Shown: one piece after another, positions 1-64,000 of the stretch
Layout: every line of letters starts with the position of its first letter
How positions within the stretch are numbered: position 1 is the first letter of the stretch
From: an uncultured Bacillota bacterium
GTDB lineage: Bacteria; Sysuimicrobiota; Sysuimicrobiia; Sysuimicrobiales; Segetimicrobiaceae
DNA: 64,000 nt
NCBI GenBank assembly: GCA_963804645.1
Contig: CAWDRG010000009.1
Span: 384,001-448,000, forward strand
Direction of reading: 5' to 3'
Notes under the pieces: generated by a model
Told to the model about the DNA's origin: nothing
What the model saw: only the letters and a program-made list of their open reading frames with translations
The model's database searches: none
Position numbers and translations under genes: made by a program

Positions 1-429
1 CCTCCCGGCGCGCACCGCCGCAGTGCGCATCGCCATGGCACCAGCAAAGCAGTACCCGACGACGCCCATCGGACCGGCGCCAACGGCACCGTCAGCGGCG
101 AGGAAGTCGACGTAGTTCGCCACGTCGTGTTCGACCGCGTCGGGCGTCAGCGGGGCTCTCAACTCGGCCATCCGCTTCGCCCGCTGGTCTTCGCCCGCGC
201 CCGCCGGCAGTTCAGCCACCGGCGGCCGCCCGGATCGGTAAAAGATGTTGGGCATCAACACCGTGTACCCTTGGGCGGCGAGGCGCTGCGCCATGTCACG
301 ATGAGACTGGCGAATGCCTCGGATGTCCGTCAAATGAATCACGCCGGGCTGGAGACGGCCGTCGTCGGCACGGTACACGAACCCGTCGACAACGCCGTCG
401 GAGGTCCGAATCTCGATCGCTTCTTCCAT
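1..429 (-). CDS. Dienelactone hydrolase family protein (C-terminus runs off the window)
   Basis: Manual translation MEEAIEIRTSDGVVDGF...TDIRGIR...GYTVLMPNIFYR...GVVGYCFAGAMA has the G-Y-C-x-x-G nucleophile motif; GGGAGG RBS before ATG 429. Confidence 0.85.
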   Translation of the reverse strand, partial: MEEAIEIRTSDGVVDGFVYRADDGRLQPGVIHLTDIRGIRQSHRDMAQRLAAQGYTVLMPNIFYRSGRPPVAELPAGAGEDQRAKRMAELRAPLTPDAVEHDVANYVDFLAADGAVGAGPMGVVGYCFAGAMAMRTAAVRAGR

Positions 430-777
430 GCTCGATTCCTCCCATTGATACGTCTCAACACCCGCCCGCGCCAGCAGTCAGTGGGCTCGTGGCAGATCGC
501 CGATCGGCTCGCTGCCGCCGATCTCCTGTGAACTAGGTTCCGCAGTCGCGCGCATCGTCCTGCCGCAGTCGTGAGTCGTTACCCGGTCTGTACGAGGACC
601 CCGCCAGCAAACCCGACCGCGCGATCGGTGACGGCCATAGTTGTCCGCAACCCCGCGCGCTTCAAGGAGGCAGAAACGTGGAGGCGAAATGGCCAGATGG
701 ACCGATACGGGGTCATGCAGCGGCAGCTCCTGCACCCGCTGGTGTGCCACGGCAAAGGCGACGGGAGGGACACGCAC

Positions 778-1401
778 ATGTCGACCGGCGTAGACGGCGC
801 GCGCATGGAGCAGCTCCGCGCGGGCGTGCGCGAGAGCTTGCCTGAACTCCAACACATCAAAGACACGGATCTGCGAGAGAAGGTCGTCGACGCGTGGGCG
901 CTGGCGCTTTCGCAAACGACGTTCAACCGCATCGAGGATGTGCCTCCGGAAGGGAACCCCGGTGATTGGGTGCTGCGGCGCGGAACGCAGACGGACCACA
1001 TCCGTGCCGTCGCCAGGATGGCCGTGGCATTGGCCGACGAGCTCGAATCCATATTCGGTTCGATCGGCGTGGATCGGGACATCCTGATGGCTGCCGGCCT
1101 CGTCCATGACGTCGGCAAACCGTTCGAGATGGACCCGTCGAATCAACGGCGGTGGCGCGACAACCCGGCGGCTTCCGGACATCCGGCGCTGCGGCATCCC
1201 GCGTACGGCGCCCATATTGCGCTCACCGTCGGGCTTCCCGAGGCGGTGGTTCATTGCGCGGGGTGTCATTCGCTGAACGCCGAGGGCCAGTTCGTCTCGG
1301 CCGGGTTGGAAACCATGCTCGTGCAGTACGCGGACGCGTCCTCCTGGAGAGTCCTCCAATGCGCCGGTCTGGTCACCAGGCCCGGCAAGGACGCCCGGTA
1401 G
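778..1401 (+). CDS. HD-domain metal-dependent phosphohydrolase
   Basis: DHIRAV...VHDVGK...HPAYGAH...CHS...YAD motifs; start moved to ATG 778 behind GGGAGG. Confidence 0.8.
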   Translation: MSTGVDGARMEQLRAGVRESLPELQHIKDTDLREKVVDAWALALSQTTFNRIEDVPPEGNPGDWVLRRGTQTDHIRAVARMAVALADELESIFGSIGVDRDILMAAGLVHDVGKPFEMDPSNQRRWRDNPAASGHPALRHPAYGAHIALTVGLPEAVVHCAGCHSLNAEGQFVSAGLETMLVQYADASSWRVLQCAGLVTRPGKDAR

Positions 1402-2003
1402 TGACCCACGTGACGGACAACCCGATTCAGGAGATCACGGAGGACCGGGAGCGGGCGCGCGCCGCGGCCGATCCCTTAGCGGACGTCTGCTATCTCGTCA
1501 CGGTGGCGTCGCCGGAGCGCGCGGAGGCGCGCGCGCTCACACTGCGCGACATCACCGACGAGGGTTTTGGCATCTTGATCAACCGCACCAGCCCCAAGTG
1601 GAAGCAGCTCTCCGCGACAGACACCGCCACCCTGCTGATTCACTGGCCCACGGTGCGCCGGCAGTACCGGATCTGGGGCGGCATCGCCTCGATGGACGCC
1701 GCACGCGTCAACGCCTACTGGGCGCGCAAGAACTTGGGATCCAAGCTGCTCGAGTATTACTACACGACCTTTGCACCGCAGAGCCATCGCATCGCGTCGC
1801 GCGCTGAGTTCCTCGCAGGGATCGAGGAGCTGCGGCGCCGTTATCCGGATCGAGAGGCGGTCCCGTTGCCGGACAGCCTCGCGGGCATCTACGTGGCGCC
1901 CCGCGAGATAGAGGTGTGGCACGGCTCGGAAGAGCGCCTGCACGATCGGCGTGTGTTTCAACGATCCGGCGCCGGGTGGGTAGGGCACACGCTCGTTCCG
2001 TGA
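1401..2003 (+). CDS. Pyridoxamine 5'-phosphate oxidase (PdxH)-like flavin-binding split-barrel protein, divergent
   Basis: SPKWKQL, RQYRIWG and EVWHG...RLHDRR...W....LVP resemble PdxH motifs; GTG overlaps the upstream TAG. Confidence 0.7.
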   Translation: MTHVTDNPIQEITEDRERARAAADPLADVCYLVTVASPERAEARALTLRDITDEGFGILINRTSPKWKQLSATDTATLLIHWPTVRRQYRIWGGIASMDAARVNAYWARKNLGSKLLEYYYTTFAPQSHRIASRAEFLAGIEELRRRYPDREAVPLPDSLAGIYVAPREIEVWHGSEERLHDRRVFQRSGAGWVGHTLVP

Positions 2004-2060
2004 CCCCGCTCTCCAGGTGCGGCGCGCGGAAGTACGGCCTGCCTCCACCGTCGACGGACG

Positions 2061-2843
2061 CTAATGCGCCGTCCATCCCCCATCAATCGGGAGTGCCGCC
2101 CCGGTCAGGGCCGCAGCGGCGTCTGAACACAAGTACAGCGCGAGCGCCGCGACCTCGGACGGCTCCAGCAGACGCTTCACGGCCTGGCTGGTCCGCATGA
2201 CCTGCTCGACGCCCTCCGACTCGGGGATTCCCGGCAGCCGCGACTGCTCGGCGATCCGACGCTCGATCAGCGGCGTCCGGATGTACCCGGGGCAGATCGC
2301 GTTGACCGTGACGCCGTACTGCGCCACCTCCCACGCCGCGGCCTTCGTGAATCCCACGACCCCGTGCTTCGCCGCCACGTACGCGGATCTGAACGGCGAC
2401 GCCACGAGGCCGTGTGCCGACGAGATGTTGATGACACGCCCCCACCGTCCGCGAATCATGTGGGGCAGGGCGTACTTCGTGCAGAGAAACGTCCCCGTCA
2501 GCAACACCCCGAGCAGGTGCTGCCAGCGCTCCTCGGGGAAGTCGACGACCGGCGCGACGTGCTGCAGGCCGGCGTTGTTCACGAGGATGTCGAACTGCCC
2601 GAATTCCCGTACCACCGCGTCGACCATGGCGCGCACGGATTTCGAGTCTGCGACGTCCACCTCGGCAAACATCGCGCGGCCCCCGCGGCGGCCGATCTCC
2701 TCGACCGCCACCTTGCCGGCGTCCCGATTGACGTCGGCGACGCACACGCCGACACCCGCCTCGGCGAGCGCGGCGGCCATCGCCAGACCCAGCCCGGATG
2801 CCGCGCCGGTGACGGCGGCCGTCCTGCCCCGCAGTGTCGCCAC
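2061..2843 (-). CDS. 3-hydroxybutyrate dehydrogenase-like SDR
   Basis: TGAASGLG, NNAGLQH, SAYVAAKHG, DGGWTA; GTG start at 2843. Confidence 0.85.
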   Translation of the reverse strand: MATLRGRTAAVTGAASGLGLAMAAALAEAGVGVCVADVNRDAGKVAVEEIGRRGGRAMFAEVDVADSKSVRAMVDAVVREFGQFDILVNNAGLQHVAPVVDFPEERWQHLLGVLLTGTFLCTKYALPHMIRGRWGRVINISSAHGLVASPFRSAYVAAKHGVVGFTKAAAWEVAQYGVTVNAICPGYIRTPLIERRIAEQSRLPGIPESEGVEQVMRTSQAVKRLLEPSEVAALALYLCSDAAAALTGAALPIDGGWTAH

Positions 2844-2844
2844 C

Positions 2845-3753
2845 TTAGGAGAACACTCCCAACCCGGCGTTCGCCAGCACGTCACGCGTGCGCCGAATCG
2901 CCTCGATGTGGGCCTGCGGGGTGGCGAGCCCGGCCCGCATCGTCCCGACGCTCACGTGCGTGCCGCCGATCGCGGCCCACTCGGCGACCGCCTGCACGAT
3001 TCGGTCCGGCGGATCAGCGGCATTGACGCCCCGCTGGAGTCCGATCTCCGCGGGATCCCGCCCGGCTTCGCGCGCATACTCGTGCAGCCGCGACACCAGT
3101 GCCGGGTACCCGCCCGGCACCGGGGCCGCACGCTTCGTCGGCGACAGGATGCCGCCGCCGGCCATCCATCCCGATGCGAGCCGGGCGGTCCGGCGGAGCA
3201 CGACGTCACTCTCGCCGCCGATCCAGATGGGAATCGGGCGCTGCACGGGCAGCGGATTGATCCCCGCCTCCACGATCCGGTGCCAGCGGCCCTCAAACGT
3301 CACGACCTCCTGCGTCCAGAACGCCCGCAGGACGGCGATCTGCTCCTCGATCCTGGCGCCCCGCGTGCGAAAATCTTCGCCGATGGCCTCAAACTCGGCG
3401 CTGTTCCACCCGACCCCGACGCCGAGGCGCAGACGCCCGCCGCTCAGCACGTCCACCTCGGCCGCCTGTTTCGCGACGAGCGCCGTCCCGCGCTGCGGCA
3501 GGACGAGGACGCCGTTGACGAGCTCCAGGCGCCGCGTGATCGCCGCCAGATACCCGAACAGCACGAACGGCTCGTGAAACATGTCCTTGTACGTGTAGCC
3601 CATCCAGTCCGCGGAACGCGGCACCACGCCCAGGATGTGGTCGTAAGCGAGCAAGAAGTCGTAGCCGAGATCCTCGGACGCCCGAGTGAACTCCACCACG
3701 CCCCGCGGATTCGCGCCGATCTCGGTTTGCGGCAACACCACGCCGATCTTCAT
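2845..3753 (-). CDS. LLM-class (probably F420-dependent) oxidoreductase
   Basis: MKIGVVLPQTEIG, YDHILG, FHEPFVLFGYLAA, GRLRLGVGVGWN; AGGAG RBS. Confidence 0.85.
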   Translation of the reverse strand: MKIGVVLPQTEIGANPRGVVEFTRASEDLGYDFLLAYDHILGVVPRSADWMGYTYKDMFHEPFVLFGYLAAITRRLELVNGVLVLPQRGTALVAKQAAEVDVLSGGRLRLGVGVGWNSAEFEAIGEDFRTRGARIEEQIAVLRAFWTQEVVTFEGRWHRIVEAGINPLPVQRPIPIWIGGESDVVLRRTARLASGWMAGGGILSPTKRAAPVPGGYPALVSRLHEYAREAGRDPAEIGLQRGVNAADPPDRIVQAVAEWAAIGGTHVSVGTMRAGLATPQAHIEAIRRTRDVLANAGLGVFS

Positions 3754-3952
3754 CAATGTGCTCCTATCTCACCGCGCACTCGCGTGTCGGCGCCGGACAT
3801 TCTGAGAGCCTCGTCCTCCGCTGATTCGAACCGCCGCACCGCCCACCCTTCCACGCGGAAAGAAGGCCGCGCGCCGGCGACGAAGTACGGCATCCGAACG
3901 GCACGGGCCGGGCCGGAGTTCGACGCGCCCCCGTGCAGAGAGAGGACGGCCG

Positions 3953-4681
3953 ATGACGGACCACCTGTACCAGCGGGACAGCTACCTGCGCGAGTTTGAC
4001 GCCCGCGTGACCGAGGTGCAGGAGCACGCCGTGGTGCTCGACCGCACCGCGTTCTTCCCCGGCGGCGGCGGGCAGCCCGCGGACGCGGGCACGCTCGACT
4101 GGAACGGCGCGCCGGCGCCCGTCGTCGAGCTGCGCCGAGACGGCGATCTCGTGTGGCACGTAGTGGACGGCGCCCCGCCGAGCGCGGGCACGCCCGTGCG
4201 CGGCCGGGTCGATTGGGCCCGGCGGTACGCGATCATGCGCCACCACTCCGCGCTGCACGTCCTGGTCGGCATCGTTTATCGACGGTTCGGCGCCAAGGTG
4301 ACCGGCGGGGCGATTTATCCGGACCGCGCGCGGATGGATTTCTCCCTCGACAACCTGAACAAGGAGCTCGTGGCCGCGATCGAGGCGCAGACGAACGCCA
4401 TCATCGCGGAGAATCTGCCGATCCACGTACGGTTCGTCTCGCGGGAGGAGTTCGACCGGGGCGACCTCACGCGCCTGGCAAACGTCTCGCTTCCCCCGAC
4501 CGTCCTCGAGGTGCGTGTCGTGGAGATCGAAGGCTTCGACGCGCAGGCCGACGGAGGCACCCACGTGGCGCGCACCGGCGAGATCGGCATGCTCGAGATC
4601 ACCAAAACCGAAAACAAAGGCAAGGCCAATCGCCGGCTGGAGATCGCGCTGCGCGGCGGCCCCGGTGCGGCGCCGGGGTAG
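3953..4681 (+). CDS. alaX: Alanyl-tRNA editing protein AlaX
   Basis: LYQRDSYLREF, LDRTAFFPGGGGQPAD, MRHHSALH, QADGGTHV. Confidence 0.9.
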   Translation: MTDHLYQRDSYLREFDARVTEVQEHAVVLDRTAFFPGGGGQPADAGTLDWNGAPAPVVELRRDGDLVWHVVDGAPPSAGTPVRGRVDWARRYAIMRHHSALHVLVGIVYRRFGAKVTGGAIYPDRARMDFSLDNLNKELVAAIEAQTNAIIAENLPIHVRFVSREEFDRGDLTRLANVSLPPTVLEVRVVEIEGFDAQADGGTHVARTGEIGMLEITKTENKGKANRRLEIALRGGPGAAPG

Positions 4682-4699
4682 CGCGGCCCCGGAGCCCGC

Positions 4700-4728
4700 G
4701 TGAACGGCCGTCCGCCCGATGCTATACT
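4700..4728 (+). promoter_or_regulatory. Putative sigma70 promoter for msrB (extended -10)
   Basis: GTGAAC-17 nt-TATACT with TG at the extended position (TGcTATACT). Confidence 0.5.
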
Positions 4729-4784
4729 AGGGCTCGTCCGGACGCGCCGGAACGCCCACGCAGCGCGGCCGGTGGAGGGTCCGC

Positions 4785-5183
4785 ATGACGGACAAGATCA
4801 AGAAGAGCGACAGCGAGTGGCGCCAGCAGCTCACGCCGGAACAGTATGCCGTGACGCGTCAGAAGGCGACCGAGCGCCCGTTCACCGGCGAATATTACCG
4901 CATGACGGATCCCGGCACCTACCGCTGCGTCTGCTGCGGCGAGGAACTCTTCGAATCGGACACCAAGTTCGACGCGGGCTGCGGCTGGCCGAGCTTCACC
5001 AAACCGATCGCCGGCGACCGTGTCGACGAAGAGACGGACCGCACCCACGGCATGACCCGCACCGAAGTCCTGTGCGCCAAATGCGGCGCGCATCTCGGTC
5101 ATGTCTTCGACGACGGACCGCAGCCGACCGGCCTGCGGTACTGCATCAACTCGGCTGCGCTCAAGCACGCCGCGAAGAAGTGA
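4785..5183 (+). CDS. msrB: Peptide-methionine (R)-S-oxide reductase MsrB
   Basis: TERPFTGEY, CxxC x2, [23 protein letters not shown]. Confidence 0.97.
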
Positions 5184-5280
5184 CCGCCCGCCCAGACGCG
5201 GCGACCCTCCATGAGCGGAACGGCCCGCGCATGAGGCCCGGCACCGCGCGCTGAACCTTCGACGTGGAGGGGATTCGACG

Positions 5281-6345
5281 ATGGCGTTTCGAGCGGAGTT
5301 CGGACTCCAACTGCATCTCCCCACGGCCGGGACCCGCTACACCACGCCCGCGCTCATCGATCTCGGCGTCCAGGCCGCCGACGCGGGGTTCCGCCAAGTG
5401 TGGGTCACGGACAACCTACGGGTGCGCAACATCTTCGTCGTGCTCGCCGGCCTCGCGATGCGCGTCAAGGTCAAGTTGGGAGCCGCCGTGCTGGTGCAGT
5501 ATTTCCGGAACCCAGTCGATGTCGCCGACGCGGTGGCGAGCATCAGCGAGCTCATGGATGGGCGGGAGTTTACGCTCGGCATCGGCCGCGGCAACCTGCA
5601 CCACACGCCGAATCAGCTCCAGCTCGCGAAGCCGCTCGCGATGTCGCGGGAGCTGGCCCTGTCCCTCCGGGCCCTGCTGGCGGGGGAACGGGTCCGCTTT
5701 GACGCCTACCCGACCCTGGCGGCGTACTTCAACCTCAATCCGGAGGAAGAGATCCAGCTGATCTTCCGTCCGCGCGGCCCCGTGCCGCTGATAAACGGCG
5801 GCAACGGACCGAAGGGCGCCGCCCTGGCGGCGCGCTGCTTCGACGGTATGATTTACGGGCCGACGTTCGTTGCGGCCGCCCAGATGGGGAAGGCCGCGGG
5901 CCTGCTGGACATCGCCCGGAAGACGGCGGAGGAACTGCCGGACCGCAAGGCGCTTCGGTTCGTCGCCGAAGTCAACGTGTTCCTCTCGTCAGATCGCGCG
6001 CGCGCGCGTGAGGCCGCGAAGACCCACGCGGCGTCGATGCTCCTGAGCGTGCGCAACATGGGGCACAGCCCGGATGACTTCCGCCGCCTGGGCGTCACGC
6101 CAGAACAGCTCGACGCCATCGGCCGCGCCGCGGCGCGGCGGGCGCGGCCCGACGAGGTCGCCGCCCTGGTCACCGACGAGGTCATCGATGCGACGTACAT
6201 CGCGGGCGATCTGGACAGCTGCCGGCCTCGGCTGCTGGAGATCTGCCGGACCGCGGACGCCCTCGGCTTTCATCAGATCATGTTTTCGAAGCTCGGACCG
6301 GATTTCGGCGAGGCGATCCGCATCCTGGCGGCGGCGGTGCTGTAG
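5281..6345 (+). CDS. LLM-class flavin/F420-dependent oxidoreductase (Mer-like)
   Basis: AADAGFRQVWVTD, FTLGIGRG, GGNGPK luciferase-like pattern. Confidence 0.75.
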   Translation: MAFRAEFGLQLHLPTAGTRYTTPALIDLGVQAADAGFRQVWVTDNLRVRNIFVVLAGLAMRVKVKLGAAVLVQYFRNPVDVADAVASISELMDGREFTLGIGRGNLHHTPNQLQLAKPLAMSRELALSLRALLAGERVRFDAYPTLAAYFNLNPEEEIQLIFRPRGPVPLINGGNGPKGAALAARCFDGMIYGPTFVAAAQMGKAAGLLDIARKTAEELPDRKALRFVAEVNVFLSSDRARAREAAKTHAASMLLSVRNMGHSPDDFRRLGVTPEQLDAIGRAAARRARPDEVAALVTDEVIDATYIAGDLDSCRPRLLEICRTADALGFHQIMFSKLGPDFGEAIRILAAAVL

Positions 6346-6532
6346 CGGACCTCCGGCGGGCACCTCGGTGGGACCGGCAGCCGGCGGCGCGGGAGCGGGG
6401 GCCGCACATCGCGCCTGATGTGCGCCCGGGGCGCCGCCTCTCTGGCGGCGCGGCAACGGCTCCGCAACGCGTATGCCGCCTGGATGCGTGTCAAGACCGA
6501 GCGGCGGGACGCACGGGTGGAGGGAGAGCCCA

Positions 6533-8212
6533 ATGAACGTGCTGATCATCATGAGCGACACGTTCCGGCGCGATCACCTGGCCGCGTACGAGGTGGAGGC
6601 GCCGTGGCGCCGCGCCGGCCGCTCGGGCGAACCCTTCATCCGCACGCCCCACCTGGACCGCCTGGCCGCGCAGTCCGCGCTGTTCGATCGATTCTACTGC
6701 GGCTCGTACCCCACGATCCCGTGCCGCTACGACCTGTTCGCGGGACGGTTCGGGTTCGTGACGCGCGGCTGGCAGCCGCTGGAGCCGGACGACCGCGTGC
6801 TGTCCGACCTGGTCGCCGAGGCCGGGGCCCTCCCGGCGATGATCTTCGATACCCCGATGCTCGCGGTCGACTCCTATAACTACATCCGCGGGTTCGCCGG
6901 ATGGGAGTTCATCCGCGGGCAGCACTCCGATCGGTACAACGTGGATCCGATCACCCCTCCGTACCCCGCGGCGCGCCACAAGCTGAAGAATCTCGGCGCG
7001 ACGCAGCTCTACCTCCGCAACACGGCCGCGCGCCGGCTGGAGCGGGATTGGATGTGCGCCCGCACGGCGGCGGCCACCTGCGAGTGGCTGGAGCGCAATC
7101 GTACGCGTGAGAACTTTGTCTTGTGGATCGACATGTGGGATCCGCACGAACCGTTCGACGCTCCCGAGTTTGACCTCGCCCGGTACGCCGATCCCGGGTT
7201 CCGGGGGGACTCGATCATCTACCCGATGTACGGACGGCCGACGTACATGTCCGAGGCGGAGCGCAACCACGTCCGGGCGCTCTACGGGGCACTGGTGACC
7301 GCGGTCGACCGGGCCGTCGGGCGCATCCTCGACACGGTCGAGACCGTCGGACTCGACCGCAACACCCTGGTGATCTTCCTGAGCGATCACGGGCACCTGT
7401 TCGGCGAGCACGGCCTCCAAGGCAAACCCACAGGACCCTTCGGCCAGCTCTACGAGGTCACGACCCGGGTGCCGCTGCTCATCCGCCACCCCGAGGGCCT
7501 CGGCGCGGGCCGGCGAATCCCGGCGCTCGCGCAGCACCCGGATCTCCTCCCGACCGTGCTGGAATTCCTCGGCATTCGGGCGCCGGACGCGGTTCAGGGG
7601 AAATCGCTGTGGCCGCTGATCCGCGGCGAAACGGAGGACCTGCGGGACGTCGCGGTGTCGGGACGGTACTCGAAGATCGCGGACGAGCCGCCGGGGACGT
7701 TCGTGCTTCGGTCGGACGCATCCGCCTTCGACGGGACCGCCGGGCTGGCGGTGCAGGCCGAGCCGATCACCGTAACGACGGACCGGTGGTCGTATCTGTG
7801 CCCGGCGCGGGGCGGCGGCGCGCGCGAGCTGTACGATCTGCGCGCCGACCCCGGTCAGACTGCGAACGTGCTGGAGCGGCACCCGGACGTCGCCGCGGAC
7901 CTTCACCGGGCGCTGCGCACGTTTCTCGAGCAGCACGGCGCTCCCCCCGAGCGCGTCGCCCTCTATCCGGCGGAGGCCCGTGTGCACGAACGCGAGACGC
8001 TAATCCCGCGGGACACCCTGCTGTACGCCGTGGAGCAGGACGACGGCCAGGTCTTCGCGTTTCTGGCGCGAAAGGACGCCGAGGCCCGGTTCGGCGGCGG
8101 CGCATCGGCGCCCGCGATCCGGGAGACGCGGCTCGGCGCCCTACGGCGCGATCGGCCGAAGGCACTCGTGCACATGGACGACCAGTACTACTGGGCAGAA
8201 GATCTCGCGTAG
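6533..8212 (+). CDS. Sulfatase/alkaline-phosphatase superfamily hydrolase with Thr at the nucleophile position
   Basis: MNVLIIMSDTFRRD, TPHLDRLA, TIPCR, WDPHEPF, SDHG, ELYDLRADP; GGAG RBS before ATG 6533. Confidence 0.85.
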   Translation: MNVLIIMSDTFRRDHLAAYEVEAPWRRAGRSGEPFIRTPHLDRLAAQSALFDRFYCGSYPTIPCRYDLFAGRFGFVTRGWQPLEPDDRVLSDLVAEAGALPAMIFDTPMLAVDSYNYIRGFAGWEFIRGQHSDRYNVDPITPPYPAARHKLKNLGATQLYLRNTAARRLERDWMCARTAAATCEWLERNRTRENFVLWIDMWDPHEPFDAPEFDLARYADPGFRGDSIIYPMYGRPTYMSEAERNHVRALYGALVTAVDRAVGRILDTVETVGLDRNTLVIFLSDHGHLFGEHGLQGKPTGPFGQLYEVTTRVPLLIRHPEGLGAGRRIPALAQHPDLLPTVLEFLGIRAPDAVQGKSLWPLIRGETEDLRDVAVSGRYSKIADEPPGTFVLRSDASAFDGTAGLAVQAEPITVTTDRWSYLCPARGGGARELYDLRADPGQTANVLERHPDVAADLHRALRTFLEQHGAPPERVALYPAEARVHERETLIPRDTLLYAVEQDDGQVFAFLARKDAEARFGGGASAPAIRETRLGALRRDRPKALVHMDDQYYWAEDLA

Positions 8213-8254
8213 GCCGCGCGGCCCGCGCGCATCGACGGCACGACAGGAGCGCCC

Positions 8255-10309
8255 ATGCAGACGAAGCTGACCCTCGCGATCACCGACCGCGACGCGTTCG
8301 CCGACGGCCGGGCGTTCGGAGGCACCGGAGCCTACGAGCGCGTCGTTGGGCGGGCGCACTTCGAGGTCGACCCCGAGGCTCCGGAACACCGGACCGTCGT
8401 CGACCTCGCGCACGCGCCGAGAACCGCGTACGGGCTAGTCGAGTTCACCGCGGACTTCTTCCTGCTGCGCCCGGCGTTCCTCGAGCGAGGGAACCGGCGC
8501 CTCCTCGCGGAGTTTTCCAACCGCGGGAACAAGCGCGCCCTCCAATTCTTCAACGACGCGCGCCACAGCAACGCGCCGCGGACGGTCGAGGACGCGGGCA
8601 ACGGGTTCTTGATGCGCCGGGGATACTCGGTCGGGTGGGTCGCGTGGCAGGCGGACGTGCTGCCCGGCGACGGCCGGTTGGTGCTCGACGTCCCCGTGGC
8701 CATGGACGGAAGCCGTCCGATCACCGGGCGGGTCCGCGCGGAGTTCATCGTGGACGAACCCGGCGCCTTCTCGCTGCCGTTGAGCGGCCGCACGTCGATG
8801 CACAGTTACCCCACGGCGACGCGGGACCAAACCGCGGCGGTGTTTACGCGGCGCGAGTACGCGAACGACCCCCGCGTGCTCATTCCGCCATCGGAGTGGG
8901 CGTTCGCCCGCGTCGAGAGCGGCGACGGCGAGTCGGCGGTGGTGCCCTCGGACAGCCACGTGTACCTCCGCGGCGGGTTTCGCCCCGGCTGGATCTACGA
9001 GCTCATCTATCCGGGCACCGCGCCGCGGGTCATGGGCCTCGGGTACGTGGCCGTCCGCGATCTCGTCGCCTTCCTCAAGTACGGGGAGCGCGACGCGGCG
9101 GGCGCGCCGAACCCACTCCGCGACGGCGGCGCCGGCATCGAGAAGGCCTACTGCTGGGGACGGTCCCAGGGCGGGCGGGTCATCCGGGAGTTCATCTACA
9201 GTGGGTTCAACGGCGACGGGGACGGCCGCCGCGTGTTCGACGGCGCGTTCCCCCACGTTGCGGGCGGCGGCCGGATGTGGCTCAACCACCGCTTCTCGCA
9301 GCCGTCGAGGCTCTCGGGCTCCCAGCACCAGGACTCGTCGTACTACGGAGACCGGTTCCCGTTCTCGTATGCCCGCTCGACAGATCACCTGACCGGGGCG
9401 ACCGACGCGATTCTCAAGCGGCCCGAGACCGACCCGCTCGTCATCCACACGCAGACATCGACGGAGTACTGGAGCCGCCGGGGGTCGCTCGTGCACACCG
9501 ACACCCACGGGAACGATCTCGCGCAGCCCGACGGCGTCCGGGTCTACCATTGGGCCAGTTCCCAGCACATGTCCGATCCGTGGATGCTGCGGCCGAGCAG
9601 GGACAAGGCGGGGCAGCAGCCCACCAACGTCGTCGGGACCTCGCCGCTCTTTCGCGCGCTCCTGGATCATCTCGACCGCTGGGCGACCGACGGGCGCATG
9701 CCGCCCCCGAGCCGCGTGCCGACACGGGCCGCCGGCCAGCTCGTGGAGTTCGAGACGTGGCGCGAGCAATTCCCGAGGATTCCCGCCGTCGCGCTGCCGC
9801 GCGAGCCCGCGCGCCTCGCGCTGTGGGACTACGGGCCGGACGAGGCGCACGGCCTCCTCACGCTCGAACCCCCGGCGGCGGATCCCGACCGCGCGTACAC
9901 GGTGCTGGTCCCCGCGGTCGACGCGGACGGCAACGAGATCGGGGGCATCCGGATGCCGATCGTCGAGGCGCCGCTCGGGACGTATACGGGCTGGAACGTT
10001 CGCGCGGCCGGCTTCAGCCCCGGGGTGCTCGTCGGGCTGCCAGGCAGCTACCTTCCGTTCCCGAGGACGCGGTCCGAGCGCGAGGCCACCGGCGATCCAA
10101 GGCGCGCGGTCGACGAGCGCTATCCGACCGACGAGGAGTTTGCCCGGGCGATCGAACGCGCGGCCGCGGCACTTGAGGAAGCGGGTCTGCTCCTGCCGGA
10201 GGACCGCGAGCGCATCATGGCGGCCGCGAAGCGGTGGGGACGCGAGGGCACGGTGTTTCCGCTGGTGGAATCGGGCGGGGATCCGGCCCGCAGAAATCCG
10301 CGCGAGTAG
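8255..10309 (+). CDS. Large alpha/beta-hydrolase domain protein
   Basis: FGGTGAYE, NRGNK, WQAD, G-R-S-Q-G-G-R nucleophile elbow, DADGNEIGGIRMP. Confidence 0.8.
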   Translation: MQTKLTLAITDRDAFADGRAFGGTGAYERVVGRAHFEVDPEAPEHRTVVDLAHAPRTAYGLVEFTADFFLLRPAFLERGNRRLLAEFSNRGNKRALQFFNDARHSNAPRTVEDAGNGFLMRRGYSVGWVAWQADVLPGDGRLVLDVPVAMDGSRPITGRVRAEFIVDEPGAFSLPLSGRTSMHSYPTATRDQTAAVFTRREYANDPRVLIPPSEWAFARVESGDGESAVVPSDSHVYLRGGFRPGWIYELIYPGTAPRVMGLGYVAVRDLVAFLKYGERDAAGAPNPLRDGGAGIEKAYCWGRSQGGRVIREFIYSGFNGDGDGRRVFDGAFPHVAGGGRMWLNHRFSQPSRLSGSQHQDSSYYGDRFPFSYARSTDHLTGATDAILKRPETDPLVIHTQTSTEYWSRRGSLVHTDTHGNDLAQPDGVRVYHWASSQHMSDPWMLRPSRDKAGQQPTNVVGTSPLFRALLDHLDRWATDGRMPPPSRVPTRAAGQLVEFETWREQFPRIPAVALPREPARLALWDYGPDEAHGLLTLEPPAADPDRAYTVLVPAVDADGNEIGGIRMPIVEAPLGTYTGWNVRAAGFSPGVLVGLPGSYLPFPRTRSEREATGDPRRAVDERYPTDEEFARAIERAAAALEEAGLLLPEDRERIMAAAKRWGREGTVFPLVESGGDPARRNPRE

Positions 10310-10312
10310 TCC

Positions 10313-11074
10313 ATGCCGCCCGCGCCGGATCCGCTGCCGACGGAGGTGGCCGCCGGAGTCTTCCGCTGCGGCACAACCCTCGTCAACTGGTATCTCGTCG
10401 CCGCGGACGAAGGGGTGACGATCGTCGACGCCGGCCTCGCGGGGTACCGCGCCCAGCTGCCGGCGGCGGTGGAAGGCATCGGCCGGACCCTCGGCGACGT
10501 GCGGGCGATCGTGCTGACGCATGCCCATCTCGACCACATCGGCTTCGCCGAATGGTGGCGCCGCCGGCTCGACATCCCCGTCTACGTCCACGCCGACGAC
10601 GAGGAAGCGGCGCGGACCGGCCGGCGCCAGCGCCCCGACGAGCCGGTCCCGATGCTACCGTACCTCCGATATCGCGGCCTCTACCGGCTGCTGGCGCACT
10701 TCGTTCGCTACGGGGCGCGGATCACGCCGGTCCAGCGGCTCCGGACCTACGCGGACGGGGACGCGCTCGACGTGCCCGGACGCCCGCGCGTCATCCATAC
10801 CCCGGGCCACACGCGCGGGCACTCGGCGCTGTACTTCGAGCACCATGGGACGCTCATGGTCGGGGACGCGTTCTGCACGTACAACCCGGTGACCGGTGGG
10901 CTGGGCCCGCAGCTGCTGCCTCGCGCGTTCAACGTGAATACCACGCGGGCGCTCGCGTCGCTCGAACGGCTGCGCGGCTCAGCGGCCTCGGTCGCGCTCT
11001 GCGGTCACGGAGACCCGTGGACCGCCACCGTGGGCGCGGCGGTGTCCGAGGTCGAGCGGCGCCGGCCCGTGTAA
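10313..11074 (+). CDS. MBL-fold metallo-hydrolase
   Basis: THAHLDHIG, TPGHTRGH, GD, GHG motifs. Confidence 0.9.
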   Translation: MPPAPDPLPTEVAAGVFRCGTTLVNWYLVAADEGVTIVDAGLAGYRAQLPAAVEGIGRTLGDVRAIVLTHAHLDHIGFAEWWRRRLDIPVYVHADDEEAARTGRRQRPDEPVPMLPYLRYRGLYRLLAHFVRYGARITPVQRLRTYADGDALDVPGRPRVIHTPGHTRGHSALYFEHHGTLMVGDAFCTYNPVTGGLGPQLLPRAFNVNTTRALASLERLRGSAASVALCGHGDPWTATVGAAVSEVERRRPV

Positions 11075-11081
11075 TGCGCCC

Positions 11082-11849
11082 GTGATCGTGTCCCAACTGC
11101 TCGCCCTGTACGATGCCGAGATGCGCGCCGATCCGCCGCCCGATCCGCGCGTGCGCTTCGAGCGCGCCGGGGCGGTGGTCCGCGAGATCGGCGACCCGCA
11201 CTGCGTCATCTACGCCGACTTGACCGGGGCCGACGCCGACACGGTCATCGCCGACCAGGCGGCGTTCGCTCGCGCGACGGGCACGGGCGTCGCGTGGAAG
11301 GTGTTCGGGCACGACCGTCCGCCGGACCTCGGACGCCGTCTCCGCGCCGCCGGGTTCGCGCCCGGTGAGCCGGAGACCCTGATGGCGTTCGATCTCGCAG
11401 CGGGCGCGCCGCAGGCACCGCACGCCCCCGGGGTGGAGGCCAGGCGCGTCGCCAGCCACGCGGATCTCGCGGAGTGGGCCGCGGTCAGCGGCGCGTCGTT
11501 CGGCCGGGACGATCGCTGGAGGATCGAGGGCTACGCCACACGGCTCGCGGACCCGACCATCGGGCTGTTCCTCGCGTGGGCGGACGGCCGAGCCGTCGCA
11601 TCCGCGCGTCTCGAATTACCGCCCGGGCGGTCCATCGCCTCGCTGTGGGGCGGCGGGACGCTGCCGGCGTACCGCGGCCGGGGCGTCTACCGATTGCTCG
11701 TCGCCGCACGGGGGGAGGAAGCCCTTCGCCGCGGCTACCGCTACCTGACGGTCGAAGCCCGCGGCACCAGCCGCCCCATTCTCGCGCGCCTCGGCTTCGT
11801 ACCGCTGACGGAGATCACGGAGTGGACCCTTCCGGCGGCGCCGGAATAG
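11082..11849 (+). CDS. GNAT family N-acetyltransferase
   Basis: LWGGGTLPAYRGRGVY acetyl-CoA motif; SRPILARLGF. Confidence 0.85.
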   Translation: MIVSQLLALYDAEMRADPPPDPRVRFERAGAVVREIGDPHCVIYADLTGADADTVIADQAAFARATGTGVAWKVFGHDRPPDLGRRLRAAGFAPGEPETLMAFDLAAGAPQAPHAPGVEARRVASHADLAEWAAVSGASFGRDDRWRIEGYATRLADPTIGLFLAWADGRAVASARLELPPGRSIASLWGGGTLPAYRGRGVYRLLVAARGEEALRRGYRYLTVEARGTSRPILARLGFVPLTEITEWTLPAAPE

Positions 11850-11864
11850 GTCGCGGGGCCCGCA

Positions 11865-13100
11865 TCACGGCATGACGATCGCGTGCGTGGCCAGCGCGGG
11901 CGGCCAGACGAGCGCGCGGGTGCGCGGCGCCACCCACTCCCAGATCACGCTCGCGGCCCTGGTATTCTCTCCCGCGAGCGTCGAGCCGTCGGCACCGAAC
12001 GCGAGCCCGCTGCCGTTCGGGAGCGCGCCGACCGGCAGCACGGTCCGGCGGGCGGCGTCGGCGATGTCCGCCGGGGACAGGGTGCCCCCGGCCGGAAGGA
12101 TGTCCTGGAACAGCGCGATCCCGCCGGAGAATCCGGACAGGGCAGGCTCCCACAGCGGGTGCCCGTACTGGCGCCGGAACTCGGCCCGGGCCCACTGCAG
12201 CTGCTGCGCCGCCTGGGGCGCCAGCGCGCCGGCCGGCAGCAGATCCCCGGTCTTGTCGGACGAGAACACGCCGACGGCATCCGCCCCAAGCTTCTCCCCG
12301 AATTCCGGCATGATGTACGCCGAGCACCCGCCGATGTTCACCGCGAGGGGCACGCGGGCGCGAAGCACGGCCTCGCGGAGGCCCACGGCGTTCTCCATGT
12401 AGGCGGCCACGATCAGGACGTCGGTGTGGGCCCGCGCGATCGCCGCGGCCAGCGCCCCGTAGTCGGCGTGCCAGGGATCGTACGGCAGCGTCGCCGCCAG
12501 CGGTAGATGCAGCCGGTGGATCTCCGCGATCTCGCCGCCGGCCTCAGCCCGGCCAAACCCGTCGTTGACGTAGGCGACGGTGTACCGGAGCGGCGCGGTG
12601 CGGTGCCAGCGGGGGGCGAGTTCCTGTTCCACGAAGTCAACGGCCTGCCGGCCGAGCACGGGTCCGCTCGGGGCCACGCGGAAGAAGTGGCGGCCGGGAT
12701 CCGCGGCGGGACCGATCTCGCCGACGGCGCCGGTCTCCCAGTACACGAGCCCAAGACGCGACGCGGTCTCCGCCGCCGGACGGGCCAGCACGCTGCCGTA
12801 GGTCCCGACGATCGTCGAGACTCCGCTCTCCGCGAGCTGCTCGACGGCACCAGGCGCCGCGTCGACGGAGTCCGCCGGCGCAAGCCGGATCTGGACGGCA
12901 CGGCCGTGGACGCCGCCGTGCTGATTGACGTACGCGGCCGCCAGCAGCAGCCCGTGATATTCGTCGATCCCGGCGCCCACCGCTCCCTGCGGCCCTCCGG
13001 TGGGATACACCGCGCCGATGACGATGGGGCGCTCCTGTCCCTCCGCGCCGGCCCACGCGACCACCACCAGAAGCAGGACAACCATCACGATCCGCCGCAT
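11865..13100 (-). CDS. Branched-chain amino acid-type ABC substrate-binding protein
   Basis: Signal peptide MRRIVMVVLLLVVVAWAGA, IVIGAVYPTGG, VNQHGGVHGR, GTYGS; GAGGTG RBS. Confidence 0.8.
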   Translation of the reverse strand: MRRIVMVVLLLVVVAWAGAEGQERPIVIGAVYPTGGPQGAVGAGIDEYHGLLLAAAYVNQHGGVHGRAVQIRLAPADSVDAAPGAVEQLAESGVSTIVGTYGSVLARPAAETASRLGLVYWETGAVGEIGPAADPGRHFFRVAPSGPVLGRQAVDFVEQELAPRWHRTAPLRYTVAYVNDGFGRAEAGGEIAEIHRLHLPLAATLPYDPWHADYGALAAAIARAHTDVLIVAAYMENAVGLREAVLRARVPLAVNIGGCSAYIMPEFGEKLGADAVGVFSSDKTGDLLPAGALAPQAAQQLQWARAEFRRQYGHPLWEPALSGFSGGIALFQDILPAGGTLSPADIADAARRTVLPVGALPNGSGLAFGADGSTLAGENTRAASVIWEWVAPRTRALVWPPALATHAIVMP

Positions 13101-13239
13101 GCGTCTCACCTCGATGCGTACGCAGTTTGACGGCAGCGCCGCATCCCCCTGTCCTCGGACCGCGGCGGCAGCAGGCCGGTCGGGACAGGCCTCCGAACTA
13201 CGCAGATCACACCGCCATTCGCGGCATAGGTGAGGCTGG

Positions 13240-14211
13240 ATGAACACCCCCACGGTGCTGATCATCATCGACCCGCTGGTGCCGGCGGCCGCGCGCGCGC
13301 GATTCCTCCAAGCCGTCACCGATGCGGCGCCGATCGCCCGCGTGCTGAGCGCCGAGACCCCGAAGGACGTGCTTCGCCACGCGGCCGACGCCGAAGTCAT
13401 CGCCGGCCTGCGGGTCACCGCGCCGATGATCGAACGCGCGCCCCGGCTCCGCTGGGTCCACGCGTTCGGCGCCGGGGTCGATCAGCTGGTGTCGGTCCCG
13501 GGCGTGCGCGACGGCCGCATCGTCCTTACGCGCACCGTCGGCGCCTTCTCGCCGATCCCCGAACACGTTCTGGCGCTCGCGCTCGCGTTCTCCCGCCGGC
13601 TCCACGTCGCCGTTCGGAACCAGCTCGCGCACCGCTGGGACCGCCCGGCCGCGATCGGCTGGGAGCTCCACGGTCAGGTGATGGGCATCCTGGGCCTCGG
13701 CCAGATCGGGCAGGCGCTCGCCTCCCGCGCCGCATCGCTCGGGATGCGCGTCATCGGCGTCAAGCGCACGCCGGAGCCGCTGCCGCACGTCGACCGCGTG
13801 CTGCCGCCGGACCGGATCGACGAGGTCCTGCGCGACGCGGATGTCGTGGTCGCGCTGCTGCCGCTCACACCGGCCACCCGCGGCCTCCTCGGCGAACGAG
13901 AGTTCCGGCTGATGAAGCCGACCGCGGTGTTCATCAACGTCGCCCGCGGCGCCATCGTGCAGGAGCCGGCGCTGCTCACCGCCCTGCGAAGCGGATGGAT
14001 CGCCGCCGCGGGCCTCGACGTGTTCGACGAGGAGCCGCTGCCCCCCGATCATCCGTTCTACGAACTCGAACACGTGATCCTGACGCCGCACGTGTCCGCG
14101 GCGAGCCCCAGGGTCTTCGACCAGATGGCCGCGGTGTTCGCCGAGAACCTGCGCCGCTACGTCGCCGGCGAGCCGCTCCTGCACGTCGTCGACGCCGCCC
14201 GCGGGTATTGA
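13240..14211 (+). CDS. D-2-hydroxyacid dehydrogenase
   Basis: GILGLGQIG, INVARG, LDVFDEEPL, TPHV. Confidence 0.92.
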   Translation: MNTPTVLIIIDPLVPAAARARFLQAVTDAAPIARVLSAETPKDVLRHAADAEVIAGLRVTAPMIERAPRLRWVHAFGAGVDQLVSVPGVRDGRIVLTRTVGAFSPIPEHVLALALAFSRRLHVAVRNQLAHRWDRPAAIGWELHGQVMGILGLGQIGQALASRAASLGMRVIGVKRTPEPLPHVDRVLPPDRIDEVLRDADVVVALLPLTPATRGLLGEREFRLMKPTAVFINVARGAIVQEPALLTALRSGWIAAAGLDVFDEEPLPPDHPFYELEHVILTPHVSAASPRVFDQMAAVFAENLRRYVAGEPLLHVVDAARGY

Positions 14212-14292
14212 ACACGCCGCCCGCGGCGTTGACCGGAGCGGGAGCAGCACGGGACGCGCACGAGGGAAATATCTCATCACAGGGGGGCAGTC

Positions 14293-15156
14293 ATGAGTGT
14301 GGTCCAGGGCACGCAGGCGACGTTTCACATGCCGGCGGTCGCCGGCCTCAACCGCCTCACGCTCCGCGTGCGAGATCTCGATACCGTCTTGAAGTTCTAC
14401 ACCGATGCGCTCGGGCTGCCGGTGCGGCAGCGGGACGGCCATCGGGTGGAGCTCGCGCCGGACGGCCGTGCATTCACGCTCGAGCTCGTCCACGCTCCGG
14501 ATGCGCCCGTGCGGCCGCATCCGTCGATCGGCCTGTACCATTTCGCGCTGCTGCTGCCTGATCGCGCCGCGCTGGCCGCCGTGATTCGCCGCCTGATGGC
14601 CGCCGGTCGGCCGCCGGACGGCGCGAGCGACCACCGCGTATCCGAGGCGTTCTATCTGAGCGACCCCGAGGGCAATGGGATCGAGCTGTACCGCGACCGC
14701 TCCCGCGCAGAATGGCCTGCGCGCGACGGGGGGGTGGACATGTCGACGCTGGCGCTCGACGTGGCGGGCCTTCTGGCCGAGTCGCGCGACCCCGGGCCGC
14801 TGTCTCCGGCGACGACCTTTGGGCACATCCACCTGCACGTGGCGGACCTCGCTGAGGGCGAGCGCTTCTACGTGGGAGCCCTGGGTCTCGATGTGACCAC
14901 TCGATCCTACTCGGGTGCGCTGTTCTTCTCGGCCGGCGGCTACCACCACCACGTCGGCGTCAATCTGTGGGCGCGCGGCCGGCGCGCCCCCGAGAACGCG
15001 ACCGGCCTCGTCCGCTACGGCTGGACCGTGCCGGCCGGGACGCTCACCGCCCTCCGGGCCCACCTGGACGGCGCCGGGGTGCCGTATCGGGACGTCGAGT
15101 CGGGGATCGAAATCCGCGATCCCGCGGGCGTCGGCGTCGACGTGACCGAGGCATGA
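14293..15156 (+). CDS. VOC family protein (CatE-like ring-cleavage dioxygenase/glyoxalase)
   Basis: GLYHFALLLP, ASDHRVSEAFYLSDPEGNGIELYRD, GHIHLHV, GGYHHHVG. Confidence 0.88.
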   Translation: MSVVQGTQATFHMPAVAGLNRLTLRVRDLDTVLKFYTDALGLPVRQRDGHRVELAPDGRAFTLELVHAPDAPVRPHPSIGLYHFALLLPDRAALAAVIRRLMAAGRPPDGASDHRVSEAFYLSDPEGNGIELYRDRSRAEWPARDGGVDMSTLALDVAGLLAESRDPGPLSPATTFGHIHLHVADLAEGERFYVGALGLDVTTRSYSGALFFSAGGYHHHVGVNLWARGRRAPENATGLVRYGWTVPAGTLTALRAHLDGAGVPYRDVESGIEIRDPAGVGVDVTEA

Positions 15157-15163
15157 TCCCGCG

Positions 15164-16390
15164 GTGACGACCTGCTGCATCGCCGGGTGCGGGCCGGCGG
15201 GCGCGGTGCTCGGGCTGCTGCTTGCCCGGGCGGGCGTCGACGTGCTCGTGCTCGAAAAGCACGGCGACTTCCTGCGCGACTTCCGCGGCGACACGATCCA
15301 CCCGTCGACCCTCGACATTCTGGACGATCTCGGCCTCGCGGACCGGTTCCTGTCGCTGCCGCACAGCCAGGTCTCCAAGTTCACGCTCCGCACGACCTCC
15401 GGGCAGGCGGTCCAGATCGACATGGGGGCGCTCCACACCAAGTATCCGTTTATCGCGTTCGTGCCCCAGTGGGACTTTCTGACATTCGTCACCAACGAGG
15501 CGCGCCGCTATCCGGGGTTTCAGCTGCTCATGAACGCGGAAGTGGTCGACCTCATCCAGGAAGACGGCGTCGTGCGCGGCGTTCGATACCGCACCGCCTC
15601 GGGCGAGGACTCCGTGCGGGCCCTGCTGACCGTCGGCGCGGACGGAAGATCGTCCCGCACCCGGGAGGCGGCGGGGCTGCCCCGGGTCGTCATGTCGCCG
15701 CCGATGGACGTGCTGTGGTTCCGCATATCCCGCCGCAGCGAGGATGAGGGCAACCTGTTCGCGATCGTCGGTCCCGGACACTTCATCGTGATGTTTGACC
15801 GCGGGGAGTACTGGCAGGTCGGCTATGTCATCCCAAAGGGCGGCGCGGATGCCGTGCGTGCCGCGGGACTGGAGGCGTTCCGGCAGTCCGTCGCGGCGCT
15901 GGTCCCGGCCTTCGCCGACCGCGTTGAGGAGCTGCGGGACTGGGACCAAATCCGGCTGCTCGCCGTGCGCGCGGACCGGCTGACGCGCTGGTACCGGCCT
16001 GGCTATCTCGCGATCGGAGACTGCGCCCACGCGATGTCCCCGGTCGCGGGAGTCGGCATCAACGTGGCGATCCAGGACGCGACGGCCGCCGCGAACGTCC
16101 TGTGGGGGCCGCTCAGCCGCGGGCGCGTCACGACGGCGGATCTCGCGGAGGTCCAGCGGCGCCGTGAACTCCCCGTGCGCGTCGTGCAGACGATGCAGGC
16201 CTTCATCCAGCGGCGGATGCTGAGCCGGGCGCTGTCGGCGAACGGGCGCCAGCCCGGCATTCCGCCGGTCCTCCGCGCCGCGCTCGCGGCACCGGGACTG
16301 CGGCGCGTGCTGCCGAGTCTCGTGGCATTCGGGGTGTTCAGGCCGCGCGTGAAGAGCCCCGTGCGTGCGGCGGCCTCCGGCGCGGCGTGA
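15164..16390 (+). CDS. FAD-dependent monooxygenase (UbiH-like family)
   Basis: GCGPAG, DFRGDTIHPST, GADGRSS, GDCAHAMSPVAGVGINVAIQDA. Confidence 0.9.
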   Translation: MTTCCIAGCGPAGAVLGLLLARAGVDVLVLEKHGDFLRDFRGDTIHPSTLDILDDLGLADRFLSLPHSQVSKFTLRTTSGQAVQIDMGALHTKYPFIAFVPQWDFLTFVTNEARRYPGFQLLMNAEVVDLIQEDGVVRGVRYRTASGEDSVRALLTVGADGRSSRTREAAGLPRVVMSPPMDVLWFRISRRSEDEGNLFAIVGPGHFIVMFDRGEYWQVGYVIPKGGADAVRAAGLEAFRQSVAALVPAFADRVEELRDWDQIRLLAVRADRLTRWYRPGYLAIGDCAHAMSPVAGVGINVAIQDATAAANVLWGPLSRGRVTTADLAEVQRRRELPVRVVQTMQAFIQRRMLSRALSANGRQPGIPPVLRAALAAPGLRRVLPSLVAFGVFRPRVKSPVRAAASGAA

Positions 16391-16493
16391 CCGCGCGCCG
16401 GGAGCGTGCGCGGCGGTCTCGGGGAGTTCACCGCCGGCACGGCGAAGCATACGCCGACTCGTCCGGAACTCCGCCTGACCGAGGAGGCCGCCC

Positions 16494-17477
16494 ATGCCGA
16501 TCATTGACGTCCACAACCACTACTACCCGCCCGCCTATCTGGACGCGCTGATCTCGAACCCGGGGAACGTCAAGGTGACCCACGACCGCGAGGGAAACCC
16601 GCTGCTGCACTATCCGGGCGACTACAACATCGCGGTGCGCGGGCACCGCGACATCGCGTACCGGGAGGAGGTCCTGGCCGAGCTCGGCGTGGACCGGCAG
16701 ATCCTGACGCTGACGACGCCCGGCACGCACGTGGAAACGCCGAAGCGGGCGGCGGCGCTGGCGGCCCTGGTCAACGACGGGTTCGCCGCCGTCGCCGCGG
16801 AGCGCGGCCGGAGGTTCAGCGCGCTCGGGACGCTGCCGCTCAACGACCCGGAGGCGTCGGTCGCCGAGCTCCGGCGCTGTCTGACGCAGCTCCACTTCGC
16901 CGGCGCGATGCTGTTCAGCAACGTGAACGGGGTCGCGCTCGCCGACAAGCGGTACTGGCCGCTGTACGAGGTCGCGAACGACCGCGGGGCGATTCTTCAC
17001 ATCCACCCGACGTCCCCGGTGGGCGTCGAGGCGATGACGGAGTTTTGGCTGATGCCGCTGGTCGGCTTCCTGATGGATACGACGCTGGCCGCCGCCCATC
17101 TCGTCTTCGCCGGCGTCGTCGAGCGCTTCCCACGCATCCGGTGGATCCTGAGCCATCTCGGGGGCACCATTCCGTATCTGGTGGAGCGGCTCGATCGGGG
17201 ATACGAAGCCTTCCGCGAGTGCCGCGAGTACATCTCAAAGCCGCCGAGCGAGTACTTCAAGACGCACTTCTGGTACGACACCGTCAACTTCGACACCCGG
17301 GCCCTGCGGCTGGCGATCGAGTTCGCCGGACCCGATCATCTCCTCGCCGGCAGCGACTACCCGCATCAGGTCGGCAGCATTCCGAAGATGCTCGAAAGCC
17401 TTCGGGCACTGCCGGGTCCGGATGCGGACCGCACCGCGATCCTCGGAGGCAACGCCGCGCGGCTGTTCGGCGTGTAA
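16494..17477 (+). CDS. Amidohydrolase_2 family protein (ACMSD/LigW-like decarboxylase)
   Basis: IDVHNH, HIHP, SHLGG, GSDYPH, GGNAARLF. Confidence 0.88.
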   Translation: MPIIDVHNHYYPPAYLDALISNPGNVKVTHDREGNPLLHYPGDYNIAVRGHRDIAYREEVLAELGVDRQILTLTTPGTHVETPKRAAALAALVNDGFAAVAAERGRRFSALGTLPLNDPEASVAELRRCLTQLHFAGAMLFSNVNGVALADKRYWPLYEVANDRGAILHIHPTSPVGVEAMTEFWLMPLVGFLMDTTLAAAHLVFAGVVERFPRIRWILSHLGGTIPYLVERLDRGYEAFRECREYISKPPSEYFKTHFWYDTVNFDTRALRLAIEFAGPDHLLAGSDYPHQVGSIPKMLESLRALPGPDADRTAILGGNAARLFGV

Positions 17478-17855
17478 GATCGGGGCGGCCGAGTTCCTCC
17501 ATCGCGAGCCCGCCGGGACGGCCGCGCGTGCCGGGGCGTGCTCCGACGCGCGGCGGCGGAGCAACGCGCGCGCGACCATTCGAATCTCAAGCACCGCACA
17601 TACGGCATCCCCCACCGCCCGACCCACCCGCGAGACGGCGCCCGCGCGGCGCTGAGCAGCGCTTCACCGGTCCGGCCGCCGTAGGCCGGGAACCGTGCGC
17701 CCCGCCGCGACGCTCTCTAAGCAACGGGACGCCCGAGACGTTCTGGGCGCGGGGTTTCAGGGAATAACGTCCTTGCATCCTCGAGCGCGTCGAGGCGTCA
17801 CGGCCGGGAAGGCCGCGCGGGCTCGAGCGAGGCATCCCACTGGAGGTGAGAAGAG

Positions 17856-18422
17856 ATGATTCGCCAACGTATTGCGAGGCGCTTCGCGTGGATCGCGAGC
17901 CTCGTGCTGCTGGGCGGCCTCGTGCTGCCGACCATGGCGTCTGCGAAGACGCCGCAGGAGATCGACGCGAGCGTCGACGCGGCGCTCGCCAATTTCCGGA
18001 GTCAGGTGAGGGGGGGCGACACCTTCCTTCAGGATGCGCAGGCGGTGCTCGTCTTCCCGGGCGTCGTGCAGGCGGGGTTCGGAGTCGGCGGCGAGTTCGG
18101 GGAGGGTGAGCTGCGCATTCACGGCGAGGATGCTGGCTACTACAGCCTCGGCGCCGCCTCTGTCGGGTTCCAGTTCGGCGCCCAGGTTAAAGACGTCTTC
18201 ATCGTGTTCCTTCAGCGCCAGGCGCTGGAGAACTTCCGCGCCAAGCACGGCTTCACCGTAGGCGTTGACGGATCGATCGTGCTCGTGAACCTCGGCGCGG
18301 AAGCCTCCATCAACACGACGACGCTGAACCAGCCGGTCGTGGGCGTTATCGTCGGCCAGAAGGGCCTGATGTACAACCTGACGCTGCAGGGGAGCAAGAT
18401 CAGCCGCATCTATCCGCACTGA
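17856..18422 (+). CDS. Secreted YSC84/SYLF-domain lipid-binding protein
   Basis: Signal peptide; VLVFP...AGFGVGGEFGEG, SVGFQFGAQ, GLMYNLTLQGSKISRI. Confidence 0.85.
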   Translation: MIRQRIARRFAWIASLVLLGGLVLPTMASAKTPQEIDASVDAALANFRSQVRGGDTFLQDAQAVLVFPGVVQAGFGVGGEFGEGELRIHGEDAGYYSLGAASVGFQFGAQVKDVFIVFLQRQALENFRAKHGFTVGVDGSIVLVNLGAEASINTTTLNQPVVGVIVGQKGLMYNLTLQGSKISRIYPH

Positions 18423-18439
18423 CGCGGTCGGATCGCGAG

Positions 18440-18472
18440 GCAGAAGGCGGCGCCTGAGGCGCCGCCTTCTGC
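18440..18472. terminator. Perfect 15-bp hairpin after the SYLF gene
   Basis: GCAGAAGGCGGCGCC-TGA-GGCGCCGCCTTCTGC; only a weak U-tract follows. Confidence 0.6.
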
Positions 18473-18666
18473 TGTTCGCCGCGCCCGCGCACCTCGACGA
18501 CGTGCCCGACGCGCGACGGAGCGCGTTCCCAATCGGCGGGTGACGGAAGGACCGGTCACCGCGCTCGCGGAACGTACCGGAGCGTGCGCCGTGGGATCGA
18601 CACGCCCGGCCGCGGAGCGAGGGTCCGGCGCACGGCCACCCAGGAACGAGGGATGTCCAGCCGCGC

Positions 18667-19590
18667 ATGCTGAAATACGTTCAACGCCGCGTGCTGCTCG
18701 CGGTTCCAACGATCGTGCTGACGTCGATCGTCGTCTTCCTGATGCTCTTTCTCATCCCGGGTGACCCGGCGTCCATCTACATCGGCGAGCAGACGGCGAC
18801 CCCGGAGCGGCTCGCGCAGATCCGGCACGTGATGGGGCTCGACCGCCCGATCTACGTCCAGTACGCCGACTTCGCGTGGCACGCGCTCCACGGCGACCTG
18901 GGCCGGTCGCTCGAAACGGACCGTCCCGTGAGCGCCGAGATCATGACGCGGTTTCCGAACACGCTCGAGCTCGCGCTCTCGGCGATGACGATCGCGGTGC
19001 TGCTCGGCTTCGGCCTTGGGGTGATCTCCGCGCTCCGGCGGAGCAGCCTCGTCGATACGCTGTCGATGATGGTCGCCCTGTTCGGCGTGTCCGTGCCGGT
19101 GTTCTGGCTGGCGCTCCTGCTCATCATGCTGTTCTCGCTGCGTCTGGGCTGGCTCCCGGCGACGAGCGAGCCGGGGTTGCGAGGTCTGATTCTCCCGACG
19201 GTGTCGCTCGCGCTGCTCTCCGCGGCAACGTTCGCCCGCCTGATGCGCTCGAGCATGCTCGAGGTGCTGCGCCTGGACTACCTCACGACGGCGCGCGCCA
19301 AGGGCTTGCGCGGCATGGTCGTCGTGTTTCGCCACGCGCTCCCGAACGCCGTCATCCCCGTGATCACCGCCATGGGGCTGCAGTTCGGCGGCCTGCTGAG
19401 CGGCGCCGTCCTCACCGAGACGATCTTCGCCCGGCCCGGTCTGGGCAAGCTCGTTGTCGACTCGATCCAGGACAAGGACCTCCCCACCGTCCAGGGCGTC
19501 GTCTTGGTGCTCGCGGTGATCTACGTCGTGACGAATTTGCTCGTGGATCTGTCGTACGCATTCATCGATCCGCGGATCCGGTTCGAATGA
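18667..19590 (+). CDS. Peptide/nickel ABC transporter permease (DppB/OppB type)
   Basis: IPGDPA, GDLGRS, TARAKGL EAA loop, DLSYAFIDPRIR. Confidence 0.93.
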   Translation: MLKYVQRRVLLAVPTIVLTSIVVFLMLFLIPGDPASIYIGEQTATPERLAQIRHVMGLDRPIYVQYADFAWHALHGDLGRSLETDRPVSAEIMTRFPNTLELALSAMTIAVLLGFGLGVISALRRSSLVDTLSMMVALFGVSVPVFWLALLLIMLFSLRLGWLPATSEPGLRGLILPTVSLALLSAATFARLMRSSMLEVLRLDYLTTARAKGLRGMVVVFRHALPNAVIPVITAMGLQFGGLLSGAVLTETIFARPGLGKLVVDSIQDKDLPTVQGVVLVLAVIYVVTNLLVDLSYAFIDPRIRFE

Positions 19591-20462
19591 GCGCCCCCGC
19601 GCCGACGGTCGTGCCGCGCCCACGCGGGCTGTGGAGCGAAGCGCTCGGCCGGATTTTACAGAACAAGGGGGCGACGATCGGGGGGATCGTATTTCTGCTG
19701 ATCGTGGCCGCCGCGATCGCCGCCCCGCGCCTGGCTCCCGACAACCCGATCCGGCTCGACGTCTCCGCGTCGCTGACGCCGCCGGGTCCGCAGCACTGGC
19801 TCGGGACCGACCAGTTCGGCCGGGATATCCTCAGCCGGATCATCTACGGGGCGCGCGTGTCGGTGGCCATGGGGTTCGCCGCGGTGGCGATCTCCGTCGC
19901 GGGCGGCTCCGTGCTGGGACTGCTCTCGGGCTACTACCGCGGCGGGGTCGACATGACCATCTCTCGCGTGGTGGACGTCATGCTGGCGTTCCCCGGCATC
20001 CTGCTCGCGCTTGTCATCATCGCGGTGCTCGGCCCCAACCTGAGCAGCGCGATGATCGCGGTCGGGGTGTCCGGCATGCCGGTGTTTATCCGAGTGGTGC
20101 GGGCGGCGACGCTGTCCGTGCGCGAGTTTCAGTACGTGGAGGCGGCCCGAGTCGCCGGGTGCGGCGACCTGCGCATCGTCTTTCGGCACGTCCTGCCCAA
20201 TGTGTCCGCCCCGATCATCGTCCTCGTCACGCTCGGCATCCCGGGCGCCATCATCGCGGGCGCCGCGCTCAGCTTTCTCGGCCTCGGGATCCGGCCGCCG
20301 ACGCCGGACTGGGGTGCGATGCTGAACGACGGCCGGTCGTTCATGAGCACGGCGTGGTGGCTGTCGACGTTTCCCGGCGTGGCGATCGTCGTCATGGTCA
20401 TGGCGATCAACCTGTTCGGGGATGGGCTGCGGGACGCACTCGACCCTCGGCTGCGGCTGTAG
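19587..20462 (+). CDS. Peptide/nickel ABC transporter permease (DppC/OppC type)
   Basis: HWLGTDQFGRD, YVEAARVAG, LSFLGLG, GDGLRDALDP; ATGA overlap. Confidence 0.93.
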   Translation: MSAPAPTVVPRPRGLWSEALGRILQNKGATIGGIVFLLIVAAAIAAPRLAPDNPIRLDVSASLTPPGPQHWLGTDQFGRDILSRIIYGARVSVAMGFAAVAISVAGGSVLGLLSGYYRGGVDMTISRVVDVMLAFPGILLALVIIAVLGPNLSSAMIAVGVSGMPVFIRVVRAATLSVREFQYVEAARVAGCGDLRIVFRHVLPNVSAPIIVLVTLGIPGAIIAGAALSFLGLGIRPPTPDWGAMLNDGRSFMSTAWWLSTFPGVAIVVMVMAINLFGDGLRDALDPRLRL

Positions 20463-20489
20463 CCGCGGAGCGGCGAGCCCGGCGGCGCC

Positions 20490-20518
20490 TTGACGGTCAC
20501 CGGCCACCGCCATATGCT
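20490..20518 (+). promoter_or_regulatory. Putative sigma70 promoter for lhr
   Basis: TTGACG-17 nt-TATGCT. Confidence 0.6.
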
Positions 20519-20613
20519 AGGAAAGTAGCCCGTTGGTGCTTGCTCCCGTGCGCGCCCCTGACCGGGGCCCGGACGGCCGCGCACCGGACGGGAGCGACGT
20601 CCACCCTGAGCCG

Positions 20614-23600
20614 ATGAGCCTGGACCTCTTTCACCCCCTGGTCGCCCGCTGGTTTTCTCAGCGGTTCGACGCGCCTACCCCCGCGCAGGACGCGGGCTGG
20701 AAGGCCATTGCGCGCGGCCGCGACACCCTGATCGCGGCGCCCACGGGCTCCGGCAAGACGCTCGCCGCGTTCCTGTGGTCGGTGAACGCGCTCGTGCGCG
20801 ACGGCGGCGCCCGGGGCCTGCGCGACGAGACCTCGGTGGTGTACATCTCCCCGCTCAAGGCGCTCGGCAACGACATCCAGCGCAACCTGGTCGAGCCGCT
20901 CGCGGAGATCCGCCGGATCGCGGACGCCGACGGCACGGCGCTCCCGGAGATCCGCGTCGCCGTGCGCTCGGGCGACACGCCCGCCCGGGAGCGGGCACAG
21001 ATGCTCAAGCGGCCGCCCCACATCCTGATCACGACGCCGGAATCGCTGTACCTGCTGCTCACCGCCGAGCGGAGCCGCGAGTTCCTGCGCACCGCGCGGA
21101 CGGTAATCGTCGATGAGATCCACGCGGTGGCCGGGGACAAGCGCGGCAGCCATCTCGCGCTCTCGCTGGAGCGGCTGGATCTGCTCACCGGGACGCGCTG
21201 CCAGCGCATCGGGCTCAGCGCGACCCAGAAGCCGATCGAGGCGATCGCGCGCCTCCTCGTCGGCGCCGGCGGCGAGGCGGGCGTCACGCGGGACTGTGCG
21301 ATCGTCGACACCGGACACCGCCGCCCCTGGGAGCTGCGGGTGGAGGTGCCCGGGCCTCCGCGCGGGCCGATCGCCACGCACGAGATGTGGGAGGCGATCT
21401 ACGACCGCGTGGCGGCGCTCGTCCGCGCCCACCGCACGACGCTCGTGTTCGTCAACACGCGCCGGCTCGCCGAGCGCGTGGCGCACCATTTGACCCAGCG
21501 GCTCGGGGAGGGACGCGTCGGCACGCACCACGGCAGCCTGTCGCGCCGGATCCGCCTCAGCACCGAGCAGCGCCTGCGCGCCGGCGACGTCCCGGTCGTG
21601 GTGGCGACGGCCTCGCTCGAGCTGGGCATCGACATCGGCCACGTCGATCTGGTCTGCCACCTCGGCGCGCCCCGCGCGATCGCGACCCTGCTCCAGCGCG
21701 TGGGGCGCTCGGGCCACGGCGTCGGCGCGGTCTCCAACGGGATCCTGTTCCCGCTGACGCGCGACGAGCTGCTCCAGTGCGCCGCCGCGGTCCGGGCGGC
21801 ACGGGCCGGCGATCTCGACGGGGTCGTCGTCCCCGAGAAGCCCCTCGACATCCTCGCGCAGCAGATCGCCGCCACGGTCGCGACGCAGGAATCCTCGGAA
21901 GATGCGCTGTGGGATCTCGTCCGCCGGGCATCTCCGTACCACACGCTCACGCGGCGCGAGTTCGACGAGGTGGTGCGCGTGCTCGCGGACGGCGTCGCGC
22001 GCCGGCTCGGGAGGACCTCCGCCCTCGTCCACCGCGACGGCGTCCACCGGGTGCTCCGGCCGCGCCGCGGCACCAGGCTCGCCGCGATCACCTCGGGCGG
22101 GGCGATCCCCGACACCGCGGACTACGACGTGGTGCTGGAGCCCGACGGCACCGTCGTCGGCAGCGTCAACGAGGACTTCGCGATCGAAAGCATGGCCGGC
22201 GAGATCTTCCTGCTCGGCAACACGTCGTGGCGGATCCGCCGCATCGAAGCCGGCCGCGTCCGCGTGGTCGACGCCCACGGCGCGCCGCCATCGGTCCCGT
22301 TCTGGCTCGGGGAAGCGCCGGCCCGCACGCCGGAGCTGTCGTCCGCGGTCTCCACGCTGCGCCGCGAGATCGCCGAGCGTCTCGGCGACCGCGCCGGAGC
22401 CGAGGCGTGGCTCGTCTCCGAAACCGGCGTGGATCCGGACGGCGCGGCACAGGCCGCGGAGTACGTCGGCGAGACCGTCGCCGCGCTCGGGTGCGTCCCG
22501 ACGCAGGACACGATCGTCGCCGAGCGGTTCTTCGATGAATCGGGCGGGATGCAGGTGGTGCTGCACACCCCGTTCGGGGCCCGCATCAACCGGGCGTGGG
22601 GCCTCGCGCTCCGAAAGCGCTTCTGCCAGACGTTCGACTTCGAGCTCCAGGCCGCCGCGACGGACGACGGCATCGTCCTGTCGCTCAGCCAGCAGCACAG
22701 CTTTCCACTCGACAGCCTCTTCGGGTTCGTGCGCACCCGGACGGCGGAGGGGGATCTGATCCAGGCGATGCTGGCCACGCCGCTGTTCCCCACCCGCTGG
22801 CGGTGGAACGCGACCCGGTCGCTCGCGCTGCTGCGGCACTCCGGCGGACGCCGGGTGCCGATGCCGATCCAGCGCATGCGCGCCGAGGATCTGCTCGGCG
22901 CCGTATTTCCGGAGCAGGTCGGGTGCCAGGACAACCACATGGGCCCGATCGAGCCGCCCGACCATCCGCTGGTGACGGAGACGATCCGCAACTGCCTCCA
23001 CGAGGCGATGGATCTCGACGGCCTCCGGACCGTGCTGGGAGCGCTGGAGGCGGGACGGCTTCGTGCCGTCGCGGTCGAGACCCCCACGCCCTCGGCGATG
23101 TCGCAGGAGATCCTCAACGCCAACCCCTACGCGTTCCTGGACGACGCGCCGCTCGAGGAGCGCCGGGCGCGGGCGGTGTCGCTGCGGCGGACCGATCCCG
23201 ATCTCGCCCGCGGCGTCGGGGCGCTCGACGCGGCCGCGATCGATGACGTCGCCGCCCAGGCGTGGCCGGACGTGCGGAACGCCGATGAGCTGCACGATCA
23301 CCTGCTCACGCTTGGCCTCCTGCCGGTGGACGACGCGGCGTCCTGCGGCGGGCCGGCGTTCGCCGACGAACTCATCGCGGGGGGCCGCGCCGCCGTCGCG
23401 TCATGGGACGAACCCGCCGGGCGCCGGCGCCGTGCGTACGCGGCGGCCGAACGGGCCGCCCTCGTCGCGGAGGCGGTGCCCGACGCGCGGTTCGAGCCGC
23501 AACCGGCCGCGGGAGACCGCGCCCCGGTGGAGATCGGCCACAGCGATGCCGTGCGCGAGATCGTGCACGGATGGGTGCAGTGCCTCGGACCGACGACGTC

Positions 23601-24927
23601 GGCGGATCTGGCCGAGCGGGTCGGCCTCCGGGCGCCCGACGTCGAGGCGGCGCTCGCCGTCCTCGAAGGCGCGGGCGCGGTGCTGCGCGGACGCTTTACC
23701 CCCGGCGCCGCCGGCGAGGAGTGGTGCGAGCGGCGCCTCCTGGCGCGCATTCACCGGCTGACGCTCGGGCGACTGCGCCGCGAGATCGAACCCGTCGAAC
23801 CGGCGACGCTGATGCGGTTCCTGCTGCGCTGGCAGCACGTGACCCCGGGCATGCGGCTCCACGGGCGCGAGGGGATCGCCGCGGTCGTCGCGATGCTCCA
23901 GGGCGTCGAGGTGGCGGGCCCGGCGTGGGAGGAGCAGGTGTTCCCCGCGCGGATCCGCCAGTACGATCCCGCTGATCTCGACGCCCTCTGCCTCGCCGGC
24001 ACGGTCACCTGGGGGCGGCTCACGCCGGGTCCGTCACCGCTCGAGCCGGACGCGGACGGCGCCGCGCCCCGCGCGGGACGCAGGAGGCCCGGGGTATCGC
24101 GGGCGGTCCCGATCGCGTTCGTCCTGCGGGACGATCTGCCCGCGTTTCTCGAGCGCACGACGGGGGCTTCCGAACCCGCCGGACTGAGCCACGCCGCCCT
24201 CGACGTCGCGCGGCATCTCGCCGACCGCGGCGCGTCGTTTCTCCCGGACATCGCGCGCGCCGTACGCCGCCTCCCCGCCGAAGTGGAGGCGGCGCTGTGG
24301 GAGCTCGTCGCCTGCGGGACCGTCACGGGCGACGGGTTCGCCGGGCTGCGCCGGCTCATGCAGGGCACCCCAAGAACGCGGCGCCACCACCGGCGGGCAC
24401 TAGCGCTCGTCGGCGCGCACACGGCGGGGCGGTCGCTGCCGGCGGGGCGGTGGGCCACCTGGCATGCCGGAGCGGACCTGATGGATCCGGACGCGCGGCT
24501 CGACGTCTGGGCGCGGCAGCTGCTAAAACGGTACGGGATCGTGTTCCGCGACCTGCTCGCGCGCGAGCGCGGAGCGCCCGCGTGGCGGCTGCTACTCGAG
24601 TGCTACCGCCGGTGGGAAGCGCAGGGCACGATCCGCGGCGGGCGCTTTGTCCGCGGCTTCACCGGAGAGCAGTTCGCGCTCCCGGAGGCGGTCGAGGCGC
24701 TGCGCGCGGTGCGCCGTGCTCCCGACGAGACCGAAGACGTCGTCATCTCGTCCGCGGATCCGCTCAACCTAATCGGGGTGATCCTGCCCGGGACGCGCGT
24801 CGGATCGACGTCCGGGCTCGCGATCGCCCTGCGCAACGGCGTCCCCACGGACGTCGCGCCGCTCGGCGCGCTGCTGGCGCGGCTCCGTCGCGCCGCGGCC
24901 GACCGCGTGCCCGCCGCGCGGCCGTAA
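20614..24927 (+). CDS. lhr: Lhr-type large DEAH-box helicase with C-terminal winged-helix/glycosylase-like region
   Basis: APTGSGKT, SPLKAL, TTPES, DEIH, LSAT, SLELGID, QRVGRSGH, PFWLGE; C-terminal RGGRFVRGFTGEQFALP. Confidence 0.9.
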   Translation: MSLDLFHPLVARWFSQRFDAPTPAQDAGWKAIARGRDTLIAAPTGSGKTLAAFLWSVNALVRDGGARGLRDETSVVYISPLKALGNDIQRNLVEPLAEIRRIADADGTALPEIRVAVRSGDTPARERAQMLKRPPHILITTPESLYLLLTAERSREFLRTARTVIVDEIHAVAGDKRGSHLALSLERLDLLTGTRCQRIGLSATQKPIEAIARLLVGAGGEAGVTRDCAIVDTGHRRPWELRVEVPGPPRGPIATHEMWEAIYDRVAALVRAHRTTLVFVNTRRLAERVAHHLTQRLGEGRVGTHHGSLSRRIRLSTEQRLRAGDVPVVVATASLELGIDIGHVDLVCHLGAPRAIATLLQRVGRSGHGVGAVSNGILFPLTRDELLQCAAAVRAARAGDLDGVVVPEKPLDILAQQIAATVATQESSEDALWDLVRRASPYHTLTRREFDEVVRVLADGVARRLGRTSALVHRDGVHRVLRPRRGTRLAAITSGGAIPDTADYDVVLEPDGTVVGSVNEDFAIESMAGEIFLLGNTSWRIRRIEAGRVRVVDAHGAPPSVPFWLGEAPARTPELSSAVSTLRREIAERLGDRAGAEAWLVSETGVDPDGAAQAAEYVGETVAALGCVPTQDTIVAERFFDESGGMQVVLHTPFGARINRAWGLALRKRFCQTFDFELQAAATDDGIVLSLSQQHSFPLDSLFGFVRTRTAEGDLIQAMLATPLFPTRWRWNATRSLALLRHSGGRRVPMPIQRMRAEDLLGAVFPEQVGCQDNHMGPIEPPDHPLVTETIRNCLHEAMDLDGLRTVLGALEAGRLRAVAVETPTPSAMSQEILNANPYAFLDDAPLEERRARAVSLRRTDPDLARGVGALDAAAIDDVAAQAWPDVRNADELHDHLLTLGLLPVDDAASCGGPAFADELIAGGRAAVASWDEPAGRRRRAYAAAERAALVAEAVPDARFEPQPAAGDRAPVEIGHSDAVREIVHGWVQCLGPTTSADLAERVGLRAPDVEAALAVLEGAGAVLRGRFTPGAAGEEWCERRLLARIHRLTLGRLRREIEPVEPATLMRFLLRWQHVTPGMRLHGREGIAAVVAMLQGVEVAGPAWEEQVFPARIRQYDPADLDALCLAGTVTWGRLTPGPSPLEPDADGAAPRAGRRRPGVSRAVPIAFVLRDDLPAFLERTTGASEPAGLSHAALDVARHLADRGASFLPDIARAVRRLPAEVEAALWELVACGTVTGDGFAGLRRLMQGTPRTRRHHRRALALVGAHTAGRSLPAGRWATWHAGADLMDPDARLDVWARQLLKRYGIVFRDLLARERGAPAWRLLLECYRRWEAQGTIRGGRFVRGFTGEQFALPEAVEALRAVRRAPDETEDVVISSADPLNLIGVILPGTRVGSTSGLAIALRNGVPTDVAPLGALLARLRRAAADRVPAARP

Positions 24928-24929
24928 GG

Positions 24930-25730
24930 ATGCCCAGCCTGTTCCTGTCCGGCATCCGGCGGATCCCTCCGTCCCCAGATCGGGAGGAGTTCCCGTGGTC
25001 GGTGCCGCTGTTCCGGGACCTCGCCGCGCTCGAGTTCCAGTCCCCGGTCACGTTCCTCGTCGGCGAGAACGGGTCCGGCAAGTCGACGCTGCTGGAAGCG
25101 CTGGCCGTCGGCATGCATGCCGTGGCCGTGGGGCGCGCCGGCCTCGACCGCGACGAGACGCTCGCGGGCGCGCGCGCACTTGCGGGCGCGTTTCGGTTCG
25201 TGCGCCGGCGCCACCCGGCGGCGCGTCTGTTCCTCCGGGCCGAGGACGTCTTCGGCTGTACCCGCCGGATAGCCGGAGAGATCGTGGAGCTGCGCGCGAC
25301 GGAGGACGATCTCACGCGGGATCTGCCCGCCGCCTCCGCCGCACGGGCCGCCGGGGCCGTCGCCCGCGAGCGTCTCGCGCTCGAACGGCGCTACGGCGCC
25401 GATCCCGACGCGCGGTCGCACGGCGAAACGTTCCTCAGCCTGCTCGAGACGCGTCTTGCGCCGCGCGGCCTCTACTTCCTCGACGAGCCCGAAGCGCCGC
25501 TGTCGCCGGTGCGCGTGCTCGCCCTCATCGCGCTCCTCAAAGACCGCGTGGCGCAGGACTGCCAGTTCATCATCGCGACCCATTCACCGATCCTGATGGC
25601 GTGCCCCGACGCCGAGATCCTTGTCTTGGACGGCGCGCGGATCCGCCGCGTCCCGTACGACGATCTCGAGCACGTCCGGCTCACCCGCGAGTTCCTGAAC
25701 GATCCCGACGTGTTTCTGCGCCGCCTGTGA
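24930..25730 (+). CDS. AAA/ABC-like ATPase (predicted ATPase, COG3910 type)
   Basis: GENGSGKST, FLRAE, SHGE, LDEPEAPLSP, ATHSPIL. Confidence 0.88.
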   Translation: MPSLFLSGIRRIPPSPDREEFPWSVPLFRDLAALEFQSPVTFLVGENGSGKSTLLEALAVGMHAVAVGRAGLDRDETLAGARALAGAFRFVRRRHPAARLFLRAEDVFGCTRRIAGEIVELRATEDDLTRDLPAASAARAAGAVARERLALERRYGADPDARSHGETFLSLLETRLAPRGLYFLDEPEAPLSPVRVLALIALLKDRVAQDCQFIIATHSPILMACPDAEILVLDGARIRRVPYDDLEHVRLTREFLNDPDVFLRRL

Positions 25731-25821
25731 CCTCCGCCGGCGGCGCCCCACAGGAAACACGCCCGACGCACGGAACCCTCACGGACAGGCCGCGGGCGCG
25801 CGACACACGCAGGGGACGACC

Positions 25822-26805
25822 GTGCACACGACGTCCGTAGATCTGGCGGGGACACCGGCGGTCCGCTTGGAGCGCCTCACAAAAGTGTACGACGCGCCGG
25901 TCGGCTCCTCCGGCGCGCCCGAGATCGTCGCCGCCGACCACCTGGACCTGGACATCCCGGCGGGCGAGATCTTCGGCCTCGTCGGGCCGAACGGCGCCGG
26001 CAAGACGACCACGCTGAAGATGATCTGCGGCCTGTTGGTGCCGACGGCCGGCCGGATCGCGGTGCACGGCGTCGACGTCGAACGCGACCCGGAGACCGCC
26101 TGGAGCCTCATCGGCTATCTCGCCGATTTCTTCTCGCTGTACGACGATCTGACGGTGCGCGAGTACTTAGAGTACTTCGCCGCGGCGTACAAGCTGCCGG
26201 CGTCCGCGGTGCCGGGACGGGTGGCAGAGGTCATCGGGATCGTCGGGTTGGACGCCAAGCGCGACGCGATGATCGCGGGACTGTCGCGGGGGATGAAGCA
26301 GCGGGTGGCCATCGCCCGCGCCATCATCCATGACCCCGCCGTGCTGGTGCTGGACGAACCCGCGGTCGGGCTCGATCCCGCCGGGCGCATCGATTTCCGA
26401 AAGTTCGTCACGGCGTTCCGCGACCGCGGGAAGACGGTCATCATCACTTCGCATCTGCTCCGCGACCTCGAAGAGATCTGCACCGTGGTCGCCCTCATCC
26501 AGCAGGGACACGTGCTGCGGGTCGGACGCCTCGACGCGTTCCTGCGGGACGCCGCGGGCGTCCGCACGATGCGGATTCGGACCGCGTCCCCCACCTTCGC
26601 GCTCGCGGAATGGCTCGCGGCGCGCCGCGGCGTGTCGCGGGTCACGGCGGGCCTGGACGGCGCGCAGTTCTCGCTGACCGGCGGCGAGCTCGAGACCGCC
26701 GCGCTCGTCAAAGACCTGGTCCTGGCCGGCGCGGAGGTCTACGCCGTCGAGGAAGTCTCGGACAGCCTCGAGGCCGTGGTGACGCGCCTCTCGACGGCGC
26801 CGTGA
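25822..26805 (+). CDS. ABC-2 type exporter ATP-binding protein
   Basis: GPNGAGKTT, LSRGMKQR, LDEP, SH. Confidence 0.92.
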   Translation: MHTTSVDLAGTPAVRLERLTKVYDAPVGSSGAPEIVAADHLDLDIPAGEIFGLVGPNGAGKTTTLKMICGLLVPTAGRIAVHGVDVERDPETAWSLIGYLADFFSLYDDLTVREYLEYFAAAYKLPASAVPGRVAEVIGIVGLDAKRDAMIAGLSRGMKQRVAIARAIIHDPAVLVLDEPAVGLDPAGRIDFRKFVTAFRDRGKTVIITSHLLRDLEEICTVVALIQQGHVLRVGRLDAFLRDAAGVRTMRIRTASPTFALAEWLAARRGVSRVTAGLDGAQFSLTGGELETAALVKDLVLAGAEVYAVEEVSDSLEAVVTRLSTAP

Positions 26806-26810
26806 CGACC

Positions 26811-28328
26811 ATGAGCGTGCTCGACAACCCCGAGATCGCCCGCAACATCCGGTCGCAGCTGCGCTGGGACCGAATGTTCGCCGTGGCGACCGTCGCCGTC
26901 GTCATGTCGGTCGTCGTGGGCTCCGCGATGGCCCATTTCGGACTGCGGGCGGGCGTGGGATGGGGCGGCGAGTTCCTGCACGCCGTCCTGTACGTGCAGA
27001 CGCTCGTCCTGCTGCTGGCCGGCGGCCTCTCCGCGGCGCATGCGATCCAGCACGAGCGGGAGCGCAACACGTTCGATTTCCAGCGCACGACGCTGCTCAC
27101 GCCGCTCGAGCTGACGGCGGGCAAACTGTTCGGCGCACCGATCCTTTCCTACTACATCGCCCTGTGCTTGATGCCCGCGGCGATCGTCGGGGCGATCGTC
27201 AGCGGCGCGTCCCCGGCCTTCGTCGTCGCCGCCTACCTCGTCGTCGTACTGGGCACAATCGCGTTTCACGCCGCGATGCTCGTGGTGTCGCTGGTGGTGC
27301 GCCGCGACGTCGCCGCGACGATCGCGGTGCTCGTCATCGTGTTCTTCGGCAGGCTGCCCGGCGCATTCATGGCGGGCACCGTCTCTTCGCTGCTGTCCAT
27401 GGGCTCGCTCACGCCCTTCTTCGCCGGCACCCTCGTGGGGCAGACCAGCTGGGCAGTCGACACGGCGGGCGCGGCATTTCGCTTTTCGCCGTTCACGGGA
27501 CCGACGACGACGGACGTGCTGTTCGGCTGGCCGGTGCATCATTTCTTCGTCCTCGTCGTCCTCTACGTCACGTTCACGGCGTGGTGCCTGGTCGTGGTCT
27601 CGCGGAACATCAAGCGCGACCCCGCCGCGTACGAACTGCTGACGCCGCGCGAAGCCCTCGGGTTCACGGTCTACCTCAACGTCATCCTGGTCGGCTTCCT
27701 CCGGTGGTCCTCCACCGAGGCGCTGACGGCGGTGAGCGCGCTCGTGGGCGTCAACGTGGTCCTGTTCTTCTCGTGCGGCTTGGCGCTGCTGCGCGGCCGC
27801 GACTACGTCCGCCGGCTGAGCGCGCGCCCGGGCGCCGGGCTGCCGCCGGGATGGCCGGGACTGTATCTCGGCGCCGGCCTGCTCGTGACCGGGGTGCTGA
27901 TCGTGGCCGTGCTGTCCGCGCGCGGTGCGTGGACCGCCCCGTCGGACGCCGGGTTGGCGATCCTTCGCGTCGTGATCTGCGCCGCGTGGATCGCCCGCGA
28001 CCTCGCCTACCTCCAGTGGGTGTGCCTGCTGCAGCGCAGCCGCTCGGTCATGACCGGCCTGCTGTCGCTGACCGTGTTCTACGTGGGGACCGGCGTGATC
28101 CTAATGACTGATCGATTCGGGCAGCCGCACGGCTCCGCGCTCTTGGGCGCGCTGGTGCCCGGGGCCGTCCTGTTCACGGACCCGGGCACGTGGCGCGACG
28201 ACCTGTGGAGCTGGCTGCTCGTCTGCGTGCTGCAGCTGGCGTTGATCGCCGCGTTCGCGTTCCTCCAGACGCAGGCCCTCAAGCGCTTCGCGCCCGCGAC
28301 CGGCACGGCCCCGTCGGCCTCACCCTGA
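26811..28328 (+). CDS. Large multi-pass ABC exporter permease
   Basis: Many hydrophobic helices; ERERNTFDFQRTT...GKLFG motif typical of ABC-2 permeases; follows the ATPase gene. Confidence 0.75.
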   Translation: MSVLDNPEIARNIRSQLRWDRMFAVATVAVVMSVVVGSAMAHFGLRAGVGWGGEFLHAVLYVQTLVLLLAGGLSAAHAIQHERERNTFDFQRTTLLTPLELTAGKLFGAPILSYYIALCLMPAAIVGAIVSGASPAFVVAAYLVVVLGTIAFHAAMLVVSLVVRRDVAATIAVLVIVFFGRLPGAFMAGTVSSLLSMGSLTPFFAGTLVGQTSWAVDTAGAAFRFSPFTGPTTTDVLFGWPVHHFFVLVVLYVTFTAWCLVVVSRNIKRDPAAYELLTPREALGFTVYLNVILVGFLRWSSTEALTAVSALVGVNVVLFFSCGLALLRGRDYVRRLSARPGAGLPPGWPGLYLGAGLLVTGVLIVAVLSARGAWTAPSDAGLAILRVVICAAWIARDLAYLQWVCLLQRSRSVMTGLLSLTVFYVGTGVILMTDRFGQPHGSALLGALVPGAVLFTDPGTWRDDLWSWLLVCVLQLALIAAFAFLQTQALKRFAPATGTAPSASP

Positions 28329-28492
28329 TCGGCGCCCGTCCCGCTCCTCCGGTCACCGGCCACATGGCGGAGCGGCGCGCGCCGCATCCCACGGCACGGG
28401 CGTGGTCGCAGGGAAGCGGCGCCGGCGGCGGCGAAGAGGCACGCCGGCGGGAACACGAGCCGCCGCTCCGGCCAGGCGCAGGGAGGACGATC

Positions 28493-29068
28493 GTGCCGCG
28501 AACCGACAACATCTACGAACTGCCGACGGACCTGCCGGTCCCCGTGGACGACGGGGCGTGCGCCCATCTCACGGGACTGGTGCTGCCGTCGATTCCGCTG
28601 CCGTCGACGGCGGGGCGCCTGGTCGACCTGGCGGCCCTGCGGGGCCGGACTATCGTCTACGCGTATCCCCGGACCGGCCGGCCCGATCGGGAGATCCCGA
28701 AGGGGTGGGACCAGATCCCCGGGGCGCGGGGATGCACCCCGGAGTCGTGCGGATTCCGCGACCTGCACGCGGCGTTTCGGGCACGCGGCGCGGCGGTGTA
28801 CGGCCTGAGCACGCAGTCGACCGAGTACCAGCGGGAAGCCGTGGCCCGGCTCCGTCTTCCGTTCGAGCTGCTGAGCGACGAGCGGCTCGCCTTGACGAAC
28901 GCGCTCAGGCTGCCGACGTTCGTGGTCGAGTCGATGATCCTGATCAAGCGGCTGACGCTGGCGGTGCGCGACGGCCGGATCGAGAAGGTCTTCTATCCCA
29001 TCTTCCCGCCCGACGCGCACGCGGCGGAGGTCGAGCGCTGGCTCACGGCCGCCGGCGCGGCATCCTAG
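28493..29068 (+). CDS. Peroxiredoxin (BCP/redoxin family)
   Basis: LPVPVDDGAC, YAYP, PGARGCTPESC, FYPIFPP; GGAGG RBS before GTG 28493. Confidence 0.88.
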   Translation: MPRTDNIYELPTDLPVPVDDGACAHLTGLVLPSIPLPSTAGRLVDLAALRGRTIVYAYPRTGRPDREIPKGWDQIPGARGCTPESCGFRDLHAAFRARGAAVYGLSTQSTEYQREAVARLRLPFELLSDERLALTNALRLPTFVVESMILIKRLTLAVRDGRIEKVFYPIFPPDAHAAEVERWLTAAGAAS

Positions 29069-29082
29069 ACGCGCGGCGCCCC

Positions 29083-30111
29083 TTAGGCCTGGCGGGCCGT
29101 GAGGCCGAAGACCTCGGCGAGCAGTTCGTGAGACCGGAGGCGCGCCCGGTGGTCGTGCACGACGGTGACGACCATGAGCTCCTCGACCTCGAGCGCCCGC
29201 GCCATCTCGGTGAGCTGCGCGTGGACCCGCTCGGGCGCTCCCACGACGACGCGCGGCCACTCGCCGCCGTCCTCCTCGAGCAGAGGCACCCGGAGTTCAC
29301 CGAGCCTCGCCAACGCCTCTTCGGGGGTCGGAATGGGTCCGCGGTCTCCCGTCTGCCGCAGCAGCCGCCGCAGACGAAGGCTCGCGTGCAGCCGCTGGGC
29401 CTCCGCGTCGGTGTCGGCGCAGATGACGCCGAGCGCCAGAATCATCTGCCCCGCCAGCGACTGTGGATCGGCGGTCACGTGTGTGCGGTAGTACTCGAGC
29501 GACGACCGGGTCGCGTCGGAGTTGATGAAGTGCGCGAACGCGTAGGGCAGCCCGAGTTCGGCCGCGGCGTGCGCGCTCCACGCGCTGGAGCCGAGGAGCC
29601 ACACCGGCGGCGCGCCCGGCATCTGAGGCGTGACCAAAATCTGCCGGAACGGATGGTCCGCGGGAAAGGTCCCGCGGAGGAACGCCAGCAACTCCACCAG
29701 CTGGTCGGGAAAATCGTCCGGCATCTGCCGCTGACGGTCGCGCAGCAGCGCGTAGGCCTCGAGCGGACCGCTGCCGGGCGCGCGTCCGATCCCCAGATCG
29801 ATCCGATCGGGGTACAGCGCGTGCAGCACGCGGAACGTCTCCGCGACCTTGAGCGGACTGTAGTGGGGCAGCAGCACGGCGCCCGAGCCGACGCGGATCG
29901 CGGAGGTCTCCGACGCGACCCGGTCGATGAGGATCTCCGGCGCCGGGCTCGCAAACGCGGGCGTGGCGTGATGCTCCGCGATCCAGTACCGCGTGTAGCC
30001 GAGCCGGTCGGCCGCGCGGGCGAGATCGATCGTATTGTGCAGCGCGTCGGCGGGCGTCGCGCCCGCGGGGACCGGGGATTGATCGACGATCGAGAGCCTC
30101 ACCGGGGGCAT
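29083..30111 (-). CDS. LLM-class flavin-dependent oxidoreductase (luciferase family)
   Basis: LSIVDQSP, RYWIAEHH, RVGSGAVLLPHYSPLKVAE, GIGRAPG, FAHFI. Confidence 0.92.
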   Translation of the reverse strand: MPPVRLSIVDQSPVPAGATPADALHNTIDLARAADRLGYTRYWIAEHHATPAFASPAPEILIDRVASETSAIRVGSGAVLLPHYSPLKVAETFRVLHALYPDRIDLGIGRAPGSGPLEAYALLRDRQRQMPDDFPDQLVELLAFLRGTFPADHPFRQILVTPQMPGAPPVWLLGSSAWSAHAAAELGLPYAFAHFINSDATRSSLEYYRTHVTADPQSLAGQMILALGVICADTDAEAQRLHASLRLRRLLRQTGDRGPIPTPEEALARLGELRVPLLEEDGGEWPRVVVGAPERVHAQLTEMARALEVEELMVVTVVHDHRARLRSHELLAEVFGLTARQA

Positions 30112-30188
30112 GCCTCCCTTCCACCACTGAGTAGATTCTTTCGGGACCGCGCCAATCCCCTGGCGGGAAACAGAGGAGTGATGCCGGT

Positions 30189-31094
30189 ATGACGGTGACG
30201 TCCGCGATCGGCCCGATCGGGATCTGGACGGCGCAGCTCGACACGCAGCCCTCGCGTCTCGCGCAGGCCGCGGTCCGCGACCTCGAGACCCTCGGCTACG
30301 GAGCGGTCTGGTTCCCCGAATCGTTTGGGCGCGAAGCCTTCACGAACGCCGGCCTGCTGCTCGCGGGCAGCCGGCGCATCGTGGCGGCCACCGGGATCGC
30401 CAGCCTCTACGCCCGCGACGCGGTCGCGATGGCAAACGGACAGCGCACCCTGTGCGAGGCGTACCCGGAGCGCTTTCTCTTGGGGATCGGCGTGAGCCAC
30501 GCGCCGGCGGTCGAGCAGATGCGCGGCCACCGCTACGACTCTCCGGTGGCCGCCATGCGGGCATATCTCGACGCCATGGATCGCGCCCCGTTCCGCGCGG
30601 TGGCTCCCCGCACCGCGCCCGAGCGGGTGCTCGCCGCGCTCGGGCCGCGAATGCTGGCCCTGTCCGCGGAGCGCAGCGGCGGCGCCCACACGTACTTCGT
30701 GCCTCCGGAGCACACCGCCCGGGCGCGGGAAATCCTGGGCCCGGGACGGCTGCTCGCGGTGGAGCAGGCCGTGGTCCTGGAGCGGGACGCCGCCACGGCG
30801 CGGGAGATCGCGCGGACGCACACGTCCGGCTACCTCAAGCTCGTCAACTACACAAGCAATCTGCGCCGCCTCGGGTTCGACGAGGCCGACCTGGCCGGCG
30901 GCGGCAGCGACCGCCTGGTCGACGCGATCGTCGGCTGGGGCGCCCTCGACGCCGTGGTGGGCCGGGTGCGTGCCCACCAGGCAGCCGGCGCCGACCACGT
31001 GTGCATCCAGGTCCTGACGGCGGACCGACAGGACCTCCCGACCGCGGCGTGGCGCGAGCTGGCCGGCGCGCTCCTCCCGCCCTCCGCCGCCTAA
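30189..31094 (+). CDS. LLM-class probable F420-dependent oxidoreductase
   Basis: ATGIASLYARD, RFLLGIGVSH, LAALGPRML, EQAVVL, GADHVCIQ. Confidence 0.88.
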   Translation: MTVTSAIGPIGIWTAQLDTQPSRLAQAAVRDLETLGYGAVWFPESFGREAFTNAGLLLAGSRRIVAATGIASLYARDAVAMANGQRTLCEAYPERFLLGIGVSHAPAVEQMRGHRYDSPVAAMRAYLDAMDRAPFRAVAPRTAPERVLAALGPRMLALSAERSGGAHTYFVPPEHTARAREILGPGRLLAVEQAVVLERDAATAREIARTHTSGYLKLVNYTSNLRRLGFDEADLAGGGSDRLVDAIVGWGALDAVVGRVRAHQAAGADHVCIQVLTADRQDLPTAAWRELAGALLPPSAA

Positions 31095-31198
31095 TCCCGC
31101 GCGCGCGGCGCGCATAGGAACCGCTTGGCGCACGCAGAAGATGGTGCGTACTCGGTCCTGCATATCCGCGCGGCCGCCGCGCCGGCAAAGGAGTCGAC

Positions 31199-31591
31199 AT
31201 GAGGATCAACCGAGGCAGGGAGAAGGGAACCCGCTCCAAGCGCCGGTCAGGGACGTTCACCGGCACGGTCTGGGGCGACGAGGTGCTCACCGACCCGAAC
31301 GGCAAGGTCACGGTCGGCAGCGTCTTTTTCGAGCCCGGCGCCCGGACCTACTGGCACCGCCACACCGAAGGACAAGTGCTCTACGTCACCCACGGCCAGG
31401 GCCGCGTCCGCTCCCGCGACGGCAGCGGCGGCACGATCGCGGCGGGCGACGTGGTCCACATCGCGCCCGGCGAGGAGCACTGGCACGGCGCCGGGCCGGA
31501 CAGCTTCATGCTCCACCACGCGATCACGATCGGGAAGAGCGACTGGCTGACGGAAGTCAGCGACGAGGAGTACAACAAAGCGTTCACGTAA
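31199..31591 (+). CDS. Cupin domain protein
   Basis: FEPGARTYWHRHTEGQ, GEEHWHGA. Confidence 0.9.
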   Translation: MRINRGREKGTRSKRRSGTFTGTVWGDEVLTDPNGKVTVGSVFFEPGARTYWHRHTEGQVLYVTHGQGRVRSRDGSGGTIAAGDVVHIAPGEEHWHGAGPDSFMLHHAITIGKSDWLTEVSDEEYNKAFT

Positions 31592-31687
31592 CCGCCGGGC
31601 TCCGCCGAGAGCCTTCGCGCGGCATCCTCGGGCCCGACGCGCGATGCCGCGGTGACCCGGACAACTGCGCGATCGCGGGGCCAACCG

Positions 31688-32524
31688 ATGACGGACCGCC
31701 GCCGGACCGATCCCCACGTCGAGACCAATCGCACCACGTGGGATGCGTGGGCAGCGCTGCATGTGGGATCCTCGTTCTACGACGTCGAGGGGTTCAAGGC
31801 CGGGCGCCGCAGCCGCGACGGCCTCGACGCGCTGGAGGTGCGCCTCCTCGGCGACGTCTCGGGCAAGTCGCTCCTCCACCTCCAATGCCACATCGGACTC
31901 GACACGATCGCCTGGGCCCGGCGCGGGGCGGCCGCGACCGGCGTGGACTTCTCCCCGCAGGCGATCGCGGCCGCGCGGGCGCTCGCCGCCGAGCTCGGGG
32001 TGACCGCCGCGTTCATCGAGAGCGACCTCTACGATCTGCCCGAGCGCCTCACCGGCACGTTCGACATCGTGTTCACGTCCCACGGGGTGCTGCCCTGGCT
32101 GCCCGACCTCGACGCATGGGGGCGCGTCATCGCCCACTTTCTCCGCCCGGGGGGCACGTTCTGCATCATCGAGGGCCACCCGTTTGCGATGGTGTTCGAT
32201 GATACCGCGCCCGCGGCAGAGCTGCGTCCGTCGGAACCGTACTTCCACGCGCCGGCGCCGATGCGGTCGGAGCGGCGCGGCTCGTACGCCGTCCCGGACG
32301 CGCCGATGCACAGCGTCACGTACCAGTGGGCGCACTCGATCGCGGACATCCTGGGCGGGCTCCTGCGCGCGGGCCTGCGCATGGAGACGTTCGAGGAGTA
32401 CCCCTACGTGGGGTGGGCGATGTTTCCCTGGATGGTCGAGCGGGCGGACGGGACCTGGGAGCTTCCGGACGGGGCGCGGGCCATTCCGCTGATGTTTTCG
32501 CTCACCGCCTCGAAACCGCGATGA
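31688..32524 (+). CDS. Class I SAM-dependent methyltransferase
   Basis: LLHLQCHIGLDT, GVDFS, FDIVFTSHG, WLPDL. Confidence 0.9.
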   Translation: MTDRRRTDPHVETNRTTWDAWAALHVGSSFYDVEGFKAGRRSRDGLDALEVRLLGDVSGKSLLHLQCHIGLDTIAWARRGAAATGVDFSPQAIAAARALAAELGVTAAFIESDLYDLPERLTGTFDIVFTSHGVLPWLPDLDAWGRVIAHFLRPGGTFCIIEGHPFAMVFDDTAPAAELRPSEPYFHAPAPMRSERRGSYAVPDAPMHSVTYQWAHSIADILGGLLRAGLRMETFEEYPYVGWAMFPWMVERADGTWELPDGARAIPLMFSLTASKPR

Positions 32525-33711
32525 GCACCGCGTCGCGCGCCGTCGGCGGCGCGCCGCTCCCCGACCGGGCGCCCGCGCTGCGCATCGCGGACGGGACCGG
32601 CGCGCACCGCGCCGTCGACGCCGTCGACGCCCGCGGGAGAGCGGCTCGGATCGCCTCCGTCGACGTGTTCCGCGGCCTCGTGATCGCCGGCATGCTCGTC
32701 GTCAACAACCTGGTGTGGACGTCGAGCACGCCGCGGCAGCTGATGCACGCGCCGTGGGGCCAAGGAGTCACCTTCACCGATATGATCCTTCCCTGGTTCG
32801 TCTTCATCCTCGGGGTCGCGATTCCGCTCAGCGCACGCGTCGATCGTTCGCGCCTCGCGCGCGCGCTGCGCGTGGCGCGCAGGGCGGTGCTGCTCGTGGT
32901 GCTCGGCATCGCCATTGACACCGTGGAGTACCACGGGGTGACGGTGGGCATGGACGTGCTCCAGCTGCTGGGACTGTCGTATCTCGCGGCGGTGCTGCTC
33001 GCCCGCACGCCAGTCTGGACGCGCCTGGCCGTCGGCGCCGCGCTGCTCGCGGGGTACGGCGTCCTCCTCATGCGGGTCCCCGCGCCGGGCTACGCGCCCG
33101 GCGTGTTCGACGCCCGCCACAACATCGTGCAGTACCTGAACGATGCCTATCTCGTGCGCTACGATCTCGCGGGCGTGCTCGCGGTCGCTCCGGCGGCCGC
33201 GCTCGCGCTCCTCGGCACCGCCGCGGGCACGCTGCTGCGCGCCGCTGCCGTCTCGGAGCGGGTCAAGATCGCCGTGTTCGCGGCCGTGGGCGCAGCACTC
33301 ACGTATGCGGGGCTGTGGTGGGGACACGCGCTCCCGCTCAGCAAGGATCTGTGGACGCCCTCCTACACGGTGGCGGCGGGGGGGCTCGGCCTGCTGGGGC
33401 TCGCCGGCTGCCACCTGCTGTGCGGCAGCGCACGCCTCCGGCCGCTCGGGTTTCCGTTCGCGGTGCTGGGCGCGAACGCGATCGTCGGCTACGTCGCGTC
33501 CGCCGTGGTCGCGATCACGCTGATCGAGTACACGTGGCGTGATCCCTGGTCGCCCAACCGGATCCTGTCGCTGCACACGACCCTGCTCGATCCGCTCGGC
33601 CGCGCGGTGGGCACGGCCGCGGCGGGATGGCTCTATACCGCGGCGGTCGTCGTCTGGTGGTGGCTCGTCCTGTGGGTGCTCTACCGGAGGCGCGTATTTA
33701 TCCGCGTGTGA
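32521..33711 (+). CDS. Membrane acyltransferase, heparan-alpha-glucosaminide N-acetyltransferase/NagX-like
   Basis: RIASVDVFRGL...MLVVN, HAPW, TFTD..PWF, KDLWTPSY; multi-pass membrane protein. Confidence 0.8.
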   Translation: MSTASRAVGGAPLPDRAPALRIADGTGAHRAVDAVDARGRAARIASVDVFRGLVIAGMLVVNNLVWTSSTPRQLMHAPWGQGVTFTDMILPWFVFILGVAIPLSARVDRSRLARALRVARRAVLLVVLGIAIDTVEYHGVTVGMDVLQLLGLSYLAAVLLARTPVWTRLAVGAALLAGYGVLLMRVPAPGYAPGVFDARHNIVQYLNDAYLVRYDLAGVLAVAPAAALALLGTAAGTLLRAAAVSERVKIAVFAAVGAALTYAGLWWGHALPLSKDLWTPSYTVAAGGLGLLGLAGCHLLCGSARLRPLGFPFAVLGANAIVGYVASAVVAITLIEYTWRDPWSPNRILSLHTTLLDPLGRAVGTAAAGWLYTAAVVVWWWLVLWVLYRRRVFIRV

Positions 33712-33720
33712 GCCCGCTCG

Positions 33721-34479
33721 TCAGGACGGCTTCCACGGCAGCGCGCGGTGCTCCAGCCAGTCGAGGCCCGCGGTGGCGACCCAGCCCAGGATCGCCGTCA
33801 CGAGCAGCCCCGCGAACATCGCGTTGATATCGAAGATCTGGTACGACCGCCAGATGAGATAGCCGATCCCGCTGGTCGAGCCCAGCAGCTCGGCGCCCAC
33901 GATCACGATCAGCGCAAAGCCCATCCCGAGCTTGAGCCCCGTGAAGATCTGCGGGAGCGCCCCGGGCAGCGCCACCGTGACGAACATCGACCACGCGCTG
34001 GCGCGGTACGCGCGCGCGATGCGGAAGTAGGCGGGATCGATCGCCAGCACCCCGGCCATCGTGCTCAGCAGCACGAGAAAGAAGATGCTCACGGCCACGA
34101 TGCCGATCTTGGACGCCTCCCCGATCCCCAGATAGAAGATGATCAGCGGGTACACCGCGATCTTCGGGATCGGGTACACCGCCGACACGAGCGGCATGAG
34201 CGCCGCCCGCACCGGCCGGCTCAGCCCCATCGTGAGACCGACCGCCACCGCGGGCACCGCGCCGAGCAAAAATCCGAAGACGATCCGCCGGACGCTCACG
34301 AACGTGTGGTAGGGGAGCTCGCCGGTGCGCGTCATCGCCGCCATCGTGTGCAGCACGGTCGTGGGCGCGGGAATGAATCGCGGATCGAGGACGCCGAAGC
34401 GGCAGCAGGCCTCCCAGATCGCCAGGAAGCCGAGCGGCGACAGCACCGCGAGTGCCCGGTCGGCCCCGCGCCCGCTCAC
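33721..34479 (-). CDS. NitT/TauT-type ABC transporter permease
   Basis: PIPKIAVYPL, ALPGALPQIFTGLKLG, AELLG; GTGA overlap with the ATPase stop. Confidence 0.9.
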   Translation of the reverse strand: MSGRGADRALAVLSPLGFLAIWEACCRFGVLDPRFIPAPTTVLHTMAAMTRTGELPYHTFVSVRRIVFGFLLGAVPAVAVGLTMGLSRPVRAALMPLVSAVYPIPKIAVYPLIIFYLGIGEASKIGIVAVSIFFLVLLSTMAGVLAIDPAYFRIARAYRASAWSMFVTVALPGALPQIFTGLKLGMGFALIVIVGAELLGSTSGIGYLIWRSYQIFDINAMFAGLLVTAILGWVATAGLDWLEHRALPWKPS

Positions 34480-35255
34480 GAGCGCGCCACATCGAGGGTG
34501 CCCTCGAGTTCGTCCCACAGACGGGCGGTCAGGGCGCCGTACACCGGCGTCTCGCGGATCTCGCGGTAGCCGCGCGGCCTCCCGAGCGGCACCGGCACCT
34601 CCGACTTGATCCGGCCGGGCCGGGCGGTCATCACGAGCACGCGGTCGGCCAGGCGCACCGCCTCGTCGAGCCCGTGCGTGACGAACAGGATGGTCTTGCG
34701 GCTCTCCTCCCACAAACGCAGCAGTTCATCCTGCAGGTGGAGGCGCGTCTGCTCGTCGAGGCTGCCGAACGGCTCGTCCATCAGCAGCACGTCCGGATCC
34801 GTCGCGAACGCGCGCGCGATGCTCACGCGCTGGCGCATGCCCTCCGAGAGCTGCGCGGGATACGCGTCGCGAAACGCACTCAGCCCGACGCGCGCCAGGT
34901 GGTGCTCGGCGCTCCGGCGGCATTCCGCAGGCGGCACGCCCTGGACGCGGAGTCCGTACGCGACATTCTGCAGCGCGGTCATCCACGGAAACGTGCTGAC
35001 GCCCTGAAACACGACCGCGGTCGCGAGCCGGCCGTGCCCGGCCTGCGGCATCGCCACGCTGCCCGAGGTCGGCGCGAGGAGCCCGGCGAGCACGTGCAGG
35101 AGCGTCGTCTTCCCGCACCCCGACGGGCCGATGACCGCGCAGAATTCCCCCGCCGGCACCGCGAACGAGACGTCCTCGAGCGCGGCCACGGGCCCGTGCG
35201 CTCCGCGATAGACCTGCGTAAGCCCGGAGACGTGAATCTCGGCGGGGCCGGTCAC
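34476..35255 (-). CDS. NitT/TauT-type ABC transporter ATP-binding protein
   Basis: GPSGCGKTT, LSEGMRQR, MDEPF, VTH. Confidence 0.92.
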   Translation of the reverse strand: MTGPAEIHVSGLTQVYRGAHGPVAALEDVSFAVPAGEFCAVIGPSGCGKTTLLHVLAGLLAPTSGSVAMPQAGHGRLATAVVFQGVSTFPWMTALQNVAYGLRVQGVPPAECRRSAEHHLARVGLSAFRDAYPAQLSEGMRQRVSIARAFATDPDVLLMDEPFGSLDEQTRLHLQDELLRLWEESRKTILFVTHGLDEAVRLADRVLVMTARPGRIKSEVPVPLGRPRGYREIRETPVYGALTARLWDELEGTLDVARS

Positions 35256-36280
35256 GCGGCCGGCGGCGAGAACGGCCCGACGATCTTGAGCGCCTGCTCC
35301 ACGAACGCGGTGCTGATGTACGCGGACGCCGGCAGCGGGTGATCGTACGTGAGCTCGCCGCGGTTCTTGAAGAACTCCTGCAGCCGCGCGAAGTCATTCG
35401 TGTTCATCTTGCCGTTCGGCTGGTGGTAGGGCGGCCGGGCCCGCTTCACGACGTCCGCGGGAACACCCGTGTACTTCTGCACGATCAGGGCGACGTCGTC
35501 CCGGCTGTAGCCGCCGCCGTACAGGTAGCGGCACGCCCGCAGCCACGCCGCCATGAAGCCCGCAGCCTCGCGGGGATGCGCGCGCATGAACGGGCCGCCG
35601 AAGTAGACCGCGGTGACCTGGACGTTGTCGATGAAGTCCTGGCTGAGGCGCACGATCTGCCCCCGATCCTCCGCGAGCGTGGTGAGCGGCTCCCCCAGCA
35701 TCGCGCCCGCGATCGCGCCGTTTGCCAGCGCCGCGGGCACGTCGGGAAAGTTCACCTCCACCAGCTGCACCTGGTCCATGGTGAGGCCGCCCTTCAGCAG
35801 CGCTGCGTTCAACCAGAACTCCGTCGCCGAGCCGATGGCGTTCACGGCCACCCGCTTCCCGCGGAGGTCGCGCACCGTCTGGTACTGACCCCGCTGGTAC
35901 GCGCCGCGGTCCACGACCAGCGGCGTGCTCACTGGGGGCCGCTCCGAGTGCGCGGGGCCGACGACCTTGAAATCCAGCTGGCGGTCGGCCGCGTTGAACA
36001 GCGCCGCGCCGAGCCCGCCGACCGCGGCCTCCGCGCGCCCGCTCGCCAGCACGGCGAACGTGGACGTCCCGCCGGGCGTCCCGATCAGCTGGGCCTCGAT
36101 GCCCTCGTCACGAAAATAGCCCCGCTCGATGGCCACGAACAGCGGCGCGAAGATCAGGACCGGCGTGTAGACGACGTTGATGCGCAGCGGCGGCGTCTGA
36201 CCGAGCGCCCGCGCTGGCGCCAGCAGCCCGCCGGCGGCGAGCCCGAGGGACGCTCCCAGGAATGCGCGGCGCGTCAGCAT
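35252..36280 (-). CDS. NitT/TauT (SsuA/NMT1-like) ABC substrate-binding protein with Tat-like signal
   Basis: MLTRRAFLG twin-arginine signal; APLFVAIERGYF, DLRGKRVA; alternative GTG start at 36289. Confidence 0.85.
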   Translation of the reverse strand: MLTRRAFLGASLGLAAGGLLAPARALGQTPPLRINVVYTPVLIFAPLFVAIERGYFRDEGIEAQLIGTPGGTSTFAVLASGRAEAAVGGLGAALFNAADRQLDFKVVGPAHSERPPVSTPLVVDRGAYQRGQYQTVRDLRGKRVAVNAIGSATEFWLNAALLKGGLTMDQVQLVEVNFPDVPAALANGAIAGAMLGEPLTTLAEDRGQIVRLSQDFIDNVQVTAVYFGGPFMRAHPREAAGFMAAWLRACRYLYGGGYSRDDVALIVQKYTGVPADVVKRARPPYHQPNGKMNTNDFARLQEFFKNRGELTYDHPLPASAYISTAFVEQALKIVGPFSPPAA

Positions 36281-36285
36281 CGCCG

Positions 36286-36921
36286 TCACGCCTCCGTCCG
36301 ACGCCCGCGTCCGGCCGGCCGCCCCGGCGCGCGCTCGCCCGCGCCGATGCTGCGGAGCAGAAACGCGCGCAGCGGGGGGAGCTGATCTGCGAGACGGCCG
36401 TGTCCCGTCGCCAACCATTGGGTGATCACCTCGTTGAGAACGCCGAGCCACGCCCTCGCGGCCAGCGCCGTGTCTTGTTGCGGGATGGATCCCTCATCGG
36501 CGGCGTGATCCAGGTGACGCTGGATCAGCGCCGCGAACCGACGGTGCACGTCGAGGCGCTTCTGCTCGAAGTCGGGTCCGAGGCCGACGGCCTCCACGAG
36601 CAGGATCTTCACGAGCCCGCGCTGCGCGTCCGCGGTCTCGAGCACGACCCGCAGCGCCGCTTCGACCTTGGCGAGCGCGCCGCGCTCCTCCGCGATCGAT
36701 GCCTCGACGCCGCGCTCGACCAGCGCGCCGAGGATGTCCACGAGTGTGATGAAGATCGCTTGCTTGCTCGCGAAGTAATGATAGAACGCGCCCTTCGAAG
36801 TCTCGGACGCGGCCACGACGTCGTCGACGGACGCCGCGTGGTAGCCCTTCGACGCAAACACGTCCATCGCGGCCTGGATCAGGCGGTCGCGGGTCGGCGT
36901 TTCGGCTGTCGATCGCCCCAT
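36286..36921 (-). CDS. TetR/AcrR family transcriptional regulator
   Basis: TRDRLIQAAMDVFASKGYHAASVDDV...SKGAFYHYFASK. Confidence 0.93.
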   Translation of the reverse strand: MGRSTAETPTRDRLIQAAMDVFASKGYHAASVDDVVAASETSKGAFYHYFASKQAIFITLVDILGALVERGVEASIAEERGALAKVEAALRVVLETADAQRGLVKILLVEAVGLGPDFEQKRLDVHRRFAALIQRHLDHAADEGSIPQQDTALAARAWLGVLNEVITQWLATGHGRLADQLPPLRAFLLRSIGAGERAPGRPAGRGRRTEA

Positions 36922-36935
36922 CGTGTACTCCTATA

Positions 36936-36955
36936 TAGACCGACGCGTCGGTCTA
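36936..36955. promoter_or_regulatory. Perfect 20-bp palindrome, probable TetR operator
   Basis: TAGACCGACGCGTCGGTCTA lies between the -10 box and the tetR RBS. Confidence 0.75.
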
Positions 36956-36985
36956 AGTATAGACAGGGCCGGCTTCGGGTGTCAA
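36956..36985 (-). promoter_or_regulatory. Sigma70 promoter of the tetR-ABC operon
   Basis: Minus strand TTGACA-18 nt-TATACT. Confidence 0.7.
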
Positions 36986-37139
36986 TCCAGTCGAGAAAGC
37001 GGGCCGCGTAAGCCCGCCCGGCCGCCTTCGTGTGGAGGGAAATGACCGCGAAAGCGGCAACCATGTCGGGGAGGGCCGCCGCCGCGCACCGTGGCAGGGC
37101 CGGCCCAAGATCCCCACCCACAGCGTGGAGGAACAACAC

Positions 37140-37994
37140 ATGTCGAGCGGTCAAGCGAGACCGCGTGCGCTCATCACCGGGGCGTCCGCCGGGATTGGAA
37201 CGGCGTACGCGGAGCGGCTGGCACGCGATGGGTACGACGTGGTGCTGGTCGCGCGCCGGCGCGAGCGGCTCGAGGAGCTAGCCGCGCGGCTGCAGCGCGA
37301 GACGGGCGGGCGTGCCGAGGTCCTCGCGGCCGATCTCACGGACGCGAAGGCGCTCGGGCGGGTGGAGGCGCGCGTCGCCGATGACGAGGCGCTGGCGCTC
37401 GTGGTCAACAACGCGGGCTTCGGCGCGTATCGTCCATTCGCCGAGGTCGAGCCGGCGGTAATCGACTCGCTCATCAACATCCACATCCGCGCGGTCGCGC
37501 GGCTGACCCGGGCCGCCCTGCCCGGCATGATCCGCCGCGGATCGGGCGGCATCATCAACGTCGCGTCCCTGCTCGCGCTCAGCGGATCGATCCCGGCAAA
37601 CCCGCAGCCGTTGCACGGCGCCGTGGCCCCGGCGCATCCACCGTTGCCGTACCGGGCCACCTACGCCGGCGCGAAGGCGTTCATAGTGGTCTTCACGGAG
37701 GCCCTCGCGGGCGAGTTGACCGGCACCGGGGTCCGCGTGCAGGCGTGCCTGCCCGGAATGGTGGCGACGGAGTTCCATACGGTGCAGGGAATGGACGCCA
37801 GCAACCGGCCGAGGATGGCGGCGGCGGACGTGGTCACGGCGTCGCTCGCCGCGCTCGCGCGGGGAGAAGTCGTCTGCGTCCCATCACTCGGCGATCCCGA
37901 ACCGATCGCGCGGCTCACCGAGGTGCAGCGGGAGGTGCTTCGGAGCGCGTTCACGCCGGTGCTCGCGCGACGCTACCAGCCCGGCAACACCTAG
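37140..37994 (+). CDS. SDR family oxidoreductase
   Basis: TGASAGIG, NNAGFG, YAGAK; GGAGG RBS before ATG 37140. Confidence 0.9.
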   Translation: MSSGQARPRALITGASAGIGTAYAERLARDGYDVVLVARRRERLEELAARLQRETGGRAEVLAADLTDAKALGRVEARVADDEALALVVNNAGFGAYRPFAEVEPAVIDSLINIHIRAVARLTRAALPGMIRRGSGGIINVASLLALSGSIPANPQPLHGAVAPAHPPLPYRATYAGAKAFIVVFTEALAGELTGTGVRVQACLPGMVATEFHTVQGMDASNRPRMAAADVVTASLAALARGEVVCVPSLGDPEPIARLTEVQREVLRSAFTPVLARRYQPGNT

Positions 37995-38081
37995 CACGCG
38001 CGGGTGCGCAAGGATCTCGACGACGCAAGCGCCAATGCAGTTCACCATACCAAATCGATCTCATGAACGTCTGGAGGAATC

Positions 38082-38549
38082 ATGGACGCGCGAAGTCTGC
38101 TTCAGGAACAGCTGGCGGGAAGCCAGCAGATGATCAAGTACTCCCTCGGAGACATCTCGGACCAGGATGCGCGACGCATGCCGAATCCAACGCTGTCGCC
38201 CATCATCTGGCAGGTCGGCCACCTCGCCAACGTGAACGCCGCCTTCCTCGCGCGGGCAGGCGTGACGGCGAAAATACCCGACAACTACCCCGCGCTGTTC
38301 AAGGGCGGCTCCGGCGGACAGGCTGCGTATCCGCCGCTCGAGGAGGTCGTCCGGGTGCTGGACGACACGCACGGCGCGCTCATGGCCGCGGTCGCCGAGG
38401 CCGACCTTGAAGCCGCGAACGAGGGCCCGCGCGGCTTGTGGAAGAACCTCGGGGGCATGTTCGCGTTCGTGAACGCTCACCGCTGGTACCACGTGGGCAA
38501 GATCACGTCGCTGAGGGCGCTGCTCGAGAAGCCCAGATTGTTCGGATAG
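38082..38549 (+). CDS. DinB family protein
   Basis: WQVGHLA...HRWYHVGKI His pattern; GGAGG RBS. Confidence 0.85.
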   Translation: MDARSLLQEQLAGSQQMIKYSLGDISDQDARRMPNPTLSPIIWQVGHLANVNAAFLARAGVTAKIPDNYPALFKGGSGGQAAYPPLEEVVRVLDDTHGALMAAVAEADLEAANEGPRGLWKNLGGMFAFVNAHRWYHVGKITSLRALLEKPRLFG

Positions 38550-38567
38550 ACTGCGCAGCGGGTCGGA

Positions 38568-38602
38568 GCGAAGGCCGCCGGGCGGTACCCGGCGGCCTTC
38601 GC
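38568..38602. terminator. Perfect 15-bp hairpin after the DinB gene
   Basis: GCGAAGGCCGCCGGG-CGGTA-CCCGGCGGCCTTCGC; no clear U-tract. Confidence 0.55.
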
Positions 38603-38679
38603 GCGTGTCTGCAGCCGGCCAAGGCAGGAGCCGAACCCGGCGGGCGCGTATCCTCCGGCGCGACTCGGAGGACACCCGC

Positions 38680-39288
38680 CTGAACGACCTCGCATTCCGC
38701 ATCATCCGCGCGCCTGTGCGCGCCCTCGCCTGGGCGCTGTTCGGGGTGTCCACGCACGGGTTCGAACGCATTCCCCGGGGGGCAGCCGTGATCGTCGCCA
38801 ACCACGCCAGCTGGCTGGACCCGATCATTCTCCCGCTCGTCATGCCGCGCAAACCGGCGGTGCTCGCGATGGCGGAACTGTGGCGCATGCCGGGCGTCGG
38901 CCTGGTGATGCGCGCGTATGGTCGGCTCGCCATCCCGCTCCGGCGGGCGGGCGTCGACACGCGGGCACTCAAGCGCGCGCTCGCGGTGCTCCGCGAAGGC
39001 AGATTGCTGATCGTGTTCCCCGAAGGCGCCATCAGCCCCGACGGAACGCTGCGCCCATTTCAGCGAGGGGCCGCGCTGCTGGCCGCGCGCGGGACCGCGC
39101 CGCTCCTCCCGGTCGCGCTCCTGGGCACGCGCGATGCCCTGCCGCTCGATCGCGTCCTCCCACGCCGCCAGCGGATCACGGTGCGCGTCGGCACGCCCAT
39201 TCCCGTCACCGGCACCGCGCCCGAGGAGCTCGACCGCGCCACCGAGGAGGCCGCCGCGCAGATCCGCGCACTGCTCGCGGCGGGCTGA
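38680..39288 (+). CDS. Lysophospholipid acyltransferase (PlsC-like); start uncertain (CTG 38680 or GTG 38605)
   Basis: NHASWLD (HxxxxD), FPEG, F.RGAA; GGAGG 8 nt before CTG 38680. Confidence 0.85.
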   Translation: MNDLAFRIIRAPVRALAWALFGVSTHGFERIPRGAAVIVANHASWLDPIILPLVMPRKPAVLAMAELWRMPGVGLVMRAYGRLAIPLRRAGVDTRALKRALAVLREGRLLIVFPEGAISPDGTLRPFQRGAALLAARGTAPLLPVALLGTRDALPLDRVLPRRQRITVRVGTPIPVTGTAPEELDRATEEAAAQIRALLAAG

Positions 39289-39349
39289 GCCGAGATCGAC
39301 ATCGGAGGCCGTGTGGAGGGCGCCGCGCGCGATCCCCTCGACCTGAGGC

Positions 39350-40651
39350 TCACCAGCGGAGCCGGCCGCACGAATCGTCCGGCCGCCACTCGATGCGGCA
39401 GCCTGGAGAAAGGCGTGCCACGCGCTCGATGATCGCGCGCCCCGCCGCGCCGTCGGCCCACACGGGCTCGCCTCGCTGCGGCCGCGGGCGCCCGTACCCC
39501 AGCGTCACGGGATAGAGCGAGATCGTCTCCAGCGTCCGGCCGTTGAACCGGCACTCCGGCACGACGGCTTCCCAGAATCTCGCATCGGCCGCAAACCCGC
39601 CGCGCGCGCCGCGCGCGTCGAACAGATCCGCGGGGGTCGCGGTGGCCGGCAGGCCGAGCCGCTCGTAGAAGTCGGCCGGCTGGCGCTGGAGAATCTCGTT
39701 CAGGAAGATGAAGTTACCGAGGCTGTAAAAGATCGGCTTCCCCTCGTACACCTCGATCCCGCGCAGCACGTGCGGCCCGTGGCCGAGCACGGCGTCGGCG
39801 CCCGCGTCCACGGCCGCGCGGCAGAACGTGCGCACGAATTCGGCCGGCTGCTCTTCGTCCGCCCCCGCCGCCTCGTGCGCGTGCACGCTGACGAACACCC
39901 AGTCGGCCTGACGGCGCGCATCGCGGATCCACTGGAGGTTGCCGTCAAGATCGGCCTCGTGCGGCGCCGTGTTGACGGCCCACGGCGCCCCGACCCGGAA
40001 CTTGTGGTCGAACAGGGTGGTGATTCCCTCGGGATCCGGCCGCTGGAACCCGAGCTGGATCGAACGGGCGCGCGCGGCGCCGAGCGCCAGCTTGTCGTAG
40101 ACGCCCGAGAGCGCCGAGAGCGTCGCGGCGTCGACGGTCGCCGTGGTGACGTACCGCAGCGGATTGATCCCCGGACGCCCCTGGCAGTCCGGCCGCTGCT
40201 CGCCGGCGGGCGCATGCGGCGGAAACGTACTGGTCACCGAGATCAGCGCCACACGGCCCGTCGGCACCTCGAGATACCCCGGGCACCGCGCTTCGGCCAG
40301 ATGGCGGCCGATCCCGGAGTAGACCACGCCGGCGCGATCCAGCGTGTCCATCGTGCCGAGCAGCCCGCCGTCGCCCCAGTCCGCCATGTGGTTGTTGGCG
40401 GCCGAATAGAGGTTGAAGCCCATCGCCTTGAGGTCGTCGATGATCCGCGGGGTGCCGACGACGTAGGTGCCGCCGCTCGCGGCCTGCGGGCTGCCGAGAT
40501 AATCGTGCAGCGTGCCCTCCAGGTTGATGAAGCGAACATCAGCGGACCGCACCAGCGCCACGAGCGCGTGGTATGCGGGGTCGCGGGAGGCGCCGACGCG
40601 CCTCGTCACCAGAGCGTCGCCTGCGGCGATGAGGATCAAGGGCTGCGCCAC
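39350..40651 (-). CDS. CapA family metallophosphoesterase
   Basis: AAGD, NLE, ANNHMADWG, HAHE, GHGPH, YSLGNF. Confidence 0.9.
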   Translation of the reverse strand: MAQPLILIAAGDALVTRRVGASRDPAYHALVALVRSADVRFINLEGTLHDYLGSPQAASGGTYVVGTPRIIDDLKAMGFNLYSAANNHMADWGDGGLLGTMDTLDRAGVVYSGIGRHLAEARCPGYLEVPTGRVALISVTSTFPPHAPAGEQRPDCQGRPGINPLRYVTTATVDAATLSALSGVYDKLALGAARARSIQLGFQRPDPEGITTLFDHKFRVGAPWAVNTAPHEADLDGNLQWIRDARRQADWVFVSVHAHEAAGADEEQPAEFVRTFCRAAVDAGADAVLGHGPHVLRGIEVYEGKPIFYSLGNFIFLNEILQRQPADFYERLGLPATATPADLFDARGARGGFAADARFWEAVVPECRFNGRTLETISLYPVTLGYGRPRPQRGEPVWADGAAGRAIIERVARLSPGCRIEWRPDDSCGRLRW

Positions 40652-40726
40652 GCGAGGGTCCTTTCGAACAAGAGATGCGTGGCTATTCTTCCGCCGAGAC
40701 GGCAACTCCTCGCGGGCGCGACAGGG

Positions 40727-41323
40727 TTACCGGTCTGCCCGAAGCCAGCCCTCGAGCCGGGCCCGCACGGCCGGCCACTCTTCAAGCAGAATGCTGTAGT
40801 AGACGGAATCCCGGAGATACCCGTCAGGCATGATCCGGTGATGGCGGAGCACACCCTCGCGCACCGCGCCTAGCCGCTCGATCGCCCGCTGGGATCGCGT
40901 GTTCCGGGCGTCGGTCTTCAGCTGGACCCGAATCATCTGCAGCGTTTCGAAGCAGTGCCGGGTCAGGAGATACTTGCATTCCGTGTTGATCGGCGTCTGC
41001 CAGACGGCGGGCTCGAGCCAGGTCCATCCGATCTCGATGTTGCGGTGGGCCGCCGTGATGTCCAAGAACCGCGTGCTTCCGACGATCCGGCCCGAGCGGC
41101 GCTCGCGGATGACGAACGGCAGTTCCGCCCCTTGGTCACGCGCCCGCAGCGCGTCCCGAATCAGCCGTGCCATGTCGTCGCGGCCGCTGATCTGCATCGG
41201 CATGTACGGCCAGATCTCCGGGCTCCGGCCGGCGTCGATCAGCCCGTCGAGATGGGCTTCCTCCATCGGCACCAGCGCGACGTGCTCGCCGACCAGTTCC
41301 ACGGGCTCCACGACCACGGCCAT
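40727..41323 (-). CDS. GNAT acetyltransferase, RimJ/RimL type
   Basis: VGSTRF, EIGWTWL, NTECKYLL, KTDARNTRSQRAIERLGA. Confidence 0.92.
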   Translation of the reverse strand: MAVVVEPVELVGEHVALVPMEEAHLDGLIDAGRSPEIWPYMPMQISGRDDMARLIRDALRARDQGAELPFVIRERRSGRIVGSTRFLDITAAHRNIEIGWTWLEPAVWQTPINTECKYLLTRHCFETLQMIRVQLKTDARNTRSQRAIERLGAVREGVLRHHRIMPDGYLRDSVYYSILLEEWPAVRARLEGWLRADR

Positions 41324-41353
41324 GCGCGCTCCCCCTTTTTGGCGAGACCCGGC

Positions 41354-42076
41354 CTACCGCGCCGGCCCGAGGCTCCGGCCCAACCCCGCGAGGCTCGGGG
41401 CGGCGGCCATCAGCACGATCACGACCAGCAGCGCGGGCAGCAGGTTGGCCGCTCGAACCGCGCGCACGCGGAGCAGCGTCAGGCCGATGCCGAGGACCAG
41501 CACCCCGCCGGTTGCCGTGAACTCGCGGGTGACGTCCGGCGTCATCACCGCCTGCGCGGCCTGCGCCAGCAGCGTCAGCGCGCCCTGGTACACGAGGATC
41601 GTCCCCGCCGATAAGAGGACCCCGACGCCGAGCGCCGCACCGATCGCCAGCGACGACACGCCGTCCAGCATGGACTTCGTGTAGAGCAGCGTCGGCGGCT
41701 GGCCGAGCCCCGCCTGAATGCTGCCGAGGATGGTGAGCGGCCCCACGCAGAACAAGAGCGAGCTCGTCACGAACGCGCGCGCAAACGTGCCCTGCTCGCC
41801 CGGGCTTGCGAGGCGCGCTTCCGCCCACGCGCCCAGGCGCTCCAGGCCGCCCTCGATCCCGACCGCCTCGCCGATCCACCCGCCGGCGACGACGCTCAGG
41901 ATCACGACCAGCACGTTGTGGGTGCCGAGCGCCATCTGCATCCCGAGCACCAGCGTGACGAGGCCGATGCCCTGCATGGCGATGTCGCGCATCCGCTCCG
42001 GGATGCGGCGCCGCAGCGCCACGCCGAGCACGCCGCCCGCGAGCACGCTGAGCGCATTGACGATCGTCCCCAGCAC
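41354..42076 (-). CDS. DUF554 family membrane protein
   Basis: MLGTIVNAL, FVTSSLLFCVGPLTILGS, KSMLDG, ANLLPAL. Confidence 0.88.
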   Translation of the reverse strand: MLGTIVNALSVLAGGVLGVALRRRIPERMRDIAMQGIGLVTLVLGMQMALGTHNVLVVILSVVAGGWIGEAVGIEGGLERLGAWAEARLASPGEQGTFARAFVTSSLLFCVGPLTILGSIQAGLGQPPTLLYTKSMLDGVSSLAIGAALGVGVLLSAGTILVYQGALTLLAQAAQAVMTPDVTREFTATGGVLVLGIGLTLLRVRAVRAANLLPALLVVIVLMAAAPSLAGLGRSLGPAR

Positions 42077-42080
42077 GCGG

Positions 42081-42656
42081 CTACGCGGCCGACCGGATCA
42101 TCTCGAGAAAGTACCGGTGGACCCGGTCATCCTGTGCCAGCTCCGGGTGGAACGACGACACCAGGAGCCGCCCTTGGCGCGCCAGCACCGGCCGGCCGTT
42201 GAGCGACGCGAGCACCGTGACCCCGGGCCCGACCTCCTCGATGACCGGCGCACGGATAAACACCGCGTGCAGCGGCGGCGGCCCGAACGCCGGCACGTCC
42301 AAGTCCGTTTCGAACGAGTCGACCTGGCGGCCGTACGCGTTCCGCTCCACCGCGATGTCCATCAGACGGAGCAGCGGCGGCTCTCCCCCGCGCGCGGTCC
42401 GCGCGAGCAGGATCATCCCGGCGCACGTGCCGTACACGGCCATCCCCTGACCGACCCTGACCGGGATCGCGCGGTCGAGGCCGAACTCGACCATGAGCTT
42501 GCCGATGGTCGTCGACTCACCGCCCGGGATGATCAGCCCGTCCACCCGCGCCAGCTCCTCGGGGAGGCGAATCTCCGGGGCCTCGACGCCGAGGCCCCGG
42601 AGCATCTTGCGGTGCTCGATCACATCCCCCTGGAGCGCCAGGACACCTACGTTCAC
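42081..42656 (-). CDS. pdxT: PLP synthase glutaminase subunit PdxT
   Basis: GVLALQG, PGGESTT, GTCAG, RNAYGRQVDSF, FIRAP, FHPE. Confidence 0.97.
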   Translation of the reverse strand: MNVGVLALQGDVIEHRKMLRGLGVEAPEIRLPEELARVDGLIIPGGESTTIGKLMVEFGLDRAIPVRVGQGMAVYGTCAGMILLARTARGGEPPLLRLMDIAVERNAYGRQVDSFETDLDVPAFGPPPLHAVFIRAPVIEEVGPGVTVLASLNGRPVLARQGRLLVSSFHPELAQDDRVHRYFLEMIRSAA

Positions 42657-42686
42657 AGGTCGCGAAGACCTCCGGCCTCGATGCCG

Positions 42687-43571
42687 CTACCAGCCGCGGG
42701 TCTGCAGCAGTTCGGCCTCGGGAAGCTTGCGAATGTCGAGGCCCCGCATCGCGTCGCCGATCCCCTCGGAGACGCGGGCGATCACGTCCGCGTCGCGGAA
42801 GTGAGTCGTCGCCTCCACGATCGCCTTCGCGCGCTTCGCCGGATCGTTCGACTTGAAGATGCCGGAGCCGACGAAGTTGCCGTCGCATCCCAGCTGCATC
42901 ATCATCGCCGCGTCGGCCGGCGTCGCGAGGCCGCCCGCCGAGAAGTTCACGACCGGCAGCCGCCCGAGAGCGCGGGTCTCCACGACGAGATCGTAGGGCG
43001 CCCCGAGCTCCTTGGCAACCGTCATCAGCTCCTCCTCGGGAGTGCCCTGGAGCTGCCGGATTCCGTCCATCACCGAGCGCATGTGGCGCACCGCCTCCAC
43101 CACGTTCCCGGTGCCGGCTTCGCCCTTCGTGCGAATCATCGCCGCGCCTTCGCCGATCCGGCGGAGCGCCTCGCCCAGATCGCGGCAGCCGCAGACGAAC
43201 GGCACCTTGAACAGGTGCTTGTTGATGTGATAGCGCTCGTCCGCCGGCGTGAGGACCTCGCTCTCGTCGATGTAATCAATGCCGAGCGCTTCCAGCACCT
43301 GGGCCTCGACGAAGTGTCCGATCCGGGCTTTCGCCATCACCGGGATCGTCACGGCCTCCATGATCTCTTTGATCTTGACCGGATCCGACATGCGCGCGAC
43401 CCCGCCCTCCGCGCGAATGTCGGCGGGCACGCGCTCGAGGGCCATGACCGCGCATGCGCCGGCGTCCTCCGCGATCTTCGCCTGCTCGGCGTTCGTCACG
43501 TCCATGATGACGCCGCCCTTGAGCATCTGCGCGAGCCCACGCTTCAGCTTCACCGTGCCAACATCTGCCAT
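42687..43571 (-). CDS. pdxS: PLP synthase lyase subunit PdxS
   Basis: [43 protein letters not shown]. Confidence 0.98.
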
Positions 43572-43629
43572 CGGTGCACCTCCTCGAGTGCTGGCCAGCG
43601 TTCTGCGAGCCGTGGTCGCGCCCGCACGG

Positions 43630-44199
43630 TCAGCCTGCCTGTCCGTTCAGTCCCAACTGCGGCGCGATCGGCCGCAGCGCTTCGATGACAAACGCAATGT
43701 GCTCGTCAAGCGGCACACCGAGCTCCTCGGCGCCGCGCACAATGTCCTCGCGATGCACGCCGCGGGCGAACGCCTTATCTTTCATCTTCTTCCTGACCGC
43801 GGAGACGTCGACGTCCTCCAGCGACCGCGAGGGTCGCACGAGCGCCACGGCGATCACGAACCCGGAGAGCTCGTCCGCGGAGTAGAGCGCCCGCTCCATG
43901 GGGCTCTCGCGCGGGACCCCGCTGTAATCCGCGTGCGTCAGGATGGCGCGGCAGATCGGCTCCGAAACCCCGCGGGCCCGAAGCAGCTCGACCCCTGCGA
44001 ACGGATGGCCCGCCTCCTGCGAGGGATGGCGCTCGTAGTCGAGGTCGTGGAGGAGCCCCACCACGCCCCACAGCTCCTCATCCTCGCCGAACTTTCTCGC
44101 ATATGCGCGCATCACCGCCTCGACCGCAAGCATATGCTTCAGCAACGTCGCCGAAGAAGTCTGCTCCGACAGGATCGCCCACGCATCGTCTCTATTCAT
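43630..44199 (-). CDS. HDIG/HD-domain phosphohydrolase (COG2316-like)
   Basis: [37 protein letters not shown]. Confidence 0.88.
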
Positions 44200-44240
44200 A
44201 CTTCTCCCTATGCCGTCCTATGTGTTCCTAGGTACACCGG

Positions 44241-44298
44241 TTGACGCAACTCGGCCCATTGGATATATTTCATATAATTCGTGGGTACGATCTGTCAA
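44241..44298. promoter_or_regulatory. Overlapping divergent promoters in an AT-rich spacer
   Basis: Plus strand TTGACG-17-TATATT (44241-44269); minus strand TTGACA at 44293-44298 with a weaker -10. Confidence 0.55.
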
Positions 44299-44340
44299 TA
44301 TTCATAGTTACACTGATGTCGCGATTCTTGAGGCGTTCCT

Positions 44341-45873
44341 ATGGACATCGACTTGTCCCGAGGCACTGAAACCCCGCTCTACCGGCAGCTGCAGTCCGCC
44401 CTCTCGCGACGGATCAAATCTGGAGACCTCAAGCATGGCTCTCGGCTCCTATCGGTCCGGGCGATGGCCAAGGACCTCGGAGTCAGCCTCATCACCGTGG
44501 TACAGGCGTACGACGCGCTTGCCGCGGACGGGTTGGTCCACGCCTCAGTCGGCACCGGGACGTTCGTCGGAAGCCCCACCGCGACGCCCTCCTCGGACAC
44601 GATCGCTCGCGACGGCGGCTGGGTCGCGGAGCTCGGCGAGACCGAGTGGCAGACGGCGCTCCCGACGTACCTGAGCGCGCCACGCACCGCGTCGATGCAG
44701 TCGCTCCTCAGGCCGGCCAGAAGGTCCGGTATCATCTCGCTCACCAGCGGCTCACCCGATCCCAGCCTATTTCCTGTTCGTGCGCTGGGGCGTCTTTGGC
44801 ACAGAGCGATGGTTGTAGACGATCCGAGGAGCCTCCAATACGGCACGCCGCAGGGCGACCTGCACCTAAGAGCGTGGATCGCGACGCACTGCAGCGCGGC
44901 TGGCATCCCCTCTCTGCCGGACGACATCCTGATCACGTCAGGGGTCCAGCAGGCCATCGACCTGGTGGCGAGGACCTTTGTCGGTCCGGGAGATTACGTA
45001 CTGGTCGAGAGCCCCACGTTCCTGACCGCGCTCGACATCTTCGACGGCCGCGGTGCGAAGCTGCTGGGGGTTCCGGTGGACTCGGAAGGCATGCGGGTTG
45101 ATATCGCCGCGAGCTTGGTGGAGCGGTTCCGTCCAAAGCTCATTTATTCGATCCCCACGGCCCACAATCCGACGGGCACGACGATGTCAGAAGGCCGCCG
45201 CCGTCAGCTGGCCGACCTCGCAAGACAGCGCAATCTGCTCGTGCTCGAGGACGACAGCTGCAGCGAATTCACCTACGACGGCGACGCCCCTCCCGCGGTC
45301 AAGGCCTTCGACAGGGGCGGCCACGTGGTTTTCATCAAGGGGTTCTCGAAGACCGTCGTCCCGGGGCTGCGCGTCGGCGGAATGGTTGCGCACGGCCCGC
45401 TGATGACCCGCCTGACCGAGTCCAAGTCGCTGGTGGACCGGTTTACCTCCCCGATGATTCAGGGGACGCTGTGGCGCTATCTATCGGCGAGGCAGTATCA
45501 GCGCGATCTCGAGACCGCCAGGGGGGTATATCGCCGGAGGCGAGACACCGTGCTCCGGGCGTTAGGAGAGCTCATGCCTCGGGAGATCACCTGGACCGTC
45601 CCCGCTGCCGGATTCAATCTCTGGATAAATCTCCCGAGGTCGATTTCCTCCGCCGAGGCGTTTGAGCAGGCGCTGAAAGAAGGCGTGGCGTGCGGGTTTG
45701 GCGATCTCTTCCTGGCTCAGGCGCCCCCGCCAAATGGGCTTCGGATCTCGTTCGCCGATAAGCCGGAGCAGATTCTCGAAGAGGGAATCAGAAGGCTCGC
45801 GGCCGGAATGCGGAAGCTCCTCGACGATGAACTCGGAAGGACCCAGGAGACTGATTTCGTTACCGCAGTCTAG
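44341..45873 (+). CDS. MocR/GabR (PdxR-like) GntR regulator with PLP-binding aminotransferase domain
   Basis: N-terminal wHTH PLYRQL...SVRAMAKDLGVS; HNPTG, EDD, FSKTVVPGLRVG (PLP Lys retained); divergent from pdxST. Confidence 0.9.
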   Translation: MDIDLSRGTETPLYRQLQSALSRRIKSGDLKHGSRLLSVRAMAKDLGVSLITVVQAYDALAADGLVHASVGTGTFVGSPTATPSSDTIARDGGWVAELGETEWQTALPTYLSAPRTASMQSLLRPARRSGIISLTSGSPDPSLFPVRALGRLWHRAMVVDDPRSLQYGTPQGDLHLRAWIATHCSAAGIPSLPDDILITSGVQQAIDLVARTFVGPGDYVLVESPTFLTALDIFDGRGAKLLGVPVDSEGMRVDIAASLVERFRPKLIYSIPTAHNPTGTTMSEGRRRQLADLARQRNLLVLEDDSCSEFTYDGDAPPAVKAFDRGGHVVFIKGFSKTVVPGLRVGGMVAHGPLMTRLTESKSLVDRFTSPMIQGTLWRYLSARQYQRDLETARGVYRRRRDTVLRALGELMPREITWTVPAAGFNLWINLPRSISSAEAFEQALKEGVACGFGDLFLAQAPPPNGLRISFADKPEQILEEGIRRLAAGMRKLLDDELGRTQETDFVTAV

Positions 45874-45904
45874 GACCCGGCTTGGGACGTTGGTTCCACG
45901 AAAC

Positions 45905-46753
45905 CTAGCGCATCAGAATATCGATCACTCGTTCGAGATCAGTCTCCGAATAGAAGCTGAGCTGGATCGATCCAGTTTTCCCATTCTTGGAGATCGTTGC
46001 GGTCGTAGAGTAGCGCTCGCTGATCTGTCTCGCAAGATCGAGCAGCTCCGGATCCTGCGACTTCGACGGCTTGCGTGTTTCACGTGAAACATTCCTCGCG
46101 GAGGCCTTGCTCAGCTCTTCCGTCTCTCTAACGGTGAGCCCTCGCTCCTCCACGGCTTTCCACGCGGCGAGCAGCGCCGCCCGGTCCTGGATGGTCAGGA
46201 GAGCCCTCCCGTGTCCCTCGGAGATCCTCCCCCGGCTGATCGCGGCCTGGATTTCGCTCGGGAGTTCCAAGAGGCGGATCGTGTTCGCGATAGAGGGCCG
46301 GCTGCTCCCGACCACCTCCGAGATCTCCTCCTGGGTCATGCCAAACTCATCGCTGAGTCTTCGATAGGCGGTGGCGCGCTCGATCGCGTTGAGATCCTCG
46401 CGGCGGAGATTCTCGATGAGCGCGAGCTCGAGCATCTCTCGTTCAGACAACTCTCTAATCACCGCGGGGACGCTCGACAGCCCGGCGGACTGCGCGGCAC
46501 GCCACCGTCGCTCGCCTGCCACGAGCTCGTAGCCAGCGCCGGCCCGTCTCGCGATGATCGGCTGGATCACTCCATGGCGCCGAACGGACGCCACGAGGTC
46601 GTCGAACTCCGGCCCCGAGATGTCTCGACGCGGCTGATATGGATTGGGGGATATCCTCGACAGTTCGATCTCCGAAACCGCTCCCTGCGGTGCCGCGTCC
46701 TCAGCCCCAGGAATGAGCGCGCCAAGCCCTCGGCCAAGACCCCGTCTGGTCAT
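45905..46753 (-). CDS. parB: Chromosome partitioning protein ParB/Spo0J
   Basis: GLGRGLGALI, PNPYQPR, AGERRWRAA, ENLRREDLNAIE, SEGHGRALL. Confidence 0.96.
   Translation of the reverse strand: MTRRGLGRGLGALIPGAEDAAPQGAVSEIELSRISPNPYQPRRDISGPEFDDLVASVRRHGVIQPIIARRAGAGYELVAGERRWRAAQSAGLSSVPAVIRELSEREMLELALIENLRREDLNAIERATAYRRLSDEFGMTQEEISEVVGSSRPSIANTIRLLELPSEIQAAISRGRISEGHGRALLTIQDRAALLAAWKAVEERGLTVRETEELSKASARNVSRETRKPSKSQDPELLDLARQISERYSTTATISKNGKTGSIQLSFYSETDLERVIDILMR
46076..46091. other. parS centromere site inside parB
   Basis: Perfect palindrome TGTTTCACGTGAAACA (encodes NVSRET in ParB). Confidence 0.92.
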
Positions 46754-47595
46754 TTGATGCCTCCTCGCTCGTCTGGTGTCCGGTGAGCGCTCCCATGTGA
46801 ACGCTCGGCAGCCCTCAGATCCCCACCGCGTTCCGCAAGTCTCGCGATCAGTTCCTTCGCCAGGGCGGCATACGCCTCAGCTCCTCGGGACGATGGCGCG
46901 TACGAAAGCACGGGCTGGCCGTAGCTGGGCGCCTCCGCGAGCCGCACGCTCCTTGGAATTTCGGTCGAGAATACCAGACCGGGAAAATGCCCCCGGACGT
47001 CGGCCGCGACCTGCTCAGAAAGCTTCGTTCTCGGATCCACCATCGTGAGCACGATGCCCACGACGCCGAGCGCAGGATTGAGGTGCCGCCGAACCAGCGC
47101 GATCGTGTCCATGAGCTGAGCAAGCCCCTCCAGCGCGTAGAACTCGCACTGGAGCGGGATGAGACAGGCTTCCGCTGCCGTCAACGCGTTGACCGTCAGG
47201 AGTCCGAGCGACGGCGGACAATCGATCAACACGAAGTCGTACGCGCTCTCGACGCCTCGCAAGGACGCACGCAGCTTGCCTTCGCGGGCGATCTGCGGGA
47301 CCAACTCGACCTCCGCGCCAGCCAGCCGCACGTCCGATGCAAGAATATCGAGACCAGCAATCGCGGTGGAGACGATCGCGCGCTCGGCGCGCTGCTCGCC
47401 GACGACCACGTCGTAGGTAGCCACGGCGAGACCGGACTTGCTAATGCCGACTCCGCTCGTCGAGTTCCCTTGCGGATCCATGTCGACGATGAGTACGCGA
47501 GTGGCCGACTGAGCGAGGTACGCGCCGAGGTTGATGGCAGTAGTCGACTTGCCCACGCCGCCTTTTTGATTCACGATCGCGAATATGTGCCCCGT
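46750..47595 (-). CDS. parA: Chromosome partitioning ATPase ParA/Soj (apparent ACG start)
   Basis: [T/M]GHIFAIVNQKGGVGKSTT, DPQGN, DCPPSLG, QCEFYALEGL, LAEAPSYG. Confidence 0.95.
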   Translation of the reverse strand, partial: TGHIFAIVNQKGGVGKSTTAINLGAYLAQSATRVLIVDMDPQGNSTSGVGISKSGLAVATYDVVVGEQRAERAIVSTAIAGLDILASDVRLAGAEVELVPQIAREGKLRASLRGVESAYDFVLIDCPPSLGLLTVNALTAAEACLIPLQCEFYALEGLAQLMDTIALVRRHLNPALGVVGIVLTMVDPRTKLSEQVAADVRGHFPGLVFSTEIPRSVRLAEAPSYGQPVLSYAPSSRGAEAYAALAKELIARLAERGGDLRAAERSHGSAHRTPDERGGIK

Positions 47596-47817
47596 GTGAG
47601 TGTGCTCTCTCTTTCAGCGGAGAATGGAGTTACCGACCACCAGTTCCCCGATCTTCATTAAAGTCCTCCAGTCCACTCGGGTTATAATCATATATATAAT
47701 AGCGTAGATACTGTGTTTTATTGTATATCAATGGGTGGCGAGTCGCTCGGACAAAGAGTGGGGGAAGGGTGGACATTCGAGAGCATCGTTGGAACGCGAT
47801 CGGACGTCGTGCAGCGC

Positions 47818-48516
47818 TTACATCGGGCTCCGCTCGGCAAGGCCTGCCCGTCGAGGATAGTCATCCGGCGTGGGCGAGAGTTTTGTGACGACGATCACCG
47901 TGGGACCGCCGCCGGGAACGGGCGCGAACGCACCGGCGGCGCCGCCGAGAATCTCGAGTGCCCGCGCGGCCGCGGCGAGTTCACGGGACGCCGCCCGTCC
48001 TTTCGGAAATACGCCAATGCCACCGACCCGCAGGAGCGGCAGCGCATATTCGGCGAGCACGCGCAGGTCCGCGAGCGCCCGCGCCGTCACCACGTCGTAC
48101 CGGGCCCGGTGTCCCGGCTCTCGTCCGAGCGCTTCGGCGCGCGCGCAGACCACCTCGGTGTTCGAGAGCCCGAGCTCGCGGACGGCGATCTCCAGAAACC
48201 CGGCTTTCTTCCGAGACGCTTCCACCAGCACGATGCGCGCGAGGGGGCGCAGGATCGCGGCGAGAATCCCCGGCACCCCGGCGCCGCTGCCGAGATCCGC
48301 GACCACACCCGTCTCGGGCAAGAACGGGATGACGTCGAGGCCTCCGACGACCAGGATGCGCGCCGCCTCGTCCCGCGTGCGCGCGCCGGTGAGCCGCAGC
48401 CGGCCGCTCCACTCCACGACAAGATCAAGGTAGCGCGAAAGTGCGGCGAACTGAACGGGGGAGAGCGAGATCCCAAGGGCCGCGGCGCCGGACTCGACGA
48501 CCCGGTCCTCGGTCAC
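47818..48516 (-). CDS. rsmG: 16S rRNA m7G527 methyltransferase RsmG (GidB)
   Basis: DLGSGAGVPG, RAE, TARALA, YPRRAG; position next to parA. Confidence 0.93.
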   Translation of the reverse strand: MTEDRVVESGAAALGISLSPVQFAALSRYLDLVVEWSGRLRLTGARTRDEAARILVVGGLDVIPFLPETGVVADLGSGAGVPGILAAILRPLARIVLVEASRKKAGFLEIAVRELGLSNTEVVCARAEALGREPGHRARYDVVTARALADLRVLAEYALPLLRVGGIGVFPKGRAASRELAAAARALEILGGAAGAFAPVPGGGPTVIVVTKLSPTPDDYPRRAGLAERSPM

Positions 48517-48528
48517 AGACGCGAACGA

Positions 48529-49287
48529 TCAGTCCTGCGGCGCTTCGGGATCGTCGGAACGATCGAGGTCTTCCGCGAGGACGCCCGACTCGGGGCCCGC
48601 GGCGGTTTCCGCGCCGCGCAGCCCGACGACGACGTGACGGTCCGCGCCGTCGCCCTCACTGTGGGTGGCGACGCCCTCGTCGTCCGCGAGGACGGTGTGG
48701 ATCACGCGCCGCTCGGAGGCCGACATCGGCTCGAGCGGCACCGACTCGCCGGTACGGCGCACCCGATCCGCCGTGCGGTGCGCCAGCGCGGTGAGGGCCT
48801 CTCGCCGCCGCTCGCGGTACCGCTCCGCGTCCACCACCACGGGCACGCGCCGTCCCATCCGTCGCGAGACCATCATGTTCACCAGGAGGTCGAGCGCTTC
48901 CAAGGTCTGGCCGTGCCGTCCGATCAGCGGCGCGAGGTTGGCCCCGGTGATCGTCACCAGCACGGCCCCGTCATCCTCACGCACGTTGATGGCGCCGCGA
49001 AAGCCCATGGCGCCGATCAGGGCGGAGGTCACGCTGCGGGCCGCCGCGAGCGGATCGTCGCCGGTCTCGGCCTCGGGGCCCGGCGTCGCCTCGTCTTCCT
49101 CCGGCTCGCCCTCCGCCGAGAGGAGCGTCAGGCGGACGCGCGCCTCACGAGACCCCAGTCCCAGGACGCCGCGGTTTCCCTCGTCGAGCACCATGAGGTC
49201 GACGTCGTCCCGCTTCGCGCCGAGCACGCGCAGCGCGTCTCGAATCGCCTCTTCGACGGTGCGCCCCGCCCCCTCCGCTGATTTCAC
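48529..49287 (-). CDS. jag: RNA-binding protein Jag/KhpB/EloR
   Basis: GRTVEEAI Jag_N, LIGRHGQTLEAL KH domain, ERRVIH R3H domain. Confidence 0.95.
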   Translation of the reverse strand: MKSAEGAGRTVEEAIRDALRVLGAKRDDVDLMVLDEGNRGVLGLGSREARVRLTLLSAEGEPEEDEATPGPEAETGDDPLAAARSVTSALIGAMGFRGAINVREDDGAVLVTITGANLAPLIGRHGQTLEALDLLVNMMVSRRMGRRVPVVVDAERYRERRREALTALAHRTADRVRRTGESVPLEPMSASERRVIHTVLADDEGVATHSEGDGADRHVVVGLRGAETAAGPESGVLAEDLDRSDDPEAPQD

Positions 49288-50135
49288 GAGCGTCTCGCCC
49301 CCTTCTTGCGCCGCGGCGCCCCCTGCGGCCGCACGCCCCCGCTCGGCTTCGGCGGGTTCCCCGCAGGGGCTTTCGGCAGTTGGGGCTGCGTCGCCGGCTG
49401 CCCGGGCAGCGCAACGCCCACGGCCTGCGTCTGGGACTTTGGCGGCGCGCTCGCCATCGGGTTCGGGCGTCCGACGACGAGGAAGTACTCCCCGATATAC
49501 GCGACCGTGTTGACGACCCAGTAAATCGAGAGCCCGAGCGGGTACAGCATCGCGAAGTAGCCGATCATGATCGGCATCAGAATCAACATCTGGGCCTGGC
49601 TCGGATCCGTGACCGTCAGGCGCTGCTGGTACCAGGTGGTCGCCGCGACCAGCAGCGGAAAGATCAGGACGACGAGCGTCAGCGGATGCGTGGTGAATTG
49701 CCCGAGCATGCGGCTCGGGACCTCGTCCAGCCGCAGCGACGGGATCCCGAATAGGGTCGCGTTCGCGAACAGGTTCTTCGTGTAGAACAGCAGACGCGTG
49801 AGCGCGAACAGGATCGGCATCTGCACCAGGATCGGCAGACAGCCGCCAAAGGGGTTCACGTTGTGCGCCCGGTACAGCGCCATCGTGGCGGCCTGCAGAC
49901 CTTGGCGGTCGTCCTTGTACTTCTGCTGCAGCGCCTTGATGTGCGGACCGAGCACCTGCATGGCCTTCATGGACCGCAGCTGGACGCGGGTCAGCGGGTG
50001 CAGGACGAGCTTGACCACAAGCGTCATCAGCACGATCGCCAAGGCGAGATCGTGCGTGTAGCCGTAAAAGAAATTCAGCAGGCCGTGGAGTGCGTTTACG
50101 ATCGGACTCAACGCCTGGCCGAAAAACTGGAACAC
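49284..50135 (-). CDS. yidC: Membrane protein insertase YidC (short form)
   Basis: AIVLMTLVVKLVLHPL, NPFGGCLPILVQMP, GLSIYW. Confidence 0.95.
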   Translation of the reverse strand: MFQFFGQALSPIVNALHGLLNFFYGYTHDLALAIVLMTLVVKLVLHPLTRVQLRSMKAMQVLGPHIKALQQKYKDDRQGLQAATMALYRAHNVNPFGGCLPILVQMPILFALTRLLFYTKNLFANATLFGIPSLRLDEVPSRMLGQFTTHPLTLVVLIFPLLVAATTWYQQRLTVTDPSQAQMLILMPIMIGYFAMLYPLGLSIYWVVNTVAYIGEYFLVVGRPNPMASAPPKSQTQAVGVALPGQPATQPQLPKAPAGNPPKPSGGVRPQGAPRRKKGARRS

Positions 50136-50169
50136 CTACCGCTCCTCCTCATCCCCGGCCGTGCCGGGG

Positions 50170-50391
50170 TCAGGGCACCGGGTCATAGCCGCCGGGATGC
50201 AGGGGATGACATCGCAACAACCGTCTGAGCGCGAGCCAGCCGCCCCGCAACACTCCGTGGCGAGCAATCGCCTCCGCCGCGTACTCCGAACAGGACGGGG
50301 AGAACCGGCACGAGGGAGCCATGTACCGCGAGATCCACCGCTGATAGAAGCGGATCGCGGCGACGCCCCATGTCCGTGCTGCCGGCGTCAT
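50170..50391 (-). CDS. yidD: Membrane protein insertion efficiency factor YidD
   Basis: YQRWIS...[10 protein letters not shown]...[19 protein letters not shown] overlap with rnpA. Confidence 0.95.
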
Positions 50392-50771
50392 TACTCGCGC
50401 ACTCGCAGGATCTGCCCGGTCGCGCACAGCGCCTCCATCTCGGCTAAGATCTCCGAGAACCTCGCGTCCAGGGCTCTGGAGCGTGCGGCCAACACGACGT
50501 CTCCCCGACCAGAAAGGCGGCTCTTCAGCCGCCCAAACGCCTCGCGCAACCTCCGCTTGGCCCGGTTTCGCCGAGCCGCCCCACCCAGCTTTCGTCCCGC
50601 CGTCACGCCGACGCGCAGCGGCGCGTCGTGCGCCCGCACGTACAACACCAGGGTTTCGCCCGAAAAGCGGCGTCCCTCCCGGTAGACTCGCGCGAAATCG
50701 GCCCGGGTTCTGAGCCGCTCCCCGGACCGCCCGCGCCGGGTCGTCGTCTCCGACCCGCCGATCTCGGTCAG
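50391..50771 (-). CDS. rnpA: Ribonuclease P protein component (apparent CTG start)
   Basis: [43 protein letters not shown] (RNR motif). Confidence 0.93.
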
Positions 50772-50780
50772 AAATACTCC

Positions 50781-50918
50781 CTAGTCTGCAGCCAGCCGGC
50801 GTCGACCCCGAAGGCGTCGCCGTCGCAATACGTTCCGGCCGCCGGGGGTACGCATCCGAACGCGGAAGCCGTGCGTCTTGCTCCGGTGCCGGCGGTTCGG
50901 TTGGAATGTACGCTTCAC
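50781..50918 (-). CDS. rpmH: 50S ribosomal protein L34 (missed by the ORF track)
   Basis: [57 protein letters not shown] start. Confidence 0.97.
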
Positions 50919-50985
50919 CGAGCCGCCTCCTCTCATGACTCAGATCGGCGCCCCGCGCATGCGAGGTCGCCGATCGCCTGTGGAG

Positions 50986-51015
50986 ACTATACCACAGACA
51001 CGGCACCGCGTTCAA
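50986..51015 (-). promoter_or_regulatory. Putative rpmH promoter
   Basis: Minus strand TTGAAC-18 nt-TATAGT with extended TG. Confidence 0.6.
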
Positions 51016-51156
51016 CGCGGGCGCCCCGGAACCGACGGCCCCGCTCCGACGCGCCCCTCGCGAGATCAGGAACCCACGCAGTTGCGCGCCGTTACCGCTC
51101 ACAGATCACTCAGCCGTCCCGTCAGATCGCCGCCCGGTATCAGATCGTGGGTTGGC

Positions 51157-51482
51157 TGTGGATAACCTCAAGATATCTCCCAGAATTACCCACATTTCGT
51201 GACCAAGTTGTCACGGAGGATGCTCGATTTTGGTCCAATTTCGGTCTGATCCATGATCTCTAAAGGAGTTTTCCTATCTTATCCACAATCTTTTCCACAC
51301 CTGTGGATAACGGTGTTGCCGACGCCATCCGGCCTATCCTGACGCGTTCTACGCATACCTCTCGCTGATCCCTGTCGTCGGAAAACGAGGAAAGTCGATG
51401 ATCGTCTTTCCACAATGCTGGTTGCTTTATGGCAGGTCAGCGGCAGACGAGGAAAGGGTCCAATGCTGCGCATTGTGGAAGG
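51157..51482. promoter_or_regulatory. Upstream DnaA-box cluster (oriC part 1 / dnaA operon control region)
   Basis: TGTGGATAA 51157, TTACCCACA 51186, TTATCCACA 51279, TTTTCCACA 51291, TGTGGATAA 51302, CTTTCCACA 51406, TGTGGAAGG 51474. Confidence 0.9.
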
Positions 51483-51534
51483 AGCGCACCATGGTGCGTC
51501 CAATTAGCGTCGATGTTCGCGGGAGGGGGGAGTG

Positions 51535-52329
51535 ATGCAGGACTTCTTCCTGCGGCTCGCATCCCAGGCCAAAGGAGAGCCGCAGGACGTTGCGCCTGCG
51601 CCGGAAGTGCGCATGGCCATCTATGACTCCCCACTGGCCCCGCCCCAGGTGGTGTCGCTCTCAGCGGAGGATTTCGGCCAGCTCGTCGGAGAGCTGGCGG
51701 CGCGCACGCACAACTACGCCCGCGAACGAGGCGGCCGCATTCCATTCGTGGTGATTCGGGAGATCGTGGAGAACCTCATACACGCGCTGTTCCAGAACGC
51801 CGTCGTGTCGATCATGGACGACGGCAACACGATTCGGATCTCCGACCAGGGGCCGGGCATCCGGGACAAGGATCATGCGTTCCAGCCGGGCTTTACCACC
51901 GCGACGCGTGAGATGCGGGCGTTCATCAAGGGCGTCGGCTCGGGACTGCCCGTCGCCCGCGAGCAGCTCGCGTTCCTCGGCGGCGCAATTTCGATCGAGG
52001 ACAATCTCGACCACGGGACGGTGGTCACGCTTCGGGTGGGTCAGTCGCGCGACGCCGCCCCGCTCGCGCCGACGGCGCCGAGCCCGCGGCCGGCCGAACC
52101 GCCGCGGCTGCGGCTCTCCGATCGACAGCGCAAGATCCTGCTGTTGATCGCGGAGCTCGGCTCCGCCGGGCCATCGACGATCGCCAAAGAACTCGGGATC
52201 AGCCAGAGCACCGCGTTTCGGGAGCTGGCGGCGCTGCAGAAGCACCAGTTGCTGGCGCAGCGCACCCCGGGCAAGCGGACGCTCACGGAAGACGGCATCG
52301 CATATCTTGGGAACGTCTTCAGACCGTAA
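51535..52329 (+). CDS. Uncharacterised GHKL (HATPase) ATP-binding protein with C-terminal winged HTH (orfX)
   Basis: IREIVENLIHA, ISDQGPGI, FQPGFTT, GVGSGL, GTVVTL; then LSDRQRKIL...STIAKELGISQSTAFREL; GGGAGG RBS. Confidence 0.85.
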   Translation: MQDFFLRLASQAKGEPQDVAPAPEVRMAIYDSPLAPPQVVSLSAEDFGQLVGELAARTHNYARERGGRIPFVVIREIVENLIHALFQNAVVSIMDDGNTIRISDQGPGIRDKDHAFQPGFTTATREMRAFIKGVGSGLPVAREQLAFLGGAISIEDNLDHGTVVTLRVGQSRDAAPLAPTAPSPRPAEPPRLRLSDRQRKILLLIAELGSAGPSTIAKELGISQSTAFRELAALQKHQLLAQRTPGKRTLTEDGIAYLGNVFRP

Positions 52330-52368
52330 GACGGGGCCCGCGACCCGACGGGCCTGGGAGGATCCTGG

Positions 52369-53736
52369 ATGGAAACACAGAGCGCGGCCGTAAACCAAGT
52401 TTGGCAAGAGGCGCTGACGCGCATCGAAAGTCAGTTGAGCAAACCAAGTTTTGAGGCGTTTCTCAAGGCGATGCGACCCGTCACCCTGGACCGGGATGTG
52501 TTCGTGTTCTCGGTCCCGAGCCTGTTTGCCAAAGAATGGCTGGAGGGACGGTACCTCGGCCTGATCGCGGAGACGCTGCGAGAAGTGCTGACCCGCGGCG
52601 TCGACGTCCGCTTCGTCGTCTCAGACTTGGACGTGCCCGCCCCGCGGATCGCGCCTGGCCCCCAGGAGATCGCCACGTCGATTCCTAAATCCGGGCCGGT
52701 CGATTCCCTGACGTTTACCGGCAAATACACGTTCGACACGTTCGTGGTCGGCAGCGGCAACCGGTTTGCCCATGCGGCCGCTCTCGCGGTCGCCGAGGCG
52801 CCCGCGAGAGCCTACAACCCCCTGTTTATCTACGGCGGCGTAGGACTTGGCAAGACCCATCTGCTCCAGGCCATCGGACATCGTGTCCTCACCCACAAGC
52901 AGATCGCCCGGGTGATGTACGTGTCGTCCGAACGCTTCACGAACGAAATGATCAACGCGATCCGCGACGACAAAATGGTGGAGTTCCGAAACCGCTACCG
53001 AAGCGTCGACGTACTGCTCATCGACGACATCCAGTTCCTGGCCGGCAAGGAGCGGACACAAGAAGAATTTTTCCACACGTTCAACACGCTCCACGAGTCG
53101 GGCCGTCAGCTGATCATCAGCAGCGACCGCCAGCCTCGAGAGATTCCGACGCTCGAAGACCGCCTGCGCTCTCGGTTCGAATGGGGCCTCATCGCGGACA
53201 TCGAACCGCCCGACTACGAGACCCGCATCGCGATCCTGAGGAAGAAGGCCGAACTCGACGCGATCGCCGTGCCGGACGAAGTCACGCAGTACATTGCGCA
53301 GCGAATTTCGTCGAACATCCGCGAACTCGAGGGCGCCCTCAGCCGACTGCGCGCGCACGCGGAGATGCAGCGCACGACGATCTCCATCGACCTGGCGATC
53401 GAAGTCCTCAAAGAAATCCTGCCCCAGGCGCGGATCCGACCCGTCACCATCCCGGGGATCCAGCGCGCCGTCGCCGAGTTCTTCGGCATCCGCATCGAGG
53501 AAATGAAGGCCAAGCGCCGCACCAAAGGCGTGGCGTTCCCGCGCCAGGTCGCCATGTATCTCTCCCGAGAACTGACCGATGCGTCACTGCCGCGCATCGG
53601 CGAGGAGTTCGGAGGGCGCGACCACACCACGGTGATGCACGCGTGCGATCGGGTAAAGAGCGCCTTGATCCACGACTCCCATCTCGCCGCCGGTATCAAA
53701 AGTCTTGTGGACAGTTTCCGGACCGAGCGCCCGTAA
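52369..53736 (+). CDS. dnaA: Chromosomal replication initiator DnaA
   Basis: YTFDTFVVG, YNPLFIYGGVGLGKTHL, DDIQF, SRFEWG, GGRDHTTVMHA. Confidence 0.99.
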   Translation: METQSAAVNQVWQEALTRIESQLSKPSFEAFLKAMRPVTLDRDVFVFSVPSLFAKEWLEGRYLGLIAETLREVLTRGVDVRFVVSDLDVPAPRIAPGPQEIATSIPKSGPVDSLTFTGKYTFDTFVVGSGNRFAHAAALAVAEAPARAYNPLFIYGGVGLGKTHLLQAIGHRVLTHKQIARVMYVSSERFTNEMINAIRDDKMVEFRNRYRSVDVLLIDDIQFLAGKERTQEEFFHTFNTLHESGRQLIISSDRQPREIPTLEDRLRSRFEWGLIADIEPPDYETRIAILRKKAELDAIAVPDEVTQYIAQRISSNIRELEGALSRLRAHAEMQRTTISIDLAIEVLKEILPQARIRPVTIPGIQRAVAEFFGIRIEEMKAKRRTKGVAFPRQVAMYLSRELTDASLPRIGEEFGGRDHTTVMHACDRVKSALIHDSHLAAGIKSLVDSFRTERP

Positions 53737-53799
53737 AGTGGGGATGCGGTAGGCCGTCATCCACCGGTGTGCCCGTCTTGTCAGGACGCCTCTGGACGA

Positions 53800-53930
53800 C
53801 GTGCATAACGCACGGAAAAGGACCTTATGGTTATCCACAGGTTGAAACCCTTATCGGATGCCCTTCAGAGCCGATATTCACATAATCCACAGGTTCTACT
53901 ATGACTACGACGAATATTTATTATAAAAAG
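53800..53930 (+). other. oriC unwinding region: DnaA boxes, DnaA-trio-like repeats and AT-rich DUE
   Basis: TTATCCACA 53831; tandem ATATTCACA/TAATCCACA 53874-53891; CTACTATGACTACGACGA 53896-53913; AATATTTATTATAAAAA. Confidence 0.9.
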
Positions 53931-53948
53931 AACCCCTAGGAGCGGGAT

Positions 53949-55058
53949 ATGCGTTTTTCGTGTTCTCAGGAGCAGTTGCTCCGAAGTGTCCAGACGGTGG
54001 GACGCGCAATCTCTCCAAGGGCTAGTATGCCGATTTTGGGCAATATTCTGCTCGAAGCTTCAAAAGACGGCGTAAAGCTGGCCGCCACCGATCTGGAACT
54101 GGGGATCGAGGCCCACCTCAATGCAAAGGTCATGGAGGAGGGAGCCGTCACGCTTCCGGCGAGGATTCTCACCGATATCGTGACCAATCTGCCCGAGGCT
54201 CCGGTGGAAATCACGGTAGAGGAAGGCGATGCCAAAGCCATTATTTCGTGCGAATCGGTGAAATTCGAGCTTGTTGGGCTTCCCAGCACGGACTTTCCGA
54301 TCATGCCGAGCGGAGATGGTAACGTTCTTGTGAAGATCGACGGGAGTTTACTGCGTACGATGATCCGGCAGACCAGTTTTGCGGTCTCGACGGATGAAAC
54401 ACGGCCATTCCTGACCGGGGTCTATGTCATGATCGAGGGCGGAGCCGGCCAGTTGGTGGCCACCGACGGGGGACGACTCGCGCTGCGGCGGGCCAAAATC
54501 TCAGGAGAGCCTCGCGGTAAAATCTCCGCGATCGTCCCAAACAAGACAATGGCGGAACTCGTGCGTGTGCTGGGCCTGCTCGAGGGTGATGTCACAATCG
54601 CGTCGCAAGAGAACCAGTTGGTCTTCACCCTGCCCGGTCTCCGATTCGTGTCTCGATTGATTGCCGGGCAGTTTCCCAACTACGAGCAGGTCATCCCGAA
54701 AGAATTCAAGCAGCGCATCAAGGTTGGAACCGAACGCCTGCTTCGGGCTGTGCGGCGCGCGAGCATCACGGCGCGGGACTCCGCGAATGTGGTTCGCCTG
54801 AGTGCGGACGGCGCCACGCTGACGATCAGCTCGAATACGCCGGACGTGGGCAAGGCGCAGGAAGACGTTCCTGTTACCGCGGAGGGTGACGCGATTCCGG
54901 TGGCGTTCAACGCCAAGTTTCTCATGGACGCACTCAGCAACATGGACGCGCCCGAGGTTTGGCTGGAACTGACCGGACCGCTGAGCCCGGGGGCGCTGCG
55001 GCCGGTCGAGCATGCCGACTACGTGTACGTCCTGGCTCCGGTCCGTGTCTACGGATAG
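53949..55058 (+). CDS. dnaN: DNA polymerase III beta clamp
   Basis: ATDLELGI, STDETRPFLTG, ATDGGRLA, GQFPNYEQVIP, FNAKFL. Confidence 0.98.
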   Translation: MRFSCSQEQLLRSVQTVGRAISPRASMPILGNILLEASKDGVKLAATDLELGIEAHLNAKVMEEGAVTLPARILTDIVTNLPEAPVEITVEEGDAKAIISCESVKFELVGLPSTDFPIMPSGDGNVLVKIDGSLLRTMIRQTSFAVSTDETRPFLTGVYVMIEGGAGQLVATDGGRLALRRAKISGEPRGKISAIVPNKTMAELVRVLGLLEGDVTIASQENQLVFTLPGLRFVSRLIAGQFPNYEQVIPKEFKQRIKVGTERLLRAVRRASITARDSANVVRLSADGATLTISSNTPDVGKAQEDVPVTAEGDAIPVAFNAKFLMDALSNMDAPEVWLELTGPLSPGALRPVEHADYVYVLAPVRVYG

Positions 55059-55061
55059 TCC

Positions 55062-55289
55062 GTGCCGGATCGCGGTGTTGAAACGGTGACAATTTCGACG
55101 CCGCAGATTGCCCTGGGCGCGTTCCTCAAGTGGGCCGGGATCGCGGATACCGGCGGCGCCGCGAAAACGCTGGCGCAGCAGGGCCGCGTCGCGGTCAACG
55201 GGGTCGTCGAGCGGAGGCGGGGACGCGAGCTGCGTGCCGGGGACGTCGTCGTGGTAGGCGGTCGGGAGTATCGCGTTGCGAATCGTTGA
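55062..55289 (+). CDS. yaaA: S4-domain RNA-binding protein (YaaA/RlbA-like)
   Basis: LGAFLKWAGIADTGGAAK...VNGVVERRRGREL..GDVV; lies between dnaN and recF. Confidence 0.9.
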   Translation: MPDRGVETVTISTPQIALGAFLKWAGIADTGGAAKTLAQQGRVAVNGVVERRRGRELRAGDVVVVGGREYRVANR

Positions 55290-56379
55290 GCTGCGCCTGC
55301 GGGATTTTCGGAACTACGTCGCCGAGGATGTGACGTTTGGCGACGGGATCACCGTTTTCGCCGGACCCAACGCGCAGGGAAAGAGTAATCTCCTCGAGTC
55401 GATTTATACCGTCGCGGTCGGGCGGAGCCCGCGCGCGACGGCGGACGTGGAATTGGTGCGATTCGGGCAGGACCGCGCGTATATCAGAGCGGTCGTTGAG
55501 GGCGGGCGTGCGAGCGCACTTGAGGTGGCCGTGGATCGGGTCTCGGGCGAGAAGCGTATCAAGGTGAACGGGGTGGTTACACAGCGGGGACAGCTGCTCG
55601 GGCGGCTGGCGGTCGTGCTCGCGGGGCCGCTGGACGACGAGTTGATCCGGGGCGGGCCGGCGTATCGGCGCCGTCTGATGGACGCGGCGCTGAGTCAGAT
55701 GAGCCCGTCGTATTACTTCAACTTGAGCCGGTATCTTCGTGTCGTGCGGCAGCGGAATCGTCTGCTCAAGGCCGGCGCCGCGGCGGCGGCCCTGGCGCCG
55801 TGGGACACGCAGTTTGTGGAGTTGGGGGCGACGCTGGTCGAGCGGCGCTACCAGTTCGTCCAGGGGCTGGCGGCGCGTGCGCGTGCACGGCACGCGCGCA
55901 TCGCCGTCGGCGAGGAAGTGCTGGGGGTGGTGTACGAGGCGTCCGGCGTGATCGAGGGGACGGATCGCGAGGACGATGCGCGCGCGCAACTGGGGCGCGC
56001 GCTCGCCGCGCGGCGGGGAGAAGAACTGCGGCGGGGCACGAGCGTCGTGGGCCCGCACCGGGACGACTTGGCTTTTACCGTGAACGGCATCGATCTCAGA
56101 GTGTTTGGGTCGCGCGGCCAGCAGCACACGGCCGCGCTGAGCCTGCGGTTGGGAGAGGTGGAACTGCTGCGGGACGAACTCGGGGAGTGGCCGGTCGTGC
56201 TGCTGGATGACGTGCTGGCCGACCTGGATCTGGAACGACAGGCGGCGCTGCTGGGAGAGGTCGTGGGCCCACAAGTGCTGATGACGCATACGCGCGTGCC
56301 GGAAGCGCCGGGGGTGTCCGTTCGCCACGTGGCGGTGATGTCCGGTAAGCTCGTGAGGGATGCGGATGTACGCGCTTAA
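55276..56379 (+). CDS. recF: DNA replication and repair protein RecF
   Basis: FRNY, GPNAQGKSNLLE, GPHRDD, GSRGQQ, LLDDVLADLD; TTG start. Confidence 0.97.
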   Translation: MRIVELRLRDFRNYVAEDVTFGDGITVFAGPNAQGKSNLLESIYTVAVGRSPRATADVELVRFGQDRAYIRAVVEGGRASALEVAVDRVSGEKRIKVNGVVTQRGQLLGRLAVVLAGPLDDELIRGGPAYRRRLMDAALSQMSPSYYFNLSRYLRVVRQRNRLLKAGAAAAALAPWDTQFVELGATLVERRYQFVQGLAARARARHARIAVGEEVLGVVYEASGVIEGTDREDDARAQLGRALAARRGEELRRGTSVVGPHRDDLAFTVNGIDLRVFGSRGQQHTAALSLRLGEVELLRDELGEWPVVLLDDVLADLDLERQAALLGEVVGPQVLMTHTRVPEAPGVSVRHVAVMSGKLVRDADVRA

Positions 56380-56695
56380 GGAGCTGCTCGGCGATGCGCT
56401 GACCGCGCTTGTGGGGCCGCGCCGAGCGCGGCAGGCCGCGGTGCTCGATGTGTGGCCGGAGGTGGTGGGCGAGGGGCGCGCGCGCCATGCGCGCGCCGTC
56501 GGCGTGCGCGGGAGCACGCTCGTGGTCGCCACGGATCTGCCGGCCGTGTACTACGAGCTCGGCCTGCGGCGGGCCGAGTTGGTGGCGTCGTTGAATCAGC
56601 GCGCCGGCGGGGACGCGATCACCGAGATTCAGCTGCAGATGCGGCCGCTCGGTCGGAGCGACGACGGCGCCGAGAGGGAATCGGGCGCGCCGTAG
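56360..56695 (+). CDS. dciA: DUF721/DciA family helicase-loader-like protein
   Basis: WPEVVG..RARHAR...TLVV...YEL...LVASLN; position after recF. Confidence 0.8.
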   Translation: MRMYALKELLGDALTALVGPRRARQAAVLDVWPEVVGEGRARHARAVGVRGSTLVVATDLPAVYYELGLRRAELVASLNQRAGGDAITEIQLQMRPLGRSDDGAERESGAP

Positions 56696-56716
56696 GCGCT
56701 CGAGGCGCGTGTCGTC

Positions 56717-56986
56717 ATGTATGTGCATCTCGGCGGAGATATTGTGGTGCCGATTCAGGACATCATCGGGATCTTCGACACGAGGATCCTCGTAGGCAAC
56801 GATGATAATCATCGGTTTCTCTCGAATGCCGTCGCAAACAAGAGAATGATGAGCGAGATTCATGATCGCGATCGAAAATCGCTCGTGGTGACAACCAACG
56901 GCGTATATTGGTCTGCGATTTCGTCGCTTACCCTTGTTAGGCGCGTGACGAACGTGCAGTGGGGATTGAGCGTTTCTGAAGGCTGA
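56717..56986 (+). CDS. remB: DUF370/RemB (YaaB)-like protein
   Basis: MYVHLGGDIVV...IIGIFD...KSLVVT...YWSAISSLTL. Confidence 0.88.
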   Translation: MYVHLGGDIVVPIQDIIGIFDTRILVGNDDNHRFLSNAVANKRMMSEIHDRDRKSLVVTTNGVYWSAISSLTLVRRVTNVQWGLSVSEG

Positions 56987-57044
56987 AACCCAATGGTGGT
57001 AAGGGTTTCAGCCGATTGACCCCGTAGAATATTTCTGTTAGCAT
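56981..57044 (+). promoter_or_regulatory. Inverted repeat plus gyrB promoter
   Basis: GGCTGAAACCC-11 nt-GGGTTTCAGCC, followed by TTGACC-17 nt-TAGCAT with extended TG. Confidence 0.55.
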
Positions 57045-57105
57045 ATATATTGAAGAAATTCTTTGAGGGCGTGGCGTTTGCCATGCCCTATTTGGTGGTT
57101 GGTGA

Positions 57106-59034
<1,929 letters not shown>

Positions 59035-59079
59035 GGCACGCGAACGGAGCGGGCACCGCCCCAGGATGAAGGAGAGGGA

Positions 59080-61518
59080 ATGGCGAGCGAAGAGAAAGTG
59101 AACCCACGGCCGATCGCGGACGAGATGAAGGCGTCGTACTTGGATTACGCGATGTCCGTCATCGTCAGCCGGGCGCTCCCGGACGTCCGGGACGGCCTGA
59201 AGCCGGTGCAGCGGAGGATCCTGTACGGCGCCTCCGAGATGGGGCTAGCGCCCGACCGGGCGTACAAGAAGTGCGCGCGCCTCGTGGGCGACGTCATGGG
59301 CCGCTACCACCCGCACGGGGACGCCCCGGTGTACGAGGCGCTCGTCCGCATGGCGCAGGACTTCAGCTTCCGCTACCCGCTGATTGACGGGCAGGGCAAC
59401 TTTGGCAGCGTCGACGGCGACCCGCCGGGGGCGATGCGGTACACCGAGGCGCGCTTGTCGCGGATGGCGCTCGAACTGCTCGCCGACATCGACAAGGAGA
59501 CGGTGGCGTTCGTTCCCAACTTCGACCAGTCGCTGCAGGAGCCCGTCGTCCTGCCGAGCCGCGTGCCGAGTCTCCTGATGAACGGCGCCACCGGCATCGC
59601 GGTCGGGATGGCCACCAACATTCCGCCGCACAACCTGGGGGAGCTGATCGACGCGCTCACGGCGATGATCGACGATCCGGACATCGAGACCGACGAGCTG
59701 CTCAAGATCGTCAAGGGCCCCGATTTCCCGACCGGCGGCCTGATCCTCGGGCGCGACGGCATCCGCGCGGCGTACAAGGAAGGACGCGGCAGCATCACCG
59801 TCCGGGCGAAGGCGGAGATGGAAGAGCTCCGCGGCGGCCGCATTGCGATCATCGTCACCGAACTGCCGTACATGGTGAACAAGGCGGCGCTGATCGAACG
59901 GATCGCGCAGCTCGTGCGCGACAAGAAGCTCAACGGCGTGAGCGATCTCCGAGACGAGAGCGACCGCCGCGGCATGCGGATCATGATCGAGCTGCGCCGC
60001 GACGTGAATCCGCAGATCGTGCAGAACCAGCTGTTCAAGCACACGCAGATGCAGACCACGTTCGGCGCGATCATGCTGTCGCTGGTGGACGGCGTGCCGC
60101 GCGTGCTCACGCTGCGCCAGATGCTGCAGCACTACCTCGACCACCGGAAGAACATCATCGTCCGCCGGACCGAGTTCGAGCTGCGGAAGGCGAAGGCGCG
60201 GGCCCACATCCTCGAAGGCCTGAAGATCGCGGTCAAGTTTCTCGACGCGGTGATCGCGCTCATTCGGAAGGCCAAGGACGTGCCGACCGCGCGCGCCGGC
60301 CTGATGAAACAGTTCAAGCTGAGCGAGATCCAGGCGGATGCGATTCTCGAGATGCGGCTGCAGCGGCTGACCGAGCTCGAGCGCGAGAAGCTCGACGAGG
60401 AGTACAAGGAGCTGATCAAGGCGATCGCCGTGTTCGAGGACATCCTGCGCAACGAGCGGAAGGTGTTCGCCCTGATCAAGGGCGAGCTGGCTGAGGCGAA
60501 GCGCCGCTTCGCGGACCCGCGGCGCACCCGGATCACCGGCAAGGACGTGGAGTTCGAGGACGAGGACCTGATCCCCGACGTCGAGGTCGTGGTGACGCTG
60601 ACCCACAACGGGTACATCAAGCGGCTGCCGCTCGACACCTACCGGCGGCAGAGCCGGGGCGGCCGCGGGGTGATGGGGATGGAGACCAAGGAAGAGGACT
60701 ACATCGAACTCGTCCAGGTGACGACCAACCACGCGTTTCTGCTGTTCTTCACCAACCGCGGCAAGGTCTACCGCATCAAAGCGCACGAGGTGCCGGAGGC
60801 CGGGCGGACCGCGAAGGGGACGAGCCTGGTCAACTTGTTCAACGTTGCGCAGGGCGAGCGCGTCAACGCGATCATTCCGATCCGGTCATTCGAGGACGCG
60901 GGATTCCTGTTCTTCGCCACCGCCAGCGGCTTCGTGAAGCGCACGGGCCTCATGGAGTTCCTGAACGCGAAGCGCGGCGGCATCGCGGCGATCACGCTCG
61001 ACAAGGGCAGCGAGCTGGTCGGCGTGCACCTGACCGACGGCAAGCAGGAGATCCTGCTCGCCTCGCGCCGCGGCCAGGCGATCCGATTCAAGGAAGCCAA
61101 CGTCCGCGAGATGGGACGCCAGGCGCACGGCGTCCGCGGGATGCGGCTGCGCAGCGACGATGCGGTCGTCGGCATGGCGCGCAGCGGCGAAGGCCACGAG
61201 CTCCTCACCGTGACGGAGATGGGCTTCGGGAAGCGGACGCCGCTCTCGCAGTACCGCATGCAGACGCGCGGCGGGTCCGGGGTCAAGAATATGCGCCTCA
61301 CCGCCAAGACGGGGGCCGTGGTGGCGGTCCGCGCCGTGCGCGAGGACGAGGAGATGCTCGTCATCACGGCCCGGGGCATTATCAGCCGGCTGTCGGTCAA
61401 GGAGATCTCCACGCAGGGACGCGCGGCGCAGGGGGTGCGGCTGAAGCGGCTCGACGAGGGCGATCGGGTGGCGGCGATCGCGCCGATCGCGGCGCGCGAG
61501 GCGGACGCGGGCGCGTAA
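59080..61518 (+). CDS. gyrA: DNA gyrase subunit A
   Basis: [27 protein letters not shown], GyrA-box QSRGGRG. Confidence 0.98.
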
Positions 61519-61520
61519 TC

Positions 61521-61934
61521 GTGAGCCTGGGGCTGCTGATCATTCGAGTGGCGCTCGGCTTGACGTTTTTTCTTCACGGCAGCCAGAAGCTGTTCGGATG
61601 GTTCGGAGGAGGCGGCATCGCGGGGACTGCGCGCTACCTGGAGGGGCTCGGCATTCGTCCCGGGCGCTTTTGGGCGATCCTCGTGGGCCTCGGCGAGTTC
61701 GGCGGCAGCGTGCTCGTCGGCGTCGGGTATCTGACGGTGTTGGGCGCGTTCCTGATCATCATCACGATGGTCGTCGCGATCTCGGCCGCCGCGGGGCGGC
61801 ACGGGTTCTGGGTGGAGCGCGGCGGCTACGAATACAACCTGCTCATCATCGCCGTGGCGCTCGCCCTCATCTTTACCGGCCCCGGCATGTACTCGTTCGA
61901 CTACACCTCCGGGACGCGCGTGCTCGGTCCGTAA
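61521..61934 (+). CDS. DoxX family membrane protein
   Basis: RVALG..F.LHGSQKLFGWFGG, GYEYNL, GPGMYSFD. Confidence 0.92.
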   Translation: MSLGLLIIRVALGLTFFLHGSQKLFGWFGGGGIAGTARYLEGLGIRPGRFWAILVGLGEFGGSVLVGVGYLTVLGAFLIIITMVVAISAAAGRHGFWVERGGYEYNLLIIAVALALIFTGPGMYSFDYTSGTRVLGP

Positions 61935-62054
61935 CCCGCTCGGCCCGTCCGGATCGCCTCGGCCCGCGCCGTCGTCCAGCAGGGGGGAATCGTTCCGCGC
62001 GGCGAACACACTAGTGGCGAGGCACCGTCAACGCCGCGCCGGAGGGCGTGATCG

Positions 62055-62525
62055 ATGGACATCACCGTGCAGAGCATCGTCGAGCATCTCGATGAGATGT
62101 GGACGCTGGTGCTTGAGTCGGTGCATGGGGTCGATGAGACGCTCTTCCAGTGGTGCGCGGGACCGGAGTACAATTCCCCGGCGATTCTCCTCCGCCACCT
62201 CGCCGGGAGCGAACGGTGGTGGATCGGCGAGGGCATCGGCGGCGTGCCGGCGCACCGCAATCGCGACGCCGAGTTCGTCCACGATACGCCGCGCCGCGCG
62301 GAGGTGCTCGCGTCCGTGGAGGAGGCGCGTGCGCTCACGCACCGCGTGCTGGCGAATGTCACCGCGGGGGATCTCCAGGAGCCCACGACGCCGGCCGTGA
62401 AGCGCGACGGGACGCGGCCCAGCAAGATGTGGGCGCTGCTGCACTATCTCGAGCACCTCGGCTACCATCGAGGACAGATTCTGCTGATCCTCAAGATGGG
62501 CCGGCAGGCGCTCGCGCGGCGTTAG
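62055..62525 (+). CDS. DinB family protein
   Basis: NSPAILLRHLAGSERWW, HYLEHLGYHRGQI. Confidence 0.88.
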   Translation: MDITVQSIVEHLDEMWTLVLESVHGVDETLFQWCAGPEYNSPAILLRHLAGSERWWIGEGIGGVPAHRNRDAEFVHDTPRRAEVLASVEEARALTHRVLANVTAGDLQEPTTPAVKRDGTRPSKMWALLHYLEHLGYHRGQILLILKMGRQALARR

Positions 62526-62536
62526 CCGCCGATCCG

Positions 62537-63061
62537 ATGCGCTGGGAACTGTGTCCCCGCACGCACGAACGGCTCTCGCGGATCGTCGACGCGCTTGAAT
62601 TCTCCCACGTCAACCCCGCGCGCATCTTTTGCGTCCGCGGGTATGGCTCGACCTCGGAGGCATGGGCCCGGATCTGGGGCCTGCCGGCGCTGTGGCAGCA
62701 GGTCCTAGGCATCGGTCCCGCTTACGTGGTGGAGATCATCGAACCGGAGTTCGGCCGGCTCCCCGAGGCCGAACAGGACCGCATCCTGATCCATGAGCTG
62801 CTGCACATCCCGCGGACCTTCAGCGGCGCGATCCGGCCGCACCGCACGCCGACGTTTTCGATCACGCGGCGGACGGTGGAACGGTATTATCAGCGCTACC
62901 TCGCAGCCGGCGATCTCCACGAGGCCGCGGGCGCCGCGCCGGACGATCGGATCAACCGAGCCCGGGCGCTTGGCGCGGCGCCTCCGGTCGTGCCCACGCG
63001 AGCCGCGGCCGCGCACCACCGGATCGCCCGTCGCCCCGCCCGCGTGCGGACCACCCGCTGA
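62537..63061 (+). CDS. Putative HExxH metallopeptidase
   Basis: ARIWGLP..WQQVL...YVVEII..EF...LIHELLHIPRTFSGAIRPH. Confidence 0.8.
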   Translation: MRWELCPRTHERLSRIVDALEFSHVNPARIFCVRGYGSTSEAWARIWGLPALWQQVLGIGPAYVVEIIEPEFGRLPEAEQDRILIHELLHIPRTFSGAIRPHRTPTFSITRRTVERYYQRYLAAGDLHEAAGAAPDDRINRARALGAAPPVVPTRAAAAHHRIARRPARVRTTR

Positions 63062-63200
63062 GGTCGTCGCGGGCGCCCGTGTGACCGAACGGCGCGCCGG
63101 CGCCGGCCCCGGACCTTTCGCGCGCCCGGCGCCGTAGTGTAGAATGCAGATGGTGGCGCCCCGCGAGCGGGTCCATCGCTCTTCGAGCAGAGGTGGATAC

Positions 63201-63596
63201 ATGGAAAACCCAATGAAGCTCTTCATCCTGGCCGTGGTGGCGCTGATGATTCTCGGTCCCTCTCGGTTTGCGGGGATCGGCAGCACGCTCGGCCGCACGA
63301 TCCGGGACTTCCGCAACGCGCTCCGCAGCGCCCAGGACGAGGCGCGGCAGACCTTCAGCGAGTTCACGGACGGGGCGTCGGACACGGTGCACGAATTCCA
63401 GCAGGCGCTCCCCGCGCCGGATCTGATGCCGGAGTCCCCGTTTGCGTCGACCTACAGCGCGGCGTCCCCCGCGGGGTCATCGGAGTCCGCGGCGCCCGCG
63501 GCCTCCGGCGCGGAGGGTGACGATCCCGCGTCGCTCGCATCCGAGCCGACCGCCGCGGCGGCGCGCGAACTGGCCCGGCAGGCCCGATCCTCGTAG
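63201..63596 (+). CDS. TatA/TatB family twin-arginine translocase subunit
   Basis: Single N-terminal TM ending in LGPSR, amphipathic helix LGRTIRDFR, low-complexity tail. Confidence 0.8.
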   Translation: MENPMKLFILAVVALMILGPSRFAGIGSTLGRTIRDFRNALRSAQDEARQTFSEFTDGASDTVHEFQQALPAPDLMPESPFASTYSAASPAGSSESAAPAASGAEGDDPASLASEPTAAAARELARQARSS

Positions 63597-63609
63597 CACG
63601 GACGGCGCG

Positions 63610-64000
63610 GTGACCGACGCCCATCCCGCGCCGCCCCGCACCCCGGCCGACCCCACGCGGCTCTACCTCATTCGCCACGGCGAGACCGACTGGAACGTCG
63701 ACGAACCGCTACCAGGGACAGATCGACAGCACCCTGAGCGACCGAGGACGGGCGCAGACGGAGCGGCTTGCCGAGGCGCTCGCCCAGGTCCCGCTGCAGG
63801 CGGTCTACAGCAGCCCCCTGTCCCGTGCGCGCGAGACCGCGCAGGTGGTTGCGGCCGTGCACGGGCTCCCGGTGGTCACCCTGGACGGTCTCCGTGAAGT
63901 CGGGATGGGCGAATGGGAAGGGCTCACGGAGCAGGAGATCACCGCGCGCTTCGGGGACGTGCTGACGGCGCGGCGGCGGGACCCGGAACGCGTGACCCCC
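63610..64000 (+). pseudogene. Histidine phosphatase (phosphoglycerate mutase family), frameshifted near 63703; runs off the window
   Basis: LIRHGETDWNV in one frame continues as RYQGQIDSTLSDRG...YSSPLSRARETA...LREVGMGEWEG in the +1 frame. Confidence 0.75.

Follow-up and report, generated by a model that had tools for sequence, protein, structure and literature searches.

To our knowledge, E. coli, B. subtilis and Caulobacter are the only organisms with a detailed picture of how DnaA is controlled, their regulators are not conserved elsewhere, and the timing of initiation in most bacteria is an open question. The described modulators of DnaA or oriC include YabA, SirA, Soj/ParA, Hda, DiaA/HobA and SeqA, and the origin-binding response regulators CtrA, MtrA and Spo0A. 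We know of none that is a GHKL protein, and of none whose gene leads a dnaA operon across phyla. Here we present the case of orfX, a gene upstream of dnaA in a window of 64,000 nts (the whole stretch of DNA analysed, positions 384,001 to 448,000 of contig CAWDRG010000009.1) from an uncultured bacterium of the Sysuimicrobiota. Judging from sequence, orfX is a strong candidate for a new regulator of chromosome replication. Soj and Hda couple a nucleotide state to the control of initiation, and MtrA, CtrA and Spo0A act in the origin region with a DNA-binding domain, both as we propose for orfX, but orfX is related to none of the known modulators in sequence or fold, and Pfam shows no such relation. 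In particular, no YabA, SirA or DnaD/DnaB family appears among the Pfam matches of orfX. The source genome, which is 96.8% complete, has no match to YabA, DnaD/DnaB_2 or SirA (PF06156, PF07261 and PF10747), in searches that gave positive matches in control genomes. A full-text search finds no paper on the orfX family.

The orfX gene (51535..52329, + strand) codes for a protein of 264 aa, in which an N-terminal beta-hairpin is followed by a Bergerat ATP-binding domain, a Pro/Ala linker and a winged helix. In 20/20 aligned relatives, the ATG start is kept together with the G-rich RBS preceding it; there is an alternative in-frame GTG start at 51532. The TAA stop codon (52327-52329) is followed by a 39-nt spacer (52330..52368, + strand) that includes the dnaA RBS (GGGAGG, 52356-52361) and, read by eye, a short GC-rich inverted repeat (52335-52340 / 52349-52354), and that ends at the dnaA ATG (52369). 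A scan of this spacer for DnaA boxes gives zero. An earlier reading made from the letters of the window alone (the sequence-only reading) had described the 264-aa frame, its RBS, its position between the DnaA-box cluster on the rpmH side and dnaA, and a 39-nt spacer with an RBS and no DnaA box. We find all of these features, with coordinates that agree, and the observation is confirmed: orfX is a real, slowly evolving gene. Its left neighbour is the divergent rpmH gene for ribosomal protein L34 (50781..50936, - strand; Pfam Ribosomal_L34, E 5.4e-18). To its right are dnaA (52369..53736, + strand; 455 aa, with Pfam DnaA_N, Bac_DnaA and Bac_DnaA_C) and dnaN, the beta clamp (53949..55058, + strand; three domains of Pfam DNA_pol3_beta). 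The rpmH side of the neighbourhood reads rpmH, rnpA, yidC, jag, rsmG and parA, the dnaA side reads dnaA, dnaN, an S4 protein, recF, dciA and gyrB, and a remA-like gene is also found there. As the sequence-only reading had it, there is no response regulator, none being found among the 12 neighbouring genes scanned. The adjoining genes are rpmH and dnaA, and neither a STAS anti-anti-sigma gene nor a sigma gene lies next to orfX.

The position of orfX is conserved in its relatives. The orfX homologue is found immediately upstream of dnaA and on the same strand in 39/39 relatives with matches to both genes; the two relatives without orfX (2/41) are also without a dnaA match, and their genomes are 65% and 86% complete. 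In a further set, dnaA lies directly 3' of the orfX homologue in 30/30 loci. The named genome loci, which cover Sysuimicrobiota/CSP1-3, Thermoleophilia, Coriobacteriia and Bacillota MAGs under at least three phylum labels, have the adjacency in 78/80 cases, the 2 misses being contig ends, as is the one miss amongst the most distant Actinomycetota matches (19/20). Homologues scattered without linkage to dnaA would have spoken against the sequence-only reading; instead, we find the arrangement in every locus examined with enough sequence, down to approximately 35% identity. That reading had also pointed to relatives in Coriobacteriia, and indeed five loci (L085, L095, L103, L106 and L109) are titled Coriobacteriia, and another (L080) is a MAG labelled Slackia. 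The spacer between orfX and dnaA has a median length of 39 nts, with 25/108 rows in which it is 21 nts or shorter or the genes overlap. A DnaA box is found in the spacer in 0/108 rows, and upstream of orfX there are 1 to 15 boxes. The conserved adjacency is a case of co-inheritance and probably one of co-expression, but adjacency by itself is not proof of a shared function.

The distribution of orfX is broad and uneven. It is present in 80/94 genomes of the phylum, including 54/54 of the good ones, in a single copy each, and also in 156/401 sampled Actinomycetota and in 21/201 genomes of a Bacillota-type phylum. In the 245/401 Actinomycetota without orfX, rpmH abuts dnaA directly, which indicates that the function of orfX is dispensable or replaceable over evolution. 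The identity of orfX to the query tracks that of DnaA (r = 0.92, n = 92), with mean identities of 57% for orfX, 61% for DnaA and 44% for DnaN. Thus, the conservation of orfX is close to that of DnaA. We also considered that orfX could be a gene of mobile elements, and rejected it given that a search of 72,556 plasmids and 50,697 phages gives no match.

The N-terminal part of the protein is a GHKL module. Residues 73-168 match Pfam HATPase_c (PF02518) with an E of 1.2e-12 and 48.6 bits for a cut-off of 26.4, and so do 33/33 members of the orfX family. The motifs reported by the sequence-only reading are each located where it placed them: IREIVEN (74-80), DQGPG (104-108), FQPGFTT (116-122), GVGSGL (133-138) and GTVV (161-164), followed by the Pro/Ala linker (171-190). 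All ATP-binding motifs are intact. In the alignment of the 33 members, N80, D104, G106, G108, G133, G135, G137 and G161 do not vary. E76 is nearly invariant, being present in at least 90% of them; it is the Glu, four positions ahead of the N-box Asn (N80), to which attention had been called. The absence of HisKA also holds: with a limit of E 1, Pfam gives no HisKA-type family. At the C-terminal end (194-259), HTH_IclR (27.1 bits, cut-off 22) and MarR (26.1 bits, cut-off 24.6) are above their cut-offs, and HVO_A0261_N (30.2 bits, cut-off 35) is under it. The family alignment has R197, P213, T226, R248 and G254 invariant in the winged helix and R229 nearly so; T226, R229, K247 and R248 are conserved. 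The AlphaFold2 model of orfX has a mean pLDDT of 88.9 and a pTM of 0.63, and folds residues 1-70 into a beta-hairpin plus one helix. The ATP-binding domain stops at about residue 170, and there follow only the linker, which has low confidence (171-190), and the winged helix. The low-confidence linker and the pTM of 0.63 fit two tethered domains. The C-terminal domain superposes on the MarR-type winged helix 3nrv_A with a Z of 13.0 and an rmsd of 1.2 A over 70 residues. From sequence and model, orfX appears to be a soluble one-component protein in which a flexible linker joins a GHKL module to a MarR/TrmB/Csa3-like winged helix. There is no fused partner domain. We looked for fused forms and rejected them, as the only longer relatives are 7 proteins of 464-535 aa, in each of which the two domains are those of orfX and the linker is longer.

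Several described families share parts of this architecture. For the half of orfX with the G1, F-box-like, G2 and G3 motifs, the best sequence matches are the CA domains of sensor histidine kinases (KinB 3d36, HK853, CpxA, CheA P4 and ThkA 3a0t), where the profile match to KinB has an E of 8.5e-9 over residues 78-175, and ThkA is also a fold match, with a Z of 11.4 over 116 residues. Unlike the sensor histidine kinases, orfX does not have a DHp/HisKA domain, an acceptor His, a sensor or membrane part or an adjacent response regulator; in its N-box, N80 is accompanied by E76 (Glu, N-4) and H83 (His, N+3), and it is fused to a winged helix. The motif I Glu at N-4 is in common with the GHL ATPases (GyrB, MutL, Hsp90 and MORC), and MutL matches cover residues 71-129 with an E of 1.1e-5. 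In GHL ATPases, the catalytic Lys that reaches the gamma-phosphate comes from a transducer domain. Because orfX, in contrast, has no transducer domain, a robust ATP hydrolysis of the GyrB/MutL type is not expected, and the ATP module is equally compatible with a kinase role and with a pure binding role. The top Foldseek match, which covers both domains in the same order, is DIP2311 of Corynebacterium diphtheriae (PDB 3lmm, from structural genomics), with an E of 6.7e-8 over 273-287 columns. For the N-terminal domain, first strands included, 3lmm is again the best match (VIA Z of 12.8 and rmsd of 2.7 A over 150 residues), but the identity is only 14-17%, and the 3lmm chains have 477-556 residues compared to 264, with an extra N-terminal domain. 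We know of no link of DIP2311 to dnaA, and its function is likewise not known, so that the likeness says nothing about the mechanism of orfX. The closest sequence relatives of the winged helix are Csa3 and CasR (TIGR01884, E 4.6e-8; PADLOC CasR, E 1e-7; Csa3 winged helix 6wxq, Z 11.7), which are transcription factors consisting of a ligand sensor (CARF) and a winged helix. Their logic, a sensor of a nucleotide ligand fused to a winged helix, is that of orfX, but the orfX sensor has a GHKL fold instead of a CARF fold, and there is no CRISPR context. A defence system was considered and rejected, given that PADLOC matches only the winged helix (Csa3/CasR).

The sequence-only reading placed orfX inside a bipartite oriC. 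The window has 11 DnaA boxes (TTATCCACA, up to one mismatch) where 1.98 are expected, a number reached by 0/100 shuffles. Five of them form a cluster upstream of orfX (51157..51310), at 51157-51165 (-), 51186-51194 (+, one mismatch), 51279-51287 (+), 51291-51299 (+, one mismatch) and 51302-51310 (-), and two are downstream of dnaA, between 53831 and 53891. The block TTATCCACAAtcTTTTCCACAcCTGTGGATAA of the upstream cluster is kept in 20/20 aligned relatives of the same family. The downstream half (53831..53935, + strand) includes boxes at 53831-53839 and 53883-53891, then a series of seven A-centred trinucleotides (53897-53917) that gives way to an AT-rich run (53918-53935). The region 53883-53935, with its box, A-centred repeats and AT-rich run, is reminiscent of the DnaA-trios and the basal unwinding system, and the unwinding site is likely there, downstream of dnaA. 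Thus orfX does lie between the upstream cluster and dnaA, as proposed, but the likely unwinding site is on the other side of dnaA. Between the upstream cluster and orfX, the conserved columns in an alignment of 20 upstream regions of the same family (f1) identify a non-coding block (51406..51445, + strand), with a degenerate box CTTTCCACA at 51406-51414 followed by GGCAGGTCAGCGGCA at 51431-51445; the promoter or an operator of the operon may lie in it. Across phyla, we find no second motif shared by the regions upstream of orfX. In 114 deduplicated 400-bp regions, the enriched 7-mers and 8-mers are all DnaA-box words, and none points to an operator specific to orfX. The boxes at 51291-51299 and 51302-51310 form a head-to-head pair with a 2 bp spacer. 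A pair with exactly this spacing (CCACA-N2-TGTGG) is found in 53/114 loci with orfX and in 8/18 Actinomycetota loci without it, the latter including L133 and L141, whose genomes (G099 and G116) are unpublished. The pair is therefore not specific to orfX, and we rejected it as an orfX operator, being equally frequent without orfX.

A multimer prediction with DnaA, as the sequence-only reading had suggested, gives orfX-DnaA a score of 0.35, for a best of 0.00 amongst three controls, in a class of scores (0.60 or less but passing the mark) where wrong predictions outnumber right ones, except for pairings that are likely beforehand. The mark is reached by 116/157 solved complexes and by 2/215 mismatched pairs, and this class holds 18 of the 157 solved complexes and both passing mismatches. 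At least 42% of the contacts agree between runs, and the pLDDT of the partner is at least 67. The model weakly suggests that orfX may bind DnaA; the score is above the controls, but its support is weak. Three columns of DnaA (I361, Q365 and V368) separate 97 DnaAs from loci with orfX and 15 from loci without it. However, the solved DnaAs, which we take to be those of Bacillus subtilis (8btg), E. coli (1j1v) and Mycobacterium tuberculosis (3pvp), split in the same way, with I/Q/V in 8btg and 1j1v and the other state in 3pvp. This identifies a clade effect and not co-evolution, and we rejected the three residues as co-evolving with orfX.

From these features we infer co-transcription with dnaA, DNA binding, ATP gating and an action on DnaA or oriC. 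It is quite possible, though we put it forward tentatively, that orfX is an ATP-gated, origin-associated regulator of initiation made together with DnaA. The gene would head a conserved unit, orfX-dnaA(-dnaN), transcribed from the region of DnaA boxes beside rpmH, and its product would be made in a fixed ratio with DnaA. The winged helix would anchor orfX at or near the origin or the dnaA promoter, and ATP binding would switch its state, probably by a dimerisation of the GHKL module that brings two winged helices together. The ATP-bound form could then modulate the access of DnaA to origin DNA or its assembly there, possibly by direct contact with DnaA. The sequence-only reading had also proposed an initiation regulator, which is supported in part; the linkage to dnaA, the Coriobacteriia relatives and the N-box Glu speak for it, and the predicted DnaA complex adds weak support. 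A more specific version, which we regard as unlikely, is that orfX supplies the switch of DnaA, negative or positive, that is missing in DciA-type Terrabacteria without Hda, YabA and SirA, as a GHKL ATP switch or kinase, translated stoichiometrically with DnaA, that would bind DnaA at the origin and set its activity by the cellular ATP. If so, it would be a new mechanistic class of control of replication initiation, ancestral to much of Actinomycetota, Sysuimicrobiota and some Bacillota, and later lost in Actinomycetes.

The main rival is a kinase or partner-switch acting on DnaA. More generally, orfX would be similar to SpoIIAB/RsbW, with a GHKL domain that binds a target protein and either phosphorylates or sequesters it, the target being DnaA, another initiation protein or a sigma factor of the dnaA promoter, and the winged helix would only localise it or bind a protein. 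In line with the sequence-only reading, the N-terminal half of orfX matches SpoIIAB as well as MutL and the histidine-kinase CA domains. SpoIIAB and RsbW are also small stand-alone Bergerat domains (about 140 residues) without a transducer. SpoIIAB (1l0o_A) aligns with orfX over 128/141 residues with a Z of 11.5 and an rmsd of 3.6 A, the family profile matches it over residues 70-170 (E 4.7e-5), and for the N-terminal half alone SpoIIAB is the first match (E 0.06), with a QP.FTT stretch common to both. Other GHKL Ser kinases, the branched-chain ketoacid dehydrogenase kinase and the pyruvate dehydrogenase kinase, are amongst the best Foldseek matches, several family members are named "anti-sigma regulatory factor (Ser/Thr protein kinase)" by JGI, although these names are automatic, and the near invariance of E76, the missing transducer and, weakly, the predicted DnaA complex all fit a kinase. 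Nevertheless, we consider this reading unlikely. The SpoIIAB-type models are far under their cut-offs (PF13581, 13.9 bits vs 27.4; TIGR01925, 22.3 vs 135), and the histidine-kinase CA domains match equally or better, tied in fold and with KinB ahead in sequence. Unlike SpoIIAB/RsbW, orfX has an N-terminal strand pair (24-43) and a C-terminal winged helix and no adjoining STAS partner or sigma gene; the conserved recognition helix and basic wing seem to favour real DNA binding, and we find no DnaA residue specific to lineages with orfX, the three columns being a clade effect.

The sensor-plus-winged-helix layout, as in one-component regulators such as Csa3, also suggests a plain autoregulatory transcription factor, which would sense a nucleotide and tune dnaA-dnaN transcription to the energy state, with no direct action on DnaA or unwinding. 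The promoter region under its control would lie immediately upstream of the gene, and there is the family-conserved block at 51406-51445. Local transcription factors, however, usually diverge fast and move around, and orfX is as conserved as DnaA across phyla and never outside its slot. In addition, we find no cross-phylum operator except the DnaA boxes even though the recognition helix is conserved across phyla, and we find this reading distinctly unlikely. Less probable still, the linkage to dnaA could be positional only, with orfX acting elsewhere, in nucleoid organisation or segregation at the origin or in an ATP-dependent stress response. Several genes conserved there (jag, rsmG, yidC, the S4 protein and the remA-like gene) do not act on initiation, and many lineages have no orfX. 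However, the strict slot, with the same strand and a short or overlapping spacer down to approximately 35% identity, exceeds what proximity to the origin alone would give, and orfX is never elsewhere in the genome or on mobile elements. Even if orfX does not act on DnaA or oriC, the strict gene order itself calls for an explanation. If it does, as in the ATP-gated regulator that we prefer, a GHKL-type nucleotide switch would join the regulators of initiation, and it would offer a lineage-specific target in an essential process. The family covers hundreds of species, including classes with cultured, tractable members and the gut-associated Coriobacteriia.

Two peat metatranscriptome runs of one study give small shares (0.07 and 0.06). 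Neither run has a contig that bridges the orfX-dnaA junction. In run X1, a 244-nt contig falls on the start of orfX (51526-51769) with one difference, and in run X2, a 205-nt contig falls on part of dnaA (53337-53541) with none; both may be DNA carry-over. A scan for sigma-70 promoters and terminators gives no site on the + strand from 50900 to 54000; since it also misses the orfX operon's own promoter, the scan is uninformative for this organism. On the - strand, there is a sigma-70-like site near rpmH (51015-50986).

The open frame and setting described for orfX in the sequence-only reading are confirmed, and every motif named there is found at the residue given for it. The 264-codon frame occupies window 51535-52329 (+), and its ATG and the preceding G-rich ribosome-binding site are kept in 20/20 aligned same-family relatives. 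Pfam assigns residues 73-168 to HATPase_c (E 1.2e-12) and residues 194-259 to winged-helix families, with HTH_IclR and MarR exceeding their cut-offs and HVO_A0261_N slightly under, and it detects no HisKA domain in the protein. No NCBIfam model covers the whole protein; the best partial matches there, each far under its cut-off, are the Csa3 winged helix, histidine-kinase CA domains, SpoIIAB and MutL. Among the homologues, the Mg-ATP-binding positions of the Bergerat fold (E76, N80, D104, G106, G108, G133, G135, G137 and G161) are near- or fully invariant, and H83 is likewise invariant. The same is true of a conserved pair of N-terminal strands (A28, Y30, P37) and, in the winged helix, of the recognition helix and wing (T226, R229, K247, R248, G254). 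From the conserved Mg-ATP residues and the conserved helix and wing, we infer that orfX very likely binds ATP and that DNA binding is plausible. Long forms of the protein differ by linker length alone. A 14-codon upstream ORF (MVRPISVDVRGRGE) at 51491-51535, whose stop overlaps the orfX start (TGATG), is probably due to chance, since its ATG is not retained in the closest aligned relatives.

The surroundings of orfX are those of a classical origin region, with parA, rsmG, jag, yidC, rnpA and rpmH on the rpmH side and dnaA, dnaN, an S4-domain gene, recF, dciA, a remA-like gene and gyrB on the dnaA side. Linkage of the homologues to dnaA, the decisive neighbourhood test, holds, and we saw no exception at any distance. 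In sets that overlap and whose members are kin, so that the counts are not independent trials, orfX immediately precedes dnaA, on one contig and one strand, in 39/39 relatives having both, the two genes are adjacent in 30/30 loci examined by tblastn, dnaA is directly downstream in 78 of the 80 best loci from a GTDB collection scan (at least 550 relatives, one genome per species), and dnaA comes next in 19 of the 20 weakest Actinomycetota matches (35-49% identity). The 39 come from 41 relatives searched with both proteins; the 2 without orfX are likewise missing a dnaA match, and are 65% and 86% complete. One unpublished genome (G034) is in both the 39 and the 30. The 2 of these 80 loci without dnaA stop 171 and 299 bases past orfX, and the remaining weak match sits at an extreme contig end. 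Titles from the scan name Thermoleophilia, Coriobacteriia, other Actinomycetota, Bacillota and Clostridia MAGs.

The sample of the window's phylum, a small one, consists of 94 genomes from a single order, titled CSP1-3, Sysuimicrobiota, 'Bacillati bacterium ANGP1' or Armatimonadota. orfX is present, at one copy per genome, in 80/94 (counting the unpublished G062) and in 54/54 of those at least 90% complete and at most 5% contaminated. It is matched in 156 of 401 evenly sampled Actinomycetota genomes (E <= 1e-30) and in 21 of 201 sampled genomes of a Bacillota-type phylum, with no match on plasmids or phages. Of 18 Actinomycetota loci that lack orfX (2 of them from unpublished genomes, G099 and G116), 16 were found to have rpmH upstream of dnaA; the lineages therefore differ by the presence or absence of orfX alone in the rpmH-dnaA slot. 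Identity of orfX to the window's protein follows that of DnaA (r = 0.92, 92 distinct loci), with means of 57% for orfX, 61% for DnaA and 44% for DnaN; this is a core protein that evolves slowly and is passed on vertically.

The spacer also proves to be as described: 39 nt from the orfX stop to the dnaA start, with the dnaA ribosome-binding site inside and no DnaA box. Across 108 locus rows, which include duplicates and 10 nonsensical rows where the start-codon heuristic failed, the median spacer is 39 nt, 25/108 are 21 nt or shorter or overlapping, none contains a DnaA box (0/108), and 1-15 boxes lie upstream of orfX. This pattern looks like an operon with translational coupling. A scan for consensus promoters and terminators on the + strand returned nothing. 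RNA-library contigs from one peat study match 51526-51769 and 53337-53541 almost perfectly, and none of them bridges the orfX-dnaA junction. A GC-rich inverted repeat (52335-52354; GGCCCG, 8 nt, CGGGCC) follows the orfX stop and precedes the ribosome-binding site of dnaA; in the same place, the spacers of close relatives (loci L002-L008) have different sequences that, by eye, are self-complementary too. Such an element could act in RNA stability or attenuation, setting the orfX:dnaA ratio.

The AlphaFold2 model, built from an alignment of 33 diverse family members, is confident (mean pLDDT 88.9), with two well-defined domains and a low-confidence linker between them. The C-terminal 70 residues are modelled as a canonical winged helix (MarR-type 3nrv, Z 13.0, rmsd 1.2 A; Csa3 structure 6wxq, Z 11.7), and residues 19-171 as a Bergerat fold. 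For this N-terminal domain the top matches are about 1 Z unit apart and effectively tied: DIP2311 (3lmm; Z 12.8, 150 residues), SpoIIAB (1l0o; Z 11.5, 128/141 residues) and histidine-kinase CA domains (ThkA, Z 11.4; also HprS, NifL, CpxA and HK853). In Foldseek, 3lmm comes out on top since it carries the two domains in the order that orfX has; next are branched-chain ketoacid and pyruvate dehydrogenase kinases and histidine kinases. Profile comparison puts the C-terminal half of the ATP domain closest to histidine kinases (KinB 8.5e-9, CheA, HK853), and the N-box half also resembles MutL (1.1e-5, residues 71-129) and SpoIIAB (4.7e-5).

orfX has no DHp domain, acceptor His or regulator and is not a histidine kinase; it has no transducer and is not a GHL ATPase; and none of the known DnaA regulators is related to it. 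DIP2311, the nearest solved protein, is a protein of unknown function too. Homologues carry generic database names ('ATP-binding protein', 'histidine kinase family protein', 'anti-sigma regulatory factor'), and the full-text literature searched, which other literature may supplement, holds no paper on the family.

We consider it likely that the orfX protein works with DnaA or the origin. As to how, the best-supported mechanism, which we put forward tentatively, is that orfX would be a modulator anchored at the origin and gated by ATP. It draws on the same sensor and winged-helix architecture as Csa3-type one-component regulators, on conserved DNA-contact positions, on an intact ATP site, and on the habit of GHKL domains, which commonly dimerise upon ATP binding. 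A kinase or partner-switch resembling SpoIIAB, with DnaA or a sigma factor as its target, would share the fold and the N-box resemblance, but orfX falls under the family cut-offs, has no STAS or sigma partner genes and is not a member of that family; we regard this reading as unlikely. Somewhat less likely still is a plain autoregulator of its own operon. The upstream regions yielded no orfX-specific operator, and a block at 51406-51445, about 100 bp upstream of orfX and conserved in the family, not across phyla, is a candidate promoter or operator; it is made up of a degenerate DnaA box (CTcTCCACA), a word like TTGACC that many relatives have, and CGGCAcGTCAgCGGCA, where CGGCA can be read twice, 11 bp apart. 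That orfX is a positional hitch-hiker seems to us the least probable.

Direct action on DnaA, raised by the sequence-only reading, gains weak support from complex prediction, which nudges the odds of binding without establishing it: with alignments for both chains, orfX-DnaA scores 0.35 in three runs, against 0.00 for the best of three control complexes. The mark for this score is reached by 116/157 solved complexes and 2/215 mismatched pairs; at 0.60 or under, only 18 of those solved complexes reach it, together with both passing mismatches. Between runs at least 42% of contacts recur, partner pLDDT is at least 67, and no interface is given. DnaA residues 361, 365 and 368 (53449-53472), three columns that share a face of the first helix in domain IV, split orfX-plus from orfX-minus: they are I/Q/V in 86-89% of 97 DnaAs whose genomes carry orfX, and they are P or I, I/L/M and T/A in 3pvp and in 15 DnaAs of Actinomycetota that lack orfX (loci L131-L148). 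Solved DnaAs of organisms without orfX (8btg, 1j1v) are I/Q/V as well, so we rejected co-evolution with orfX; the split is a clade effect, a lineage-specific change on one helix face.

The window has 11 DnaA boxes where 1.98 are expected, a number reached in 0/100 shuffles. Five lie between rpmH and orfX (51157-51310) and two between dnaA and dnaN (53831-53891). At 51291-51310 a head-to-head pair has its CCACA and TGTGG cores exactly 2 bp apart. This pair occurs 127-291 bp upstream of orfX in 53/114 loci, upstream of dnaA in 8/18 Actinomycetota loci without orfX, and in 0/74 dnaA-dnaN spacers; other spacings are seen in 2 loci at most. Being equally common without orfX, it was rejected as an orfX operator; it is a fixed geometry of the dnaA promoter region, conserved across phyla and independent of orfX. 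Downstream of dnaA, 53883-53935 holds a DnaA box (TAATCCACA), seven central-A trinucleotides (TAC TAT GAC TAC GAC GAA TAT) and an AT-rich run just before dnaN, which we take to resemble the Bacillus-type origin order of box, DnaA-trio and unwinding element. If so, unwinding probably occurs there and not beside orfX.

This genome, 96.8% complete, yielded no YabA, DnaD/DnaB or SirA, and DciA is present. The dnaN-gyrB interval (55062-56986) contains the S4-domain gene (55062-55289), recF, dciA (56360-56695; PF05258, E 2.8e-15) and a RemA-like gene (56717-56986). DciA, the typical helicase operator where bacteria lack DnaC or DnaI, is combined in this region with a Bacillus-like gene order.
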